A stretch of DNA of 64,000 nt from positions 48,174,001 through 48,238,000 of the forward strand of contig NC_043005.1 of assembly GCF_006345805.1 (NCBI RefSeq). The letters are read 5' to 3'. This document shows, piece after piece, positions 1-64,000 of this stretch (position 1 is the first letter of the stretch; the number at the start of each line of letters is the position of its first letter). Source of the stretch: Octopus sinensis. Its lineage: Eukaryota. Below the pieces are notes generated by a model. The model did not search any database. It was not told the origin of the DNA and worked only from the letters and a program-made list of their open reading frames with translations. The position numbers and the translations under genes are program-made.

Positions 1-71
1 CAAGTAAACTGTTCTGCTGATCGGATCAAGTGGAACTTTTGTCATCATAAGCAATGGAGTGCCAGGTTTTT

Positions 72-134
72 GCATATATATGTGTGTATGTGTGTGTGTA
101 TATACACATACATACATATATATACGTATATAAC

Positions 135-168
<34 letters not shown>

Positions 169-201
169 GCATATATACGTATATATATGTATGTATATAT
201 A

Positions 202-243
<42 letters not shown>

Positions 244-558
244 TATATATATATGTGTATATATATATATATAATATATACACACACACCACATATAATA
301 TATATATATATATATATACATATATATACATACATATATATACGTATATATGCATTTATATATATATATATCATCATCATCATCATCATCATTTAGCGTC
401 CGTTTTCCATGCTAGCATGGGTTGGACGGTTCAACTGGGGTCTGGGGAGCCCGAAGGCTGCACCAGGCCAGTCAGATCTGGCAGTGTTTCTACAGCTGCC
501 AGATCTGACTATATATATATATATGTATATATATATATGTATATTATATATGTATATA

Positions 559-590
<32 letters not shown>

Positions 591-620
591 ATATATACAT
601 ATATATATATATATATATAT
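72..620. repeat. Imperfect (TA)n/(CA)n microsatellite tract
   Basis: Directly visible; it generates the spurious YI-repeat ORFs. Confidence 0.95.
371..495 (-). mobile_element. 3' tail of an RTE-type LINE/SINE ending in (GAT)n
   Basis: Minus strand ends catgctagcatggaaaacggacgctaaatgatgatg; the same tail recurs near 15530, 16470 and 18760. The RTE assignment is from recalled similarity. Confidence 0.65.
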
Positions 621-783
621 GGTAAACAGTAAATTAAATACAGACTGGACAAGAACATGAAACACACAGAGACGACACAAGAACCACAGGACGGGACATT
701 CGAAGCCTCAGTCATCAGTCAAGAACCAGATCATCTTAGCAATTTCGGCTGATTAATCTTGAGATTGCTCCGATATGGCCAGA
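621..783 (-). mobile_element. Short (TA)n-embedded element, probable Penelope pseudo-LTR fragment
   Basis: Flanked by (TA)n; homologous to 42018-42130 (+): ctgaWga-Nn-gaggcttcgaatg-N-cccgtcc. Confidence 0.5.
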
Positions 784-813
784 TATATATATAAAAAGCA
801 GACCAGCCACGGA

Positions 814-884
814 TGCCGAAACCCGGGATTGAACCAGGGACCTTTAGATCTTCAGTCTAACGCTCTCCCAACTGAGCTATTTCC

Positions 885-886
<2 letters not shown>
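814..886 (-). tRNA. tRNA-Phe(GAA) pseudogene, first 3 nt replaced
   Basis: Minus strand reads atgGAAATAGCTCAGTTGGGAGAGCGTTAGACTGAAGATCTAAAGGTCCCTGGTTCAATCCCGGGTTTCGGCA; the canonical 5' GCC is missing. A T5 run lies downstream at 793-797. Confidence 0.9.
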
Positions 887-927
<41 letters not shown>

Positions 928-1158
928 AGGTGGCAAGCTGGCAGAACCGTTAGCATGCCAGGCGAAATGCATACCTGTATTTCATCTGCCGTTATGTTCT
1001 GAGTTCAAATTCTTCTGCGGTCAACTTTGCCTTTCATCTTTTTGGGGTCGATAAATTAAGTACCAGTTATGCACTGGGGTCGATGTAATCGACTTAATCC
1101 GTTTGTCTGTCCTTGTTTTGTCCCCTCTATGTTTAGCCCCTTGTGGGTAATAAAGAAA
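928..1158 (+). mobile_element. tRNA-derived SINE family A with Tx1-type tail
   Basis: A/B-box-like head (tggcagaaccgttagc; gagttcaaat), central gcctttcatc...ggtcgataaattaagtaccag, tail tctatgtttagccccttgtgggtaataaagaaa. Confidence 0.85.
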
Positions 1159-1522
1159 CATATATGTATATATATATACACACACATATATATATATGTA
1201 TGTATGTTTGTATGTGTGTATGTGTATGTGCACGCATCTTTTAACTTTACTTTTTAAGTTATTGAAAAGTTTAGTCAAACAAATTGACTACAGTATGTAT
1301 TTTATTTTAAGCTTGGTACTTATTTTAACAGTCCCATTTTTGCTGTTGCGCTAAGTTACAAGGACGTAAACAAACCAACAGCAATTACCAAGTAGTAGTG
1401 GGAGACAAACGCAAACACACAGACATGTGCATGGAGCCAAATCAAATTGTTTAAACGAATAATATATGTGACCCCTACTAAATGTGTTGAGCACCTTATT
1501 TCATTTGTCCACTCAACCATTT

Positions 1523-2435
1523 AGGTGCAGGCATGTCTGTATAGTAAGAAGGTTGCTTTCCAGCCACATGGTTCTGGGTTCAGTTCCTCTCCATGGAATC
1601 TTGGACAAGTGTCTTGAACTATAGCCATGGGCCAACCAAAGCCTTACGAGTGGATTTGATAGACAGAAACTGAAAGAAGCCTAACGTATGTATGTATATA
1701 TATATACATACATACGTTAAGCTTCTTTCAGTTTTTTCCTTCGTTCTGGCTTAACAGCCCTCAATGTTCATGTTACTGTTATTCTCCTTGTCCTGTCTTT
1801 TACTGTTTAAATTTTGTATTGTTTTTACTGTCCTGTTTTTGTTACCATTTTTATCCCTCCACAAAAAAATCTCAAATCTTATTTAATTTGCTTTTGCGGG
1901 AAGGACTGTTTCAATTAAGTCGTGTCTCGCCTTTACCTTCGAAACGCGGAGTAGATGAAACAGAGACGGCTGAAGAAGGGGAATGTTCCTTCTGTTGTAT
2001 GTCTTGTACTCCTTTTTTTTCGTTGTTTAATAAAAATGTCCATTTCCTTGGTTCTGTGTTTATGTTTCCGTTTCTCATTGAGTTCGACGTTTTTTTTTTG
2101 GTGTCCTGTACCCATATATGCATGTTTATATACATATAGATGTAGGTACGTACATATATGTATGTATATATGCATATGTTTTATTTATTATTTTGTTATT
2201 ATATATATATGTGTGTGTGTGTGTTTATGTATGTGCATGTTTTTGTATTTGTGTTGACAAGTGGTGTCGATGTATTTAAGCCCCTGTAACTTAGCAGTTC
2301 AGCATAAACGCCAATAGAAAACGTATTCGGCTTTAAAAAACTCCTGGAGTCGATCTGTTCATCTAAAATCCTTCAAGGCTGTGCTCTGGCATGGCTGCTG
2401 TGAGCAGTCGGATGACTGAAACAAGTAAAAGATAG
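1523..2435 (+). mobile_element. SINE family B (internal microsatellite) interrupted by a ~450 bp insert
   Basis: Head at 1523-1690 and tail at ~2255-2435 match intact copies such as 31853-32270; the insert is homologous to 22900-23205. Confidence 0.7.
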
Positions 2436-2626
2436 AAGATAAGATCTTATATATTTATAAATACATGTATATGTATGTATGTGTTTGTATTACACGCACA
2501 TGCACACTTATTCACGTGCAAATTTCATAAGACTATACAATATGCTACATTTTATCTCCCAAATCCTCAGGCTGTACCATAATTAAATATTGATATGCTA
2601 TTACACTGATGTCATATACATAAATC

Positions 2627-2676
<50 letters not shown>

Positions 2677-3106
2677 CGTCTGATTATATTTGCACTCTAA
2701 GAAACTTGGAGTGTTGTTGCAACTTCTAACAAAAATTCATTCATTTATTTCATGCCTTTGAAAACTTCTGAAATAAAAGATTTCTCACCTGAAAACAGGT
2801 AGGTATTAGTTACAGGAATACTGACGTGACATAGCTATGCCGACGTAGAAAACAGATATAAACTACAAGTTACCTCTGTGTGCGTGTGTGTTTGCCTGTA
2901 TACATATATACAAAGGTAAGCAACTTTGTGTTTATATCTCGTTTGTACGTCTGTATAGCTTAGCCAATGCTGTTTCTGTAACTAATACTTATCTGTTTTT
3001 CAGACGAGGAGTCTTTTATTTCACAAGTTTTCAAAGTCATGAAGTGAATGAATTTTTGTTCGAAATGGTAATAACACGGTAAAGACGTTATGCATGAACT
3101 TATGCA

Positions 3107-3350
3107 TACGTGGTCTGATCAATAAGTATCAAGAATATTGCTATAGTAACGAAGTTAAAGCATGCAGTATAAAGCTCGGCACTGATTGACCTCGAACTCT
3201 GCAGTGCATGCGCACTAAGGCTTAACGTTCTAGCTCACTCCCGCTGTTTGCAGCAATGCTCAGAAGGAAGATGTGTAGCGTGTAATCGTCGTGCTGACCA
3301 TGACAGAGAAAGTTGAACAGAGAATCTGCATTAAATTTTGCCAAAAGCTT
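3107..3350 (+). mobile_element. mariner transposon 5' fragment
   Basis: TIR-like tacgtggtctgatcaataagtatc; ATG at 3300 gives MTEKVEQRICIKFCQKL, a typical mariner transposase N-terminus, then truncated. Confidence 0.8.
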
Positions 3351-3607
3351 AAACAAGCACATTGTTTCAGTGTTAAACCTTGCCTAAACCTAAAAATGAA
3401 ATTCTGTAATTCATGATATTCTAGTTCTAAGTGGTTACTATTTGTCTAGTAGATGCAGGGGAGATATATCTTTAATTATATCATTATGTTTAGTATGTTT
3501 GGATAGAAGAAAGGGTTTCAAATGATGAGAGTTTCACAATAGTATTATGTTTGGAATTAAGTAAAGAACGTTGGTCAACCTTAATAGTTTCGTAGCAAGT
3601 ATATGTG

Positions 3608-3839
3608 TTTCTTTATTGCCCACGAGGGGCTAAACATAGAGGGGACAAACAAGGACAGACAAATGGATTAAGTCGATTACATCGACCCCAGTGCGTATCT
3701 GGTACTTAATTTATCGACCCCGAAAGGATGAAAGGCAAAGTGGACCTCGGCGGAATTTGAACTCAGAACGCAACGACAGACGCAATACCGCTAAGCATTT
3801 CGCCCGGTGTGCTAACGTTTCTGCCAGCTCGCCGCCTTA
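3608..3839 (-). mobile_element. SINE family A, full length, Tx1-type tail
   Basis: 20-bp TSD tttcgtagcaagtatatgtg at 3588-3607 and 3840-3859. Confidence 0.92.
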
Positions 3840-4686
3840 TTTCGTAGCAAGTATATGTGCACAGTTTGCCTGTCTACCTTTAAATACCCCAATATCGGCC
3901 CATAACGCCATGTTTTCTACAAGTGGTCACATGACATGGTCACGTGATGGTTAAGTCCTTCAAGCTTTACACGGGTTAGGTCATCCCATAACGTGAAGGA
4001 GCAGCCAAGCGCAGGAAAACTATGTTAGTTCGCTGGAGCCTACCATCAGCTTCAAAAGAGGAACCTTTTCCGTTTTTCTTCAGTGAGATGAGATGCATGG
4101 TCGAGTTCAAATTTCGGCGTAGAGGAGGTTTTTTTTTCGCAGGTAGCCTTTGATGCATACGTCTTTCCTGTCTTCCAGTAGAAGTCACGTCACGTTCTTG
4201 CTTTCCTGTTCTATTCAAGAATGTACTGCGTGAGAAACTAATATGTATATTTTCTGACGCTATCATTCAAGATGAATTACAACAACTTTGCCGTGTTAAT
4301 GCTCTTTAATGGGTTGAATAAATCGTCGCATTTAATCTTACCTCGTTTTCTCGTTCTTCCTTTATCTGCATACACACATATATTGGAACTCAAGCCAGCT
4401 TAATTCTTCAACTAACTCACCTCGTTAAAGTCTCTAAAAAATCGCACGAACGTAAATGGTAGATCGTTTTCAAACCACGTTGATAAGAATTTAACGATTT
4501 CAATATGGGCCATTCCAAGTAATAGCGAATGTTTTAGGCTTTCAAATTGAAGATATATTCACCAATTGAAGTGGGGGTACTTTTAGTAAATGCCTAGAAA
4601 ACTAACGGCAATAAGTGTAATATCTTCCTTTGAATTTGGAAGTGAAACCAATATAGAATTTGAAAAATATATGTATATGTATGGAA

Positions 4687-5042
4687 ACAGGCGTGGCTGT
4701 GTGGTAAGAAGTTTGCTTCCGGGTTCAGTACCACTGCGCGGTACCTTGGTCAAGTGTATTCTACTCGAGCCGACCAAAGCCTCGTGAGTGGATTTGGTAG
4801 ACGGTAAGTGAAAGGAGCCCGTCGTATATATCTGTGTGAGTGTGTCTTTGTGTTTTTGTTTGTCCCCCACCACCGCTTGGCAACCGGTGTTGGTCTGTTT
4901 ACATCCCCGTAGCTTAAAAGTGACCGACAGAATATGTACTAGGCTTTAAAAAAGTTCTGGGATCTATTTGTTCAATTAAAAACCTTTCAAAGTGGTGCTC
5001 CAGCAGGGCCGCAGTCTAATGACTGAAACATACAAAAGATGA
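4687..5042 (+). mobile_element. SINE family B
   Basis: Head ggcgtggctgtgtggtaag; tail ggtgctccagcagggccgcagtctaatgactgaaac. Confidence 0.85.
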
Positions 5043-5639
5043 TAGATTAACAGTAGATTCATAAACTACATTATTACGTTTTCATTAATTATTGGGTTAA
5101 CAATTTTCTTTCACTCTACAATTACGCTTTTTATCAGGTCTTAGCAAAGAATTCCTAGCGACAGGTAGAAAATTACTGGCAATGATATTAGAAGAAATTT
5201 CATAATTACAATCCTTGTGAAGGCAGCGAGATGGCAGAGTCCTAGGCACGCTAGACGAAATGCTTAGAGGTATTTCGTCCGTTGTTACGTTCTGAATTCA
5301 AATTCCGCCGAAGTCGACTTTGCCTTTCATCCTTTTGGGGTCGAAACACTGGAGCCGATGTAATCGACTAGTCCCCACCAACTCCAAATTTTAGGCCTTG
5401 TGCCTTTAGTAGTAAGGATTATTACCATCCTCTTTTTCACCCTCCCTAATTTACAACCAATACAAGAATCATACATACTGCCCTTATCATTTTGATAGTT
5501 TTAGTGCTATTATCAATATTGTTAATATTATCATTAGTACAACTATTAATACAATCTTTATCATTAGCATTATTGTTGGTGTTATTATTGCTATTGTTTA
5601 TGGCATTATTATTATTATTATTATTAGTTTTATTATTAA

Positions 5640-6043
5640 AGCGACGAGTTGGCAGAATCGTTATCCTGCCAGGCGGGCGAAATGCTTAGCGGTATTTCGT
5701 CTGCCGTTACGTTCTGAGTTCAAATTCCACCGAGGTCGACTTTGCCTTTCATCCTTTCGGGGTCGATAAATTAAGTACCAGTTACGCACTGGGGTCGATG
5801 TAATCGACTTAATCCATTTGTCTGTCCTTGTTTGTCCCCTCTATGTTTAGCCCATTGTGGGTAATAAAGAAACAGGTATTTTCTGCCTTTATGTTCTGAG
5901 TTCAAATTCCGCCGAGGTCGACTTTGCCTTTCATCCTTCCGGAGTAGATAAAATTAGTGCCAGTTACACACCGGGGTCGATGTAGTCGACTTAATCCCTT
6001 CCCCCAAATTTGAGGCCTTGTGCTTCTAGTAGAAAAGATTATT
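5640..6043 (+). mobile_element. Nested SINE A dimer
   Basis: The first unit ends aataaagaaac, then ggtattttctgcc resumes a second SINE body that has the alternative tail ggccttgtgc...agtagaaaagattatt. Confidence 0.85.
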
Positions 6044-6979
6044 ATTATTATTACTTTCATTATCCATGTCACGACTCATACTTTTATAAGAGTTGCGATA
6101 AGGATCTATACTTTTACAAGTAATTTATTTTGAGGGACAAGTATTATTAAATCTATAATTTTTATACTTCTTTAATTTAGATCGATTATTGGCTGTTATA
6201 ATAATTACTAAATTAGACATAGTAGAATTAGAAAGTTTAACAGTAGACTTATTGAATATTTGATAGTACTTATGTTGAGGTGCAAAATTGTGCGCAATTT
6301 TCATTTTGACATATCTTGCAAGTGGAACGTTTTACCGCGTAATATTCCGTTTTCTGTTTCATCCATTCAGTGATAGGTTATTATGATGAATGATGGAAGA
6401 GTTATTCCTTACCTTAGTAAATGAATAAACAGAGAAGTGTTTATTATAGAATATGGAGACTGGGAAATATTGCTTGCTACTATCAGTATTTGAAATTTGA
6501 CAGTGATTTTTAAAACTTTAAAATCTTGAATTACTAGAAGCTAGCAAAGAATCATATTTCTTCAATAGTAACAATGGTTTTAAAGTTTTCTATAGTATGT
6601 GGTACTCTGATTGTGATTTACAGAAATATAGTTCTTACTTATAGTGGGACTGATAGGTCTTGACAAGGAGAGTTTAGTATAATTTTTATATTTAGATGGT
6701 GAAAGATTATATTTATCTTTGCTATTTGACAAAATAAAACAAAAACTATAACTACCCCACTTTCATTAGACAGCTTGTGACCATTTACATTTATAATATG
6801 CTTTTTTAATTTTGGCACGGGGCCAATATTTTAACGGGAAGGATTTGATTACATCAACCTCAGTGCTCAACTGGTATTATTTTATTGACCCTGAAAGAAT
6901 GAAATGCAAAGACAACAGAATTTGAAATCAGAAAGTAAAGAAAGACTAATGCTGTTAAACATTTTGTCTGACATACTGA

Positions 6980-7125
6980 CGATTTACATTATTTATATTT
7001 GACGGATATTTGTCTTCATCTTGTTTGTTGTTAACACAACGTTCCAGCTGATATATCTTCCAGCCTTCAAGTGTCTTGGGAAAATTTCGAACATGGGTTC
7101 TCATTCCTAAGGTATTTTTCAATGT
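6980..7125 (-). mobile_element. (ATT)n-associated short element with decayed hammerhead core
   Basis: Inverted homolog of 8262-8440. Confidence 0.65.
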
Positions 7126-7162
7126 TATTATTATTATTGTTATTATTATTATTATATTTATT

Positions 7163-7548
7163 ACTAGCAGTATCACCCGGCGTTGCTCGGGTTTGTAAGG
7201 GAAATAACTATATAAGCATTTTTAGAGATGTAAAGTATAATAGCCATCTCAATATGGCTAACCACAAGGGGGTGGGGGTTACTGTAGCTTTTTACGTACT
7301 GAGATTTAATAATAAATTTTTAGAGAGTTACTTCCCTTATATATGCATTAAAAATGAGAAAAATTGATGGTAAATTTTTTTTAAATCGTAGACTAAACGT
7401 AGACGCGCGCTAATACCCAGAAGGGCTCGATATGAATCACGACTATAAGATACCCGGTTTTGGTTAAACTGCACCGCAAAATGTGGGAGTAGTTAGGAAT
7501 CTAAATCGTAGAAGACAGACAGCACACAACCTCTCTTTTATATATAAA
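7163..7548 (+). mobile_element. Non-autonomous Helitron/Helentron-like (DINE-1/HINE-type) element
   Basis: 5' actagcagtatcacccggcgttgctcgggt hairpin; 3' acagacag...cttttatatata; inserted in an AT/ATT context. Confidence 0.7.
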
Positions 7549-7549
7549 A

Positions 7550-7654
7550 ATTGTTATCATTATTATTATTATTTTTATTATTATTATTATTATTATATTA
7601 TTATTATTATATTTATTATTATTATTATTATTATATTTATTATTATTATTATTA

Positions 7655-7685
<31 letters not shown>

Positions 7686-7686
7686 G

Positions 7687-7718
<32 letters not shown>

Positions 7719-8235
7719 CATTATTATCATTATTATTATTATTATCATCATCATCATCATCATTATTATCATCATCACCATCATCATTATTATCATTATC
7801 ATTATTATTATCATTATTATTATTATTATTATTATTATTCAGTAGTTTTATTTTTATAGCGTGCTTTCACTTCACTACCGAGCGCAGCTCTGTGTGCCTT
7901 GGGTATGTGCTGTGATTTGTTGTGATGCTCTGATGGTTATTGTATGGAAAGTGTTCTGCGTAGGATGTGTGCAGTGCCTAGCAGTACAATTTTCTGTATG
8001 TTATATGTGTTTGTAAGTCCTGGTGCTTTTGTTATGTATTTGTCTGAATATTTTTTTATCATGCCTAATGCACCTACTATGATAGGAATTGTTTCTGTTT
8101 TCATATTATTATTATCATTATTATTATTATCATTATAATTATTTTTATCATTATTATTATCATTATCACTATTATTATCATTATTATTATCATTATTATT
8201 ATTATTATTTTATTATTATTATTATTATTATTATT
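7550..8235. repeat. (ATT)n/(ATC)n microsatellite block
   Basis: Directly visible. Confidence 0.95.
7838..8102 (-). mobile_element. R4/Dong-type LINE 3' fragment within (TAA)n
   Basis: Translates KTETIPIIVGALGMIKKYSDKYITKAPGLTNTYNIQKIVLLGTAHILRRTLSIQ*, a REL-type LINE C-terminus, flanked by (TAA)n on both sides. Confidence 0.85.
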
Positions 8236-8261
8236 CAGGTCACTGCATGAATAATAATAAC

Positions 8262-8440
8262 AACAATAATAATAACATCGAAACATACCTTAGGAATGAG
8301 AACCCAGGTTCAAAATTTCCCCAAGACACCTGATGAAGGCGAAACGGTGTGTTAATAACAAACAAGGTGAGGACAAATATCCGTCAAATGTAAATAATAT
8401 AAATAATGTACATAATTCCTCATCTCTTAAATATAGAACT
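8262..8440 (+). mobile_element. Short element with hammerhead core (stem II deleted)
   Basis: gacac-CTGATGA-aggc-GAAAC-ggt-gtgtt at 8325-8353. Confidence 0.65.
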
Positions 8441-8630
8441 GTAAGCTGACGATTGTGAGCTTGCCTGCTTACTTAGAAATTTCATATTAATTACAATAAT
8501 ATTTAATACAGAATCTTATTGCTGTCACTTTTAAGTTTTATCACGATTTACTTCAATTTTTTTTCACTCTTGTAGGATGGTAGACTCCATGTCAACCAAA
8601 GTACGTGGAAAGATATGTGTAATGTGTGTT

Positions 8631-9095
8631 CATATACTTAGTATTCATGTGTCTGTTAGCATATGTGTAATTAATTAATGTTAGGATTGTGTAATCAACT
8701 AATTAATTTTACCTAATCAGAAAACAGGATTTGGAAGCTAGCATTTTCTGCATGATAGCTGTATATCACAAAATGAAAGCAATATCATAAGGAGGATGAA
8801 TTTTTATTAAACAATCGAAAGCAAGGCATTATGACAACCAAAATTGTAAAATCTTCTGAAGTTTTGATAAGTTTTAATGAATAAAATCATGTGAAACAGT
8901 TAGACAAACATGTAAATAATTTTAATAGGGGCGGGGTCCTCAACAACGTTTTTTCTGCAAAAAATTGCACAAATCTGTCCTGACCAAGAGGCCTATCTGT
9001 CAGGGAAGGCATGGTCTGACATGGAATAAACAAAAATTTATTTAAGATATTCTATTTCGAAAATTACCCAGCAACCATGGGCTATTCAGCTAATA
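8631..9095 (-). mobile_element. Possible second HINE-type element
   Basis: Minus-strand start attagctgaatagcccatggttgctgggtaat resembles the 7163 terminus. Confidence 0.4.
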
Positions 9096-9124
9096 TTCAT
9101 ATATATATATATGTGTGTGTGTGT

Positions 9125-9161
<37 letters not shown>

Positions 9162-9554
9162 TTAAGTGTGTGTCTTTGTTGTCTGTGTTTGTCCCCTCCC
9201 CCTCCATCACTTGACAATTGATGTTGGAGTTTTTACATTCCTGAAACTTAGCAGTTTGACAAAAGAGACCTACAGAATAAGTACTAGGCTTACAAAGAAT
9301 AAGTCCTGGGGTAATTTCTTTGACTAAAAACCCTTTAAGGTGATGCTCCAGCATGGCTGCAGTCAAATGACTGAAACAAATAAAAGAATATATATATATA
9401 TATTTGAAAAAAATTAATAGAAATGGTTTTTCTCATAATTTTTCCACATTAATAATTAGATATTTATAAGTTATGAAGGTATTCAAAAAAGGTGACTCGG
9501 ATAGGAGTTTCTTGGTTAAAAGTGGCTTTGAAACTGATATTATTATCTAGTTTC

Positions 9555-9875
9555 AAGTATTTTTTCTCGCCCTTTTCAAGCCTAGCCAGGCTCATGGTCC
9601 CGGTTTCCCAGTTTCTGTGGTGTATGTGTCCCCCCCACCAGCTGGACGGGCTGCCAATCCATTGCAGCATTACTCAAGAAACAGGAAGAGAGAGTGAGAG
9701 AAAGTTGCAGTGAAAGAGTTCTACAGGGGTTACCATCACCCCCTGCTGGAGCCTCATGGAGCTTTTAGGTGTTTTCACTCAATAAACGCACACAACGCCC
9801 GGTCTGGGAATCGAAACCGCAATCCTCCGACTGCAAGTTCGCTGCCCTAACCACTGGGCCATTGCACCTCCACAG
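9555..9875 (-). mobile_element. tRNA-derived SINE (third family)
   Basis: Head ggaggtgcaatggcccagtggttaggg...ggtttcgattccc has A and B boxes. Confidence 0.75.
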
Positions 9876-11111
9876 TTTCAAGTATAATTGATTAAAATTA
9901 CATTTAATATCAGAGTTCTGATTATTAAAACATCTTAAAATTGATGGACTATTTGTTTTGTTAATATTGGTTTCACATTTTGGCACAAGGCCAGCAATTT
10001 CTGGGAATGGCATAAGACAATTACATCACTCCAAAAAACCTTGGCAAAATTTGAACTCAAAATGTAAAGATGGGATGAAATAACACTAAACATTTTGTCC
10101 GACATGCTAATGATCCTGTCAACTCAGCATAATTAAATTACTTATATTAACTAAAGAAAGAAGTTATCAAATTTTTTATTTTCTTATTTTGATTAGATTT
10201 TCCGATAACAGAATGCTGATAAAAGATTACATTTCATATAGAATGGTTTCTAAAATCGTAAAATTATTCATAACTAGTTACTGAAGGTAACATTACCATC
10301 TACAAGAAATTTAGTAGAAAATTTAAAATACAACTTTAAAAGAAATATTATTAGCAACGGCAACAGTATTAATAGCAAATTTATCTCTACTTAAAAGTGG
10401 ATATTGTGTTAAAACACAAAATACTGCAAATGTTACCATGAGAGAAACTTTCATAATGGCTTTCAGTGTGTATAAGCACTCATGCTTATATTGCTAGAGG
10501 GAAGATAATTTACCTACCATTGCCACCTCTGATACTACCAGATAAAGAGAGATCCCTGGACACTGGAGATGGGATATCTCTGCTAGTAATACATAGAATC
10601 TCATTGTCTAAGGAGGTACTGGTGTCTCAAATAACCAGTGGGCTTATTAAAAAAATAATTAATAGTGACACAAGCAGTATAAATACCAAAAGGTATTAGT
10701 TATTCCCACTTAAGTTATGTTAGAACACAAAATACTACAATGAGAGAAACTCTCATATGGACATGTGGCACAAATAGACACCCTCATAACTTAAAAAAAA
10801 TTTTCATGAAGAATCTCATCAAATAAGGCCATTTCTTTTATCGTTTATCTTTTACTTGTTTCAGTCATATAACTGTGGCCATGCTGGGGCACCACCTCAA
10901 AGGGTTTTTAGTCAAATAAATCAACTCCAAGTGCTATATTTGTTATTTCAAGTCTATTACTCTATTGGTCTCTTTTGCTGAACCATGAAGGTACAGAGCC
11001 ATAAACAAACCAACACACTGATTGTTAAGAAGTGATGGGGGACAAACAAACACAAAGACACACATACATAGATATATGCATGCATACATAGACGTGTATA
11101 TATATACATAC

Positions 11112-11515
<404 letters not shown>

Positions 11516-11518
11516 TAG

Positions 11519-11549
<31 letters not shown>

Positions 11550-11814
11550 GATAGATAGATTCTTTCCGGTATATAAATTTATCAAAAGGATGTTTTATAA
11601 TATATATGTATGTGTGTCTTTGTATTTGTCCCCCATCACCTCTTGACAACTTGTGTTCGTTTGTTTATGTCCCTGTAACTCAGTGATTTCACAAAATACA
11701 CCGATAGAGTAAGTACCAATCTTCAAAAAAGAAAATGGCTGGAGTCAATTTATTCAACTAGACACTTCAAGGAGTTGCTCCATCATATTATACAGTAAGT
11801 TAATTTAATATTAA

Positions 11815-12327
11815 AATATTCTTTTCTACTTTAGGCACAAGGCCAGAAATTTTGGGGGAGGGAGCCAGTCGATTAGATCGACCCCAGTATGCAACTGGTA
11901 CTTAATTTATCAACCCCGAAAGGATGAAAGACAAATTCAACCTCGGTGGAATTTGAATTCAAAATGTAAAGACAGACGAAATTAATATTCTTTTCTACTC
12001 TAGGCACAAGGCCTGAAATTTTTTGTGGGGAAGAGGCCAGTCGATTAGATCGACCCCAGTATGCAACTGGTACTTAATTTATCAACCCCGAAAGGATGAA
12101 AGACAAATTCAACCTCGGTGGAATTTGAACTCAAAATGTAAAGACAGACGAAATTAATATTCTTTTCTACTCTAGGCACAAGGCCTGAAATTTTTTGTGG
12201 GGAAGAGGCCAGTCGATTAGATCGACCCCAGTACACAACTGGTACTTAATTTATCAACCACAAAAGGATGAAAGGCAAAGTCAACCTGGGCAGAATTTGA
12301 ACTCAGAACGTAAATACAGATGAAATC
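11815..12327 (-). repeat. Head-less SINE A trimer (~174-bp units)
   Basis: Three near-identical units, each starting at atttcRtctg on the minus strand; flanked by aatattaaaatatt on both sides. Confidence 0.88.
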
Positions 12328-13089
12328 AATATTAAAATATTAAAACAGCAGTACATCATCAGAAAATATTTAGATAGTAATTTAGTTACGAAATGGATAA
12401 ACAGAAAGGCAAAAAGTAAAATTTGAAAGGTTTAATGGCAACTATGAAATTAATGCAGTTGAAGTGTCTCTGGAATGGGTCAACTCGAGGAATTCATTCT
12501 AGTTGTAGCATAACACCAGTTGGAACTAAATGGTAGCAGTGAGAGAAGTAGCATTAATTGAATTAAAATTACTTGAAGGTATCATTATCCAGTGTAGCAG
12601 TAGGAATAGTAAGATGCTGAGTTTAGCAATAGAAATAGTAGAATTGAAAAAGCAAAAACAATTTTGCACCATTAGTAGAGATAATTACTATAGTAGTATT
12701 AATAATGATGATGATGGTGGTGGTGGTGGTGGGGCAGTAGCAGTGGTGGTGGTGGTGGTGGTGGTGGTGGTCTGAGGCATAGCTGCAGAAACTGCAAGTT
12801 ATCTAGCAATTATTCAGTGAAATGAAATAATTTTAGATAACATCCCTTATGGAGAGCTCATTCTTCTTTGAATGATAAGAAAAGTGCATAATTATATTCT
12901 TCATATATTGAAGTTCGTACATTGTTATAAACGCATTTCACTAATATATGTATTTACATATTTTTGTATGTGTGTGTGTGTGGTGTGTGTGTGTGTGTGC
13001 ATATGTGTGCACACATGTGAGCACACACGTGTGTATGTTTGCACATGTATGTAGACACATATGCAAACATAAACAAGTGCTCACACACA

Positions 13090-13128
<39 letters not shown>

Positions 13129-13469
13129 ACACACACATACACACATATAAGTACATAACTATAGTTATTCTAGGAATCTCCAACATGGTCAGTCAACATG
13201 TTAGAAATAGCAACGAAATATCCCTGAAATCATATCCAAACATCTTACAAAAGAATGCTTTGCATAATATAGCAAAAAGTGCACAAAGCCTCAAAAACAT
13301 ATGGAATGGTCATAGCTGGAATCTTTTTCAATCACTGAATTAGTGCTGATCTATTTCTTTGCAATAACAGCAATAGAAAAATATACATATATACATGTTT
13401 AAAATATTCTAAATAGAGAGAAATATAATGCAACTGTGACCATGTGTGTAATGATGATAATTTTTTTCC

Positions 13470-13638
13470 TCTGTATTCCCTTCCTTGGATCTTTCCTTTT
13501 TCTATGTTTCTGACAAAGAGCTCCATTTGAAACATTAAATCCCCCTTCTTTCTTTCCTTTCCTGAGTGTCCAATAACACTATACTTGTTCCACATCCTCG
13601 CCTTGTTGTGTTTTCTCTTTGTGTTTTCATATTTGGAT

Positions 13639-13645
<7 letters not shown>
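13470..13645 (+). mobile_element. Decayed copy of the hammerhead element at 42877-43085
   Basis: gtttctgacaaagagctccatttgaaacattaa plus the shared downstream sequence up to (TA)n. Confidence 0.75.
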
Positions 13646-13686
<41 letters not shown>

Positions 13687-13899
13687 GCAAATGAAAGACA
13701 GAAGATGGAATATATAAGAATTTATTATTAATCCCAACAATTGTTTTGACACATCTAGCATCAATTGCTCTTGGATGGGACACTCAACAACTGGTTCAGG
13801 AGCATCCAGTGGTGCAGATGCATCTCGTCAGGTGATAAATAAATACAATTTATTAAAATGACTATTCTGCAATGTAACTTTCTGTCTTGTAGAGAGAAA

Positions 13900-13946
<47 letters not shown>

Positions 13947-15210
13947 CATCATTAACTGAAAAATATAAAAGACTCAATGCCAAAATGAGGTCTTGCTCTC
14001 TATTCAATGACAGAAGCCACTTTTTTTTATTCAAATAATTGAACTTTTCAAATTTAATATTAAGAAAATTTCAGGAATTAATATATGAAATATTGGTTTC
14101 TGATTTCGGTAGAAAGGCAGCAATATTGAAGTTTGGGATAAGTTGATTACACTGACCCCAGTACTCAACTGGTACTATTTTTTTGACATTGTACTCAATT
14201 GGTACTATTTTTTTGACACTGGAAGGATGAAAGGAAAAGTCAACCTTGGCAGGTTTGTACTCAGAATATAAAGACAAACAAAATACTGCTATGCACTTTG
14301 CCTGTCATGCTCACAATTTTGTCAACTTGCCACCTTAAGTTTAAGAAATACTAGAATATAGAAAATGCTAAGTTTAGTAACCCCTTTAACCCTTCTGATA
14401 ACAATGCACCCGAGACTGCCCCAGTCCTATGATACATAATTCTTCTTTTGACATGATCTTTAGATCATAATTTGATCATAATTTCATGTTTTTTTTGTCT
14501 TAATTTCATGTAATTTTGGTCTTAATTTCATGTTATTTTGGCAGAATCATTTGCATACTGGACCAAATGCTTAGCAATATTTCATCAGTCTTGTCATACA
14601 GAGTTCAAATTTCACCAAGGTTGATTTTGCCCCTCCTCCTTTTGGGCTATGTGAACTATTACCAATTCAGCACTAGGGTTTATGTAATCGACTAACCCAC
14701 ATTCCCCAAATTTCAGCTGTGCCGATTGTAGAAAGGATTTTAAGATCCAAATACCAGTTTTCTAATGGTTTTAAATTTTGACACAAGACCAGCAAGTTTT
14801 GGTGGCAGGGGGATAAGTTGATTATATCAAACCCCAGTGTACAACTGGTACTTATTTTATCAACCACTGAAAGGATGAAAGGAAAATTGGCCTCAGCAGA
14901 ATTTGAATTCAGAGACATAAAGTCAAATGAAATGTCACTAAGTATTTTGCCTGGTGTGCTAATGTTTCTGCTAGCTCTCTGTGCCTTATATCAGCTTAAT
15001 AATGACAGTTATTTTGCAAAAATTCTTCGTTATTTTCAAAATTAATTGAAACAAAAAGCATCAGTGCTGGTACCACATAAAAAGCACCCAATGCACTCTC
15101 TAAAATGGTTAGCATTGGGAAGGGCATCCGACCATAGCAACAATGCCAAAGCAGACAATGGAACCTGGTGCAGCTCTCTGGTTTGTCAGTACCTATAAGT
15201 CTATCTAACA

Positions 15211-15522
15211 GTGTGGTTCCCAAACTTTTTCAAGCTGCCACCCCCATGACACCCAAGCCACATACCTAGTGTCCCCACTCCAACTAAGCATTACAAACAT
15301 AGAACCCTTTCTGAAGCAAATTCAAAGCAAGTGTATTTCACAAATAAAACTTAACCTAATGAATCCATTATTTTGCTGTTTTTATATGAATCACTACTTC
15401 CATTATCACCCAACTTTTTACATGAATCGCTACCCCATTGTTGCTCCACTTTTTTTTCAATGCCCCCTTGGAACTTTCCACTATGTCCAGCGGGACAATA
15501 CCACCCACTTTTGGAACCACTG
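15211..15522. mobile_element. hAT-type MITE
   Basis: TIRs gtggttcccaaa / tttggaaccactg; 8-bp TSD atctaaca (15203-15210, 15523-15530); nested in an RTE-tail repeat. Confidence 0.8.
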
Positions 15523-15946
15523 ATCTAACATATGCCAGCATGGAAAACAAATGTTAAATGATGATAAAGAGGATGTGTTCCAACAGAAATGATCAGAGTG
15601 AAAGGGTTAGAGTGAAAAAAATGTTTTCAATGTACTTTGCATAACAATCTGATTTTCATATACCCTAAATGTAAATTCAAATAATGAATTATCATGTATG
15701 ACAAACAAATTGCTAGATTGTCTTCTAGGAGCTGTTTTCAGTTTCAATTGCTAACTGTTATCATGGTTATAATATTATTAATGTTCCAAAGAATTGGTAT
15801 ATAGTTATGAAATCAATAAAGATTAATACTAATATATTTATTTGGCAAATATATGAATATGGTAGTTTAAATGCATTAATCTCATTAGAGCAAATATTTT
15901 AACCTGTGCATATTTACTATTTGAGAGAGAGTTTCTAATAGATGTG

Positions 15947-15992
<46 letters not shown>

Positions 15993-16109
15993 CAATAACA
16001 ACTTATGGCTACAAGGAATGTTTCAGAGGAATGTTTTAGGAATTTAGGTAGCAAATTGTATGTATCTAATATCTTATGCTATCAGATGTAATATAGCCAG
16101 ATATATATG

Positions 16110-16515
16110 CAAGTGGCACGTAAGAAGCACTTTTCGAGTGTTGGGCCTTAGGGAGACAACGTGGCTGATGCTGGTGTTACGTAACTAGCACCCCTACAAG
16201 TGGCATCTTCCGAATGTTGTACCTCACAGAGGCAATGACTTACAATGTGCTTGAGAAGAAGACCCATCAAGTCAGGTGAAGTTACAGTTGTGGCAGATAT
16301 TGGTGTCATGGAAACTGACACCAATGCCGGCGGCACGTAAAAGCACTCATTACACTCTCAGAGTGGTTGGCATTAGAAAGGGCATCCAGCTGTAGAAACC
16401 ATACCAAATCAGACTAGAGTCTGGTACAGCCCCTCTGCTTACCAATCCTGATTAAAACGTTCAACCCATGCCAGCATGGAAAACAGACCTTAAATGATGA
16501 GGATTATGATTATGA
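16110..16515 (+). mobile_element. RTE-tail repeat
   Basis: ggttggcattagaaagggcatccagctgtagaaacc...ccatgccagcatggaaaacagaccttaaatgatga. Confidence 0.7.
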
Positions 16516-19500
16516 CATGCTGGCTTATTCGTTGTTCATCGATCTAATAGCTTTTCATCGTTTATGGTTACCTTGATGTCTATACATTCCAGTTATAGCT
16601 CCCTTGATGTCTAAACACTTCAGTTGTTAATGTGTAGTTTTGTCGCAGATGAGACATGTCTTTTCTTACTTTTACTAGTATTTCTGAGTTCATTTTTCTT
16701 TCAAATGTTCAAACTTCTCTCGACACTAAAATCACAGAAGTGAGCGGCGAGTTGCAAGGTCTTCTACTTTTGAAGGTTTGTTTGCAACTCTTCAAATTGA
16801 TCTTCAGCTCATCTTTGAACCATTTATTTGGTCCTCTACCCAGTTGTTGACTATGGTACAGATGGCATTAACAGATTCTACAGAAGAGAGACAAATCACG
16901 CATGCACACTATATACAAATCAGTTATTCACACTACATACTCTGAATATGTCAGTTGGTATACAGTTCTCATACACTGAGGATGTAAATAAAACTCTGCT
17001 GTCTTTCTTTTATTTCTCTCTCGTCATCTTCACCTTGAAAAAGGTCTATGTCCGAAACATTGGCTACTTTAGTCTTCACAATAGTCCTTACATTACTATT
17101 TCTGACACTTTTTTTGAATTAATACAACTCTGACTGACACAGACCGCCATCAATTTCCTTGGATTCTGTTGTTATGTGTGAAGCATCAATAATGTTTCAG
17201 TGCTGCTAGTGTTGATTCGCTGAAACATTACTATGTGCATAATCCTTTCTCTATCTGTCTACCAGTCTGTCTGACTCTGTATCTCTCTCTCTCTCTCCCT
17301 CTCTCTAGGTAATCAATATGATTTGTTGAAGAAAACTAAATATTAAAACTTTAAACTCAGGATGAAAAGTAAGGTCCATAGGTTTCAAAAGTAACTTTAA
17401 ATTGTATAATAAAAATTACAATTCTGGAAGCGTATCATGGAGTCAGTTTGTTGTTTATAGGGAAACGACATGTTGGTACATTGCTGATAAAATTGGTTGA
17501 AAGACTGATGAAGAGTAAAACCTTTTTATGGCACCAGAAGAAAATCTGACAATGTCATAATAGTATGGCTGTTAGACTGAGCCAGTGTATGTCAAGTGTC
17601 TCTGCCATGAATTCTGCAGTGCATCCAGAGAAGGATATGAAATGCTAACCTTCACTGTTATAGTTGGACCATCTATGCAACTTAATTTGCAATAATTCTT
17701 TACAGAATAAATTACTCAACAAAGAAGGGAAGTGTTTATAACTTTACAAGGCCTTTCGGTTTTCACTGTCAACATCTATAGACAGCTACTTGTAATAAAA
17801 ACAAGCTGGAAAGGCTTCAAGAACGATGTAGTTATAGATAGAAAAGTTTAAATAAATGTAAATTTGGGAATTAGAGCTGAGACAAATTAAAAAGGAAATG
17901 AGATGTATGTAGGTGGTAACATCAGATGAGCTTAAAGAGAGGGAGTATTTGTATTAGCCATTCTCAATGAAAAGCATATAGCTTTTGGTGGTCTTGATAC
18001 TATTGAAGGAATCCACAGATTAAAAACTGTAAAAAAGGATGGATGACTGATGCGTTTGTTGAGGGTACAGCCGAAAATTGCAAGAACAGGAAACCAGAGG
18101 ATTTTTGAATTCCTGAAAACCGAACCATTGAAATATTGAAGCAGTAATTTATGTTCAGATCATCATGAAGAAATAGTCAAAGGGCCAGAAAGCTGTTGTG
18201 ACTGTTGTAGGGTAATAGACATTGGCCCAGAATAGAACCTTAACATTAAGAAGCTTTTGCTGGTGACAAACAAACTTCTCTGTCTCTAAGTGCACAAGTA
18301 TTTATTTGGATATTGACAGACAGACAACATAAAGCTTAAAATATGAATTAAATGTTAATCAAGATGCCTCCATCAAAAAGGTACTTTGAGAACAAAGAAC
18401 AGTAAAAAAATAACTGAAGAAAATCATGAACAAGCGTACAAGGTATATTATTACACTGTAAGAAATTATCAGAGATATATTGGCCAACAATAGATCATAT
18501 GAATGGTGAGTGAGAAAGGTAGTTTCATTGACAACATCCATATGCTGAATTAATATTTCGGCAAGCCGTGACTCTTGATTATCCCTGTCCAATCTGGAAC
18601 CCAATATCCTGAAACTCATAGAAGAGTCTCAAGCTTAAGTATAGCATTAGGTTTTATAGATGCTAATTTCATGCATTCTTTTTTTTTTTTCCTTATATTC
18701 TAGCCAGTATGTTGAAATATTTATGTTTGCTTGGTTTTCAAGAATATGTGATTTCAGAACCCATGCTAGCATGGAAAACGGACGCTAAACGATGATGATG
18801 ATTGGAGGGATGAGTGGAACCTGAAAACTGAGGTAGCCATGTTAAAAAAACATGAATTTGGCATTTTTAGAGGATCTGAGAAGCAGTTACAGTAGCAGTA
18901 GAAGAGTCATAGAGTAGAAACATATAATATATAAGCTAGCAATTGTAGAGTATATAACTGGCAGTAACGACGGTCAACGAGAATTTAAAATGTGAGAATT
19001 TTTTGCAACATATTTGAATTGTTGAGAGTAAAAGTGGTGAATCGGTAGTAGGTAAAGATTTATAAGAAACTTTTGTTAATCATTGTGGATAGAATAATTC
19101 AAAAGACTGATTGTTTAAAATATGTATTTTAATATATTCTGTCATTTCAATATCTAAACAGAAATATTTGATTATATAAAGACTTTGCAATTTATTGGAG
19201 CATAATTTCTTTTATTCTTCTTTATTTCACTCTGTCCAGAAATGGAGTTTGGTTTTCAAGTTCGTAGAATTTCCTCTGTGTTAGTGTTGTGGCAAGAACT
19301 AGTTTAATTCTTTTAATGTAACCGCCAACAGTTTCGTGTTGAAGTGAAACGTTTTGAGTAGACAAGGCATTGGACAACCCGTACGTGTGTAGGGGTGAGG
19401 AGAGTACACTTAATTCCATGTATTCCATTCCTTCTAATTTTGGGAAATATGTACTAAGTCTTCTGGGAATATTGCCTAGAGTAAATAGAATGATGTTCTC

Positions 19501-21116
19501 TGACCTAGGAAACGGAGGAAATTTTTTTGTCTCTTCTACTTAATACTGCAAAGTGCAGCGCTAATTATAGGCTTGATGTGAATCTGTGTGCATTGTGAAG
19601 ACGCTCAACTCATCATTATATCAATTATTTCTGTAGGTGAAATATATGCTGTGAATATACGTGGAAGAAAATAAATCTAGTATGAGACAAAGACATAGTA
19701 GATACAATGGGAATGCTTTCATGGGGAAAGTTTGGACGCAAAGAATGGTTGGTGATAGGTGAAATGCTAAATATATGGTAAGAGGATTGGGATAGTGCCA
19801 GAAAACTCCAAAGAAAAAGAAGCCATGATAGTAAGAGTAGAAATTGCTATGGAATTAGACTAGGAATTTGCTCAGAGAGAAGATTTTACAGTGAAAAAGA
19901 TTTGCTTTTTGTTTGATTTTGAAGCAGTGCACTAAAGAATAGCCTGTGGTCTGAAAGATAGTAATCCTTAATTAAATGGATTTTAGGCTTTCTATAATAT
20001 TAGAAGGTATTCATTCACGGCTGAAGATAAAATAACAAATAGATTTTGGCTTGGAAAAAGTAGTTGTAGTCTTGCTTGAGACATTTTGACCAGTGTTAAA
20101 TATATGTGCTCTATAAAGTCGGTTGGTGCTAACATCTGAATAGTGTCTTACTTTATTCAGAATATTTGTTCATCATTGATGCAAACAAAATGAGTGTACG
20201 ACTCGTGTCTTAAAGATAAGCAATATCAGCAACGTATTAATAGTGTAGATATACTCATTTTCTTTTCCTTACTTCAAAATATTGCTTCTCTTCTTTTTCT
20301 GTTTATCCTTCCTTACATCTTCTATTCTTTTGTTTTTTTATTCATTCATTCCTTCTTTCTATCCGTCTGTCTGTTCACCTGTTCACTATTTTTAACATTA
20401 TTATTGACGAAGAAGTCTTAATGTGGCGGCAAGAAATAGCAGCCGGTTGTCTTCAAATAACCTTCTACTGTCTTAAAAAGGATATATACTAGATGGTCCT
20501 CGATACTCTATGTCTAAAAAAAAAAAAAAATGAAAAATAGAATGGTCATGATTGGAGTGTCTTTTGATTACATGTCTGCATAATCAGAGCTGAACTAGGG
20601 TTAAAAACAACTACAACTTTATAAGATAATATTGATTTCAAATTTTGGCACAAGGCCAACAATTTCTGGGGAATGGGTAAGTCGATTATGACTGGTACTT
20701 ATTTTATCAACCCTGAAAACGATGAAAGGCATCGTCACCTTGGTGAATTCTTAACTCAAAACATAAAGATGAACGAAATACCGCTAAGTATTTTGCCCAG
20801 CATGCTAAGGTATCTGCCAGCTCACAGCCTTAATTAGAATGATGATAATGATTTCAAATTTTGGTACAAAGCCTGTAATTTGAAGGAGTGGGATAGTTGA
20901 TGACTTATATTATCGACCCTGAAAAGATAAAAGGCAAAGTAGACCCCTGGAGCAATTTGAACTCAGAACATAAAAGATAGACGAAATGCCGCTAAACATT
21001 TTTGCCTGGCATGCTAACGATATGCCAGCTCACCAACTTAATTAATATGATAATGATAATAATGATATTGATCTCAAGCTTTTATATAAGGCCATGCATT
21101 TATAAACAGTGGATAT

Positions 21117-21480
21117 AGGTGCAGGAGAGAGTGTGTGGTAAGTAGCTTGCTTACCAACCAGATGGTTCCGGGTTTAGTCCCACGTCGTGGCACCTTGAGC
21201 AAGTGTCTTGTACTATAGCCTCAAGCTATAGTAGATGGAAGCTGAAAGAAGCCCATCACATATATATAAATATGTGTGTGTGTGTATGTGTGTGTCTGTG
21301 TTTGTCCCCCCAACATCGCTTGATAACGGATGCTGGTGTGTTTATGTTCCCATAACTTAGCAGTTCGGAAAAAAAGCCCTACCAATAGAATAAGTACTAG
21401 GCTTACAAAGAGTAAGTCTTAGGATCGATTTGTTCGACTAACATTGGTGCTCCAGCATGGCCACAGTCAAAAGAATAAAA
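21117..21480 (+). mobile_element. SINE family B
   Basis: Head, internal (TA)/(TG), tail; local hairpin tactatagc-ctcaa-gctatagta. Confidence 0.85.
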
Positions 21481-22036
21481 GTATAGAACATTGAATTCAC
21501 TTGGGTTTACTACTGGTACTGTATGGATAGTGAAAAAAAATGAAAAGTCAACTCCTAGCAGTTTCACTGCAGAACTTAATGAGACATATCTAGATCAGTA
21601 CAGGTAGGGGAGTGACACTTCATCTGGTACTTTATCCTCTTTCTAAGAATTCATTACCTGTAACATCTGCATTACCACTGCCACTTTGATCACCCATCAC
21701 TATTATCATTAACATTGTCCTCACCATGCAAATTGCCCTTTTTATCACCCCTCTATCCTACCCCTCATTATCACTCTCTTTATATATGTGTTTATGTGTG
21801 TATGCGTGTGTATGTGTGCGTGTGTTCACACATTTAATTACTTACTCACGTATACACACATACATATATACACATACGTTTATTTATGCCCATAATACAT
21901 TTACAAATACACAGATAAATTTCAGCTTTCATGCACCTATCTACAAGCACACGTAAATTTTAATGCATATAAACATACAAACATACGTAAGTACTCATAT
22001 GCATACACTTATATATAAGAAAATACATATATATAT

Positions 22037-22380
22037 AGGCGCAGGAGTGGCTGTAGGCCCAGAAGCCGCTGTGTGAGAAGTAGCTTGCTTACCAACCACA
22101 TGGTCCTAGGTTCAGTTCCACTGCGTAGCACCTTGGCCAAGTGTCTTCTGCTATAGCCTCGAGCCGACCAAAGCCTTGTGAGTGGATTTGGTAGATGGAA
22201 ACTGAAAGAAGCCTGTCATATATATATATATGTGTGTGTGTGCGTGTATGTGAGTGCATGTGTTTGTTCCCCATCATCGCTTGACAATCGATGTTGGTGT
22301 GTTCTGGGATCGATTTGTTCGACTAAAAGCAGTGCTCCAGCATGGCTGCAGTCAAAATGACTGAAACAAGTAAAAGAGTA
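22037..22380 (+). mobile_element. SINE family B
   Basis: Matches the family consensus with an internal deletion. Confidence 0.85.
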
Positions 22381-22848
22381 TAACCATATGGATAAGCTCA
22401 TACACACGTATACATGAAGGCAGTATTGTCTGAGGTACCCAGTAGGCATTCATGTAAACAATAATAAATAGAAAAAATACATATAAACACACCTACATAG
22501 TATATCACGTGATCGGGCAGACTATCAGATGGTGTTATACATCGCTGGTTACAATGCACTTTGCATCATTTTAGCTTTCAAATGATGCCCTTCGCTGGCT
22601 TGGCGGACAGGCCAACATTACCCCCGATCGGAAAGGTATTACGTCGCAGGGTTACCCTTTTATAGGTGAGTAAACTGGAGCAACATGAAATGAAATGTTT
22701 TGTTTAAAAACACAACACGTAGCTGTTCTGAGAATCGATACCCCGATATCCTAGCCGTGAATGCAACACACCTAGCCCCTAAGCCACGCGCTTGCACATA
22801 CATAATATATACAAAGGTAAAAATAATAGCACATATCTATTTACGTGC

Positions 22849-22899
<51 letters not shown>

Positions 22900-22900
<1 letters not shown>

Positions 22901-23205
22901 TAATAAATAAAATATATGCATACATACAAACATATATGTACGTACCGACATCTACATGTATATATACATGCATATATAGATATATATACATACAGGACAC
23001 CACAAGAAGACGTAAAAATCAACAGAAACGAAAACGGAAAAGCCATTTTGTTACAACAGCAGGACAGAGACGTGGAACAAGACGAAACGAAAACGGGAAA
23101 AACAATTATGTACAGCAGAAAAACGAAGTACAGGACATGCTGCACAAGGAAAAATCCCCTTCATCAGCTGTCGCTAGCAGACATAGCGTGTTTCGAAGGC
23201 AAGAC
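22900..23205 (-). mobile_element. (TA)n-embedded short element with hammerhead-like boxes
   Basis: Homolog of ~1925-2190 (+); ccttcGAAAC...GTC...CTGATGAagggg. Confidence 0.6.
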
Positions 23206-23256
<51 letters not shown>

Positions 23257-23259
<3 letters not shown>

Positions 23260-23360
23260 TAGGTGTGGCTGTGCGGTAAGGAGCTTGCTTCCCAACTACA
23301 TTGTTTCAGGTTCAGTCCCACTCTGTAGCACCTTGATTAAGTGCCTTACACTATAGCCTC

Positions 23361-23400
<40 letters not shown>

Positions 23401-23560
23401 GACGGGCTTCTTTAGTTTCCGTCTACCAAATCCACTCACAAGGCTTTGGTCCGTCCGAGGCTATAGTGGAAGACACTCAATCAAGGTGCTACAGAGTGGG
23501 ACTGAACCTGAAACAATGTAGTTGGGAAGCAAGCTCCTTAACGCACAGCCACACCTACGC
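23257..23560. repeat. Inverted duplication of a SINE B head (105-bp arms)
   Basis: 23257-23361 is the reverse complement of 23456-23560 and shares private variants (caactacattgtttcagg). Confidence 0.9.
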
Positions 23561-23572
23561 ATATATATATAT

Positions 23573-24727
23573 CGGGAAAATAGAAGTTGAAAACGCACTG
23601 AGAATAGATAAAATATTTTTATTATTATATTTAAAAATTTAACCGGTTTCACAATTTACACTGATCTTCAAAATGTTGAAATAGAAAGGCGTGGCTTATG
23701 TCGCAGCTGTCTTGCTCCTGACTAGTGTTTGAAACATGCCCTATTTTTATAGGGTGTTCATGGCTTAAATTAGTATATGCTTTGAATAAGATTTGATTAG
23801 TAGAGGGTAGTCACATGACAGTATATTTTGCGCCTAAAATGGAGGCCGACACGGTTGAGTGAACATGTTTTGTTTCAATCAAGATTACATAGGTCAAACA
23901 AAGTTTACTCTAAGAAATAGACTGACCATTCACCAACAATAAATACGAGATCCCAGTACTAGACAGATTCCACTGAGTGGACACATAGATATACGCGCAA
24001 AAAATAAGTTCCCTAAATTCCAAGTCTTCCCACTCTACCTATGTTCAGCGAATACTACAGACGAAGCACGGATAAACAAAGAAAATACTTTCATACAAAA
24101 GCACAAACTAAAACTTAACAAACTTTAACAGAATACATACACAAATAAGTATTCTTACACAAAGCTCATTCTGCCACTTAACATGATGAACCTACACAGC
24201 TAACAACATAAATCTAAGCCACTGGGCTACATACAAACGACTCCTTTTCGCTCTCCCATCAGGCATATTAAATTTGGAGTGCCTTGATTGCAACTAAACA
24301 CGTACACTCAACTGTGTGGGCCTTCATTTTGGGCGCAAAATATACTGTCACATGGCACTAACGCACGAAAATGTACAAAAGTTTCTAAACTTAACCACGT
24401 GTTCATTATCTTCAAACACTTGACAGTAAACATTCAGAGCATTGATAGTTTGGACATGTTCAATCAACCGTGTCAGCCTTAACTTTACGACACCAAGCAT
24501 TGTCACTTGATGCTAACATACTGACGTAGCGGCGAACCTACAAAAAAGTAAGACAGCTGCGACATAAGCTACGTCTTTCTACTTCAACTTTTTGAAAATC
24601 AGTGTAACCTGTGAAACCGGTTAAACCTTTAAACACAATAATAAAAAGTATTCTAACTATTCTTAGTGCATTTTCAACTTCTGTTTTTCCTATATTTCTA
24701 CCTGTGTGGAATAAAATAACTTCGTTA
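23573..24727 (+). mobile_element. 5'-truncated Penelope-like element with inverted pseudo-LTR
   Basis: 23574-23716 inverts 24550-24690, and 23812-23860 inverts 24305-24353; GIY-YIG remnant inside; (TA)n flanks. Confidence 0.85.
23880..24128 (+). pseudogene. GIY-YIG endonuclease C-terminal remnant (Penelope-like)
   Basis: QDYIGQTKFTLRNRLTIHQQ*IRDPSTRQIPLSGHID...RINKENTFIQKHKLKLNKL*: YIG motif, catalytic R, conserved H, E and terminal LN; one in-frame stop. Confidence 0.85.
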
Positions 24728-24866
24728 TATATATATATGAGAGGTATTGGTATTTAGAAAACCCTAAAAGTGGCAGGTGACGCTAATAAGTGCTATGGAC
24801 AGACCGTAGTTAAACTCTTGGTTCGATAGTGATACGAGTGAGGAATCTAATGTGGGTCTTGTATTA

Positions 24867-24922
<56 letters not shown>

Positions 24923-26282
24923 GCATTTATATGTAATATGTGTCTGTTGGCTAAAACAGTTCGCAAACTGAGTGATCAAAATGGACAAGTTAGCCGAGAA
25001 TAATATCAACCAACTTAAGCTTCTAGTAATGAGCTGGCTTCTCTATGCTTGTAAAAATTTATTTAGGTCTAATGTCGGTTAGACTGACTACTCCTTTCCT
25101 TGTTATATGAAATTTTGCTTGATCGCTGTAAACACACACACACACACAAATATATAAAACTAGATTTACTTTTACAAGCTTTTCTTCTCATAAGCTTGGT
25201 CCAAGGTTCTGGAAAGTTCTTTGTGATAATGAATCATTCAGATAATTGCACAAAAGAAACGACAAAAGTCATCTGTTATCTAAGCCCAATCAGTGTAGTC
25301 AACTGAACTCAATTAGAGCAGTTGTTTTGAAAACCAAACCAATAAACCTGGAATTTTCTTATGAAAAGAAGAGCCATCAACAACACATGCTTGTTTTCTT
25401 TATTATTAAAAGTAATGAGCCTTTTTAATAATCCTTGATGCTTACAATGCCTGATGCTAACGAAGCAAAACCATTGCTATAGGATTAAAAGGGATTAATA
25501 TACCACAGAAACAATGATGGATCACGTTGAATTATGTATCTTATTTATTATTTATTTATTCTTTATTTATTCTTGTTTTTGCTCTTCTTTTCGGTTTATA
25601 TAATTTACCGCTGATATGCTAGGGACGTGATAATCTTTTTATTCACAAACAGATATCAGTAGAATATTGGAGAATATAAATGGAGGATTTATTCTATCAG
25701 TTACGTTAAACTATGTTATTTGTTCGTATATATATCTTAGAAACATAAATGACCAATACCTTTTTTGAAAATAGAGGTATTATATGAATTAAATATAAAA
25801 ATATACAGGCAAATAAGATATAAAAATTAAAATACAAATAAATTGTGCTATCAAAATACAGTTAAATAAACAATGCAAAAATGTCATTAAAAATAAATAA
25901 AAAAATTAAAATGCAATTATGATACTATTATTAATAGATAATTAATATACAATAATTAATCTTTTGAACTCTGAAAGTGAATATATCCATCTTAAATTTT
26001 ATTACAATTAACTGCAGAAAGTGGATTTTATCCAACGGATTTGGTGGAGAATACCTCTTATTATGCTGCGAGAAGCGAAGAATACTCAGTGACACTTTTA
26101 ACAAAAGACAATTTTCTGATTTTGTCAATATTTTTTTTTTTCAGATATTTCATCCAATATATTTCCAGAGCAAGAATCAAATACTTTTAGAGATGGGTAG
26201 GTACGATTTTCATATGAAACAGAAAATACCAATACTAATTTTTTGGTGAAACTTAATTAGGCAGTCAAGGGTTTAATAAGTA

Positions 26283-26660
26283 ATATTCTTTTATTTGTTC
26301 CAGTCAATTGACTACGGTCATGCTTGAAGGATTTTAGACGGACAAATCGACCCCAGGACTTATTTTTTAAGCTTAGTACTTATTCTATCGGTTCCTTTTG
26401 CCGAACCGTTAAGTTACTGGGAAGTAAACATCAACACTGGCTGTCAAACGGTGATGAGGGGATACAGACACACACATAGATATATACATATATATATACG
26501 ACAGGCTTCTTTTAGTTTCCGCCAACCAAATCCACTCACAAAGCATTGGTCGGCCTGAGGCTATAGTAGAAGATATCTTCCGAATGTGCCACTCAGTGGG
26601 ACTGAACCCGGAACATGTGGTTAAAAAGCAAGTTCCTTATCACAAGCCACGCCTGCGCCT
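26283..26660 (-). mobile_element. SINE family B
   Basis: Reverse complement of the family consensus. Confidence 0.85.
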
Positions 26661-28195
26661 ATAATAATCTATAAAGTTTTTGAATTAGTAACTTCATCTT
26701 TAGAATGTATATGCACGATATTTACATCTGCAGTGTATTCAGAAAAAAAGTTTTCCAGTTCAAGTTCAAACTGGCGCTATGTACGGACATAACTATGAGA
26801 CAGTGAGCTGGCAGAATCGTTAGCACGCCGGACAAAATGCTTAGAAGCATATTTGGATCGAACCTAGAACCATGCGGTTGTGAAGCAAACATCTTATCCC
26901 ATTAGCAATGTTTGTTGCCATTCCCCCCCCACACACACACACACATGGAGCCTGTTACTTAGGCATAAGGCCACATATTTGTCGAGGAAGAGAAATGGAG
27001 ATATGTCTTTCTCCGGATCGTTAGGTATTCATTGAAATATACTATCTGATACACCATAGTAATGAATAGTGATAAAAAAGAATAATAAAAGAAATTAACC
27101 AAACGCATTAGTTTATCTAACAGGATTTATTTATAAATTTGGCAGAGGAAAGTTCTGTTTTGAACGAATTAATTTGTCGTGGAAATTTACAGCCTTGCCG
27201 TACTTTTGTTGAAATCCAAGTAATTTGCTGCTTTATGAAGAGAAAGAATTTGTAGAAGAAACACACAAAAGCCAATAGACGGACAAAGATAAACTTGTAA
27301 GAAAACAAGTGTAACGAGCAGCTTTTACAATGAAATGAATACAACAATCTATTTTCTCGAAATTAGACCCGTGGTGGTTGGCACCATTTTCTGGCCTCCT
27401 TCAAACAAGCTCTTCCGGATCTTTCAATCAGATTTGAATGGTACTTGGTAGAAAGACATCCGAATCTCAGACAATATCTGTGACGATATTGTGCTATTGA
27501 TTGCGTCTTTGTCACTCGCGCAACTCCAGGCAGTTTAGCAATTGGCTCCTTATAAACTACACTCGTTCATTTGTACACAATTCCTTCAATAGCTTCTAAG
27601 TTTGCCGAATTTATTTCTTATTCTGTTTTATAAACATCAGATTAAGTTATATAGCGAAAAACTAAAAGTTAGCTGATCAAAAGAAAGTTCTCCCTATTCA
27701 TGCCACAGTATTGTCATAGAATTGTCAACGAACGCTAACTAGCCCTTGTTTCTATTTCTTTATTTGAATAAAGACTAGGAATAAAATGACTAACTGAAGG
27801 CTGTAGTTGAACATCTGGATAACTAAATAGGCTTAGAGAAAAACTATAATGATAAATAGTCATTGAGTATTACAATGTAGACCTCACTTTGTTATTGTCA
27901 TCTTTGTTTTTCCTGATTAAAGTGTTGGTATTAGAACAGATGGTACTGAGCCTTGTAGCTGTACAATGGAATCTAGTTCAATGTCTCTATGATTCATATC
28001 TTGCTTCTATTAACTTCGATTTTCATTCAACACTAAAGTGGTAAAATCATACCAAACAATCACATTAAGAGTCAAAGAAATAGATTTTATCCCCACCCCC
28101 ATCCAGCCATTTTATAACACCACTCAACCATCTAAAAATAGCCACTAAATCTTCCTCAAACTACTCCCAGCTGTGCTGGGGGGAAAACGTTACGT

Positions 28196-28224
<29 letters not shown>

Positions 28225-28226
<2 letters not shown>

Positions 28227-28430
28227 TAAAGTTTCAGCTCAGAGCTGTGGCCATGCTGATGCACCGCCGTTTTGCGCTACACTGTTATTACTAGGAGCCT
28301 CCTCTAATATGTGGCACTTGATGAAGAATGGAGTTTGATATAGCTACCCTCATTTGCACCTCTTGCCGTGAGGTAGGCTCGCCCGGGACTCTCGATAGGA
28401 AGAGGTCCAGCTTTGATTTAAAAAAAACCT
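28225..28430 (-). mobile_element. CR1-group LINE 3' end in (TA)n
   Basis: Translates FKSKLDLFLSRVPGEPTSRQEVQMRVAISNSILHQVPHIRGGS*, then a 3' UTR ggcggtgcatcagcatggccacagctctgagctgaaac. Confidence 0.7.
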
Positions 28431-29244
28431 ATATATATATATATATATACACTTAAAAGTGAGATAGTCCATAATTCCGAATAGCATTGATCATAGGTTC
28501 GCTCAATCAGAGCTAGTCTAGGGCTAAACAGCAACAGTATCAACATAACTATGCTAAAAGAAGTTATCATTGCCTTCGTTATTTTTACTGTTATCGTAAT
28601 TGTCGGTCTTCGCTGGCATATTCTATCACCGTTTGTAAGAAATAAATTTAGACATTGTCAGCTATGAGTCGTGTTAGCACAGTGATGAAAGCGAACCACT
28701 ACAGATGCTTTATGTTAAACAAGAATAACTACGTTCAGGCTCTTCCCGCCTACTCCATAAATTTTAACTTTCATTCTTTGGTATTGGTTAATTTAGTTGA
28801 TCAAGAGGAATTACTATAAATACCTATACTTTCTTTTTTTTTTTTTTTTTGTTTCCTTGGAAAGAGAATGGGGTATCGTGAGAATTTTCAGGCACATTTC
28901 TGTTCCAAATTATTAGAGACAATAATGAACTGGGAGAGTGAAAAATCGGATTGCAAGCTCGTCAGTAGAGAATCTTACTGGTCGGTAACTTTCGCGCTTC
29001 GATACTCGACGTGAAATTGTCTAAAAATAAATTTGGGTCCTTTCCGAATTCTGATGTAAGATAAATGAAGTTGCCACAATAAATTTGAGGTACGTCTTTG
29101 GTAAATTATCTCAAATTTATGTAAGTTTTATTACATTTATAGCGAAAAGGAAATACCTTTCATCCATTTAACAAAATTTGACGTTTTATCATTCCTCACT
29201 CACCATACCTTCACCAAAATATTCAGTTACCTTCCTCATCATCA

Positions 29245-29291
<47 letters not shown>

Positions 29292-31852
29292 GTTATTATT
29301 ATAATTCAGTTTATCTTGAGACAATGTTATTTAACTTGAAACAAAATAATTGGTAGTTGGATATATTGAAATAATGAGTCAGAAATTTAAATTTCTATAG
29401 AACAAAATAAATTGTTTTTAATACATTATGCAAGGCTTTCGGTTTTGTTGTCTACAGTAGCGTGATTAGAGAAATAAATGGCTACATCAAAATCTATAAC
29501 CACAATGTGTATATAAGATCTTAGATTAGAATACATGGGTAAATTAGATTAGGAAAATCGATGTTTGAAATTGATGAGTAATATTCTCTAAAATAATATT
29601 GGACAGTTCTCTATTAACATAACTTCCCTCTATGAAAGCTCATCGAATCTGACATATTGAGTTAAAAACCATAACTAGAAAGTAGATCTATTTTATTCAA
29701 TTTATTTCATTTAGAAAACGCAGAGAAGCAGTTTGATTCTGAATGCTGGTAACAAATAATTTCTATCCAAAGGCACAATCATTTTTGCTTGGAAGATATG
29801 ACTTGGTCGATTGAAGTGAACCCTGAATATTTCAACTTCGTGCTTATTGATTCCAGAACTCAGAAATATTGGGTGGCAAATAAATTTCGGGGAAAATATC
29901 TGGTCTGTATGAATTGCAACGTATGCATTATATATCTACAACAGCATTTTTATTTTTATTTACTGGAATTATTTATACTTTTACTTACATGCAGGCTTCA
30001 GTCATTGGGTTGCCGCCATCCTAGAACGTCACGATCAAGGATTTTAGTTGATCATATTGAATCCAAGTTCTAATTTCAATCCTCTATTTAACTTATCCAT
30101 CTTTAATTATGGATACACTTCTGCGTAAACAGACTCAATTTCACAGATGAATATAAAAACAGACAGAAATGCAAATACACTCTCACACGTATGTATTTCT
30201 GTGTGAAGTAAAAAAAAAAATCATAGCTCTGTGCACATCGAATGGTGTGGGTTTCTCGAGTTGGCGTGTACAGAGGTAGCAGATATCATTCTAGGACAGA
30301 GATCGTTCCCACACGCAATAGTCGAGCTAACTTTAATGTACAGATAATTTAGGAGCTAGAACTTCTGTTTGTGTTGCCATGGTACAAAAAAAGGTACTCG
30401 AAAGATTACAAGAATACACATCCTTACTTTTATTAACATATTCTGCATCTAAAAGGCACTGAGCAGGCAGAATCATTAGCATGCCAAATAAAATGCTTAG
30501 CGGCATTTCGTCCGTCTTTACCTTCTGAGTTCAAATTCTGCCGAGGTCCACTTTATCTTTCATCTTTTCAGGGGTCGATAAAATAAGTACGAGTTGAACA
30601 CTGAGGTCGATGTAATCGATCCGTCCCCTCCCTTAAAACTGTTGGCCTTGTGCCAAAACTTGAAATTAATATTATTACTATTATTAAATTGATCAGTGAG
30701 CTGGCAGAATCGTTAGCGAGCCTTTCGTCCGTCTCTACGTTCTGAGTTCAAATTCCACTGAAGGCGATTTGCCTTTCATTTTTTTAGGGGTCGATAAAAT
30801 AAATATCAGTTGAGTACTGAGGTCGATGTAATCGACTTACCCTCTCCCCTTGAAATTGCTGGCCTTGTGCTAAAATTTGAACCCAATACATTCAGAATTA
30901 ATTTTGTAACAGTAGCACAAGATCACATATATTGGAGTGGTGGTGGAAGGAGTTGATATCATCGACCCAGTATTTAATTGGTACTTTATTTTGACAACAT
31001 CCTCGGAAAGATGAAAAATTATTTTTAATCTTTGCAGGGTTGTTTAATATTGATTTCTTACATTGGAACACGGACTGAAATGGTGGGGGTGGTGAGAACA
31101 GTCAATAATATCGATTTGACTAGTACTTTATTTTATCACCCATTTCCATGAAGGATGAAAGGTGAAGTCAAGCGTGTCATAATTGTTCGATATTTATGAA
31201 ATAAATGAATGGTTAGATGTTAGAACATGAATTAAATTCTTCAATATTTTATATAAGCTTCCTTAATTTCTTTGGCGATCCTTTGAAAAATAGATGTGGA
31301 GCGTTAAAAAGCTTTAGCAGTTTAAAATACTGACTAATGACTAACAAACGTCTACACAAAATGCTTTCCAATATTTTTTGATATCCAATCGTTTTGTTCC
31401 ATCGGTTTATTACATACTGAAAATTTATAATGAGTCGAACTAACTGTCTTTGGTATTGGGGATTTTTATCTTCGCGTATTGAGGTCGAATCTTATCCTGC
31501 TTAATCATGTCTTATTCTTTCTATAGTCGAAAAAGTAAGTAGCTGTTGTGGATGTTACGGTCGTTGTTTATCGTTAATACAGCTCTGATCAAGACGACCT
31601 ATGATGATAGGATTTCCACCTTGCTTTGTGAGTATATTGGATCATATTCTCCTGATTTGACCATTTAAAACGATAGGATATATTTGGAGAAAGATTTAGC
31701 TGCTACTTCTTGTAGAGAGATCGACTACATAGATAGACATTCGAAAGCTACAACAATCCGAGGAAGCACACTAGGCTCCGTCGAAACAGTGATATATATA
31801 TATATTTGCTATTGAATATATTTACTTAAATTAGAAATCTTTATTATTTTTT

Positions 31853-32015
31853 GGGCGCAGGAGTGGCTGTGTGGTAAGTAGCTTGCTTACCAACAACATG
31901 GTTATGGGTTCAGTCCCACTGCATGACACCTTGGGCAAGTGTCTTCTACTATAGCCTCGGGCCGACCAAAGCCTTGTGAGTGGATTTGGTTGACGGAAAC
32001 TGAAAGAAGCCCGTC

Positions 32016-32071
<56 letters not shown>

Positions 32072-32270
32072 ATGTTTGTGTGTCTGTGTTTGTCCCCCCA
32101 ACATCGCTTGACAACCGATGCTGGTGTGTTTGCGTCGCCGTCACTTAGCAGTTCGGCAAGAGAGACCGATAGAATAAGTACTAGGCTTATAAAGAATTTG
32201 CTCGACTAAAGGCGGTGCTCCAGCGTGGTCGCAGTCAAATGACTGAAACAAATAAAAACAATAAAAGAAT
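31853..32270 (+). mobile_element. SINE family B, near-consensus full length
   Basis: tRNA-like head, ccttgggcaagtgtctt core, internal (TA)n(TG)n, stem-loop tail. Confidence 0.9.
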
Positions 32271-32784
32271 ATTTAGTGAGAGTAAGAGACACAGCTGCTA
32301 CATTTGTAGATTCTTCAGTTGCTGCTTGTTGATAGCGCAGAGGTTGATGGGGATATGAAAAAACATGAGTATGGGAAGAATTACACGAGACTAATATTTT
32401 GAGTAAGCAGTTATGAGAAGCGTTTTTGTACAGTGATTAATGGATGGTATATAGGAAGACAGTGGTGAATATATCGGGGTAGTTTGTTCGAAAGTAATAT
32501 TAGTTCAACAGAACAGAAATAATTGCAGTATCCAAAACTTAGTAACACACCTGAACCTTGTCCTTCAGTGTTGTGTTTTCAGTGGAGTTCAATTTGCTGC
32601 AAACTTTTGGGCCTGGTCCACGATTTTACCTTTATTCGGTATTTAAATACCTTTCTTCATAATCCATGGTCTCTTCCTCCACCTTTTTCCTTCCAGTTTC
32701 AGAGACCTTTGGTTAGAAGGTCAAAGACACTGTCCTTTCTTCTCTGGTTTAGCCATAATAATGAAAGAAGAGAGGCAGAAGAGA

Positions 32785-33138
32785 TATTTCTTTATTAACC
32801 TATAAAGGTTTTACATAGTGGGGACATTACAAGGACAGACAAGGGACATTCAGGGTACAAACTCGCTTCTTACATACAGTGTGAAAAACCGGATGGATTT
32901 ACATATATTTTGAATGAGGGTTAAAAATATACATATAAACGATGATCGGATGAGTTTTGGGTCCGAGTTAGTGAGTTAACTCGCCGGTTGGTTATCCTTT
33001 TTGGTAATCTTTTTCCTTCCTTTTATGCTCCGACCGACCGTGCAAGCACAGCCTCGTGCATTCTCATCTTTCTTACCACTGTCGTCCATCTTTTTCCAAA
33101 CGCTCTTTGTGGCAGGCTCCTCCTCTCCAGGCGGATCT
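32785..33138 (-). mobile_element. 5'-truncated Tx1-family LINE (different subfamily)
   Basis: IRLERRSLPQRAFGKRWTTVVRKM aligns with the ORF2 end LWLEKRCLSECTFQKRWKYVARVL; ends aataaagaaat; imperfect TSD agaga(g/ga)..cagaagaga. Confidence 0.8.
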
Positions 33139-34629
33139 AGAGAGACAGAAGAGAAAAGATGTAAAGAGGATCCAGCTGTTTTAAAGTGTTGGAGAATTAT
33201 TGGCCAAATAATGAGGTTTTGAACAATGACCAGGATGGCACTGAAGCAACACCATCCTCGTCATGTAATTAGAAGTAAAATGTGGTCGTTATTTGTACCC
33301 TGTAGAGAGTTATAGACTGTCTGCTCCTGAAGAGGAAGTCCAGCTTTTGTGATGCACTTTTGCCACTATATGTATGTCCATCAAAACCTAAGAAGTTTAG
33401 TAATTGTTACGACTTTCAAGACCTTATTTGTTTTTGCGTTGTTCACGTATCATATACGTATATTGAAAGAGTGTTGGTTCAAAATGACTGTGTTGACATA
33501 TACACATTGACGGCTATTTGTGTCTGTTTTGATATTATAACATGTTATTACTGCGTGAGCACTGTAGTTCATAGTGCGATCCTGGTGAGCTGAGTCTGCA
33601 CCAAAGATTTGAGTTTCACTTAGATTCGTTATGTTTCTCATTTCCTCTGTACCTCTGACTTAGTCTACTGTCAATATCTTGGAGAAAGTTAACTCACTGC
33701 ATACCTAAAATTACTACTGGCGCTGATATGACGGTGTGGTTATGAAGATAACTTCACGACTACACATGGTTTAGGGTTTGATCCCATTGCAGACCGCCGT
33801 AAGCAAATGTCTTCTACTATAGCTTCAGGTCGACTAAGGTATTTTAATAGACAGAAACAGTACGGTAGCCAACTGGAAGGATTGTGTTTTATGAATTTAA
33901 TCCATTGCACAGTCAACGACTATCACTTGGATCTTCGTCTGCCTCTAGCAGTGTTCACTTTGTAGCAAACATTCGAGACTGCACTCCGGTCTGTGGATAA
34001 AATCTTAACTTCTCACCAGATACAGAGGTTATGAACAAAGCCATAAAAAAGACTTTTTGATATTAGTTGATCCAGTGTGTTAAAGATCTTTTCTTCTTTT
34101 ATTTTTCACATAACCACAAGCTAGTAATTCCATTCTGTGGTATCTTTCAAGTAAAAGATAACACAGAATGGTATAACTAGCAGAGCACATTTCTCAAGAC
34201 TGGTGTACTTTTTGAGATAGTGCACGGATCCTTGTCATTAAAAGTTCAAGTAATTAAACTGAAGCACTAAAAGCATATTACGTGCAGGTAGAGAACATTT
34301 TCAGTTGGTGATCTAATTCTGACATACCTGATATGAATATTAGATCTTTTATGCAAACATACTCGCAGACATACATACTTATTTTAGTATTTATTACATA
34401 TATCTAGGATTTAATTAATAATTGCTTCTGTTTAGCAAAGTTAGTTTCATATTATTTAATTTGTTTAGCTTCAGTAGTGGATCAATTTAATACATTTCAA
34501 TTAATTAAGGTTTGCATCTAATTTTAGTGGTGTTTGTTCCACCATAAAAATTAATTAAAATTTTGTTTGCTTGATAGTAGGATGGTTATTTGTAATTATC
34601 CATATAAATGCTAATATTCCTCTTGTATA

Positions 34630-35016
34630 AGGCAGCGAGCTGGTAGAAACGTTAGCACGCCGGGTGAAATGCGTAGCAGCATTTCGTCTGCTGTTACGTT
34701 CTGAGTTCAAATTCCACCAAGGTCGACTTTGCCTTTCATCCTTTCGGGATCGATTAAATAAGTACCAGTTACGCACTAGGGTTGATCTAATCGACTTAAT
34801 CCGTTTGTCTGTCCTTGTTCGTCCCCTCTGTGTTTAGCCCCTTCTGGGTAGTAAAGAAATAGGTATTTATTTTGTTCTGAGTTCAAATTCCGCCGAGGTC
34901 GACTTTGCTTTCATCCTTTCGGGGTCGACAAATTAAGTATCAGTTGTATACTGGGGTCGATCTAATCAACTGGCTCCCTCCTCCAAAATTTCGGGCCTTG
35001 TGCCTAGAGTAGAAAA
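34630..35016 (+). mobile_element. Nested SINE A dimer
   Basis: Outer 18-bp TSD taatattcctcttgtata (34612-34629, 35017-35034); internal junction gtaaagaaat|aggtattt. Confidence 0.9.
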
Positions 35017-35982
35017 TAATATTCCTCTTGTATACGATGTCAGGCATTTTATTTTTCTCGCTAAATGCTATTTTATTCAACTTTACATTGAGTTTGTAAA
35101 TTTTAGTAGTCCAGCATATAAAAACCAAAAGCACTCAGCTCTAAAATTTTCTCAGTTGCTTTCTTATTCCCTTGACATCTTCAGCGTAAAATTCACTTTT
35201 GTTTATTGATAGTTCCTTTCCTACGAATCCACTTTCTTAGATGAAATAGCTGTTGTGGTTTCTCACTGAATATATCTTCTAAAGATCTTCTCCTGAGTAT
35301 CCTCGAGAGGTTCGCTTCATTTAACACAGAGGTTTTACACCCAACTCATAATGAATTAAGTGTTTCTGAAAATCTCTTTGTTCGATAGCTTCAATACTGA
35401 TAAAACAACTGATGATGGCTGAATCTTTACAATGTCGAACGGCGAACTGCAGGGTTGATGGATCGCATCCAAGCATTTCAGGTCAGAAGACTTAACTCTT
35501 GTCTCTTCATTGTTCCTGTATGGAAGAATATATGATTATGCAAATAGCTAGGGTTGTAGATTGGCACAATCGTCAGGAGAAATATTTTGTGGTATTCGTT
35601 TTGTAGTATTTACATTCTAAGTTCAAAACTTGGCGAGGTCATCTTCCTGGGTCGATAAAATAAAATATCAGTGTCATTCTGTAGTCGATGTAATTGACGG
35701 ACACCCCCATTCTTAAAATTTCTGGCCTTGTCCCTAAATTAGAAATGGTTACACAAGGCGCGTGCCTTAGTGGATAGGTATTCGGCTCTCGGTCGTAAGG
35801 TCGTGAGTTCCATTCCTGACAGCACACTGTGTGCTTGAGGAAGTCACTTTATTTTTCGTTGCGCTAGTCCATTCAGGTAGCAAAACTGAGTTGTACCTAT
35901 GATTCAAAGGGACATCCTTTGTCACATTCTGTGTCACGCTACATCTTCCTGGGAATTACAATTAGGGTACGTGTGTCTTATA

Positions 35983-36215
35983 GAAGGCGGCGAGCTGGCA
36001 GAAACGTTAGCACGCAGGGCGAAATGCGTAGCCGTATTTCGTCTGCTGTTACGTCCTGAGTTCAAATTCTGCCGAGGTCGATTTTGCCTTTCATCATTTC
36101 GGGGTCGATAAATTAAGTACCAGTTACGCACTGGGGTTGATATAATCGACTTAATCCGTTTGTCTGTCCTTGTTTGTCCTCTCTGTGTTTAGCCCCTTGT
36201 GGGTAGTAAAGAAAT
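35983..36215 (+). mobile_element. SINE A inserted into another SINE (35755-36335)
   Basis: 13-bp TSD ggtacgtgtgtct (35966-35978, 36217-36229). Confidence 0.9.
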
Positions 36216-36507
36216 AGGTACGTGTGTCTGTTGAGTACTCAGCCACTTGCACGTTAATTTCACGGGCAGGGTATTCCCTTGACTGGATCAACTGAAACCT
36301 TTGCCGTCGTAACTGAGTGCCAGGCCACAGCCACAACTAACTGATTGGAAACCACATCTCTACAAATCAAGCTATACCATCTAGGGAGTTTTTGTTTTCT
36401 AATTGCCAGGGTCAGTTGATAGAAGTTTACAATTCACTAAGTGATTTATGTGAGACTTTAATGTATTTACACAATTTTTGTTAAGTTTTCAGGGTTTTTT
36501 TCACATA

Positions 36508-36648
36508 TTAGGTTGTCCCAAAAGTTCGTAAACACTTGCGAAAATTGAATTTTTACTCGCCATGTACTAACAAAAACAACAAAAATTATTCCTCAAAATA
36601 AAAACCATTATTTTCCAAGACTTTCTACGAACTTTTGGGACAACCTTA
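36508..36648. mobile_element. mariner-type MITE (141 bp)
   Basis: TIRs ttaggttgtcccaaaagttcgta / tacgaacttttgggacaacctta; TA TSD; the empty site is visible in the other palindrome arm. Confidence 0.92.
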
Positions 36649-36833
36649 TATTAATTCATAATCTTGTGATTACTAAATGAAAACCTATTTTAAATTTTTA
36701 TTAAATTCATTGTATTGTGTAAAACACTATTAAATAAGAATAGTCACAAGAACTTAGAACTAGTTTGCTAGTGATTTAACGAAATTGAAATATAAATAAA
36801 GACACATTTTATTTCATCAAGAAATTACAAAGA

Positions 36834-36878
36834 TCTGGTCCACGAATGTGGGCGTGGGTTCGAATACCACTCCTGACA
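36834..36878 (+). pseudogene. 3' half of tRNA-Leu (mirror copy at 37183-37227, minus)
   Basis: tctggt-ccacgaatgtgg (variable arm)-gcgtgggttcgaataccactcctgaca; no 5' half found. Confidence 0.8.
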
Positions 36879-36889
36879 ACCGCATTCTT

Positions 36890-37683
36890 AGGCGCAGGAG
36901 TGGCTGTGTGGAAAGTAGCTCGCTTACCAACCACATGGTTCCGGGTTCATTCCCACTGCGTGGCAACTTGGGCAAGTGTCTTCTACTATAGCCCCGGGCC
37001 GACCAAAGCCTTGTGAGTGGATTTGGTAGACGGAAACTGAAAGAAGCCCGTCGTATATATGTATATATGCTATAGTAGAAGACACTTGCCCAAGGTGCCA
37101 CGCAGTGGGAATGAACCCGGAACCATGTGGTTGGTAAGCGAGCTACTTTCCACACAGCCACTCCTGCGCCTAAGAATGCGGTTGTCAGGAGTGGTATTCG
37201 AACCCACGCCCACAGTCGTGGACCAGATCTTTGTAATTTCTTGATTAAATCAAATGTGTCTTTATTTATATTTCAATTTCGTTAAATCACTAGCAAACTA
37301 GTTCTAAGTTCTTGTGACTATTCTTATTTAATAGTGTTTTACACAATACAATGAATTTAATAAAAATTTAAAATAGGTGTTCATTTAGTAATCACAAAAT
37401 TATGAATTAATATGTGAAAAAACCCTCTGAAAACTTAATATATATATATATATATGTATGTGTATATGTTTGTGTGTCTGTGTTTGTTCCCCAACATCAC
37501 TTGACAACCGATGCTGGTGTGTTTCCGCCCGACCCCGTAACCTAGCGGTTCGGCAAATGACACCGATAGAATAAGTACTAGGCTTCCAAAGAATAAGTCC
37601 TGGGGGCGATTTGCTCGACTAAAGGCTGTGCTCCAGCATGGCCCCAGTCAAATAACTGAAACAAGTAAAAGAGTAAAAGAGTA
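36890..37683 (+). mobile_element. SINE family B interrupted in its (TA)n by the inverted arm
   Basis: Head at 36890-37053; the tail resumes after 37439. Confidence 0.88.
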
Positions 37684-39255
37684 GCTGTATCGTTCAAAAT
37701 AATCGAAGAAATTCCATCCTTTTTAAAATTAAATGTATTGAATAGTTTTCACATATTTCAATATTTAGATTTCTAAGTTGATCACAAATTCTATTTAAAA
37801 ATGTAACTCATTGTCTAAGAACTGCTCTGTACAATACGTTCTTCATATTTTCTCTATTAAGAAAAGTTCTTAAGTTTTCTCACAACAAAGATAAGTCCAT
37901 TGTATTCCAATTTCTAATATAAATCGCTAAATCCTATCACTAAATAAAGGTAACATAGTGTCCGTATGACAAAGAGAAGTCCTTCACTATTGTTAGTCGA
38001 ATAATATGGGTTCTCTCGTTGCGTTACTTTTACTAAGATTGCTTGTAGTCTCACTTTACAAGTTGAAGACGTGAATGAGCTTTGTTTTAAACTTAAATAA
38101 TATCCTCTCCATCACATCACTGGCTAGTATCTTCACGTGGATCGCAACAAATGTCATTTCATTTCCTTCATTTCTGTTTAACAAATATTTTATAAACAAA
38201 GGATAACGAAAGAATTTATTTCGGAAACTTAGAAGTGTCCATAATTCTAGATTCATTTTCATTAAAAATAAATATAGATTTCATGTACTTTGCGAAACTC
38301 GAATCTATGATGTATATGTTGAACAATTTTAAATTGTTAGCAAATAATGGTTTTCTTTTATTACAATTCCATTCACATCTACAACGCAAGATAGGAATAT
38401 AAATCAATGTAAATTCTTGACCAGTGCTTTATTTCAATGACCCTAGAAAGATAAATAGTTAAGCTGATATCAATAGGATTTGAACCCAGAACGTAGAAAT
38501 CAGTTAGTAAATATTGATTTCAAATTTTGGCACAAGACCAGCAAATTCGGGGGAGAGAGCTAGTCGATTATATCAACCCCAGTACTTAGACTGGTACTTA
38601 TTTTATCGATTCCGAAATGCAAAGTGGAATTTGAACTCAGAACAAGTAAAGACGGAAGAAATTCTTAGACAAGAGGCACAGAATTTGACGTCAGGAAGAA
38701 TCCTCTATTCTAAATTCCCAAAAGTAATATTCCTAAACATGGTTGAGTCTAGCACTCCGGACAAAATCCTTAGCAGTGTTTCATCCGTCTTTACGTTCTG
38801 GGTTCAAATGCCACCGAGGTCGAATTTACCTCTCAGCCCTTGGGAAGTCGATGAAATAAGAAGCAGTTGAGCACTGGAGTCAATGTAACCGACTTATTCT
38901 TTTCTTCGAAACTACTGGCCTTGTGCCAAAATTTGAAACTAGTATATAGTAACTGCGAAGGCGGCGAGCCGGAGGAATCGTTCGCACACCCGACAACATG
39001 CTTGTCGGCATTTCGTCTGTCTTTACCCATTCTGAGTTCAAATTCCACCGAGGTCGACTTTGCCTTTCATCCTTTCGGGGGTTGATAAAATAAGTACAAG
39101 TTGAGCACTGGTATCAATGTAATCGACTTAACCTCTCCCCCGAAACTGCTGGCCTTGTGCCAAAATTTGAAATTGATATAGGGTTGAGTCACCTGAGAAG
39201 AGAATTTATAGGGAAATAGTTGCGTCTACAAACCACAAAACAAACATATATTTAT

Positions 39256-39674
39256 TTCTTTATTGCCCACAAGGGGCTAAACATAGAGAGGACAAACAAG
39301 GACAGACAAAGGGATTGAGTCGATAACACTGACCCCAGTGCATAACTGGTACTTATTTGATCGACCCCGAAAGGATGAAAGGCAAAGTCGAACTCGGCAG
39401 AATTTGAACTCAGAACGTAACGGCAGACGAAATACCTATTTCTATTTCTTTACTACCCACAAGGGGCTAAACACAGAGAGGACGAACAAGGTCAGACAAA
39501 CGGATCAAGTCGATTATATCAACCCCAGTACGTAACTGGTACTTATTTAATCGACCCCAAAAGGATGAAAGGCAAAGTCGACCTCGGCGGAATTCGAACT
39601 CAGAACGTAACGGCAGACGAAATACGGCTACGCATTTCGCCCGGCGTGCTAACGTTTCTGCCTGCTCGCCGCCC
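39256..39674 (-). mobile_element. Nested SINE A dimer, both units with Tx1-type tails
   Basis: Junction gtaaagaaatagaaat|aggtatttcgtctgccgttac; outer TSD aaaacaaacatatatt. Confidence 0.9.
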
Positions 39675-40310
39675 TAAAACAAACATATATTAACTCGACC
39701 GAAACCAAATGAGGGAACCTTTACGCGATCGCTGAACCTCCATATTTTCCCTCAAGTCACATCCTATATTATATAATGTAGTCCTGAATATATAACGGCT
39801 GAAAAGAAGAAAAAAAAACAAGACGGTTAGGTTTGGAACACTTTTGTTCATATATCTGCTTGATCAGAATTGACCTGGGACTAAACAAGAATGACAACAA
39901 TTAACTCCACTAAATCCAGATGAGAATATAACCCACTTTTCCTGTTAAAGGTTTATATTCATTTCCACTATATTGTTGATTGCCTAAGCCGCCCTAACAC
40001 AGATGATACAAGTAAAACATTTACACTTAGTTGGATATCAAGAAGGCTGCAATTATCTGAATGGTTCCCTCGTGAAACTAAACATACCCATATGGACCTC
40101 TATATATGACCCAATATGAGAATTATATTTTCATTCATTTAGTATGATTCAATCAACACGCCGATGGGAATATCACATTTACAGGAAATAATAGTGTCAA
40201 ACAACATATGTATTTTCTATTTCTCCGTCTACTATCGGTTTTCCATTAATGAGTGTTTTACTCTACAGGCTTTAGAAAAAGGAGCCATACATTACCTAAA
40301 TAGATATAAC

Positions 40311-40399
<89 letters not shown>

Positions 40400-40657
40400 C
40401 GTGGCTATGTGGTAAGAAGCTTCCTTCCCAATCAAATGGTTCCGGGTTCAATCCTACTTTGTGGCACCTTGGGCAAGGGTCTTCTACTATAGCCTCGGGC
40501 CGACCAAAGCCTTGTGAGTGGATTTGGTAGACGGAAACTGAAAGAAACCCATCATATATATGTATGTATATCTATGTATGTGTGTTTGTTCCTCCACCAC
40601 CGCTTGACAACCGGCGCTGTTGTGTTTACGTGCTCATAGCTTATATATATATATATA

Positions 40658-41008
40658 AATTAGAAAAAAAAACCCCACCTTTTATCAATTCAATAATGAA
40701 AAATTAAATTAAACCATTTAGAAAAATTACATATTATAGAAACATAAAATATAAGATAAAACATAATGATAAAGTAATGTGCAAAATGATAAATAAAACG
40801 TATATATTTGGTAGATATATACGTTTTAATTAATTTTAATTATATAGATATAAACCCCCAAAATACGTTTTATTTATTATTTTGCACATTACTTAATCAT
40901 TGTTATATGTTTTACCTTATATTTAATCTTTCTATAATACGTAATTTTTCTAAATGGTATTATTTAATTTTTCATTATTGAATTGATAAAAGGTGTTTTT
41001 TTTTCTAA

Positions 41009-41010
<2 letters not shown>
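40658..41010. repeat. AT-rich imperfect palindrome between (TA)n tracts
   Basis: ~145-bp diverged arms, 40658-40802 vs 40863-41010. Confidence 0.85.
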
Positions 41011-41059
<49 letters not shown>

Positions 41060-41169
41060 ATATATATATATATATTATATTTTGTGAAATTTGATTTAGT
41101 ATTTCTAAATTGAATTTTTCCCTGTAAGTTTGGAATAATATTCCCTCATATTATTATTATTATTATTGT

Positions 41170-41203
<34 letters not shown>

Positions 41204-41403
41204 CCGAAATATTAGCGCCAAGTTGTGTTTAGGCATTGGTAAAGTATAGGTTAGTTGAAATATGTTTGCGACATATTTCAACTGCTAAAAGACAAATTCC
41301 CTGCAGTTACCGTAAATAATTCCTCTTGTGGCAAAATGTAAAAACACCATATCTGTCCAGTCTCGCCATCTATCAGGATTTCCAGACGTCGATGTTTCTA
41401 GCT

Positions 41404-41459
<56 letters not shown>

Positions 41460-41613
41460 AAATAAATATAAGAGAAGGGTCACTATGTAGCTCATTCTAG
41501 CACTAGAAAATCCAAAAGGTTTCAACCACAAAAATACATGTTTCCTATGAAAATCAGTACGATTGTTAGCTCACACGAACAGGGCAAATAAAAAATAACA
41601 AAAATACAGATTA

Positions 41614-41694
41614 TTTTGGGACAATTGTTTCGCTATTAATGAATTAAATGTAATTTTACTTACAAAAAACCCACTTGTAGCTCCTCAGCCAAAA
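41614..41694 (-). ncRNA. Type I hammerhead ribozyme, intact core
   Basis: ttttgg-CTGAGGA-gcta...tagc-GAAAC-aatt-GTC-ccaaaa: 6-bp stem I, 4-bp stem II, palindromic stem III, GUC cleavage site. Confidence 0.85.
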
Positions 41695-42140
41695 CTATCT
41701 GGATGAAATCCACTCAATCACACGCCAGATTTTAATATTGTAATATATTATAAAATATTATAATAATCCAGGTTTCTCGAGGCACTGGGCCACTTGGTGT
41801 TGAATAGATATGCTATTAAATTAGTATCTAATTCTCTCACCCTTATTAATTAATTATAATTATGCTACATTTATTTCTAAATGTAGTATTTGTTTCCGTG
41901 AAAGTTTGGCGCGCTGTTGGTAAGGGCATTTGAATTATAACGTCGGATGTAATCAATTGAACCACACGTGTATTTATCGTTATGGTAAAATCTGGCGTGT
42001 GATTGAGTGGATTTCATCCGAAATTTGCTATAATGATCCTGTTTCTGACTGAAGATTAGAGGCTTCGAATGACCCGTCCGTTTTCTGTGTTCGTCCTTTG
42101 TGTATTTCACGTTCTTGTTTCTTTATATATAATTTTTATA

Positions 42141-42254
<114 letters not shown>

Positions 42255-42319
42255 TCTACCAGTATCTGAAGTTTCAAACTGTTTAGTTAAAAAAAAATTA
42301 ATTAAAAAGTGTCTGTACG

Positions 42320-42397
42320 CCAAATTGAATAGATCCAAAAGTTTTATGCATTTACATTACAGAACTCGTCCGGGAACGTTTTGATAACATCTCGTAC
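42320..42397 (+). mobile_element. Possible mariner 3' terminus
   Basis: Ends ccgggaacgttttgataacatctcgta, a TIR-like sequence. Confidence 0.4.
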
Positions 42398-42704
42398 ATA
42401 GAAAGATAATGAGAGAGAAAGTTGAAATATATAAATAACCTAGTAGGAAAGAATACGTAGACAGAAAAAATATGAAGATAAAGGAAGTAGTTCGCAAAAA
42501 CTCCTGGAATGGCCACGTAAAGATGCGCAAAAACAAACAAAACTGAGAGAATTAGTTAAGCTAAATATTCTTGAACTAGGGACTATGAGGTGATTACTGA
42601 AGACGAACAGGAGAATGAAGAATAACAGGAATAGACGGTGAAAAATAAATGTAAGAAAATTAAAAGGGATGGGGAGTATAAGAAGTATGTAAACAAAGTG
42701 AACA

Positions 42705-43290
42705 AAGGCACAGGCGTGGCAGGGTCGTAAGAAGCTTGCTCCCCAACCACTTGGATCTCGGTTCAAACCTACTGCATGTTAATTTGGGCAAGTGTCTTCT
42801 ACTCTAGTATCGGACGGACCAATGTTTTGTGAGTGGATTTGATAGAGAACCTGAATCTAGCCTATTGTATATATATAGTTAATCCAAACATGAAAACACA
42901 AAGAGAAAACACAACAACGCGAGGACGTGGAACAAATATAGTATTATTGGACGCTCAGGAAAGAAGGAAAGAAGGAGGGTTTTACGTTTCGAGCGGAGCT
43001 CTTCGTCAGAAACATGGGAAAAGGAAAGATCCAGAGAAGGGAAGACGGAGCAAAAAAAAATCGCCAACGGTACACACGCGGTCACAGTGTGTGTGTTTGT
43101 CCCTCACCACCGCTTGATAACAGGTTTTGGTGTGTTTACGTACCCGTAACTTAGTGGTTTGGTACAAGTGGTCAATAGAATAAGTATGAAACTTTACAAA
43201 TCAGTTCTGAAACCGATTCGTTTGGCTAAAAATTCTTTAAGGCGGTGCCCCAACATGGCCGCAGTCTAATGACTGAAACAAGTAAAAATT
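42705..43290 (+). mobile_element. SINE family B interrupted by a hammerhead element (42877-43085)
   Basis: Head, short (TA)n, insert, then tail. Confidence 0.8.
42979..43013 (-). ncRNA. Minimal type I hammerhead ribozyme
   Basis: gttt-CTGACGA-a-gagc-tcc-gctc-GAAAC-GTA-aaac; ACGT palindrome in place of stem III. Confidence 0.85.
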
Positions 43291-44818
43291 GAGAAAAGTA
43301 AAGAATATATTGGTTTCAAATTCTGGCACTGCAATTTTCGGGGTAGTTGGTAAGTCGATTTATTCAACCCCAATGCTCAACTGGTATTATTGTATCGATC
43401 CCGAAAGGATGACATGCAAAGTCGACCTCAGCGGAATTTGAACTCAGAACGTAAAGATGGATGTAATGACACGACACATTTTGCTCTGACATGGTAACGT
43501 GTCTAACTGCTCACCGCCTTAAATAGCACAAATAACAGCTTCAAATGTTGGCACAAAGTCGGAAATTTGGGGTAAGGGGGTAAGTCGATTACATTAACCC
43601 CCAGTGCTCAACTGGTACTTATTTTACCGACCCCTAAATGATGAAAGGCAATGTCAACCTCGGTGGAATTAGAACTCAGAAAGATAAGCATTTTACCCGG
43701 CGTGCTAATGATTCTGCCATCTGACTAACTTAAATAGTTCAAATAATAGGAATACTTCGTATGATGAACTACAAGAATATCATTTAGAATTACCACATTT
43801 ACTTTTATACCAACATAAGGGCCGATATAAAATAAATTTTGGAATGAGTATTATAAATAGGTGCAAACTGGAAAAAGATAAATCTTAAGGAACGTAAAGA
43901 CATCGATGTCGTCCAACGAAGTCCAGCACTTCAATTGATTACGTTAGCACGAAGAATGTGGTAATGTTTGAGTGGAATTAATTACTTTTTCTTTTAAAGA
44001 TTCCAGGTTTATGATGGTCAGTTCTCATCCATTCGTTGTGTTAATTTCGGTTAGTGTCATTCGCAACGTAAACAGCGAAACTTGTCTTAGTGTTTAAATC
44101 ACAAGGTTTTCTTTTTTACTATAGTATAAGGCATAACGCTTGATACGATACGCTCGAGCGTGTAGAGGAGCCAATTAAGTGTGTAGATAATATTTTTACT
44201 TTTTAAAATCCCGATAGATTTAGAAGACCAAATATATTTTTTCTTTCAGGGGATAAATTTTTCCATAGGTAAATACTATATATTCTACAGTATAGTTTTG
44301 TTTAGCAAGATTGTAAATATTGCAGCCAGTAACCGCCATATTTCGATACATAACTGCCGTCGCTGAAGAGCGCAGGGTTACAGATCGGACTATTACATAA
44401 CACTTATTTGAATCCCTAATGCGAAACCGATCGGTTAGATCGGCTGTAATGGATACATAATACTGTACACTTGGATTTATATATATATATATATATTATG
44501 ATGAAAGTTGGAGAATTGTTTTAGGGTAATCGGATAGCATATTTGCCTGGGTTACAAAAAATGCGGTGATCAAGTCATGCAGACAGGAAACATTGTATCG
44601 CTTTTTCATCCAAGGAGTTTTTAACCCAATTTAGTATAAGATGTAGCATATATATATAATGTTGGGGTCCGTGCGTTCCGTTACTTAATAAATGAAAAAA
44701 TGCATTGTAAATAAACAATGACAGGTAAAAAGCGCATACGTATCCTCAGTGTACAAGAAGAGACCTTCTGTGTCTGTCTCCCGATATTGTTGTTTAATTA
44801 CGATGCATATTTTCATTT

Positions 44819-44867
<49 letters not shown>

Positions 44868-45290
44868 GATAGTTAGATAGATAGATGGATGGATGGATGG
44901 ACGGACGGATGGATGGACGGACGGACGGACGGACAGATATACATATAAATGAGAGAGAGAGAATCTCATTCTCAAATGTTAGGAAAACGATTCATCGGTC
45001 GATGCTTCCAAGATACATTACATTTAAAATCTTAACCACTAATTTACATATTTATATGTCTGTCTGCGTGCGTGTGTACATGCATGTGCAACTAAGCGTG
45101 TTTGTGCCTGCAGTGGATGGCAGAATTTTATTTCTATACTGACCATTTCAAGTTGAAGTTTTTCGAAGGATGATTTCACCTTTCAGCCTTTCGGAATCAA
45201 TAAAATAAGTACCAGACGTGCAACAGACTCGACCATACACGTCTACCTTATTCTCACTCAAGTTATTCTTACACACATCCCACATATATT

Positions 45291-45339
<49 letters not shown>

Positions 45340-46454
45340 ACACATAAATACGTACACGCACATACAGACACTCACGTATATAATCTCAAGCAAGATAGAA
45401 GTAATTTTTGTTGTCTTTGCAGCTCAGTTTCATATTTCATACGAATGATATGCTTGAATAATTAAAACTGTATTCATCAAATTCTGTGGATACATTTTGA
45501 AGAAGAGAAGAAAAAAATGTGAACGTCGCTTCATAAATTTCTGCAAATCAAATGTCAGATCAAATCTGAAGAATTCAAATTGCTCTGTCACTTTTCGTTT
45601 CTTCCCCGTTGCTTATTCTTCTGTTCCATATTACTCATATTGTACAAAGGATTTTTCATTAACTCCAGCAATTCAAAAATACATCGTTAATGACCGGAAT
45701 ATGCTGAAGAATTACAAAGATGTGAATTCTCGTTAATTTTATGTTTCTTTCTATGCTCCAGCATATAATCACGGAGAATTATTTTGAATGAAGGAACTGT
45801 AGACTTTGTTGTATTTAATATTAGAAACCCAGAAGGCAGAGGATTGGCAGGATCGGTACAATGCCCGACGAAATGGTCTGCCGTATTTAGTTATAAATGT
45901 TTACGTTCTGACTATTTTAGAGAGTATATTTTATCTGTTGTATAGCTTATCATCTGGTTCTTGCGTGTGTTAAGTTGGATTTACGATGTATGTTCCAGCA
46001 TACAAGTCGAATTTTTCACATCAAAAGTTTTACAACCAAAAAAGGTAGGTAAAATTATACACCAAGTCGACTTTGGAAGACTAAAAATTCCATGTAAAAT
46101 GCTGAAAGATTTGGAAAGATAATGACAAGGTTTAAATGTTTACAGTATATATTTATTATGTGGACCTGTGTGCCGGAAAATATGTTACGTATCAGGTTTA
46201 AGGATAATATCCGCCTTTCCAACAGGCCATTGGTTCTGCCTTGTTTCTTTGGATATTTTACTAGTTTCAATCACGTCGGAATTGGTACATGTGTTTCTAA
46301 ATATCTGGCGCTTATTTTATCGATCGCTATCTGGAACCACTATATTGCAGATCAAAAGCACACGGCATCGTTTTTCAAGCGGCGTTGATTTTAAGACGAG
46401 CATCAAGGTAAAGACTTAAACCTGCACGCACACACACACACACACACAAACTGA

Positions 46455-46488
<34 letters not shown>

Positions 46489-46490
<2 letters not shown>

Positions 46491-46700
46491 AAAAGGCAAG
46501 ACTGTATGGAATGCTAAAGGGTAATGTAAAAGCATTGAGCTCAATCCCATTGAAACTTCAAAACTTCTTAAGGCAACTGGAAATCCCATGCAAAATTGAT
46601 GTCTTGCAAAAACCAGCCTTATTGGGCACAGCGCACATCTTAAGGAAAGTATTATCCGTCTGGGTTCCTTGTTGTGACTTGACAGATGACTAATTGCAGT
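46489..46700 (+). mobile_element. R4/Dong-type LINE 3' fragment
   Basis: ...LQKPALLGTAHILRKVLS C-terminus. Confidence 0.75.
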
Positions 46701-46739
46701 CAGAAATGTAAAAGAAAAAGAATGAAATGAGAAAAAGAT

Positions 46740-49700
46740 GTAAACAAAATAGTAATAGAATGCTGGCTGAGAAGTGAGCCAAATAAAAGAGGCTTCATGA
46801 ATCAAAAGAAGAGAATATGGGATGAAAAAGTAGGTTTTGAAACATCCGCCCAGCGACTGATAGACCAAGCAAGAACAATCTGTAGAAACGACAGGATTAC
46901 GGAATAGAGATTGAAGAAATTCAGAGAAACATAGAAAAAAAAAAAGAGAGCAGAAGGAGAGTGAAACAGCAGTAGCAGAAAGTAGTAGTGAAGGGGTAAG
47001 AGATGTAGAACATGAAACATGGAAATCGCAGGGTACCAGAGAATACTGATAAAGTAACTAATGAAAACGATCTAGATCGACAAGTGACAGTAAGTACTGC
47101 ACAAGACTTGAATGATGAAGAGGAGATTTTAGAAATGTTGTGAGTTAAAATGTTTGATGGGAACAAGGAAGTACCACCAAATGTAAGGTATATATGAACA
47201 GGAAAAATTGAGGAGAGCCACAGGCAAAGTAAATGACGTTTTATACTTGATTAAAACAGAAAACATCAGTGCAACAAACCAGCTAATCATAGCTGCTGCT
47301 AATGTCCTAGATAACATAATCTACAAACGAAAAACTGAAGATATAAAAGCAAATGAAAGGAAAGAACCAAACTGGAGTAAGAGAATACGAATGAAGCTGG
47401 AAAAGATACGGAAAGAACTGAGACAATTGAATAAGATAATGAGAGGAGAGCTCAAGAATTAGTAATCAGAAAATTGAATGGATAGTGCAAGTTAGAAGAG
47501 AGGGGAAAGCAAACAAACAAACAGTACATGAAGAACTGACACAAAAGGTGACCGCATTAAAGGCCAAACTGAAGAGATATAATGCTAGTTGCAACGGTTT
47601 CGAGCAGAACAGACTCAGAATAGACTGTTCCAGTCAAAAAGAAGGCGTTTTTTTTTGTTTTTGTTTTTTTGTTTGTGCTTTTTTTTTTTAAAGAAATAGA
47701 GGGAAGCCAAGACCAGGAACTGATTCCAGATACGGAAGAAAGTAAAGAATTTTGGAGAAGGCTGTAGAACAGGCCGGCGAGACATAAAGAAAACGCGGAG
47801 TGGCTAACAAAGACGGGAAGACAACTTACAACTGTACCAAGTTAAAAGGACGTCAAAATTAATTAATATACAGAGACAGAAGTTTTTAAAAAAATACCAA
47901 AATTGGAAAGGACTAGGCCCGGATGGAATAGAAGGCCATTGGCTGAAGAACTTTACACAGTTGTATGAAAGGATTGCTGCACAATTGGATGACTGCCTGC
48001 AGCAAGGTCACGTTCCTGCCTGGATGACAAGGGGACGACGCTGCTATGCCTCAAGCATCCCTTGAAAGGGAACTTAGCATCAAATTTTCGACCTGTTTAC
48101 CACTTATGAGGAAGCTTATGACCGGTGTATTGGCGGAAGAGTTATACAACCATATGGAAAATAACAATCTACTTCCAGAAGAACAGAAAGGATGCAGGAA
48201 ACAAAGTAAGGTAACAAAAGATTACTTATTAGTTGATAAAATAATCATTAGAAATTGGAGACGAAGATTGACGGGGATGAATGTAGCATGGTGAGATTAC
48301 AAAAAAAGCATATAATATGGTACCACACAGTTGGATAAGTAAAACAATGAGCATGTTTGGAATAGCAAAAAGCATTGAGAAAATTCTTAATGAAAGTATG
48401 AAACATTGGAATACTGAATTAATCGGATCGGAGGAAAGCAAAAACTCGGGAAAGTGAACATCAGACGTGGAATATTCCAAGGTGATAGCTTATCTCCATT
48501 ACTATTCGTATTGGCCATAACACCGCTCACTGTGATACTGCGAAACTTTAAAATTGCCTACGATTTGAGAAAAGGAAATGGTCAGATAGATCATTTCCTT
48601 TCCATGGATGATATAAAGGTTTATGCGAAAAATGAGAAACAGCTTGAAAATTTTGTACATACTATCTGCATTTTCTCAAATGACATATGTATGGAATTTG
48701 AGATATAAAAGTGCGCTATATTGAAAATGAAACGAGGAAGATTTGGAAGAAGCCGAGGAATTGAAATGCCAAATGGGCAAACAGTGAGAACGGTTGAGAA
48801 AGGACAATGGTATTAGTACTTGAGAATACTGGAATCTGTCGAAATAAAAAATGAAAAAATGAAACAAATTACTAGTAGGGAGTACACAAGGAGAGTAAGA
48901 AAATTATTGCAGTCAAAGCTGAATTCAAAAGATCTTAGTGAAGTAATATATTCAAGAGCAATACTCTTAATCAGATATCGAATTGAAATTACAGACTGTA
49001 CCAAAAACGATATAAAGAAACTTAACAGAAAAACTAGAAAGTTGTTGACAATGCATGGAGTCCACCATCCGAAAGCTGATATCAACCGGCTGTACTTGAG
49101 GAGAGACTTGGATAGAAGAGGCTTAATAGCAGTAGAAGAATATGTAAAGATAGAAAGTAAACATCTAATAGAGTATTTACGGAGCAGCGCAGAAAAACGA
49201 CTAAAGACAGTGAATAAAGAACAGGTGATGAAGCGCGTAATAGGAGAAAAGGACAAGAATGAAATACAAAGAGAGCACGTCAGACAGATTGAAGAGAATC
49301 CCCTGCATGGCCACTTTTGGAAAGCCATTGAAGACGTATGTGAGACAAAATCCTGGGCTTGGTTAAAAAAAGAGTAATTAAAAGAAAGAAACCAAGAGCC
49401 TAATTGTAGCAGTCTAAGATCAAGCGATAAAAACTAACAACTTGAGAAAAAATATATGTAGAAATAATGTGTCAGAAAAATGTAGAGCCTGTGGAATTTG
49501 GAACGAGACAGTGGCATGCATTGTGGAAGAATGCTCCAAGTTGGCACAGGAAGAATATAAGAAATGGATGACCGACCAGGTTGTAAAAGTTTTATACTGG
49601 AAACTGTGCCAGAAATGGGGATTTGAAGGTGGAATCATATGGGACAATCATCGTGACAAAAGAGAACCGAAGTTGGAGAAATGCAAGATTTTGTAAGACT

Positions 49701-50148
49701 TTCCAGTTCCAACGGACAAGAAGTTAGACAATAAGAGACCAGACATAACAGTTATAGATGAGGTAAAGCGAAGTTGCTTACTTATAGACCTGTCATTCCC
49801 GTTTGACGCTAGGATCGTAAAGAAAGAGGAAGAAAAACAAAACAAATACAGTCCTTTAACATTTGAAATAGAAGGAATTTGGTACATGAAAACAGTGAAG
49901 GTCGTACCTATAATAATTGGTGCGTTGAGAACAGTAAGCAAAAATATAGACAGATGGTTGAAGGAGATTGGAATAGATTGCCCAGTAGAGCTCCTAGGGA
50001 CAGCAAGAGTTATCAGGAGGGTTCTAAGCATTTGAAAGACTGCTGAAAACTTGTGGATACCAAAAGTTACAGGTTGTAACCCGTTACCCACATAAATCCT
50101 ACCAGGAATGAGACCGAACCTGAATGAAACCAAAATAATAATAATAAT
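46740..50148 (+). mobile_element. Decayed, near full-length R4/Dong-clade LINE (RT plus restriction-like endonuclease)
   Basis: Broken frames with LPEEQKGC, RRGIFQGDSLSPLLF, MDDIK, HPKADINRLY, CRACG...C zinc finger and DNKRPDI; many stops and frameshifts; ends in (AAT)n. Confidence 0.9.
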
Positions 50149-50739
50149 CCTCTTAACTATAGGCACAAAGCCCGAAATTTTGGGGGAGGGAACCAATCGA
50201 TTACATCGACCCCAGTACTCAACCTGTTCTTATTTTATCGACCCCGAAAGGATGAAAGGTAAGTCGACTCCGATGGAATTTGAACTCAAGATGTAAAGAC
50301 GGACGAAATGCCGATTTCTTTACTACCCACAAGGGGCTAAGCAGAGGAGACAAACAAGAATAGACAGACGGATTAAGTCGATTATATCGACCCCAGAGCG
50401 TAACTGGTACTTAATTTATCGACTCCGAAAGGATGAAAGGCAAAGTCGACCTCGGCGGAATTTGAACTCAGAACGTAACGGCAGACGAAATACGAATTTC
50501 TTTATTGCCCACCGGGGGCCAAACATAGATATGGACAGTACAACTGATGGGATCAGTGAATCGATATGATTTTACATAAATGTGACATCAAAAATAAAAT
50601 ACAATACATAAAAATCGAATGGAATACACAGTACAAAAACAATACAAATGAAGCGATGATCAAGTTACGCTCCGATCCCACAAGCCCCGATCTACCGCTG
50701 ATACCTTTTTATTTTTCCTTTTTTTTTTTCCTCGTCTAT

Positions 50740-53700
50740 TCACACGGTTCCTTGCACGCACAACACTCGTGCAACATACTTCCATCTCTTTTGGAACGTA
50801 CACTCTGACAGACACCTCTTCTCCAGCCACAGTTTCCTTTTCAAATGAAAAGAAAAAAAGGATCGTAAATTGTCACCAGAGATAAAGTTGCCTGTCTTAA
50901 TTCCTTTTATCCTAGTATTCCATACAGCCTCTTTTGCTATTGCTACAACCGTGAGAAAACAATTCTTACCTTCGTTCGTTAGAACTCCCGGTGGGTCAAT
51001 TTTTATAATTGACTCAGTCGACAGCCGTACTCTTCCTTCGCCGGACAACAGATGTTCAGCATAAGCCCACATTTCAGTTATCTCCGGACACTGAACAATA
51101 GCGTGAGGGACGGTTTCCCTGTCCCCACCGCATCTTGGACAGGTCGGCGACTGACGTTTACCATGTCTTGCGAGCTTATCCCAAACGGGCAAGGCACCTC
51201 TGTAGCATTGCCAGGTTAAGGACTTTTGGAAGTTGTCCAACGTTCTCAACCCGAATGTACGATGAAACAAGCTGTCCAGTTGAATAAATCCGAGACCTAG
51301 AGTCGACCCCAGGCCATCGTCGCATTCAGACTCTACCAACCCACTATATAAAATCCGTGTGGAACCCCCACCGCTGGCGTTGCCCGAGCGCCGGAACAGC
51401 AAGAGGGCCTTACGGCACTCTTTATGCCACTCACTCGACCTCGGTCTACGAGAACACCAGGCTTCCTGTTCGCAAAAACTCTTGAACTCAGGGAACATTT
51501 GTCTGGCCAGCGGAGACCACACCCGTTCACTATCCAGGAGAATCCAGAGGTGCCTCAACCTCAACGCATGTCTGCGCATCATTAACCAAGGCATCCCTAA
51601 ACCTCCATTTAAAGGCTTTTGACAGCAGACAGAGCGTTTCACAAGTGGCGACCTGCCCTTCCACAAAAAGCGAAAGAGCTGTCTCTCCAACCTGATCAAC
51701 CACGAATCCGGACAGGGCACGACAGTCAGGCGGTAGGTAATGACCGATGCGATAAACACATTGGCCACTTCCGCCCTCCCTTTCAGGGATAGCCACCGCC
51801 AAGACCAGGTCTTGACTACTGCAGCCACCCTGCTCAATACCTCCGTCCAGTTCTTCTCTATCTGGAGGCCTGGTCCAAACCAGACTCCCAGCAACTTAAC
51901 CGGTCCCTCCGTCCAGCGCCTAACAACACTGTCTGAAGGCATCGACTTGCCAACCCAGGTGCCGAGCTGCAAGCCGACCGACTTTTCCCGGTTAATCTTT
52001 GCTCCTGCTACCTCCTCGTAAGCCTCAATAGTCTTACCTACTTCACGTAGGCGTGCCACTGTGGTTACACTGATAGTGATATCATCCGCGAAAGCCGTAA
52101 CAAACTCCTCTAGTCCTGGTTCTCTCGGGATGCCACTCAACCTTTGCAGTAATGGCTCGAGAGCCATCACATACAAAAGTGGTGAAAGCGGACATCCTTG
52201 ACGAACCGAGCGTCTGATGCAGAACGGCTTCGAAAGGAAACCGTTCACCCGAACTATCGAGTCAATGTTGTGGTACAAAGCGATAAACCACCTGAGGAAG
52301 CCAAGGCCCAGGCCAAACCGCGCAAGTACAGTCGCTAGGTATCGATGGTCAACCCTATCAAAAGCTTTAGACTGGTCCAAATGCACCAATGCCCCACCTT
52401 TGCCAGATTTATTACCAAACCTCTCTATGGTATAGCGAATAAGATGGAGGGTATCCTGAATGGTTCTGCCTGGGATGGCACATGTCTGTGCCTCCCCGAC
52501 TATACCATTCGCGACACGCGCCAACCTTTTTGCTAGAACCTTGGCCAAAATCTTCACTTCTGCGTTTAACAGAGTGATGGGCCTGAAATTCTCTAGAACG
52601 TCCCCCTTGTCCGGGTCCTTTCTGACCAACGTCACTACTCCCCGGCGCACAGATCTGGGGATAAACCCATTCTGTTTCCAGTTCGCGTACACGTCAGTCA
52701 GTAGTTGCCCGAACAAGTCTGGCATACATTTATACAGCTCGTACGGAAGACCATCAAGTCCCGGTGACTTACCCGCTTTACAATCGGCCAAAGCCTCCAT
52801 CACCTCCTCAAGTGTGATTGGCCCTTCGCAAGACTCCGCATCCGACCCCGAGAGGCACGGCAGCCCGGTAAGAAAGTCCTCGAGGGCTCTCCCACCACCA
52901 GGACCGCCGTCACCCCCGAACAGCTGGGCGAAGTACTCCCGAAAGACCTCACACATTTTCTCGGGTTCGTTTATCAAGACACCATTTTGATTCGTCAAAG
53001 ACCGAATAGAGGAACTATTTCCTTGCCGAGCTTCCACCACTCGGGCCCATCCAGCGGCTTTGATTCCTTCACTTCCCATTGCACGTAACTTAGCTCTGGT
53101 AATACTTCCCATGTGGTGGGCTTCAAGATGCTGGTTTAACTCCAGTCTTTTCACCCTCGCTTGGTCTGTATTACCAGTCCTCCAGGCTTCTTCTAGTTCC
53201 TTAACTAGACCATATCCTATTTTACGTCCCTTCTTAGCTAAACTTATGCTAAACCTAATAGACTCATATTTGATGGCTCTTTTTAGGGCGTACCACCATT
53301 TGTTATTAATGATGGTACCTGTTAATGCCCTCTGTATTAACATCTTGATCCGCTTTCTGTACTCCTCAATCGCCAAAAGGGACGTATTGAGTTTCCAGTA
53401 GCCAGATCCCTGTCTATGCAACTTATCTACCGTCAGTTTACAGGTAACCATCTTGTGGTCACTGTAGCTGACTAGAAAAAACTGTGGACACTCAACTATG
53501 GACTTATCTTTTTCTCTAATTAAAATCCTATCTAGATATGTTCTGGTAGACCCGTCACTATTTGACCACGTCCACTGTGGAGTGTTCGGGTGCTCCAACC
53601 TATATGGATCTGCTAGCTGAAATTGACTTAGCAGATCCCGAAAGCCTGTGTTACATTTTCTGTTCATGTTCGAGTTTGAGCCAACACAATCTGTGTGTGC

Positions 53701-54240
53701 TGCACATATTGTATTAGAGTCTCCTAACACTACTAGTGAATGCGACGTGGCTAGGAACTTTCCTAGGCCACGAAAATATTCAGTTTGCGGGCCAATAATG
53801 TTTGGTGCATAAATAGCGACCAGCCTGATTGTCTTGCCACAACTGAATGTCAAGTCGAGAACGACCAGCCTGCCTTCTGGGTCAGAAAAAACCAACTTTT
53901 TCTCGGCTACCCGGTTTCTTTTTAGTAGGACCAACACCCCACCCCCACCTCCCGCCCGACTCGGAGAAACGTATTTCTCGTAGCCGTTCAGGAGGGGGAG
54001 CAGATCTCTTGGCCCCTTCACCCGGGTTTCCGTTGCAACAATTACATCCAAATTTCTCGACCTGATGTCATTCAGAAAGCGTCCTTGCTTCCAGCTTGAC
54101 AACAGGCCATGAACATTTAAACAACCAATGTGAATACCATCACTTACCTGTTTAATTAGGATTGTCCGGTGGAGGGGGACCCTCCACCTTTTTTTTATCC
54201 AGGGTCGGAGGTGGACGGTCTTGGGAAATAGATTTGTCAA
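50740..54240 (-). CDS. LINE ORF2: APE endonuclease, reverse transcriptase, C-terminal zinc finger
   Basis: LNVHGL, ATET, GDSN, LDRI, SDH (APE); PGLDG, FRPITLLN, KAFDRV, QGCPLSP, FADD (RT); CPRC...H...C. The start codon is uncertain. Confidence 0.95.
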   Translation of the reverse strand: MTNLFPKTVHLRPWIKKRWRVPLHRTILIKQVSDGIHIGCLNVHGLLSSWKQGRFLNDIRSRNLDVIVATETRVKGPRDLLPLLNGYEKYVSPSRAGGGGGVLVLLKRNRVAEKKLVFSDPEGRLVVLDLTFSCGKTIRLVAIYAPNIIGPQTEYFRGLGKFLATSHSLVVLGDSNTICAAHTDCVGSNSNMNRKCNTGFRDLLSQFQLADPYRLEHPNTPQWTWSNSDGSTRTYLDRILIREKDKSIVECPQFFLVSYSDHKMVTCKLTVDKLHRQGSGYWKLNTSLLAIEEYRKRIKMLIQRALTGTIINNKWWYALKRAIKYESIRFSISLAKKGRKIGYGLVKELEEAWRTGNTDQARVKRLELNQHLEAHHMGSITRAKLRAMGSEGIKAAGWARVVEARQGNSSSIRSLTNQNGVLINEPEKMCEVFREYFAQLFGGDGGPGGGRALEDFLTGLPCLSGSDAESCEGPITLEEVMEALADCKAGKSPGLDGLPYELYKCMPDLFGQLLTDVYANWKQNGFIPRSVRRGVVTLVRKDPDKGDVLENFRPITLLNAEVKILAKVLAKRLARVANGIVGEAQTCAIPGRTIQDTLHLIRYTIERFGNKSGKGGALVHLDQSKAFDRVDHRYLATVLARFGLGLGFLRWFIALYHNIDSIVRVNGFLSKPFCIRRSVRQGCPLSPLLYVMALEPLLQRLSGIPREPGLEEFVTAFADDITISVTTVARLREVGKTIEAYEEVAGAKINREKSVGLQLGTWVGKSMPSDSVVRRWTEGPVKLLGVWFGPGLQIEKNWTEVLSRVAAVVKTWSWRWLSLKGRAEVANVFIASVITYRLTVVPCPDSWLIRLERQLFRFLWKGRSPLVKRSVCCQKPLNGGLGMPWLMMRRHALRLRHLWILLDSERVWSPLARQMFPEFKSFCEQEAWCSRRPRSSEWHKECRKALLLFRRSGNASGGGSTRILYSGLVESECDDGLGSTLGLGFIQLDSLFHRTFGLRTLDNFQKSLTWQCYRGALPVWDKLARHGKRQSPTCPRCGGDRETVPHAIVQCPEITEMWAYAEHLLSGEGRVRLSTESIIKIDPPGVLTNEGKNCFLTVVAIAKEAVWNTRIKGIKTGNFISGDNLRSFFSFHLKRKLWLEKRCLSECTFQKRWKYVARVLCVQGTV

Positions 54241-55681
54241 AATCCCGTCTCACCACCGACACAGAATTATCAGGTGGAGGGGGAATCTCCACCTTTTCCT
54301 TTTCTCGCGGGATCGGAGCTGGTAATCCATGAAATATCGACTTGTTAAAATCTAATCTCAATGAAGATACAGTCTTTCTGTACTTATTTTGTAGAATTCT
54401 ATAAGTCTTATTTGAGACTTCATATATGTCGTAATTGATAAATTCCTCTGAAAGGTTATCAATTTTTTTTACAGTCTTTATGAGTTGAATGTCTCTCATG
54501 AGCTCAGTATCTTTAGTGTATACGGCTATTATGCCTTTTTCTTCTTTTTCTCTTCTGGCAGTCTTTTTTGGTCGTTGTTCTGTAGTAGTCGCCGCTCTCG
54601 GCTGGGTTGCTGGTTGTATTTTTCTTTTGTTTGTTGTTTTTTTCTCATCTGTTTCTTCTTTATCTTCTTCCTCTTTGTCTTTTTTCTCCTCTTCCTCCTT
54701 TTCTTCATTTTCATTGCAGTTCCTTCGAATGTGGCCTAATTGACCACATAAAAAACATCGAGGTTTTCGGCCCTCAACAAACACCACGAGGTTCTCCTCC
54801 CCTACCTCAATTGTCTCAGGAATTGTTTGAATTATTTTAGGGTCCGCTTGAATGAGAAGATTAATTGTTTGACCATCCCAGCGTGGGTTTTCCGTAGCGG
54901 TAGCCTGGAGGAGAGTAATTTTTTCTACCTCTTTGATTAGGACTGCCGCCAACAACCACATAGGTTCGACCTCTGGCGGGACCCTTGTAATTTTTATTCG
55001 CGACGTCCTCATCCCCATATAATAGGGTATTAACTCCACGTCGTTCGTTTTCAACGTTTCAACTGAGTTCTTGTGTGCTATTTCTTTATTGGTGAACCTT
55101 ACTTCCACCGTTCCGAATTTTTTTCCTCTTCTCAGAAATACTACGTCGCCCAATATTGGCTTTAAGCACTTTTCTATTTTCTCTTCTGACATTCTTTCAA
55201 TTTTTCTATTTTGTAGACAATATGTTTTGAAAATTATTGTTTTTTGCTTTTCTTCCTGTAATAACTTTTGCGGAGGTTCAATTTTCACACTGTTGTCAGT
55301 TATTTCCATCATTTTGCTGTATTTCATAATTTCGCTTTTATTCGTCGACAGTATCTGGGTTCCACCCCCAGCAGCCAACGCAAAACTTTTTTTTCCATTT
55401 TTTGGTTCTATCTGGATGCTAGGCACATCAATTATTCTCTTCGACACAATGCCTTTGTTCTCTGGCAAAGTCGGAAACTCTTCTGGTGAAAGTTCTGACG
55501 AGCTCTCAGACACATCTCCAAAAATATCAAATATATTATCCTCTCTGCTATTCCTTCTTGTAGCGGGGGAAACCCCTATTTCCTTGTCTGTAGTTGGCTC
55601 CTCGCCGGACATGTATTTCCTCCTCTCAACAGGAGAAACAAGTATTTCTGCTCCAACGGTAGGCTCCATGCTAGACGACAT
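54152..55681 (-). CDS. LINE ORF1, gag-like nucleic-acid-binding protein
   Basis: First ATG at 55681; CCHC knuckle CFLCGQLGHIRRNC; acidic/basic tract; duplicated C-terminal motif DFxKSI...KVExPPPPDN. Confidence 0.9.
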   Translation of the reverse strand: MSSSMEPTVGAEILVSPVERRKYMSGEEPTTDKEIGVSPATRRNSREDNIFDIFGDVSESSSELSPEEFPTLPENKGIVSKRIIDVPSIQIEPKNGKKSFALAAGGGTQILSTNKSEIMKYSKMMEITDNSVKIEPPQKLLQEEKQKTIIFKTYCLQNRKIERMSEEKIEKCLKPILGDVVFLRRGKKFGTVEVRFTNKEIAHKNSVETLKTNDVELIPYYMGMRTSRIKITRVPPEVEPMWLLAAVLIKEVEKITLLQATATENPRWDGQTINLLIQADPKIIQTIPETIEVGEENLVVFVEGRKPRCFLCGQLGHIRRNCNENEEKEEEEKKDKEEEDKEETDEKKTTNKRKIQPATQPRAATTTEQRPKKTARREKEEKGIIAVYTKDTELMRDIQLIKTVKKIDNLSEEFINYDIYEVSNKTYRILQNKYRKTVSSLRLDFNKSIFHGLPAPIPREKEKVEIPPPPDNSVSVVRRDFDKSISQDRPPPTLDKKKVEGPPPPDNPN

Positions 55682-56074
55682 TCTTCCCCCCAAAGGGGGA
55701 ATGAACAACGCGTGCTACCACAAGCACTAAGTGTTTTCAATTGAAAACTCCAACAGTTAAGTTATTCAACAGTTTAACAAGAAACAACAGTTGTTAACAA
55801 TATTAACACCACGAAACAGCAATTCTTATTTCACGAACACATGTGCGACAGACGAAATACGGCCACGCATTTCGCCCGGCGTGCTAACGTTTCTGCCAGA
55901 CGGACGAAATGCCGCTGAGCATTTCTCCCGGCGCAGTAACGATTCCGTCAGCTCGCCACCTTCGTCAATGTGAGTCTAGTTTGAAACCAATACCAATAAT
56001 AGAGGGAAATGGTTTCAGCGAATATCTGATATTTTGCTGACAAGACTGATGAAAATTTATTGAAATCAAACCTT

Positions 56075-56405
56075 TATAAGTTGGCACTCGGTCGGTTACA
56101 GCAAGGGTTCCAGTCGATCCGATCAACGGAACAGCCTGCTCGTGAAATTAACATGCAAGTGGTTGAGCACTCCACAGACACGCTTATCCTTCGCTTAGTT
56201 CTTAGGAAGATTCAGTAGTACTGAGAATGTGACAAGGCTGACCCTTTGAAATACATGTACTACTCATTTTTGCCAGCTGAGTGAACTGGAGCAACATGAA
56301 ATAAAATATCTTGCTCGAGGACACAACACCCTACCGGGAGTCGAACTCATGACCTGAAGACCGTAAGCCGACTTTAAGACCTAACCATTAAACCACGCGC
56401 CTTCA
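56075..56405 (-). mobile_element. tRNA-derived SINE (same family as the 35755 host)
   Basis: Head ggcgcgtggtttaatggttagg...gagttcgactccc. Confidence 0.75.
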
Positions 56406-56589
56406 CACCCTTACAGATCATTTTGGCTTTAACCGTAAAAATGCAGAAGAATATTTTACAGATCGATATATTTGTAAATATGATAATTCCTACATAGAGA
56501 TATTTCAGTTCAGATCTATTTAATGAATAAAACGCTGAGACTTCTATTTTTCCATAAGTAATTTCGGGTCATGTAGTTATTTCCCATAT

Positions 56590-56636
56590 GTACATACATA
56601 CGTATGTATAAATATATGTATGTATGCATGTATGTA

Positions 56637-56701
<65 letters not shown>

Positions 56702-56783
56702 ATATATAGATATATATATATATATATATATATATGCATATATGTATATATATGTATATATATATATGTATATATATATATGA

Positions 56784-56814
<31 letters not shown>

Positions 56815-56836
56815 ATATATATTATATGTATATATG

Positions 56837-56871
<35 letters not shown>

Positions 56872-56878
56872 GTATATA

Positions 56879-56955
<77 letters not shown>

Positions 56956-57190
56956 TATATATGTATATGTATATATATATATATTATATATATATGTATA
57001 TATGTATATATATATATGTATATATATATATATGTATATATGTATATATATATGTATATAATATATATATATATATATTATATATATGTATATATGTATA
57101 TATATATGTATATGTATAATATATATATATATATATATTATATATGTATATATATATATGTATATATATATTATGTATATATATATAATA

Positions 57191-57230
<40 letters not shown>

Positions 57231-57309
57231 ATATATATATATAATATATATGTATATATATATATATTATATATATATATATAATATATATATATATATA
57301 TGTATATGT

Positions 57310-57318
<9 letters not shown>
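56590..57318. repeat. Long imperfect (TA)n
   Basis: Directly visible; a second tract lies at 58305-58880. Confidence 0.95.
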
Positions 57319-59905
<2,587 letters not shown>

Positions 59906-60251
59906 CATACATATATATGTGTGTGTGTGTGTGTATGTATGTATGCGTGTGTATGCACTCACACTTTCATTGTACGATTCTAGATTTTATGTGTGTGTGA
60001 GTGTGATTGAAATCTAATATACATTTGTTCACAAGCTAAGAATTGAACCGGAAGATGTCAAACAGCATTTCTCAGTTGTTTATGCTATTCTACATTATTT
60101 TGTAAGTCGCCAAACTCTTACCCGTTCTCTTACTTCGTAGTAGAATCACATAGAATCGAAAAAGGGAACCGACTAAATTGTTAATTTACGTTGTAGAAGC
60201 CAAATTCACTATAAATACGTGAAAATAAAACATGTTCTTGACTTTTGAATT

Positions 60252-60620
60252 ATACTCTTTTACTTGTTTCAGTCAGTTGACAGTGGCCATGCTGGAGCAC
60301 CGCCTTTAGTCGAGCAAATCGCCCCCAGAACTTATTCTTTGGATGCCTAGTACTTATTCTATCGGTCTCTTTTGCCGAACCGCTAAGTTACGGGGACGTA
60401 AACACACCAGCATTGATTGTCAAGCGATGTTGGGGGGACAAACACAGACACACAAACATACATGTACACATATATACATATATACGACGGGCTTCTTTCA
60501 GTTTCCGTCTACCAAATCCACTCACAAGGCTTTGGTTGGCTCGAGGCTATAGTAGAAGACACTTGCCCAAGGTGCTACGCAGTGGGACTGAACCCGGAAC
60601 TTACACTACAGCCACTCCTA
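60252..60620 (-). mobile_element. SINE family B
   Basis: Reverse complement of the consensus with a head deletion. Confidence 0.88.
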
Positions 60621-62899
60621 GGCATTACGGTTCAAACTTGTGGCCCAGGAGTAATCAATTAATCGGCTCCAATATTTCTCTAATACTTTATTTTAGCGAC
60701 CTCAGATGGAAGGAGACCAAGATTGACATCGGTGGAGGCTTAGACGTAATATGATATGGAAAATCGATGGCACTATACTTAACTATAGTTTACCAGCCCC
60801 ATCAGTATTTGAACATTGAATATAGCAGAGTAAAAGTAAATAATGGTTTCAAATTTTGACATCAGGTCAGGAACTTAAAGGGAGTGGACGAATCGAGTAC
60901 ATCGACCCCCAATATTCAATTGGTGGTTATTTTGCCGAACCTGTAAGGACGAAATGTAAAATTGATTCCGGTGAATTTGAAAGGCAAAAGTAATATAAGC
61001 CATTCCTTATTGGAACTCTGGCAGGTCAGACATTTCCAAAGATATTCCCAGCGTCTTACCATATCCTTTATATGTTTATATTTTGGTTAGGCATATGGCT
61101 AATTTCGGCTGAGGGAGAAAGGAGTGTAAATGATTGACAATATCCTGTATGTGACAGGTGTGCTTAACTTTATTTAGGTAAATAAATATGTGTGACTAAC
61201 AAAACAGACGAGATTAAATTAACCGAAGTAATGCAAAGTAACTCATTTGTATACACGTCGTGCCATGTTAAAAGTCTCGCAAGCAAAAGTAGGTTCTTCG
61301 GAATAGCAAATATAGTTGATTGAATCAACTCCTGTTGATTTCAGAGTTCATCCTGGAAGTATTACAATTTTAAAATTCGAGGAATGAAACAACATACATT
61401 CATATAAATAATCCGGCGCACTGATGTTTCAGCTATCTACAAACGATATGATATTCCTTTCTTACATAAAGACAATAATGCCTCTGGTTGGTAATATGTT
61501 GTTTAGCTGTAGATCAAAGAGAAACCATGATCAAAACGTTCCAGCCATGACGATTGGTCGTTTCACTCACTCCATTCAACATTAGTGTATTTTTAATTAC
61601 ATAATCTAATGTGGTCGTGATTTTTGTTAAACGAGTCCTTGCTGTTATTTCTTGCAGGTCGAACGAACACGTAGAGCAGCCCAATCAGTTTCAAAGAGAC
61701 GGTGAAATAAGATTCTGTGTTACCTTTACATTTTCCAAGTGACTGGAATATAAATAAGCTAAAGATATGATTTTTTTTTATCTGGAAACCAGAAATCTGA
61801 GAAATATTATTTCTTTCGACTTTAAGCAGGATTTTTATAGGAAATAGGCTAGTCGATTACTCAACCGACACTTATTTCATCGACCCCAATACGATGAAAG
61901 TCAAAGTCGACTTCTGAGGAATTTGAATTCAGAACGTAGAAAGCCAGAAGGAATGCTGCTAAGCAATTTTGCCCGTCGCGCTAATGATTCTGCCAGAATC
62001 TAAAAGATAATACTGGCATTAAGTTTCAGTTTCCGTTGTGAAAAAAAATTCTCGCAGATAGTTTTGTAATAAACGAAATTAGAACATATACTCAAGCACA
62101 CGCACATTCATACACACACACACACACACACTCGCGCACATGCAGACGCACACACGCCCAACATACCTCTCCCTTACATATATATGTTGGTGGATCTCAG
62201 TAGCTTGATGAAGAGCAATTTGTTGTTTAATCAACTGAAATCAAATGAATTACCTGCTCCCGAGTTAGAGTGTAAACAGCTAATAATTCCGGAGACACGT
62301 GTACGCTTAACAGTGAAGCATTAGGAGAAATGGGAAAAAAAAGGGTAGTGCAAGTTACAAAAGATGATGCAAGTAATATAAATAATACAAATATCAGAAA
62401 GTGTGATGGAAAAAAGACAAGTCTCAACACTAGTGACTGGAATTAGAAAAGTAACGTGATAAAATAATAAATGTATAGAAAGTGAGATCAATCGAAAAAA
62501 GAAAAAGTGAAATTCTTGTATGATATCAAAGTATGTATGGACAGGAAGGTCTTAGGTAACAAAGAAAGCGTTGGAGGCAGATTTGAATAGGGGGAAAAAT
62601 AGAAATTGAACTATGTGAAGAATAGAAGAATTAATAAAGCTCGTGAGTGAGATACTACATATAATGAAGGAGAGTAACAGAGTGAGAGCGTAAGAATAAA
62701 GTGGAGAGGTGACTCTTGAAACATGCAATAAATAAGCGAAGAATTTGTCATTCATAGGGAAATTTCTTTACCTTGGAACTGCAGAGAAAAAGGACAAAGG
62801 ATACGACAGGAGAGGTAGTATTGAATAGGAATCAGAGGGAAGTGCTTACAAAATAGCAAGAAATCAAAAAAGAAGAAAATGAAAGAGACGCATCACTCT

Positions 62900-63010
62900 T
62901 AAAAGAGCGAAAATAAACTGCAGAAAGAAAAATGAAAGAGCAAAAGTAAACTGCAGAAAGAGTGAAAATAATGAAAGAGCGAAAATAAACCGCAGAAAGA
63001 CAAATGAAAC
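62900..63010. repeat. Short degenerate minisatellite
   Basis: aaagagcRaaaRtaaacYgcagaaaga repeated three times. Confidence 0.6.
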
Positions 63011-64000
63011 AAAAGAAGCAACTGGTGTTTCAAAGCTTGAAAAGAAAGAAGATTAAGAATTGCTGAAAGGAGACAGAAATAAAACCTATCATTTTTGATG
63101 GATGCTAAGCTAGAGTAGAAATAGAGTAGAAATAATGTTATTTTAAAAAGAAGTGATGCTGCATATAAAATACTATCCAAATGAGCTAACGAGAGAGTTT
63201 CTACGTGGATGTTCATCCCAATACAAATCACATCCATAATTTTCTCGTCACTTTTTACTAACATGAAAAATGGAGGGATATAGTGTATAATATAGTCTCA
63301 GATGTACTACAAAATGTTTTGTGTCATAGATCTGCTCACTCGGGGTTTACAAATTACTAATCAACAACTGTGCATTAGCAGTTGATTCGAAATAATGACA
63401 CTAAGAACTGGACAATCCAATGTCTTACGTACCTATGGGAAACGCTACCTCCAACTTCTAAGAAACAGGGAACTTCTTTATATTAGATAGCATTGTTAAT
63501 GCGATCGCTTCACTGAAGACAAGGTTTCTGGATTCATATGTGCCACATTTCTGTCATTAGCACCTCTGAGGTGTCTCTGGGCCTGCTTTGTATCGCTTGA
63601 TAATACTTGATTTATATACATGTCTTAATTTCATTATCCTGGAGGAAGGAAAAGTTAAGCTGGCATCGGTAGCTGAACGCAGAAAGGTGACGTAACAAAG
63701 CAGAGACAATATTGAAATTTCAATACACCTGTCATCTCAATTACTCTACTATATTATGTAATATGCAAATTACTTAATTAGGGGGATGAGTCTTGCATTA
63801 GCTGCTACTACTTCTTCCAGCAAGAGAGTCACATGCCAGTTACCAGTAAGAGCTGTAGCCAGACAGGTTCAAGGAACGCTTTAAGTCATTGTAACAGAGG
63901 GGGAAAAAAACATTAGAAAGATTGGCAGCGTTGTTCTGAAGTTGAATAATTTAAAGCTAGTTTGCTCTTAAAGATAAAAGAAGCGTTCAATGGTTTGCAA

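What the first reader, a model, noticed from the sequence alone, without database searches (positions are those of the whole stretch)
5640..6043. SINE-in-SINE dimers repeatedly joined at the same nucleotide motif
Seen: at ~5872, ~34860, ~39436 and 50313 a Tx1-type tail is followed immediately by (a/c)ggYattt and the remainder of another SINE A body. These are four independent loci with one junction, supporting site-specific self-insertion. Solo copies at 3608 and the outer 39256 copy have unrelated TSDs, so the specificity is relaxed.
Basis: partly seen in the sequence, partly recalled or inferred. Interest (0 to 1): 0.7.

Follow-up and report, generated by a model that had tools for sequence, protein, structure and literature searches.

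The report
SINE and LINE target SINE heads
In this animal genome (likely an octopus), a very common short jumping repeat is joined to one exact base inside other copies of itself more than 31,000 times, and a young full-length retrotransposon sits at that same base, so the repeat likely borrows an enzyme of that kind and lands in its own relatives rather than spreading as one ready-made dimer.

Summary
Confirmed and extended. All four junctions are real: a tail ending AAAGAAAT(A) meets SINE position 48. The exact junction occurs 31,246 times genome-wide; a second site, position 15, 3,212 times. In 1.4 Mb of evenly spaced sample, 36 of 106 tails sit at 48 and 7 at 15.

That young L1-clade (Tx1-like) LINE adjoins the same slot in 30 of 30 3' ends and 43 of 43 5' ends, in hosts far more diverged than itself.

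One dimeric master is rejected: left and right halves do not co-descend. Qualifications: most dimers have one head and one outer duplication; 9 of 30 adjacent units look locally duplicated; dispersed copies are not unrelated but favour the same start motifs, coupled to a tail variant. The SINE takes the G allele of the site (99%), the LINE both, so this LINE is probably not the SINE's driver, or the SINE RNA adds a pairing tag. In-place insertion versus re-copied read-through dimers is unresolved (about 60:30). The scan noted this system before on other DNA of this genome.

The parts
5641..5874 (+). Left half of the focal dimer: full tail-2 SINE (tRNA-like head, body, LINE-like tail); head more diverged than its body (5 of 43 against 5 of 166 mismatches), possibly part outer-derived
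5875..6040 (+). Right half: tail-1 SINE from position 48 on, ending in (ATT)n
5612..5637 (+). 5' copy of the probable target duplication of the whole dimer (ATT-rich, so weak); 3' copy at about 6039-6063
34631..35015 (+). Tail-2 | tail-1 dimer, junction 34861|34862 with a private deletion; one perfect 18-nt duplication around the whole
39253..39673 (-). Tail-2 | tail-2 dimer, junction at 39436 after an extra GAAATA; halves 88% alike; one 16-nt duplication around the whole
55898..55960 (-). Head (1-63) of the outer, older SINE; 48-63 is the 5' copy of the target duplication
55846..55899 (-). Head (10-63) of the inner tail-2 SINE, 5'-truncated, 2-nt microhomology with the outer head
50495..55845 (-). 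Full-length young L1-clade (Tx1-like) LINE inserted at position 48/63 of the inner SINE
54152..55714 (-). LINE ORF1 frame (520 aa stop to stop), zinc knuckle
50740..54249 (-). LINE ORF2 frame (1169 aa stop to stop): APE endonuclease, RT, zf-RVT
50314..50494 (-). Rest of the inner tail-2 SINE (48 to tail)
50146..50313 (-).
3608..3836 (-). Dispersed tail-2 SINE, 20-nt duplication of the TA-rich class
35986..36216 (+). Dispersed tail-2 SINE whose duplication starts GGTA, like site 48

Best explanation
A tRNA-like SINE subfamily with a LINE-type tail is joined to position 48 (less often 15) of other copies of the same SINE, and a young LINE occupies the same slot, so the SINE likely inserts there by target-primed reverse transcription using an L1/Tx1-type enzyme. 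Shown: the hotspot, the 16-nt duplication of positions 48-63, independent hosts for the LINE, no co-descent of dimer halves, and coupling of tail variant to landing motif (219T with GGT/site 48, 219C with AGA/site 15). Inferred: (1) the first nick is before position 48, the second after 63; (2) the incoming cDNA ends in a head homologous to the host head, anneals to it and replaces it, which would give one head and one outer duplication; (3) SINE RNA reads a few bases past its tail into its previous landing site, and this tag would pair with the primer, so copies born at a site return to that site or to look-alike motifs; (4) local duplication of the 184-nt unit lengthens some arrays. The SINE's actual driver was not identified.
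For: Hotspot. LINE at the slot: 30 of 30 3' ends (the best 30 of 40 scored of 360 candidates, the window's own included, two with the same flank), 20 of 20 fetched full length, 43 of 43 distinct 5' ends, 171 exact junctions. LINE copies 99.5% alike, host bodies 88.8%. Double-headed SINE nests: L140, L203, L207 and the window. No master: Mantel r 0.002, p 0.50, 27 heterodimers; 0 of 325 pairs share a rare variant in both halves; nearest neighbours of right halves 0.911 against 0.961 for left halves; best relative of the focal dimer 91% (40 scored of 6440). Overwriting is seen where in-place insertion is certain: of 14 non-consensus bases in the LINE's 3' slot copies only 3 recur in the 5' copy (counted by eye), and 5'-slot variants recur between unrelated hosts; SINE dimers give 2 of 13 and 1 of 14. 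Outer-type bases fall along the head, 7 of 14 at 19, 3 of 14 at 36, 1 of 14 at 63 (position 19, T against A, p 0.043). Tag: 35 of 36 against 0 of 7, p 2.5e-7; outside SINEs GGT 21 T:1 C, AGA 8 C:1 T; SINE junctions 31,246 G against 357 C although 43% of sites are C, while the LINE shows 43 C in the first 100 listed. Precedent for target sequence on both RNA ends: R1 of Drosophila (PMC2718515, passages).
Against: 76 multimers have one head and only 3 two. Heads of 26 heterodimers carry 6.0% mismatches, like dispersed tail-2 copies (5.5%) and unlike tail-1/3 (11-22%), so nearly the whole head would have to be replaced; read-through re-copying predicts the same. Freshness of the outer duplications did not separate the models. 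The young LINE takes both alleles, ends in TT not TA, and is far younger than the SINE burst (99.5% against about 91% pairwise), so it is probably not the driver. Tail-site coupling is looser outside the even sample (site 15: 11 C, 4 T, 1 A of 16). The G-only junction could equally come from a stricter sister enzyme. A sister family with a closer tail lands elsewhere (none of 21 ends at the SINE site). Most heterodimers came from similarity searches, not the even sample. The position-19 test is one of several and small.
Confidence: 0.6

Rival explanations
1. Site-specific insertion makes double-headed source loci, but most single-headed dimers are read-through transcripts from the inner promoter, re-copied as units from very many sources.
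For: One outer duplication and an inner-type head in most multimers; the consensus has no run of more than three T to stop Pol III; the outer duplication starts with the motif of the last unit's tail variant.
Against: No sibling dimers in 325 pairs and no left-right correlation, so sources would have to number in the hundreds; no young dispersed tail-1 or tail-3 copies in 22 and 28 sampled (nearest neighbours at most 0.90 and 0.86), yet heterodimer duplications abut the tail-1 end; a few heads are outer-type (L223, L072).
Confidence: 0.28
2. All dimers descend from one or a few dimeric master elements; there is no repeated targeting.
For: Invariant junction, 99% G; coupling of tail variant and junction type.
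Against: Right halves belong to three tail types and do not cluster; a non-homologous LINE sits at the same slot in unrelated hosts; double-headed nests exist.
Confidence: 0.03
3. Multimers arise by local duplication of the 48-231 unit, by slippage or unequal exchange between the internal GGTATTT and a similar motif after the tail.
For: 9 of 30 adjacent pairs exceed the 99th percentile of between-locus identity and share private changes; proposed for bivalve SINE arrays (PMC11481361, passages).
Against: 21 of 30 adjacent pairs lie at or below that percentile (0.86-0.95); it cannot make tail-2|tail-1 or tail-2|tail-3 dimers (38 of 76 multimers end in those, a set enriched by search) nor the LINE insertions. 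A contributor, not the origin.
Confidence: 0.04
4. In-place insertion gives two heads, and later recombination between them deletes one.
For: Would give outer-type 5' ends, as hinted at position 19; double-headed forms exist.
Against: Needs almost complete loss (76 against 3); predicts much older-looking heads than the 6.0% seen; does not explain overwriting of the slot in very young LINE insertions.
Confidence: 0.05

Closest known systems
Tx1-Mar LINEs and SINEU of crocodilians (Kojima 2015, PMC4494074; parts 2-4 of 5 of the text read)
   Same: Tx1 families and their SINEs share a landing site inside another repeat (Mariner-N4), 16-nt duplication, two preferred positions used by different families, tandem SINEU-3 copies from sequential insertion.
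   Different: There the target is a DNA transposon and tandem copies are whole, with a duplication between them. Here the target is the SINE's own head, between its A- and B-box-like motifs, and the heads merge.
Alu-into-Alu hotspot at position 133 (Levy, Schwartz, Ast, PMC2836564; passages)
   Same: A SINE inserts into its own family at one base, in sense orientation; 15,759 cases given.
   Different: Explained there by the A-rich linker and a suboptimal L1 site; no LINE is described as confined to it in the passages seen. Here about 40% of all tails are nested and the LINE is confined to the slot in every end read.
R1 of Drosophila (PMC2718515; passages)
   Same: APE-type site-specific element; transcripts proposed to carry target sequence at the 3' end, and in some lineages the 5' end, annealing to give precise junctions; off-target sites share target bases.
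   Different: Targets 28S rDNA, other clade, no self-targeting SINE.
SINE multimers of the blood clam S. broughtonii (PMC11481361; passages)
   Same: One full head, then head-truncated units, within one outer duplication.
   Different: Inner units there are also tail-truncated; ascribed to unequal recombination; 'Tx1' occurs 0 times in the text.
Octopus OR1/OR2 CORE-SINEs (Ohshima and Okada 1994; seen only as cited in PMC4824008 and PMC4758252)
   Same: tRNA-derived octopus SINEs; this family may be one of them (recalled resemblance of the central domain).
   Different: Identity not tested: no reference sequence was available.

Membership tests
L1-clade LINE | Two ORFs; ORF2 with APE endonuclease, RT and C-terminal zinc region, closest to L1 | tested here: met
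   Pfam Exo_endo_phos, RVT_1, zf-RVT; ORF1 zf-CCHC; best PDB match human L1 ORF2p, E 3.8e-63, R2 at 1e-20 or weaker
Tx1 group | RT tree placement with Tx1L, Keno, Kibi and others | not testable with these tools
Tx1 group | Sequence-specific insertion with fixed-length duplication | tested here: met
   30 of 30, 43 of 43, 16-nt slot
tRNA-derived SINE | Head homologous to a tRNA, with A and B boxes | tested here: inconclusive
   A- and B-box-like motifs read by eye (consensus recalled); Rfam no tRNA match, ARAGORN does not call it, head folds as a long hairpin, z -3.2
SINE/LINE pair with shared tail | 3' end homologous to a LINE 3' end | tested here: met
   Tail aligns with both LINE families in the window, better with the one at 32785 (scores 73 and 61, no null computed)
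SINE/LINE pair with shared tail | Partner of matching age and target | tested here: not met
   Young LINE: same slot but much younger and allele-blind. Family at 32785: similar age, other target
Dimeric SINE family (Alu-like, one master) | Halves inherited together | tested here: not met
CORE-SINE (OR1/OR2) | Central domain of about 60 nt homologous to CORE | not tested

The most novel reading that the evidence does not exclude
A self-reinforcing, RNA-guided SINE ecosystem: the SINE took the tail of LINEs that target its own head, each copy inherits a few-base tag from its last landing site that steers the next insertion, the incoming head overwrites the host head, and a still-active site-specific LINE uses the SINE as its only safe haven, splitting the SINE promoter as it lands.
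Probability: 0.35. Interest if true: 0.75.

Novelty: new variant of a known kind. Interest (0 to 1): 0.57.

Why it matters
In the papers seen, site-specific Tx1 elements target microsatellites, small RNA genes, satellites or other transposons; none described one aimed at the head of a SINE that shares its tail (paper searches; most subscription journals and Repbase were not searchable). It would explain tens of thousands of SINE multimers that annotation tools could split into many families (a recent octopus annotation lists 900 recently active SINE families and has no mention of 'nested' or 'dimer'; PMC13282606, part 1 of 3 and passages). Allele-resolved junction counts in the tens of thousands make an old question testable from genomes alone: how much of target choice is endonuclease and how much is RNA-primer pairing. 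The LINE copy here has both frames open and can be assayed.

Tried and rejected
Empty-site test with public runs: contigs of four runs on 3300-6900 and on 49300-56500 were swamped by paralogous copies; no locus-specific joint could be read. No listed holder is on record as RNA; a contig of run X15 (RNA is a guess) runs 28 nt past the LINE 5' end into the SINE head, too weak to use. Freshness of outer duplications did not discriminate. Linkage of head and body sites in 26 tail-2 dimers was uninformative. An apparent excess of the C allele at LINE junctions (21 of 30) and the idea that base 48 is RNA-derived in the LINE were dropped: the first 100 genome-wide junctions give 43 C, equal to availability. 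The head-LINE correlation was not used, because truncated heads were aligned globally. The deleted junction at 34862 has no near-identical sibling among 40 scored of 315 (best 94%). The family at 32785 was tested as the driver and lands elsewhere. Rfam and the window's tRNA-Phe did not identify the head. Tail hairpins fold no better than shuffles. Two papers were not held (octopus genome paper, Tx1L endonuclease paper); nothing is taken from them. No supplements were read; Kojima's figures S3-S6 and repeat libraries may list SINE targets.

Full report
Setting. The window is G000:C9:48174001-48238000 of a 2.72-Gb animal genome. Octopus is an inference: a 62% match of the LINE protein to an Argonauta protein, the repeat content, and earlier notes of the scan. 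SINE A has one head and body and three tails: tail 1 (ends GTAGAAAGGATT), tail 3 (TTTGAAACC) and tail 2 (TAAAGAAATA). It covers at least 3.7% of a 1.4-Mb sample of 140 evenly spaced 10-kb stretches. Tail-2 copies are younger (pairwise 0.91) than tail-1 and tail-3 copies (0.78, 0.73). Positions count on the 231-nt tail-2 consensus.

Observation. The four junctions are real and all put a tail 2 against position 48. In the sample, 106 tail-2 ends were found: 36 at position 48, 7 at 15, 2 deletion variants of these, 61 elsewhere; two of the 61 lie in a SINE body on the other strand, at a GGTA motif (L061, L174). Nested copies at 48 and 15 are all in sense orientation. Exact genome-wide counts are 31,246 and 3,212, controls 0. 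Contigs of two other organisms' runs show the tail as the consensus loose end before position 48 (X7 861, X8 466).

The 50313 junction is the outer layer of a nest. On the minus strand: outer SINE head 1-63 (55960-55898), inner tail-2 head 10-63 (55899-55846), a 5.35-kb LINE with open ORF1 and ORF2, rest of the inner SINE from 48, rest of the outer SINE from 48. Each layer duplicates positions 48-63. The LINE is L1-clade; 'Tx1' is a label from recalled traits, not from a tree. Its 3' end is followed by the SINE at 48 in 30 of 30 loci; 20 of 20 fetched copies are full length, one rearranged inside; 43 of 43 distinct 5' ends adjoin the slot, 42 at 63 and one at 60. Twenty copies (L037 left out) are 99.5% alike while their host bodies are 88.8% alike. 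So this element inserted many times, recently, into older SINE copies. The family is small: 171 exact junctions and 140 exact tail words.

Master dimer? No. Right halves are of all three tail types; their nearest neighbour is a dispersed copy in 23 of 35 cases and another right half in 7. Among 27 heterodimers (mostly from similarity searches; one locus holds a duplicated pair) left and right distances do not correlate (r 0.002, p 0.50), and 0 of 325 pairs share a rare variant in both halves. The focal dimer's best relative is 91% alike. Local duplication does add units: 9 of 30 adjacent tail-2 pairs exceed the 99th percentile of between-locus identity (0.956) and share private changes; 21 do not.

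Why one head? Plain nesting should leave two heads; 3 multimers do, 76 do not, and one duplication flanks the whole in 15 of 22 scored (score 10 or more; null 2%). The single head is as young as tail-2 copies (6.0% against 5.5% mismatches; older types 11-22%). Two readings fit. (a) The cDNA's head anneals to the host head and replaces it. The LINE gives a control, since its insertion in place is certain: only 3 of 14 host changes in the 3' copy of the slot recur in the 5' copy (by eye), and some 5'-slot variants recur in unrelated hosts, so the 5' copy is mostly written from the element's RNA. SINE dimers show similar rates (2 of 13, 1 of 14) and a weak 5'-to-3' fall of outer-type bases (7, 3, 1 of 14). 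(b) Read-through transcripts are re-copied whole. This needs hundreds of sources and, for heterodimers, an enzyme acting at tail 1 at a time from which no young tail-1 copy was sampled. I put (a) at about 0.6 and (b) at about 0.3; both may act. The test on orthologous sites failed for technical reasons.

What sets the site? Dispersed copies start GGTA in 16 of 61, GGTT 5, TATA 12, AGAA 8 (GGTA p 1e-27), and where the duplication could be read the motif is in both copies (GGT 6 of 8, AGA 4 of 4, TAT 8 of 9), so it was in the target. Tail base 219 predicts the site: T in 35 of 36 at 48, C in 7 of 7 at 15 (p 2.5e-7; looser in the searched loci), and outside SINEs GGT 21 T:1 C, AGA 8 C:1 T. The site has two alleles at 48: G 24,113 and C 17,974. 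SINE junctions are G in 31,246 and C in 357; LINE junctions are C in 43 of the first 100 listed (by eye). So the young LINE ignores this base and the SINE does not. Either SINE RNA carries a read-through tag (GGUA or AGAA) that must pair with the primer, as proposed for R1 (PMC2718515, passages; PMC7265360, passages), or two older sister LINEs with stricter, different preferences drove the two variants. I favour the tag mildly, because it explains the coupling, the decay of the match with distance and one copy with an extra GGT absent from the target (L159); it is not shown. Other families of this group in the genome land on (TATC)n or TCT-starting sites, which keeps the sister-enzyme reading alive.

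Known and new. Tx1 elements that target other repeats, with SINEs following them and stacking, are described in crocodilians (PMC4494074); an Alu-in-Alu hotspot is described (PMC2836564); one-head SINE multimers are described in a clam (PMC11481361). Not found in nine searches of the open literature: a LINE confined to the head of a SINE that shares its tail, with head replacement and tail-coupled sites. PMC3747384 (passages), PMC3531059 (passages), PMC4758252 and PMC4824008 (passages) give no octopus SINE/LINE pair in what I saw. Eight earlier AI notes of this scan describe the same system on other pieces of this genome; they were read after my main tests and are not evidence. New here, as far as those short notes show: the allele test and the use of the LINE as a control for overwriting.

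Verdict. A real, genome-wide feature; a new variant of known target-specific L1/Tx1-SINE systems; interest 0.57.

Noticed in passing
window 11806-12326 (-): Three near-identical head-less tail-1 units (51-213) in tandem: a local duplication that starts three bases after site 48 and has no tail 2.
   Followed up: no
window 32785-33080 (-): 3' end of a second Tx1-like family (147 candidates, 84-96% alike); its tail is closer to the SINE's than the young LINE's is, but none of 21 ends is at the SINE site; most start TCT.
   Followed up: yes
window 11213-11500 (-); L113:3999-7800: A third related family ending AATAAAGAAA followed by (TATC)n; L113 holds a long copy with microsatellite on both sides.
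   Followed up: partly
window 811-887 (-): tRNA-Phe(GAA) gene 40 bases from a dispersed tail-2 SINE at 929, between TA repeats.
   Followed up: no
window 48817-50035 (+): Broken frames (186 and 112 aa) that look, from recalled motifs, like the C-terminal part of an R4/Dong-type element, ending just before the nest.
   Followed up: no
window 4690-5040 (+): A second, very abundant SINE-like repeat with another head.
   Followed up: no
L031-L050: All 20 LINE copies picked by their last 304 bases were full length, and candidates numbered 143 for the 5' end against 360 for the 3' end: little 5' truncation for an L1-clade element.
   Followed up: partly
L265: A LINE inserted into a slot that follows a tail instead of a head, so the upstream 47 bases are not required for targeting.
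   Followed up: no
window 5875-6040: The focal right half has a tail-2-like body end with tail 1, perhaps the tail-1 subfamily from which tail 2 arose by a tail swap.
   Followed up: no
SINE positions 47-63: The slot is an imperfect inverted repeat (CGGYA...TGCCG), read by eye; it could allow similar nicks on both strands.
   Followed up: no

Follow-up and report, generated by a model that had tools for sequence, protein, structure and literature searches.

The 64,000-nt stretch of Octopus sinensis DNA analysed here (the window) contains a full-length LINE that ends in the same 3' tail as an abundant SINE, and it raises the question of which LINE supplied this tail and whose reverse transcriptase carries the SINE. 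The initial annotation had answered that the tail was borrowed from the 3' end of this very Tx1-like LINE. Our analysis makes it quite probable that the SINE shares a hairpin tail with an L1/Tx1-type clade, likely recruiting the reverse transcriptase of that clade, and that the LINE family of the window, family A, targets one base in the head of the same SINE; the insertion of a LINE inside a SINE was a feature absent from the earlier observation on the tail.

The family A element is a full-length LINE of the L1/Tx1 type with a length of 5,351 nt (50495..55845, minus strand), and its 5' end is common to 38 of the 40 best copies. ORF1 (54152..55714, minus strand) has 520 aa from stop to stop and a CCHC zinc knuckle (PF00098, E 2.5e-4, just above the cutoff), while ORF2 (50740..54249, minus strand) has 1169 aa from stop to stop and comprises an APE endonuclease, an RT, and a zf-RVT domain (PF03372, PF00078, and PF13966). 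An ORF1 together with an ORF2 carrying an N-terminal APE endonuclease, an RT, and a C-terminal zinc motif is the architecture of the L1/Tx1 group. The best PDB match of ORF2 was human L1 ORF2p (E 4e-63, residues 39-903), in comparison with E 1e-20 for R2, confined to the RT region, and no full-length CR1, RTE or L2 protein was among the matches of this comparison; ORF2 is hence nearer to L1 than to R2-type elements. A named homologue is a protein of Argonauta, with 63% identity, and no Tx1 label was found on homologues or cluster members of ORF2 in the homologue search, the cluster members, and the Atlas look-up. Family A is likely Tx1-like, as judged by architecture and target specificity and not by comparison with a named Tx1 sequence.

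Some further features of this element and of its surroundings deserve mention. ORF2 overlaps ORF1 by 98 nt in a different frame (54152-54249, minus strand) and shows no methionine ahead of the endonuclease domain, so that a frameshift or non-AUG reinitiation is likely needed for its translation. A 98-nt duplication, 72% alike, lies at 54158-54252 and 54263-54360. Young family A copies (L031-L068) have mostly broken frames despite 98-99.8% identity, possibly due to homopolymer assembly errors. The insertion adjoins a decayed fragment of a different LINE (48460-50040, plus strand) that matches ORF2 by the RT motif only. Elsewhere, the window harbors a tRNA-Phe(GAA) gene (811-887, minus strand) and a tandem duplication of about 950 nt (57320-58286 and 58883-59823) with a TA-rich microsatellite between its copies.

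The LINE 3' end that had been quoted initially was confirmed on the minus strand (50537-50496), and SINE tails resembling the quoted tail are present at 1142-1155, 5856-5869, 39258-39271, and other places. This tail, common to the SINE and to related LINE families, ends in AATAAAGAAAT at 50496..50537 (minus strand) without poly(A); indeed, as had been stated, poly(A) is absent after all 43 SINE tails sampled and after all LINE tails displayed. The 43 SINE tails were drawn from 60 fixed-coordinate 10-kb stretches (600 kb) and from the window. Against them, the last 80 nt of family A reached a score of 37.3 with a mean aligned length of 34.5 nt, far above dinucleotide shuffles of the LINE tail (13.6 +/- 1.4, maximum 17.6, n=100), and a control of 80 nt, taken from the plus-strand LINE fragment next to it, scored 12.2. 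A shared 3' sequence above chance, the first feature expected of a stringent pair, is therefore present.

Two truncated relatives had been said to match the SINE tail further. Both are real LINE 3' ends, 5'-truncated and on the minus strand, and the statement holds for one of them: the family B end at 32786..33138, whose flanks are not SINE, carries the ttgtctgtccttgt block and aligns over 52 nt on average, which is the longest tail match to the SINE, while the family C end at 11212..11515, inserted in a TCTA microsatellite, does not carry this block and aligns over about 41 nt. Neither window fragment was detected by tblastn of ORF2; they are linked via other copies, 22 of 25 for family B and nine of 25 for family C, which match the family A ORF2 with about 45-60% aa identity. 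In fetched genome DNA, G-type families likewise bear ORF2 and the same tail type, and a quick tree with no labelled reference joins families A, B, C, and G to two database proteins, including the Argonauta match, with an SH-aLRT of 99. E and F types show ORF1 homology and no ORF2 match within 1.7 kb before the tail. The tail is thus the end of a LINE 3' UTR, attached to ORF2 in several families. Family E (L209-L233, L044, and L048) is a 1.75-kb element with the same tail, a single 487-aa ORF1-like frame, and no ORF2 match. Its copies are chained in tandem, and in 19 of 25 loci, many of them from the same tandem arrays, what comes next is the AGAA motif of the SINE head, a second site.

Regarding the donor, the claim that the SINE took its tail from the window LINE itself found no support. 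Six of the 14 related tails outscore family A against the SINE (G2 50.3, F 49.6, C 43.7, B 42.3, E 40.1, and D 38.5), and the burst of family A postdates the SINE. In view of these better matches, we assign the tail to the Tx1-like clade, family A probably not being the donor. One SINE (L088:1495-1528) ends in the exact 34-nt family A tail without a LINE body, which could reflect a template switch, recombination or chance; it was not counted as a tail exchange, since chance could produce three substitutions somewhere in a set of tens of thousands of copies.

Immediately 5' of AATAAA, the tail contains a predicted RNA hairpin with a 4-bp stem and a 5-nt loop (50507..50519, minus strand). Covariation in this hairpin, proposed initially as a check, was found across 14 LINE-type tails and two SINE copies, which were aligned with MAFFT and not fitted to the structure; these 16 tails were hand-picked by eye and are mutually related, and family E was excluded. 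Of the 64 cells of the stem, 90.6% are paired, with three of the four pairs changed on both sides, and the covariation of 0.44 compares with 0.19 in shuffles (reached by 0/500) and with at most 0.10 in slid controls. When loops of 4-6 nt are allowed, 61/64 cells pair versus 53 in the best slid control. The Watson-Crick count was reached by seven of 10,000 arm permutations, while the count of pairs with a double change separated at only 31/500 shuffles. The ccc-loop-ggg hairpin of the initial annotation stands as conserved base pairing but not as conserved letters, as AACC/GGTT, GTCC/GGAC, and TCCC/GGGA all occur. The conserved 3' stem-loop of a stringent pair is accordingly found by covariation. 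Folding energy, being no better than in shuffles (LINE z 0.64; SINE tail 13/200, with a different best fold), was discarded as support for the hairpin.

The AATAAA motif itself follows another pattern. It was retained in LINE-type tails (motif matches in 20/24 of family B, 23/27 of C, and 26/26 of E), and of the AATAAA ascribed to the SINE tail only 17 of 43 tails have kept it, 25 of 43 showing AGTAAA. This would fit a poly(A) signal that is needed only by Pol II elements. One could go further and regard the tail as mainly a Pol II polyadenylation element under relaxed recognition, with a LINE 3' end captured once by the SINE, any enzyme of the clade copying it without reading the stem, and SINE arrays being mostly read-through multimer RNAs or tandem duplications. 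We consider this unlikely: the pairing of the stem is maintained by compensatory changes, the stem is retained in the SINE, and such a reading leaves the site specificity of the LINE, described below, untouched. We rather regard it as likely, from the sequence comparisons, that the SINE recruits the reverse transcriptase of the L1/Tx1-type clade via its hairpin-plus-AATAAAGAAAT tail, and we infer that recognition of the tail is stringent. A 5-bp pairing is also predicted between tail and landing site in the read-through RNA of family A; families B, C, and E, however, share this tail end while their flanks are different.

The SINE has a length of about 235 nt and at least 32,016 exact tails in equal counts on both strands; it is short, non-coding, dispersed, and of high copy number, with target duplications of about 11-20 nt as read by eye. 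No tRNA match was found in it by ARAGORN or Rfam. Its head displays A- and B-box-like motifs, identified by eye against the consensus, and the window SINE presumably resembles known octopus SINEs. Many copies (L149-L208) carry a second, unrelated tail on the same head and core, 63 of 158 matches ending at columns 165-174.

It is in the head of this SINE that family A resides. A 24-nt family A tail occurs 144 times exactly in the 2.72-Gb assembly, and in 129 of these occurrences the exact SINE site comes next, a six-letter site with a frequency of 4e-4 per base; of six inspected cases in which the exact site does not come next, five are still at the SINE site. SINE sequence from about column 53 lies downstream of 30/30 best copies and of 54 of 55 distinct fetched loci, and SINE head sequence lies upstream in all 39 loci for which both ends were read. 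Family A is thus located almost only at one base of the SINE head, for which cutting by the family A endonuclease at this base is the likely explanation. With 129/144, it also far surpasses the target preference in more than 20% of flanks that serves as a mark of the Tx1 clade in the cited part of PMC4494074. The site is flanked by the A- and B-box-like motifs and adjoins the loop of an inverted repeat of 15 predicted pairs in the SINE head. Older copies of the A lineage, with 87-93% identity, are also found at this site and fall into one group with family A.

Flanks as uniform as these, together with a piece of upstream target that the LINE carries, might also mean that the SINE flanks are part of the LINE or an assembly artefact, without any targeting. 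This is extremely improbable, and we rejected it, because the flanks are far less alike than the LINE: among 37 loci, LINE identity is 99.4%, whereas it is 90.7% in the downstream SINE bodies and 85% in the upstream heads. None of the 666 pairs of flanking bodies is identical, which means that the insertions were independent and went into older SINEs. Moreover, a variant of the host is mirrored on both sides of the LINE, the SINE head is still present upstream of the 5'-truncated copies L014 and L057, and the LINE/SINE junction is spanned by contigs of two other runs (X10 record 6, and X2 record 32, the latter reaching just 31 letters into the SINE).

The fine structure of the junctions in 38 loci separates host DNA from LINE DNA. 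The C/G variant at column 53 is the same on both sides of the LINE in 15/15 cases, while among 29 downstream variants at columns 60-68, some of them indel shifts, only one recurs upstream. The upstream variant at column 66 tracks the LINE lineage (10/11 versus 4/26; the relatedness of the copies makes the p-value an imperfect test). From the missing mirroring and from this tracking it follows that the 5' end of the LINE includes a short target copy of its own, by which the cDNA would be able to anneal once the target has been cut. In the window, the downstream target-site copy (50479..50494, minus strand) corresponds to SINE head columns 53-68 and is host DNA, and the upstream copy occupies 55846..55861 (minus strand), its 3' part (columns 60-68) moving with the LINE. 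In R2, target-homologous sequence at the 5' end of the RNA gives precise junctions, and family A, judging from its junction variants, likewise appears to use 5' target-homologous sequence. R2 differs in having a single ORF, a restriction-like endonuclease, and 28S rDNA as its target, whereas family A possesses an APE endonuclease and ORF1, with only the RT match to R2 given above.

The window reveals a nested insertion at this site, all on the minus strand. The LINE splits an inner, Tx1-tailed, 5'-truncated SINE into its head (55846..55898) and its body with Tx1-type tail (50314..50494, columns 54-234, 92% to the reference copy). The inner SINE in turn splits an outer SINE of the other-tail subfamily into its head (55899..55960) and its body (50150..50313, left end approximate), and 55899-55914 and 50298-50313 are the two copies of an exact 16-bp target duplication. 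This duplication indicates that the inner SINE was inserted at the same head site of the outer SINE, so the site has received a SINE in the outer, other-tail copy and the LINE in the inner one.

Other SINE copies, too, show a SINE at this base. The reference SINE copy (5639-5875) is followed by a second SINE body from column 53 (5639..6000, plus strand), and at 39255..39672 (minus strand) one SINE head has two bodies joined at column 53. The head site follows 7,728 of the at least 32,016 exact SINE tails, and 12 of the 43 sampled ones; the remaining copies, about three quarters, are not at the site and have differing flanks, often starting with AGAA or AT-rich. The resulting arrays have one head and several bodies. 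This single-headedness agrees with the relaxed, polyadenylation-based reading, as do the better conservation of AATAAA in LINE-type tails, a long array on C1 near 30.02 Mb with a 185-nt period, and an other-tail array in the window. What speaks against it here is that hosts past SINE-SINE junctions often belong to the other-tail type (24 of 55 have no Tx1-type tail) and that the exact target duplication in the window spans two different SINE subfamilies. The C1 array (G000:C1:30020859-30022559) is SINE-derived and satellite-like, with at least nine SINE tail-to-site junctions at a spacing of about 185 nt. The other-tail array (11820-12340, minus strand) has three units, two of them near-identical, joined at ATTT of the same head site, and it indicates that a Tx1-type tail is not needed for arrays to form. 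Overall, 14 bodies were found behind a Tx1-type tail versus two behind the other tail.

The question of which LINE carried the SINE into these sites leads back to family A. Family A as both tail donor and current driver of the SINE would explain that the terminal 34 nt are common to both, that LINE and SINE insert at the identical base, and that a Tx1-type tail is present in 48 of 54 family A hosts versus 32 of 52 SINE sites in random DNA. It is nevertheless decidedly improbable. Besides the six related tails that score higher, the best family A copies, which are 99.4% alike, appear younger than the SINE bodies, which are 86-91% alike, to judge from these identities, although older A-lineage copies reach 87-93%; even among bodies of the self-junction class the likeness is just 91%. 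The SINE self-junctions comprise 47 of the G type and one of the C type whereas family A junctions are 19 to 26 (p 7e-10), a mismatch of host variant spectra which means that the present family A does not explain the SINE self-junctions, and the junction letters differ as well, with TT for the LINE and TA for the SINE. Family A was thus rejected as the tail donor on tail scores, ages, and host spectrum. As the host spectrum of the SINE junctions is unlike that of family A, an older relative is indicated as the carrier: older clade members, rather than the present young family, likely donated the tail and carried most SINE self-insertions, and the older A-lineage copies at the same site are likely these carriers.

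We propose that ORF2p would bind the 3' stem-loop while the endonuclease would nick the SINE head between columns 52 and 53, next to the loop of the inverted repeat that is predicted to lie between A and B box. The Pol II RNA would extend beyond AATAAA into the target, any poly(A) lying downstream, and reverse transcription would begin at the border of tail and target, so that the DNA copies would end without poly(A). The end of the cDNA would then anneal to the target through the 5' target copy of the LINE, yielding precise full-length junctions, and SINE RNA would be processed likewise, resulting in arrays with one head and several bodies. A more far-reaching model, tentative and in our estimation falling somewhat short of probable, is a closed loop in which the family-A lineage multiplies the SINE via its tail, lands only in the SINE, and regenerates its target with each insertion, while sister Tx1-like lineages and ORF1-only passengers split the SINE head into separate sites. 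In this model the LINE would be breeding its own safe harbour.

In the literature, Tx1 elements have been described as targeting DNA transposons, LTR elements, snRNA genes, and microsatellites (PMC4494074, in the part cited here). The closest likeness is found in Tx1-Mar LINEs of crocodilians, which target Mariner, and in SINEU, which shares that target and ends in poly(A) (Kojima 2015, PMC4494074, same part): there, too, a Tx1 LINE targets a mobile element, a SINE with the same target is inferred to be mobilised, and tandem SINE insertions occur. As far as this part goes, the target of Tx1-Mar is a DNA transposon, whereas that of octopus family A is the SINE itself, and SINEU is linked to its LINE by shared target, age, and 5' heads, whereas the octopus SINE is linked by a shared 3' stem-loop tail. 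Tx1 of Xenopus in Tx1D, Keno in U2 snRNA, and Kibi and Koshi in microsatellites are, according to the same excerpt, further sequence-specific L1/Tx1-type LINEs, and the octopus relatives also vary in target, as family C with its TCTA repeats; among the targets listed there for these four, no SINE is included.

Stringent pairs with a shared 3' tail and a co-varying stem-loop, as found here, are represented by maize ZmSINE2/3 with LINE1-1_ZM and Chlamydomonas SINEX-3_CR with L1-1_CR (Ohshima 2013, PMC3747384, in part). As far as Table 1 of that paper is concerned, no Tx1 partner and no mollusc is named, and pairs of the L1 clade are from plants and algae, while the partners of bivalve SINEs are CR1, CR1-Zenon, L2, and Nimb in the cited part of PMC11481361. 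Within the portions of these two papers covered here, no partner is reported to target its own SINE, as octopus family A likely does. For octopus, very abundant tRNA-derived SINEs (OK/OR1/OR2 and tRNA-CORE/tRNA-Deu) and recently active L1-Tx1 families are described (PMC4824008, PMC4758252, PMC8967140, and PMC13282606, each in part); the cited portions mention neither a tail partner nor a target site, and the window SINE was matched to no named family. The literature searched, its scope ending before Repbase/Dfam entries, subscription papers (e.g., Ohshima and Okada 1994), and supplements, contained no report of a SINE-targeting Tx1 element or of a Tx1-tailed octopus SINE.

If the proposed relationship is true, the known SINE/LINE pairs would gain a Tx1-like partner, and an animal element of the L1 group would be seen to recognise a tail stringently and without poly(A), which bears on whether the relaxed recognition of mammalian L1 is derived. 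Families with one tail and different targets would provide a natural series for separating the specificity of the APE endonuclease from the recognition of RNA. A LINE targeting its own passenger SINE would represent a new class of target and could help to explain the abundance of SINEs in octopus genomes.
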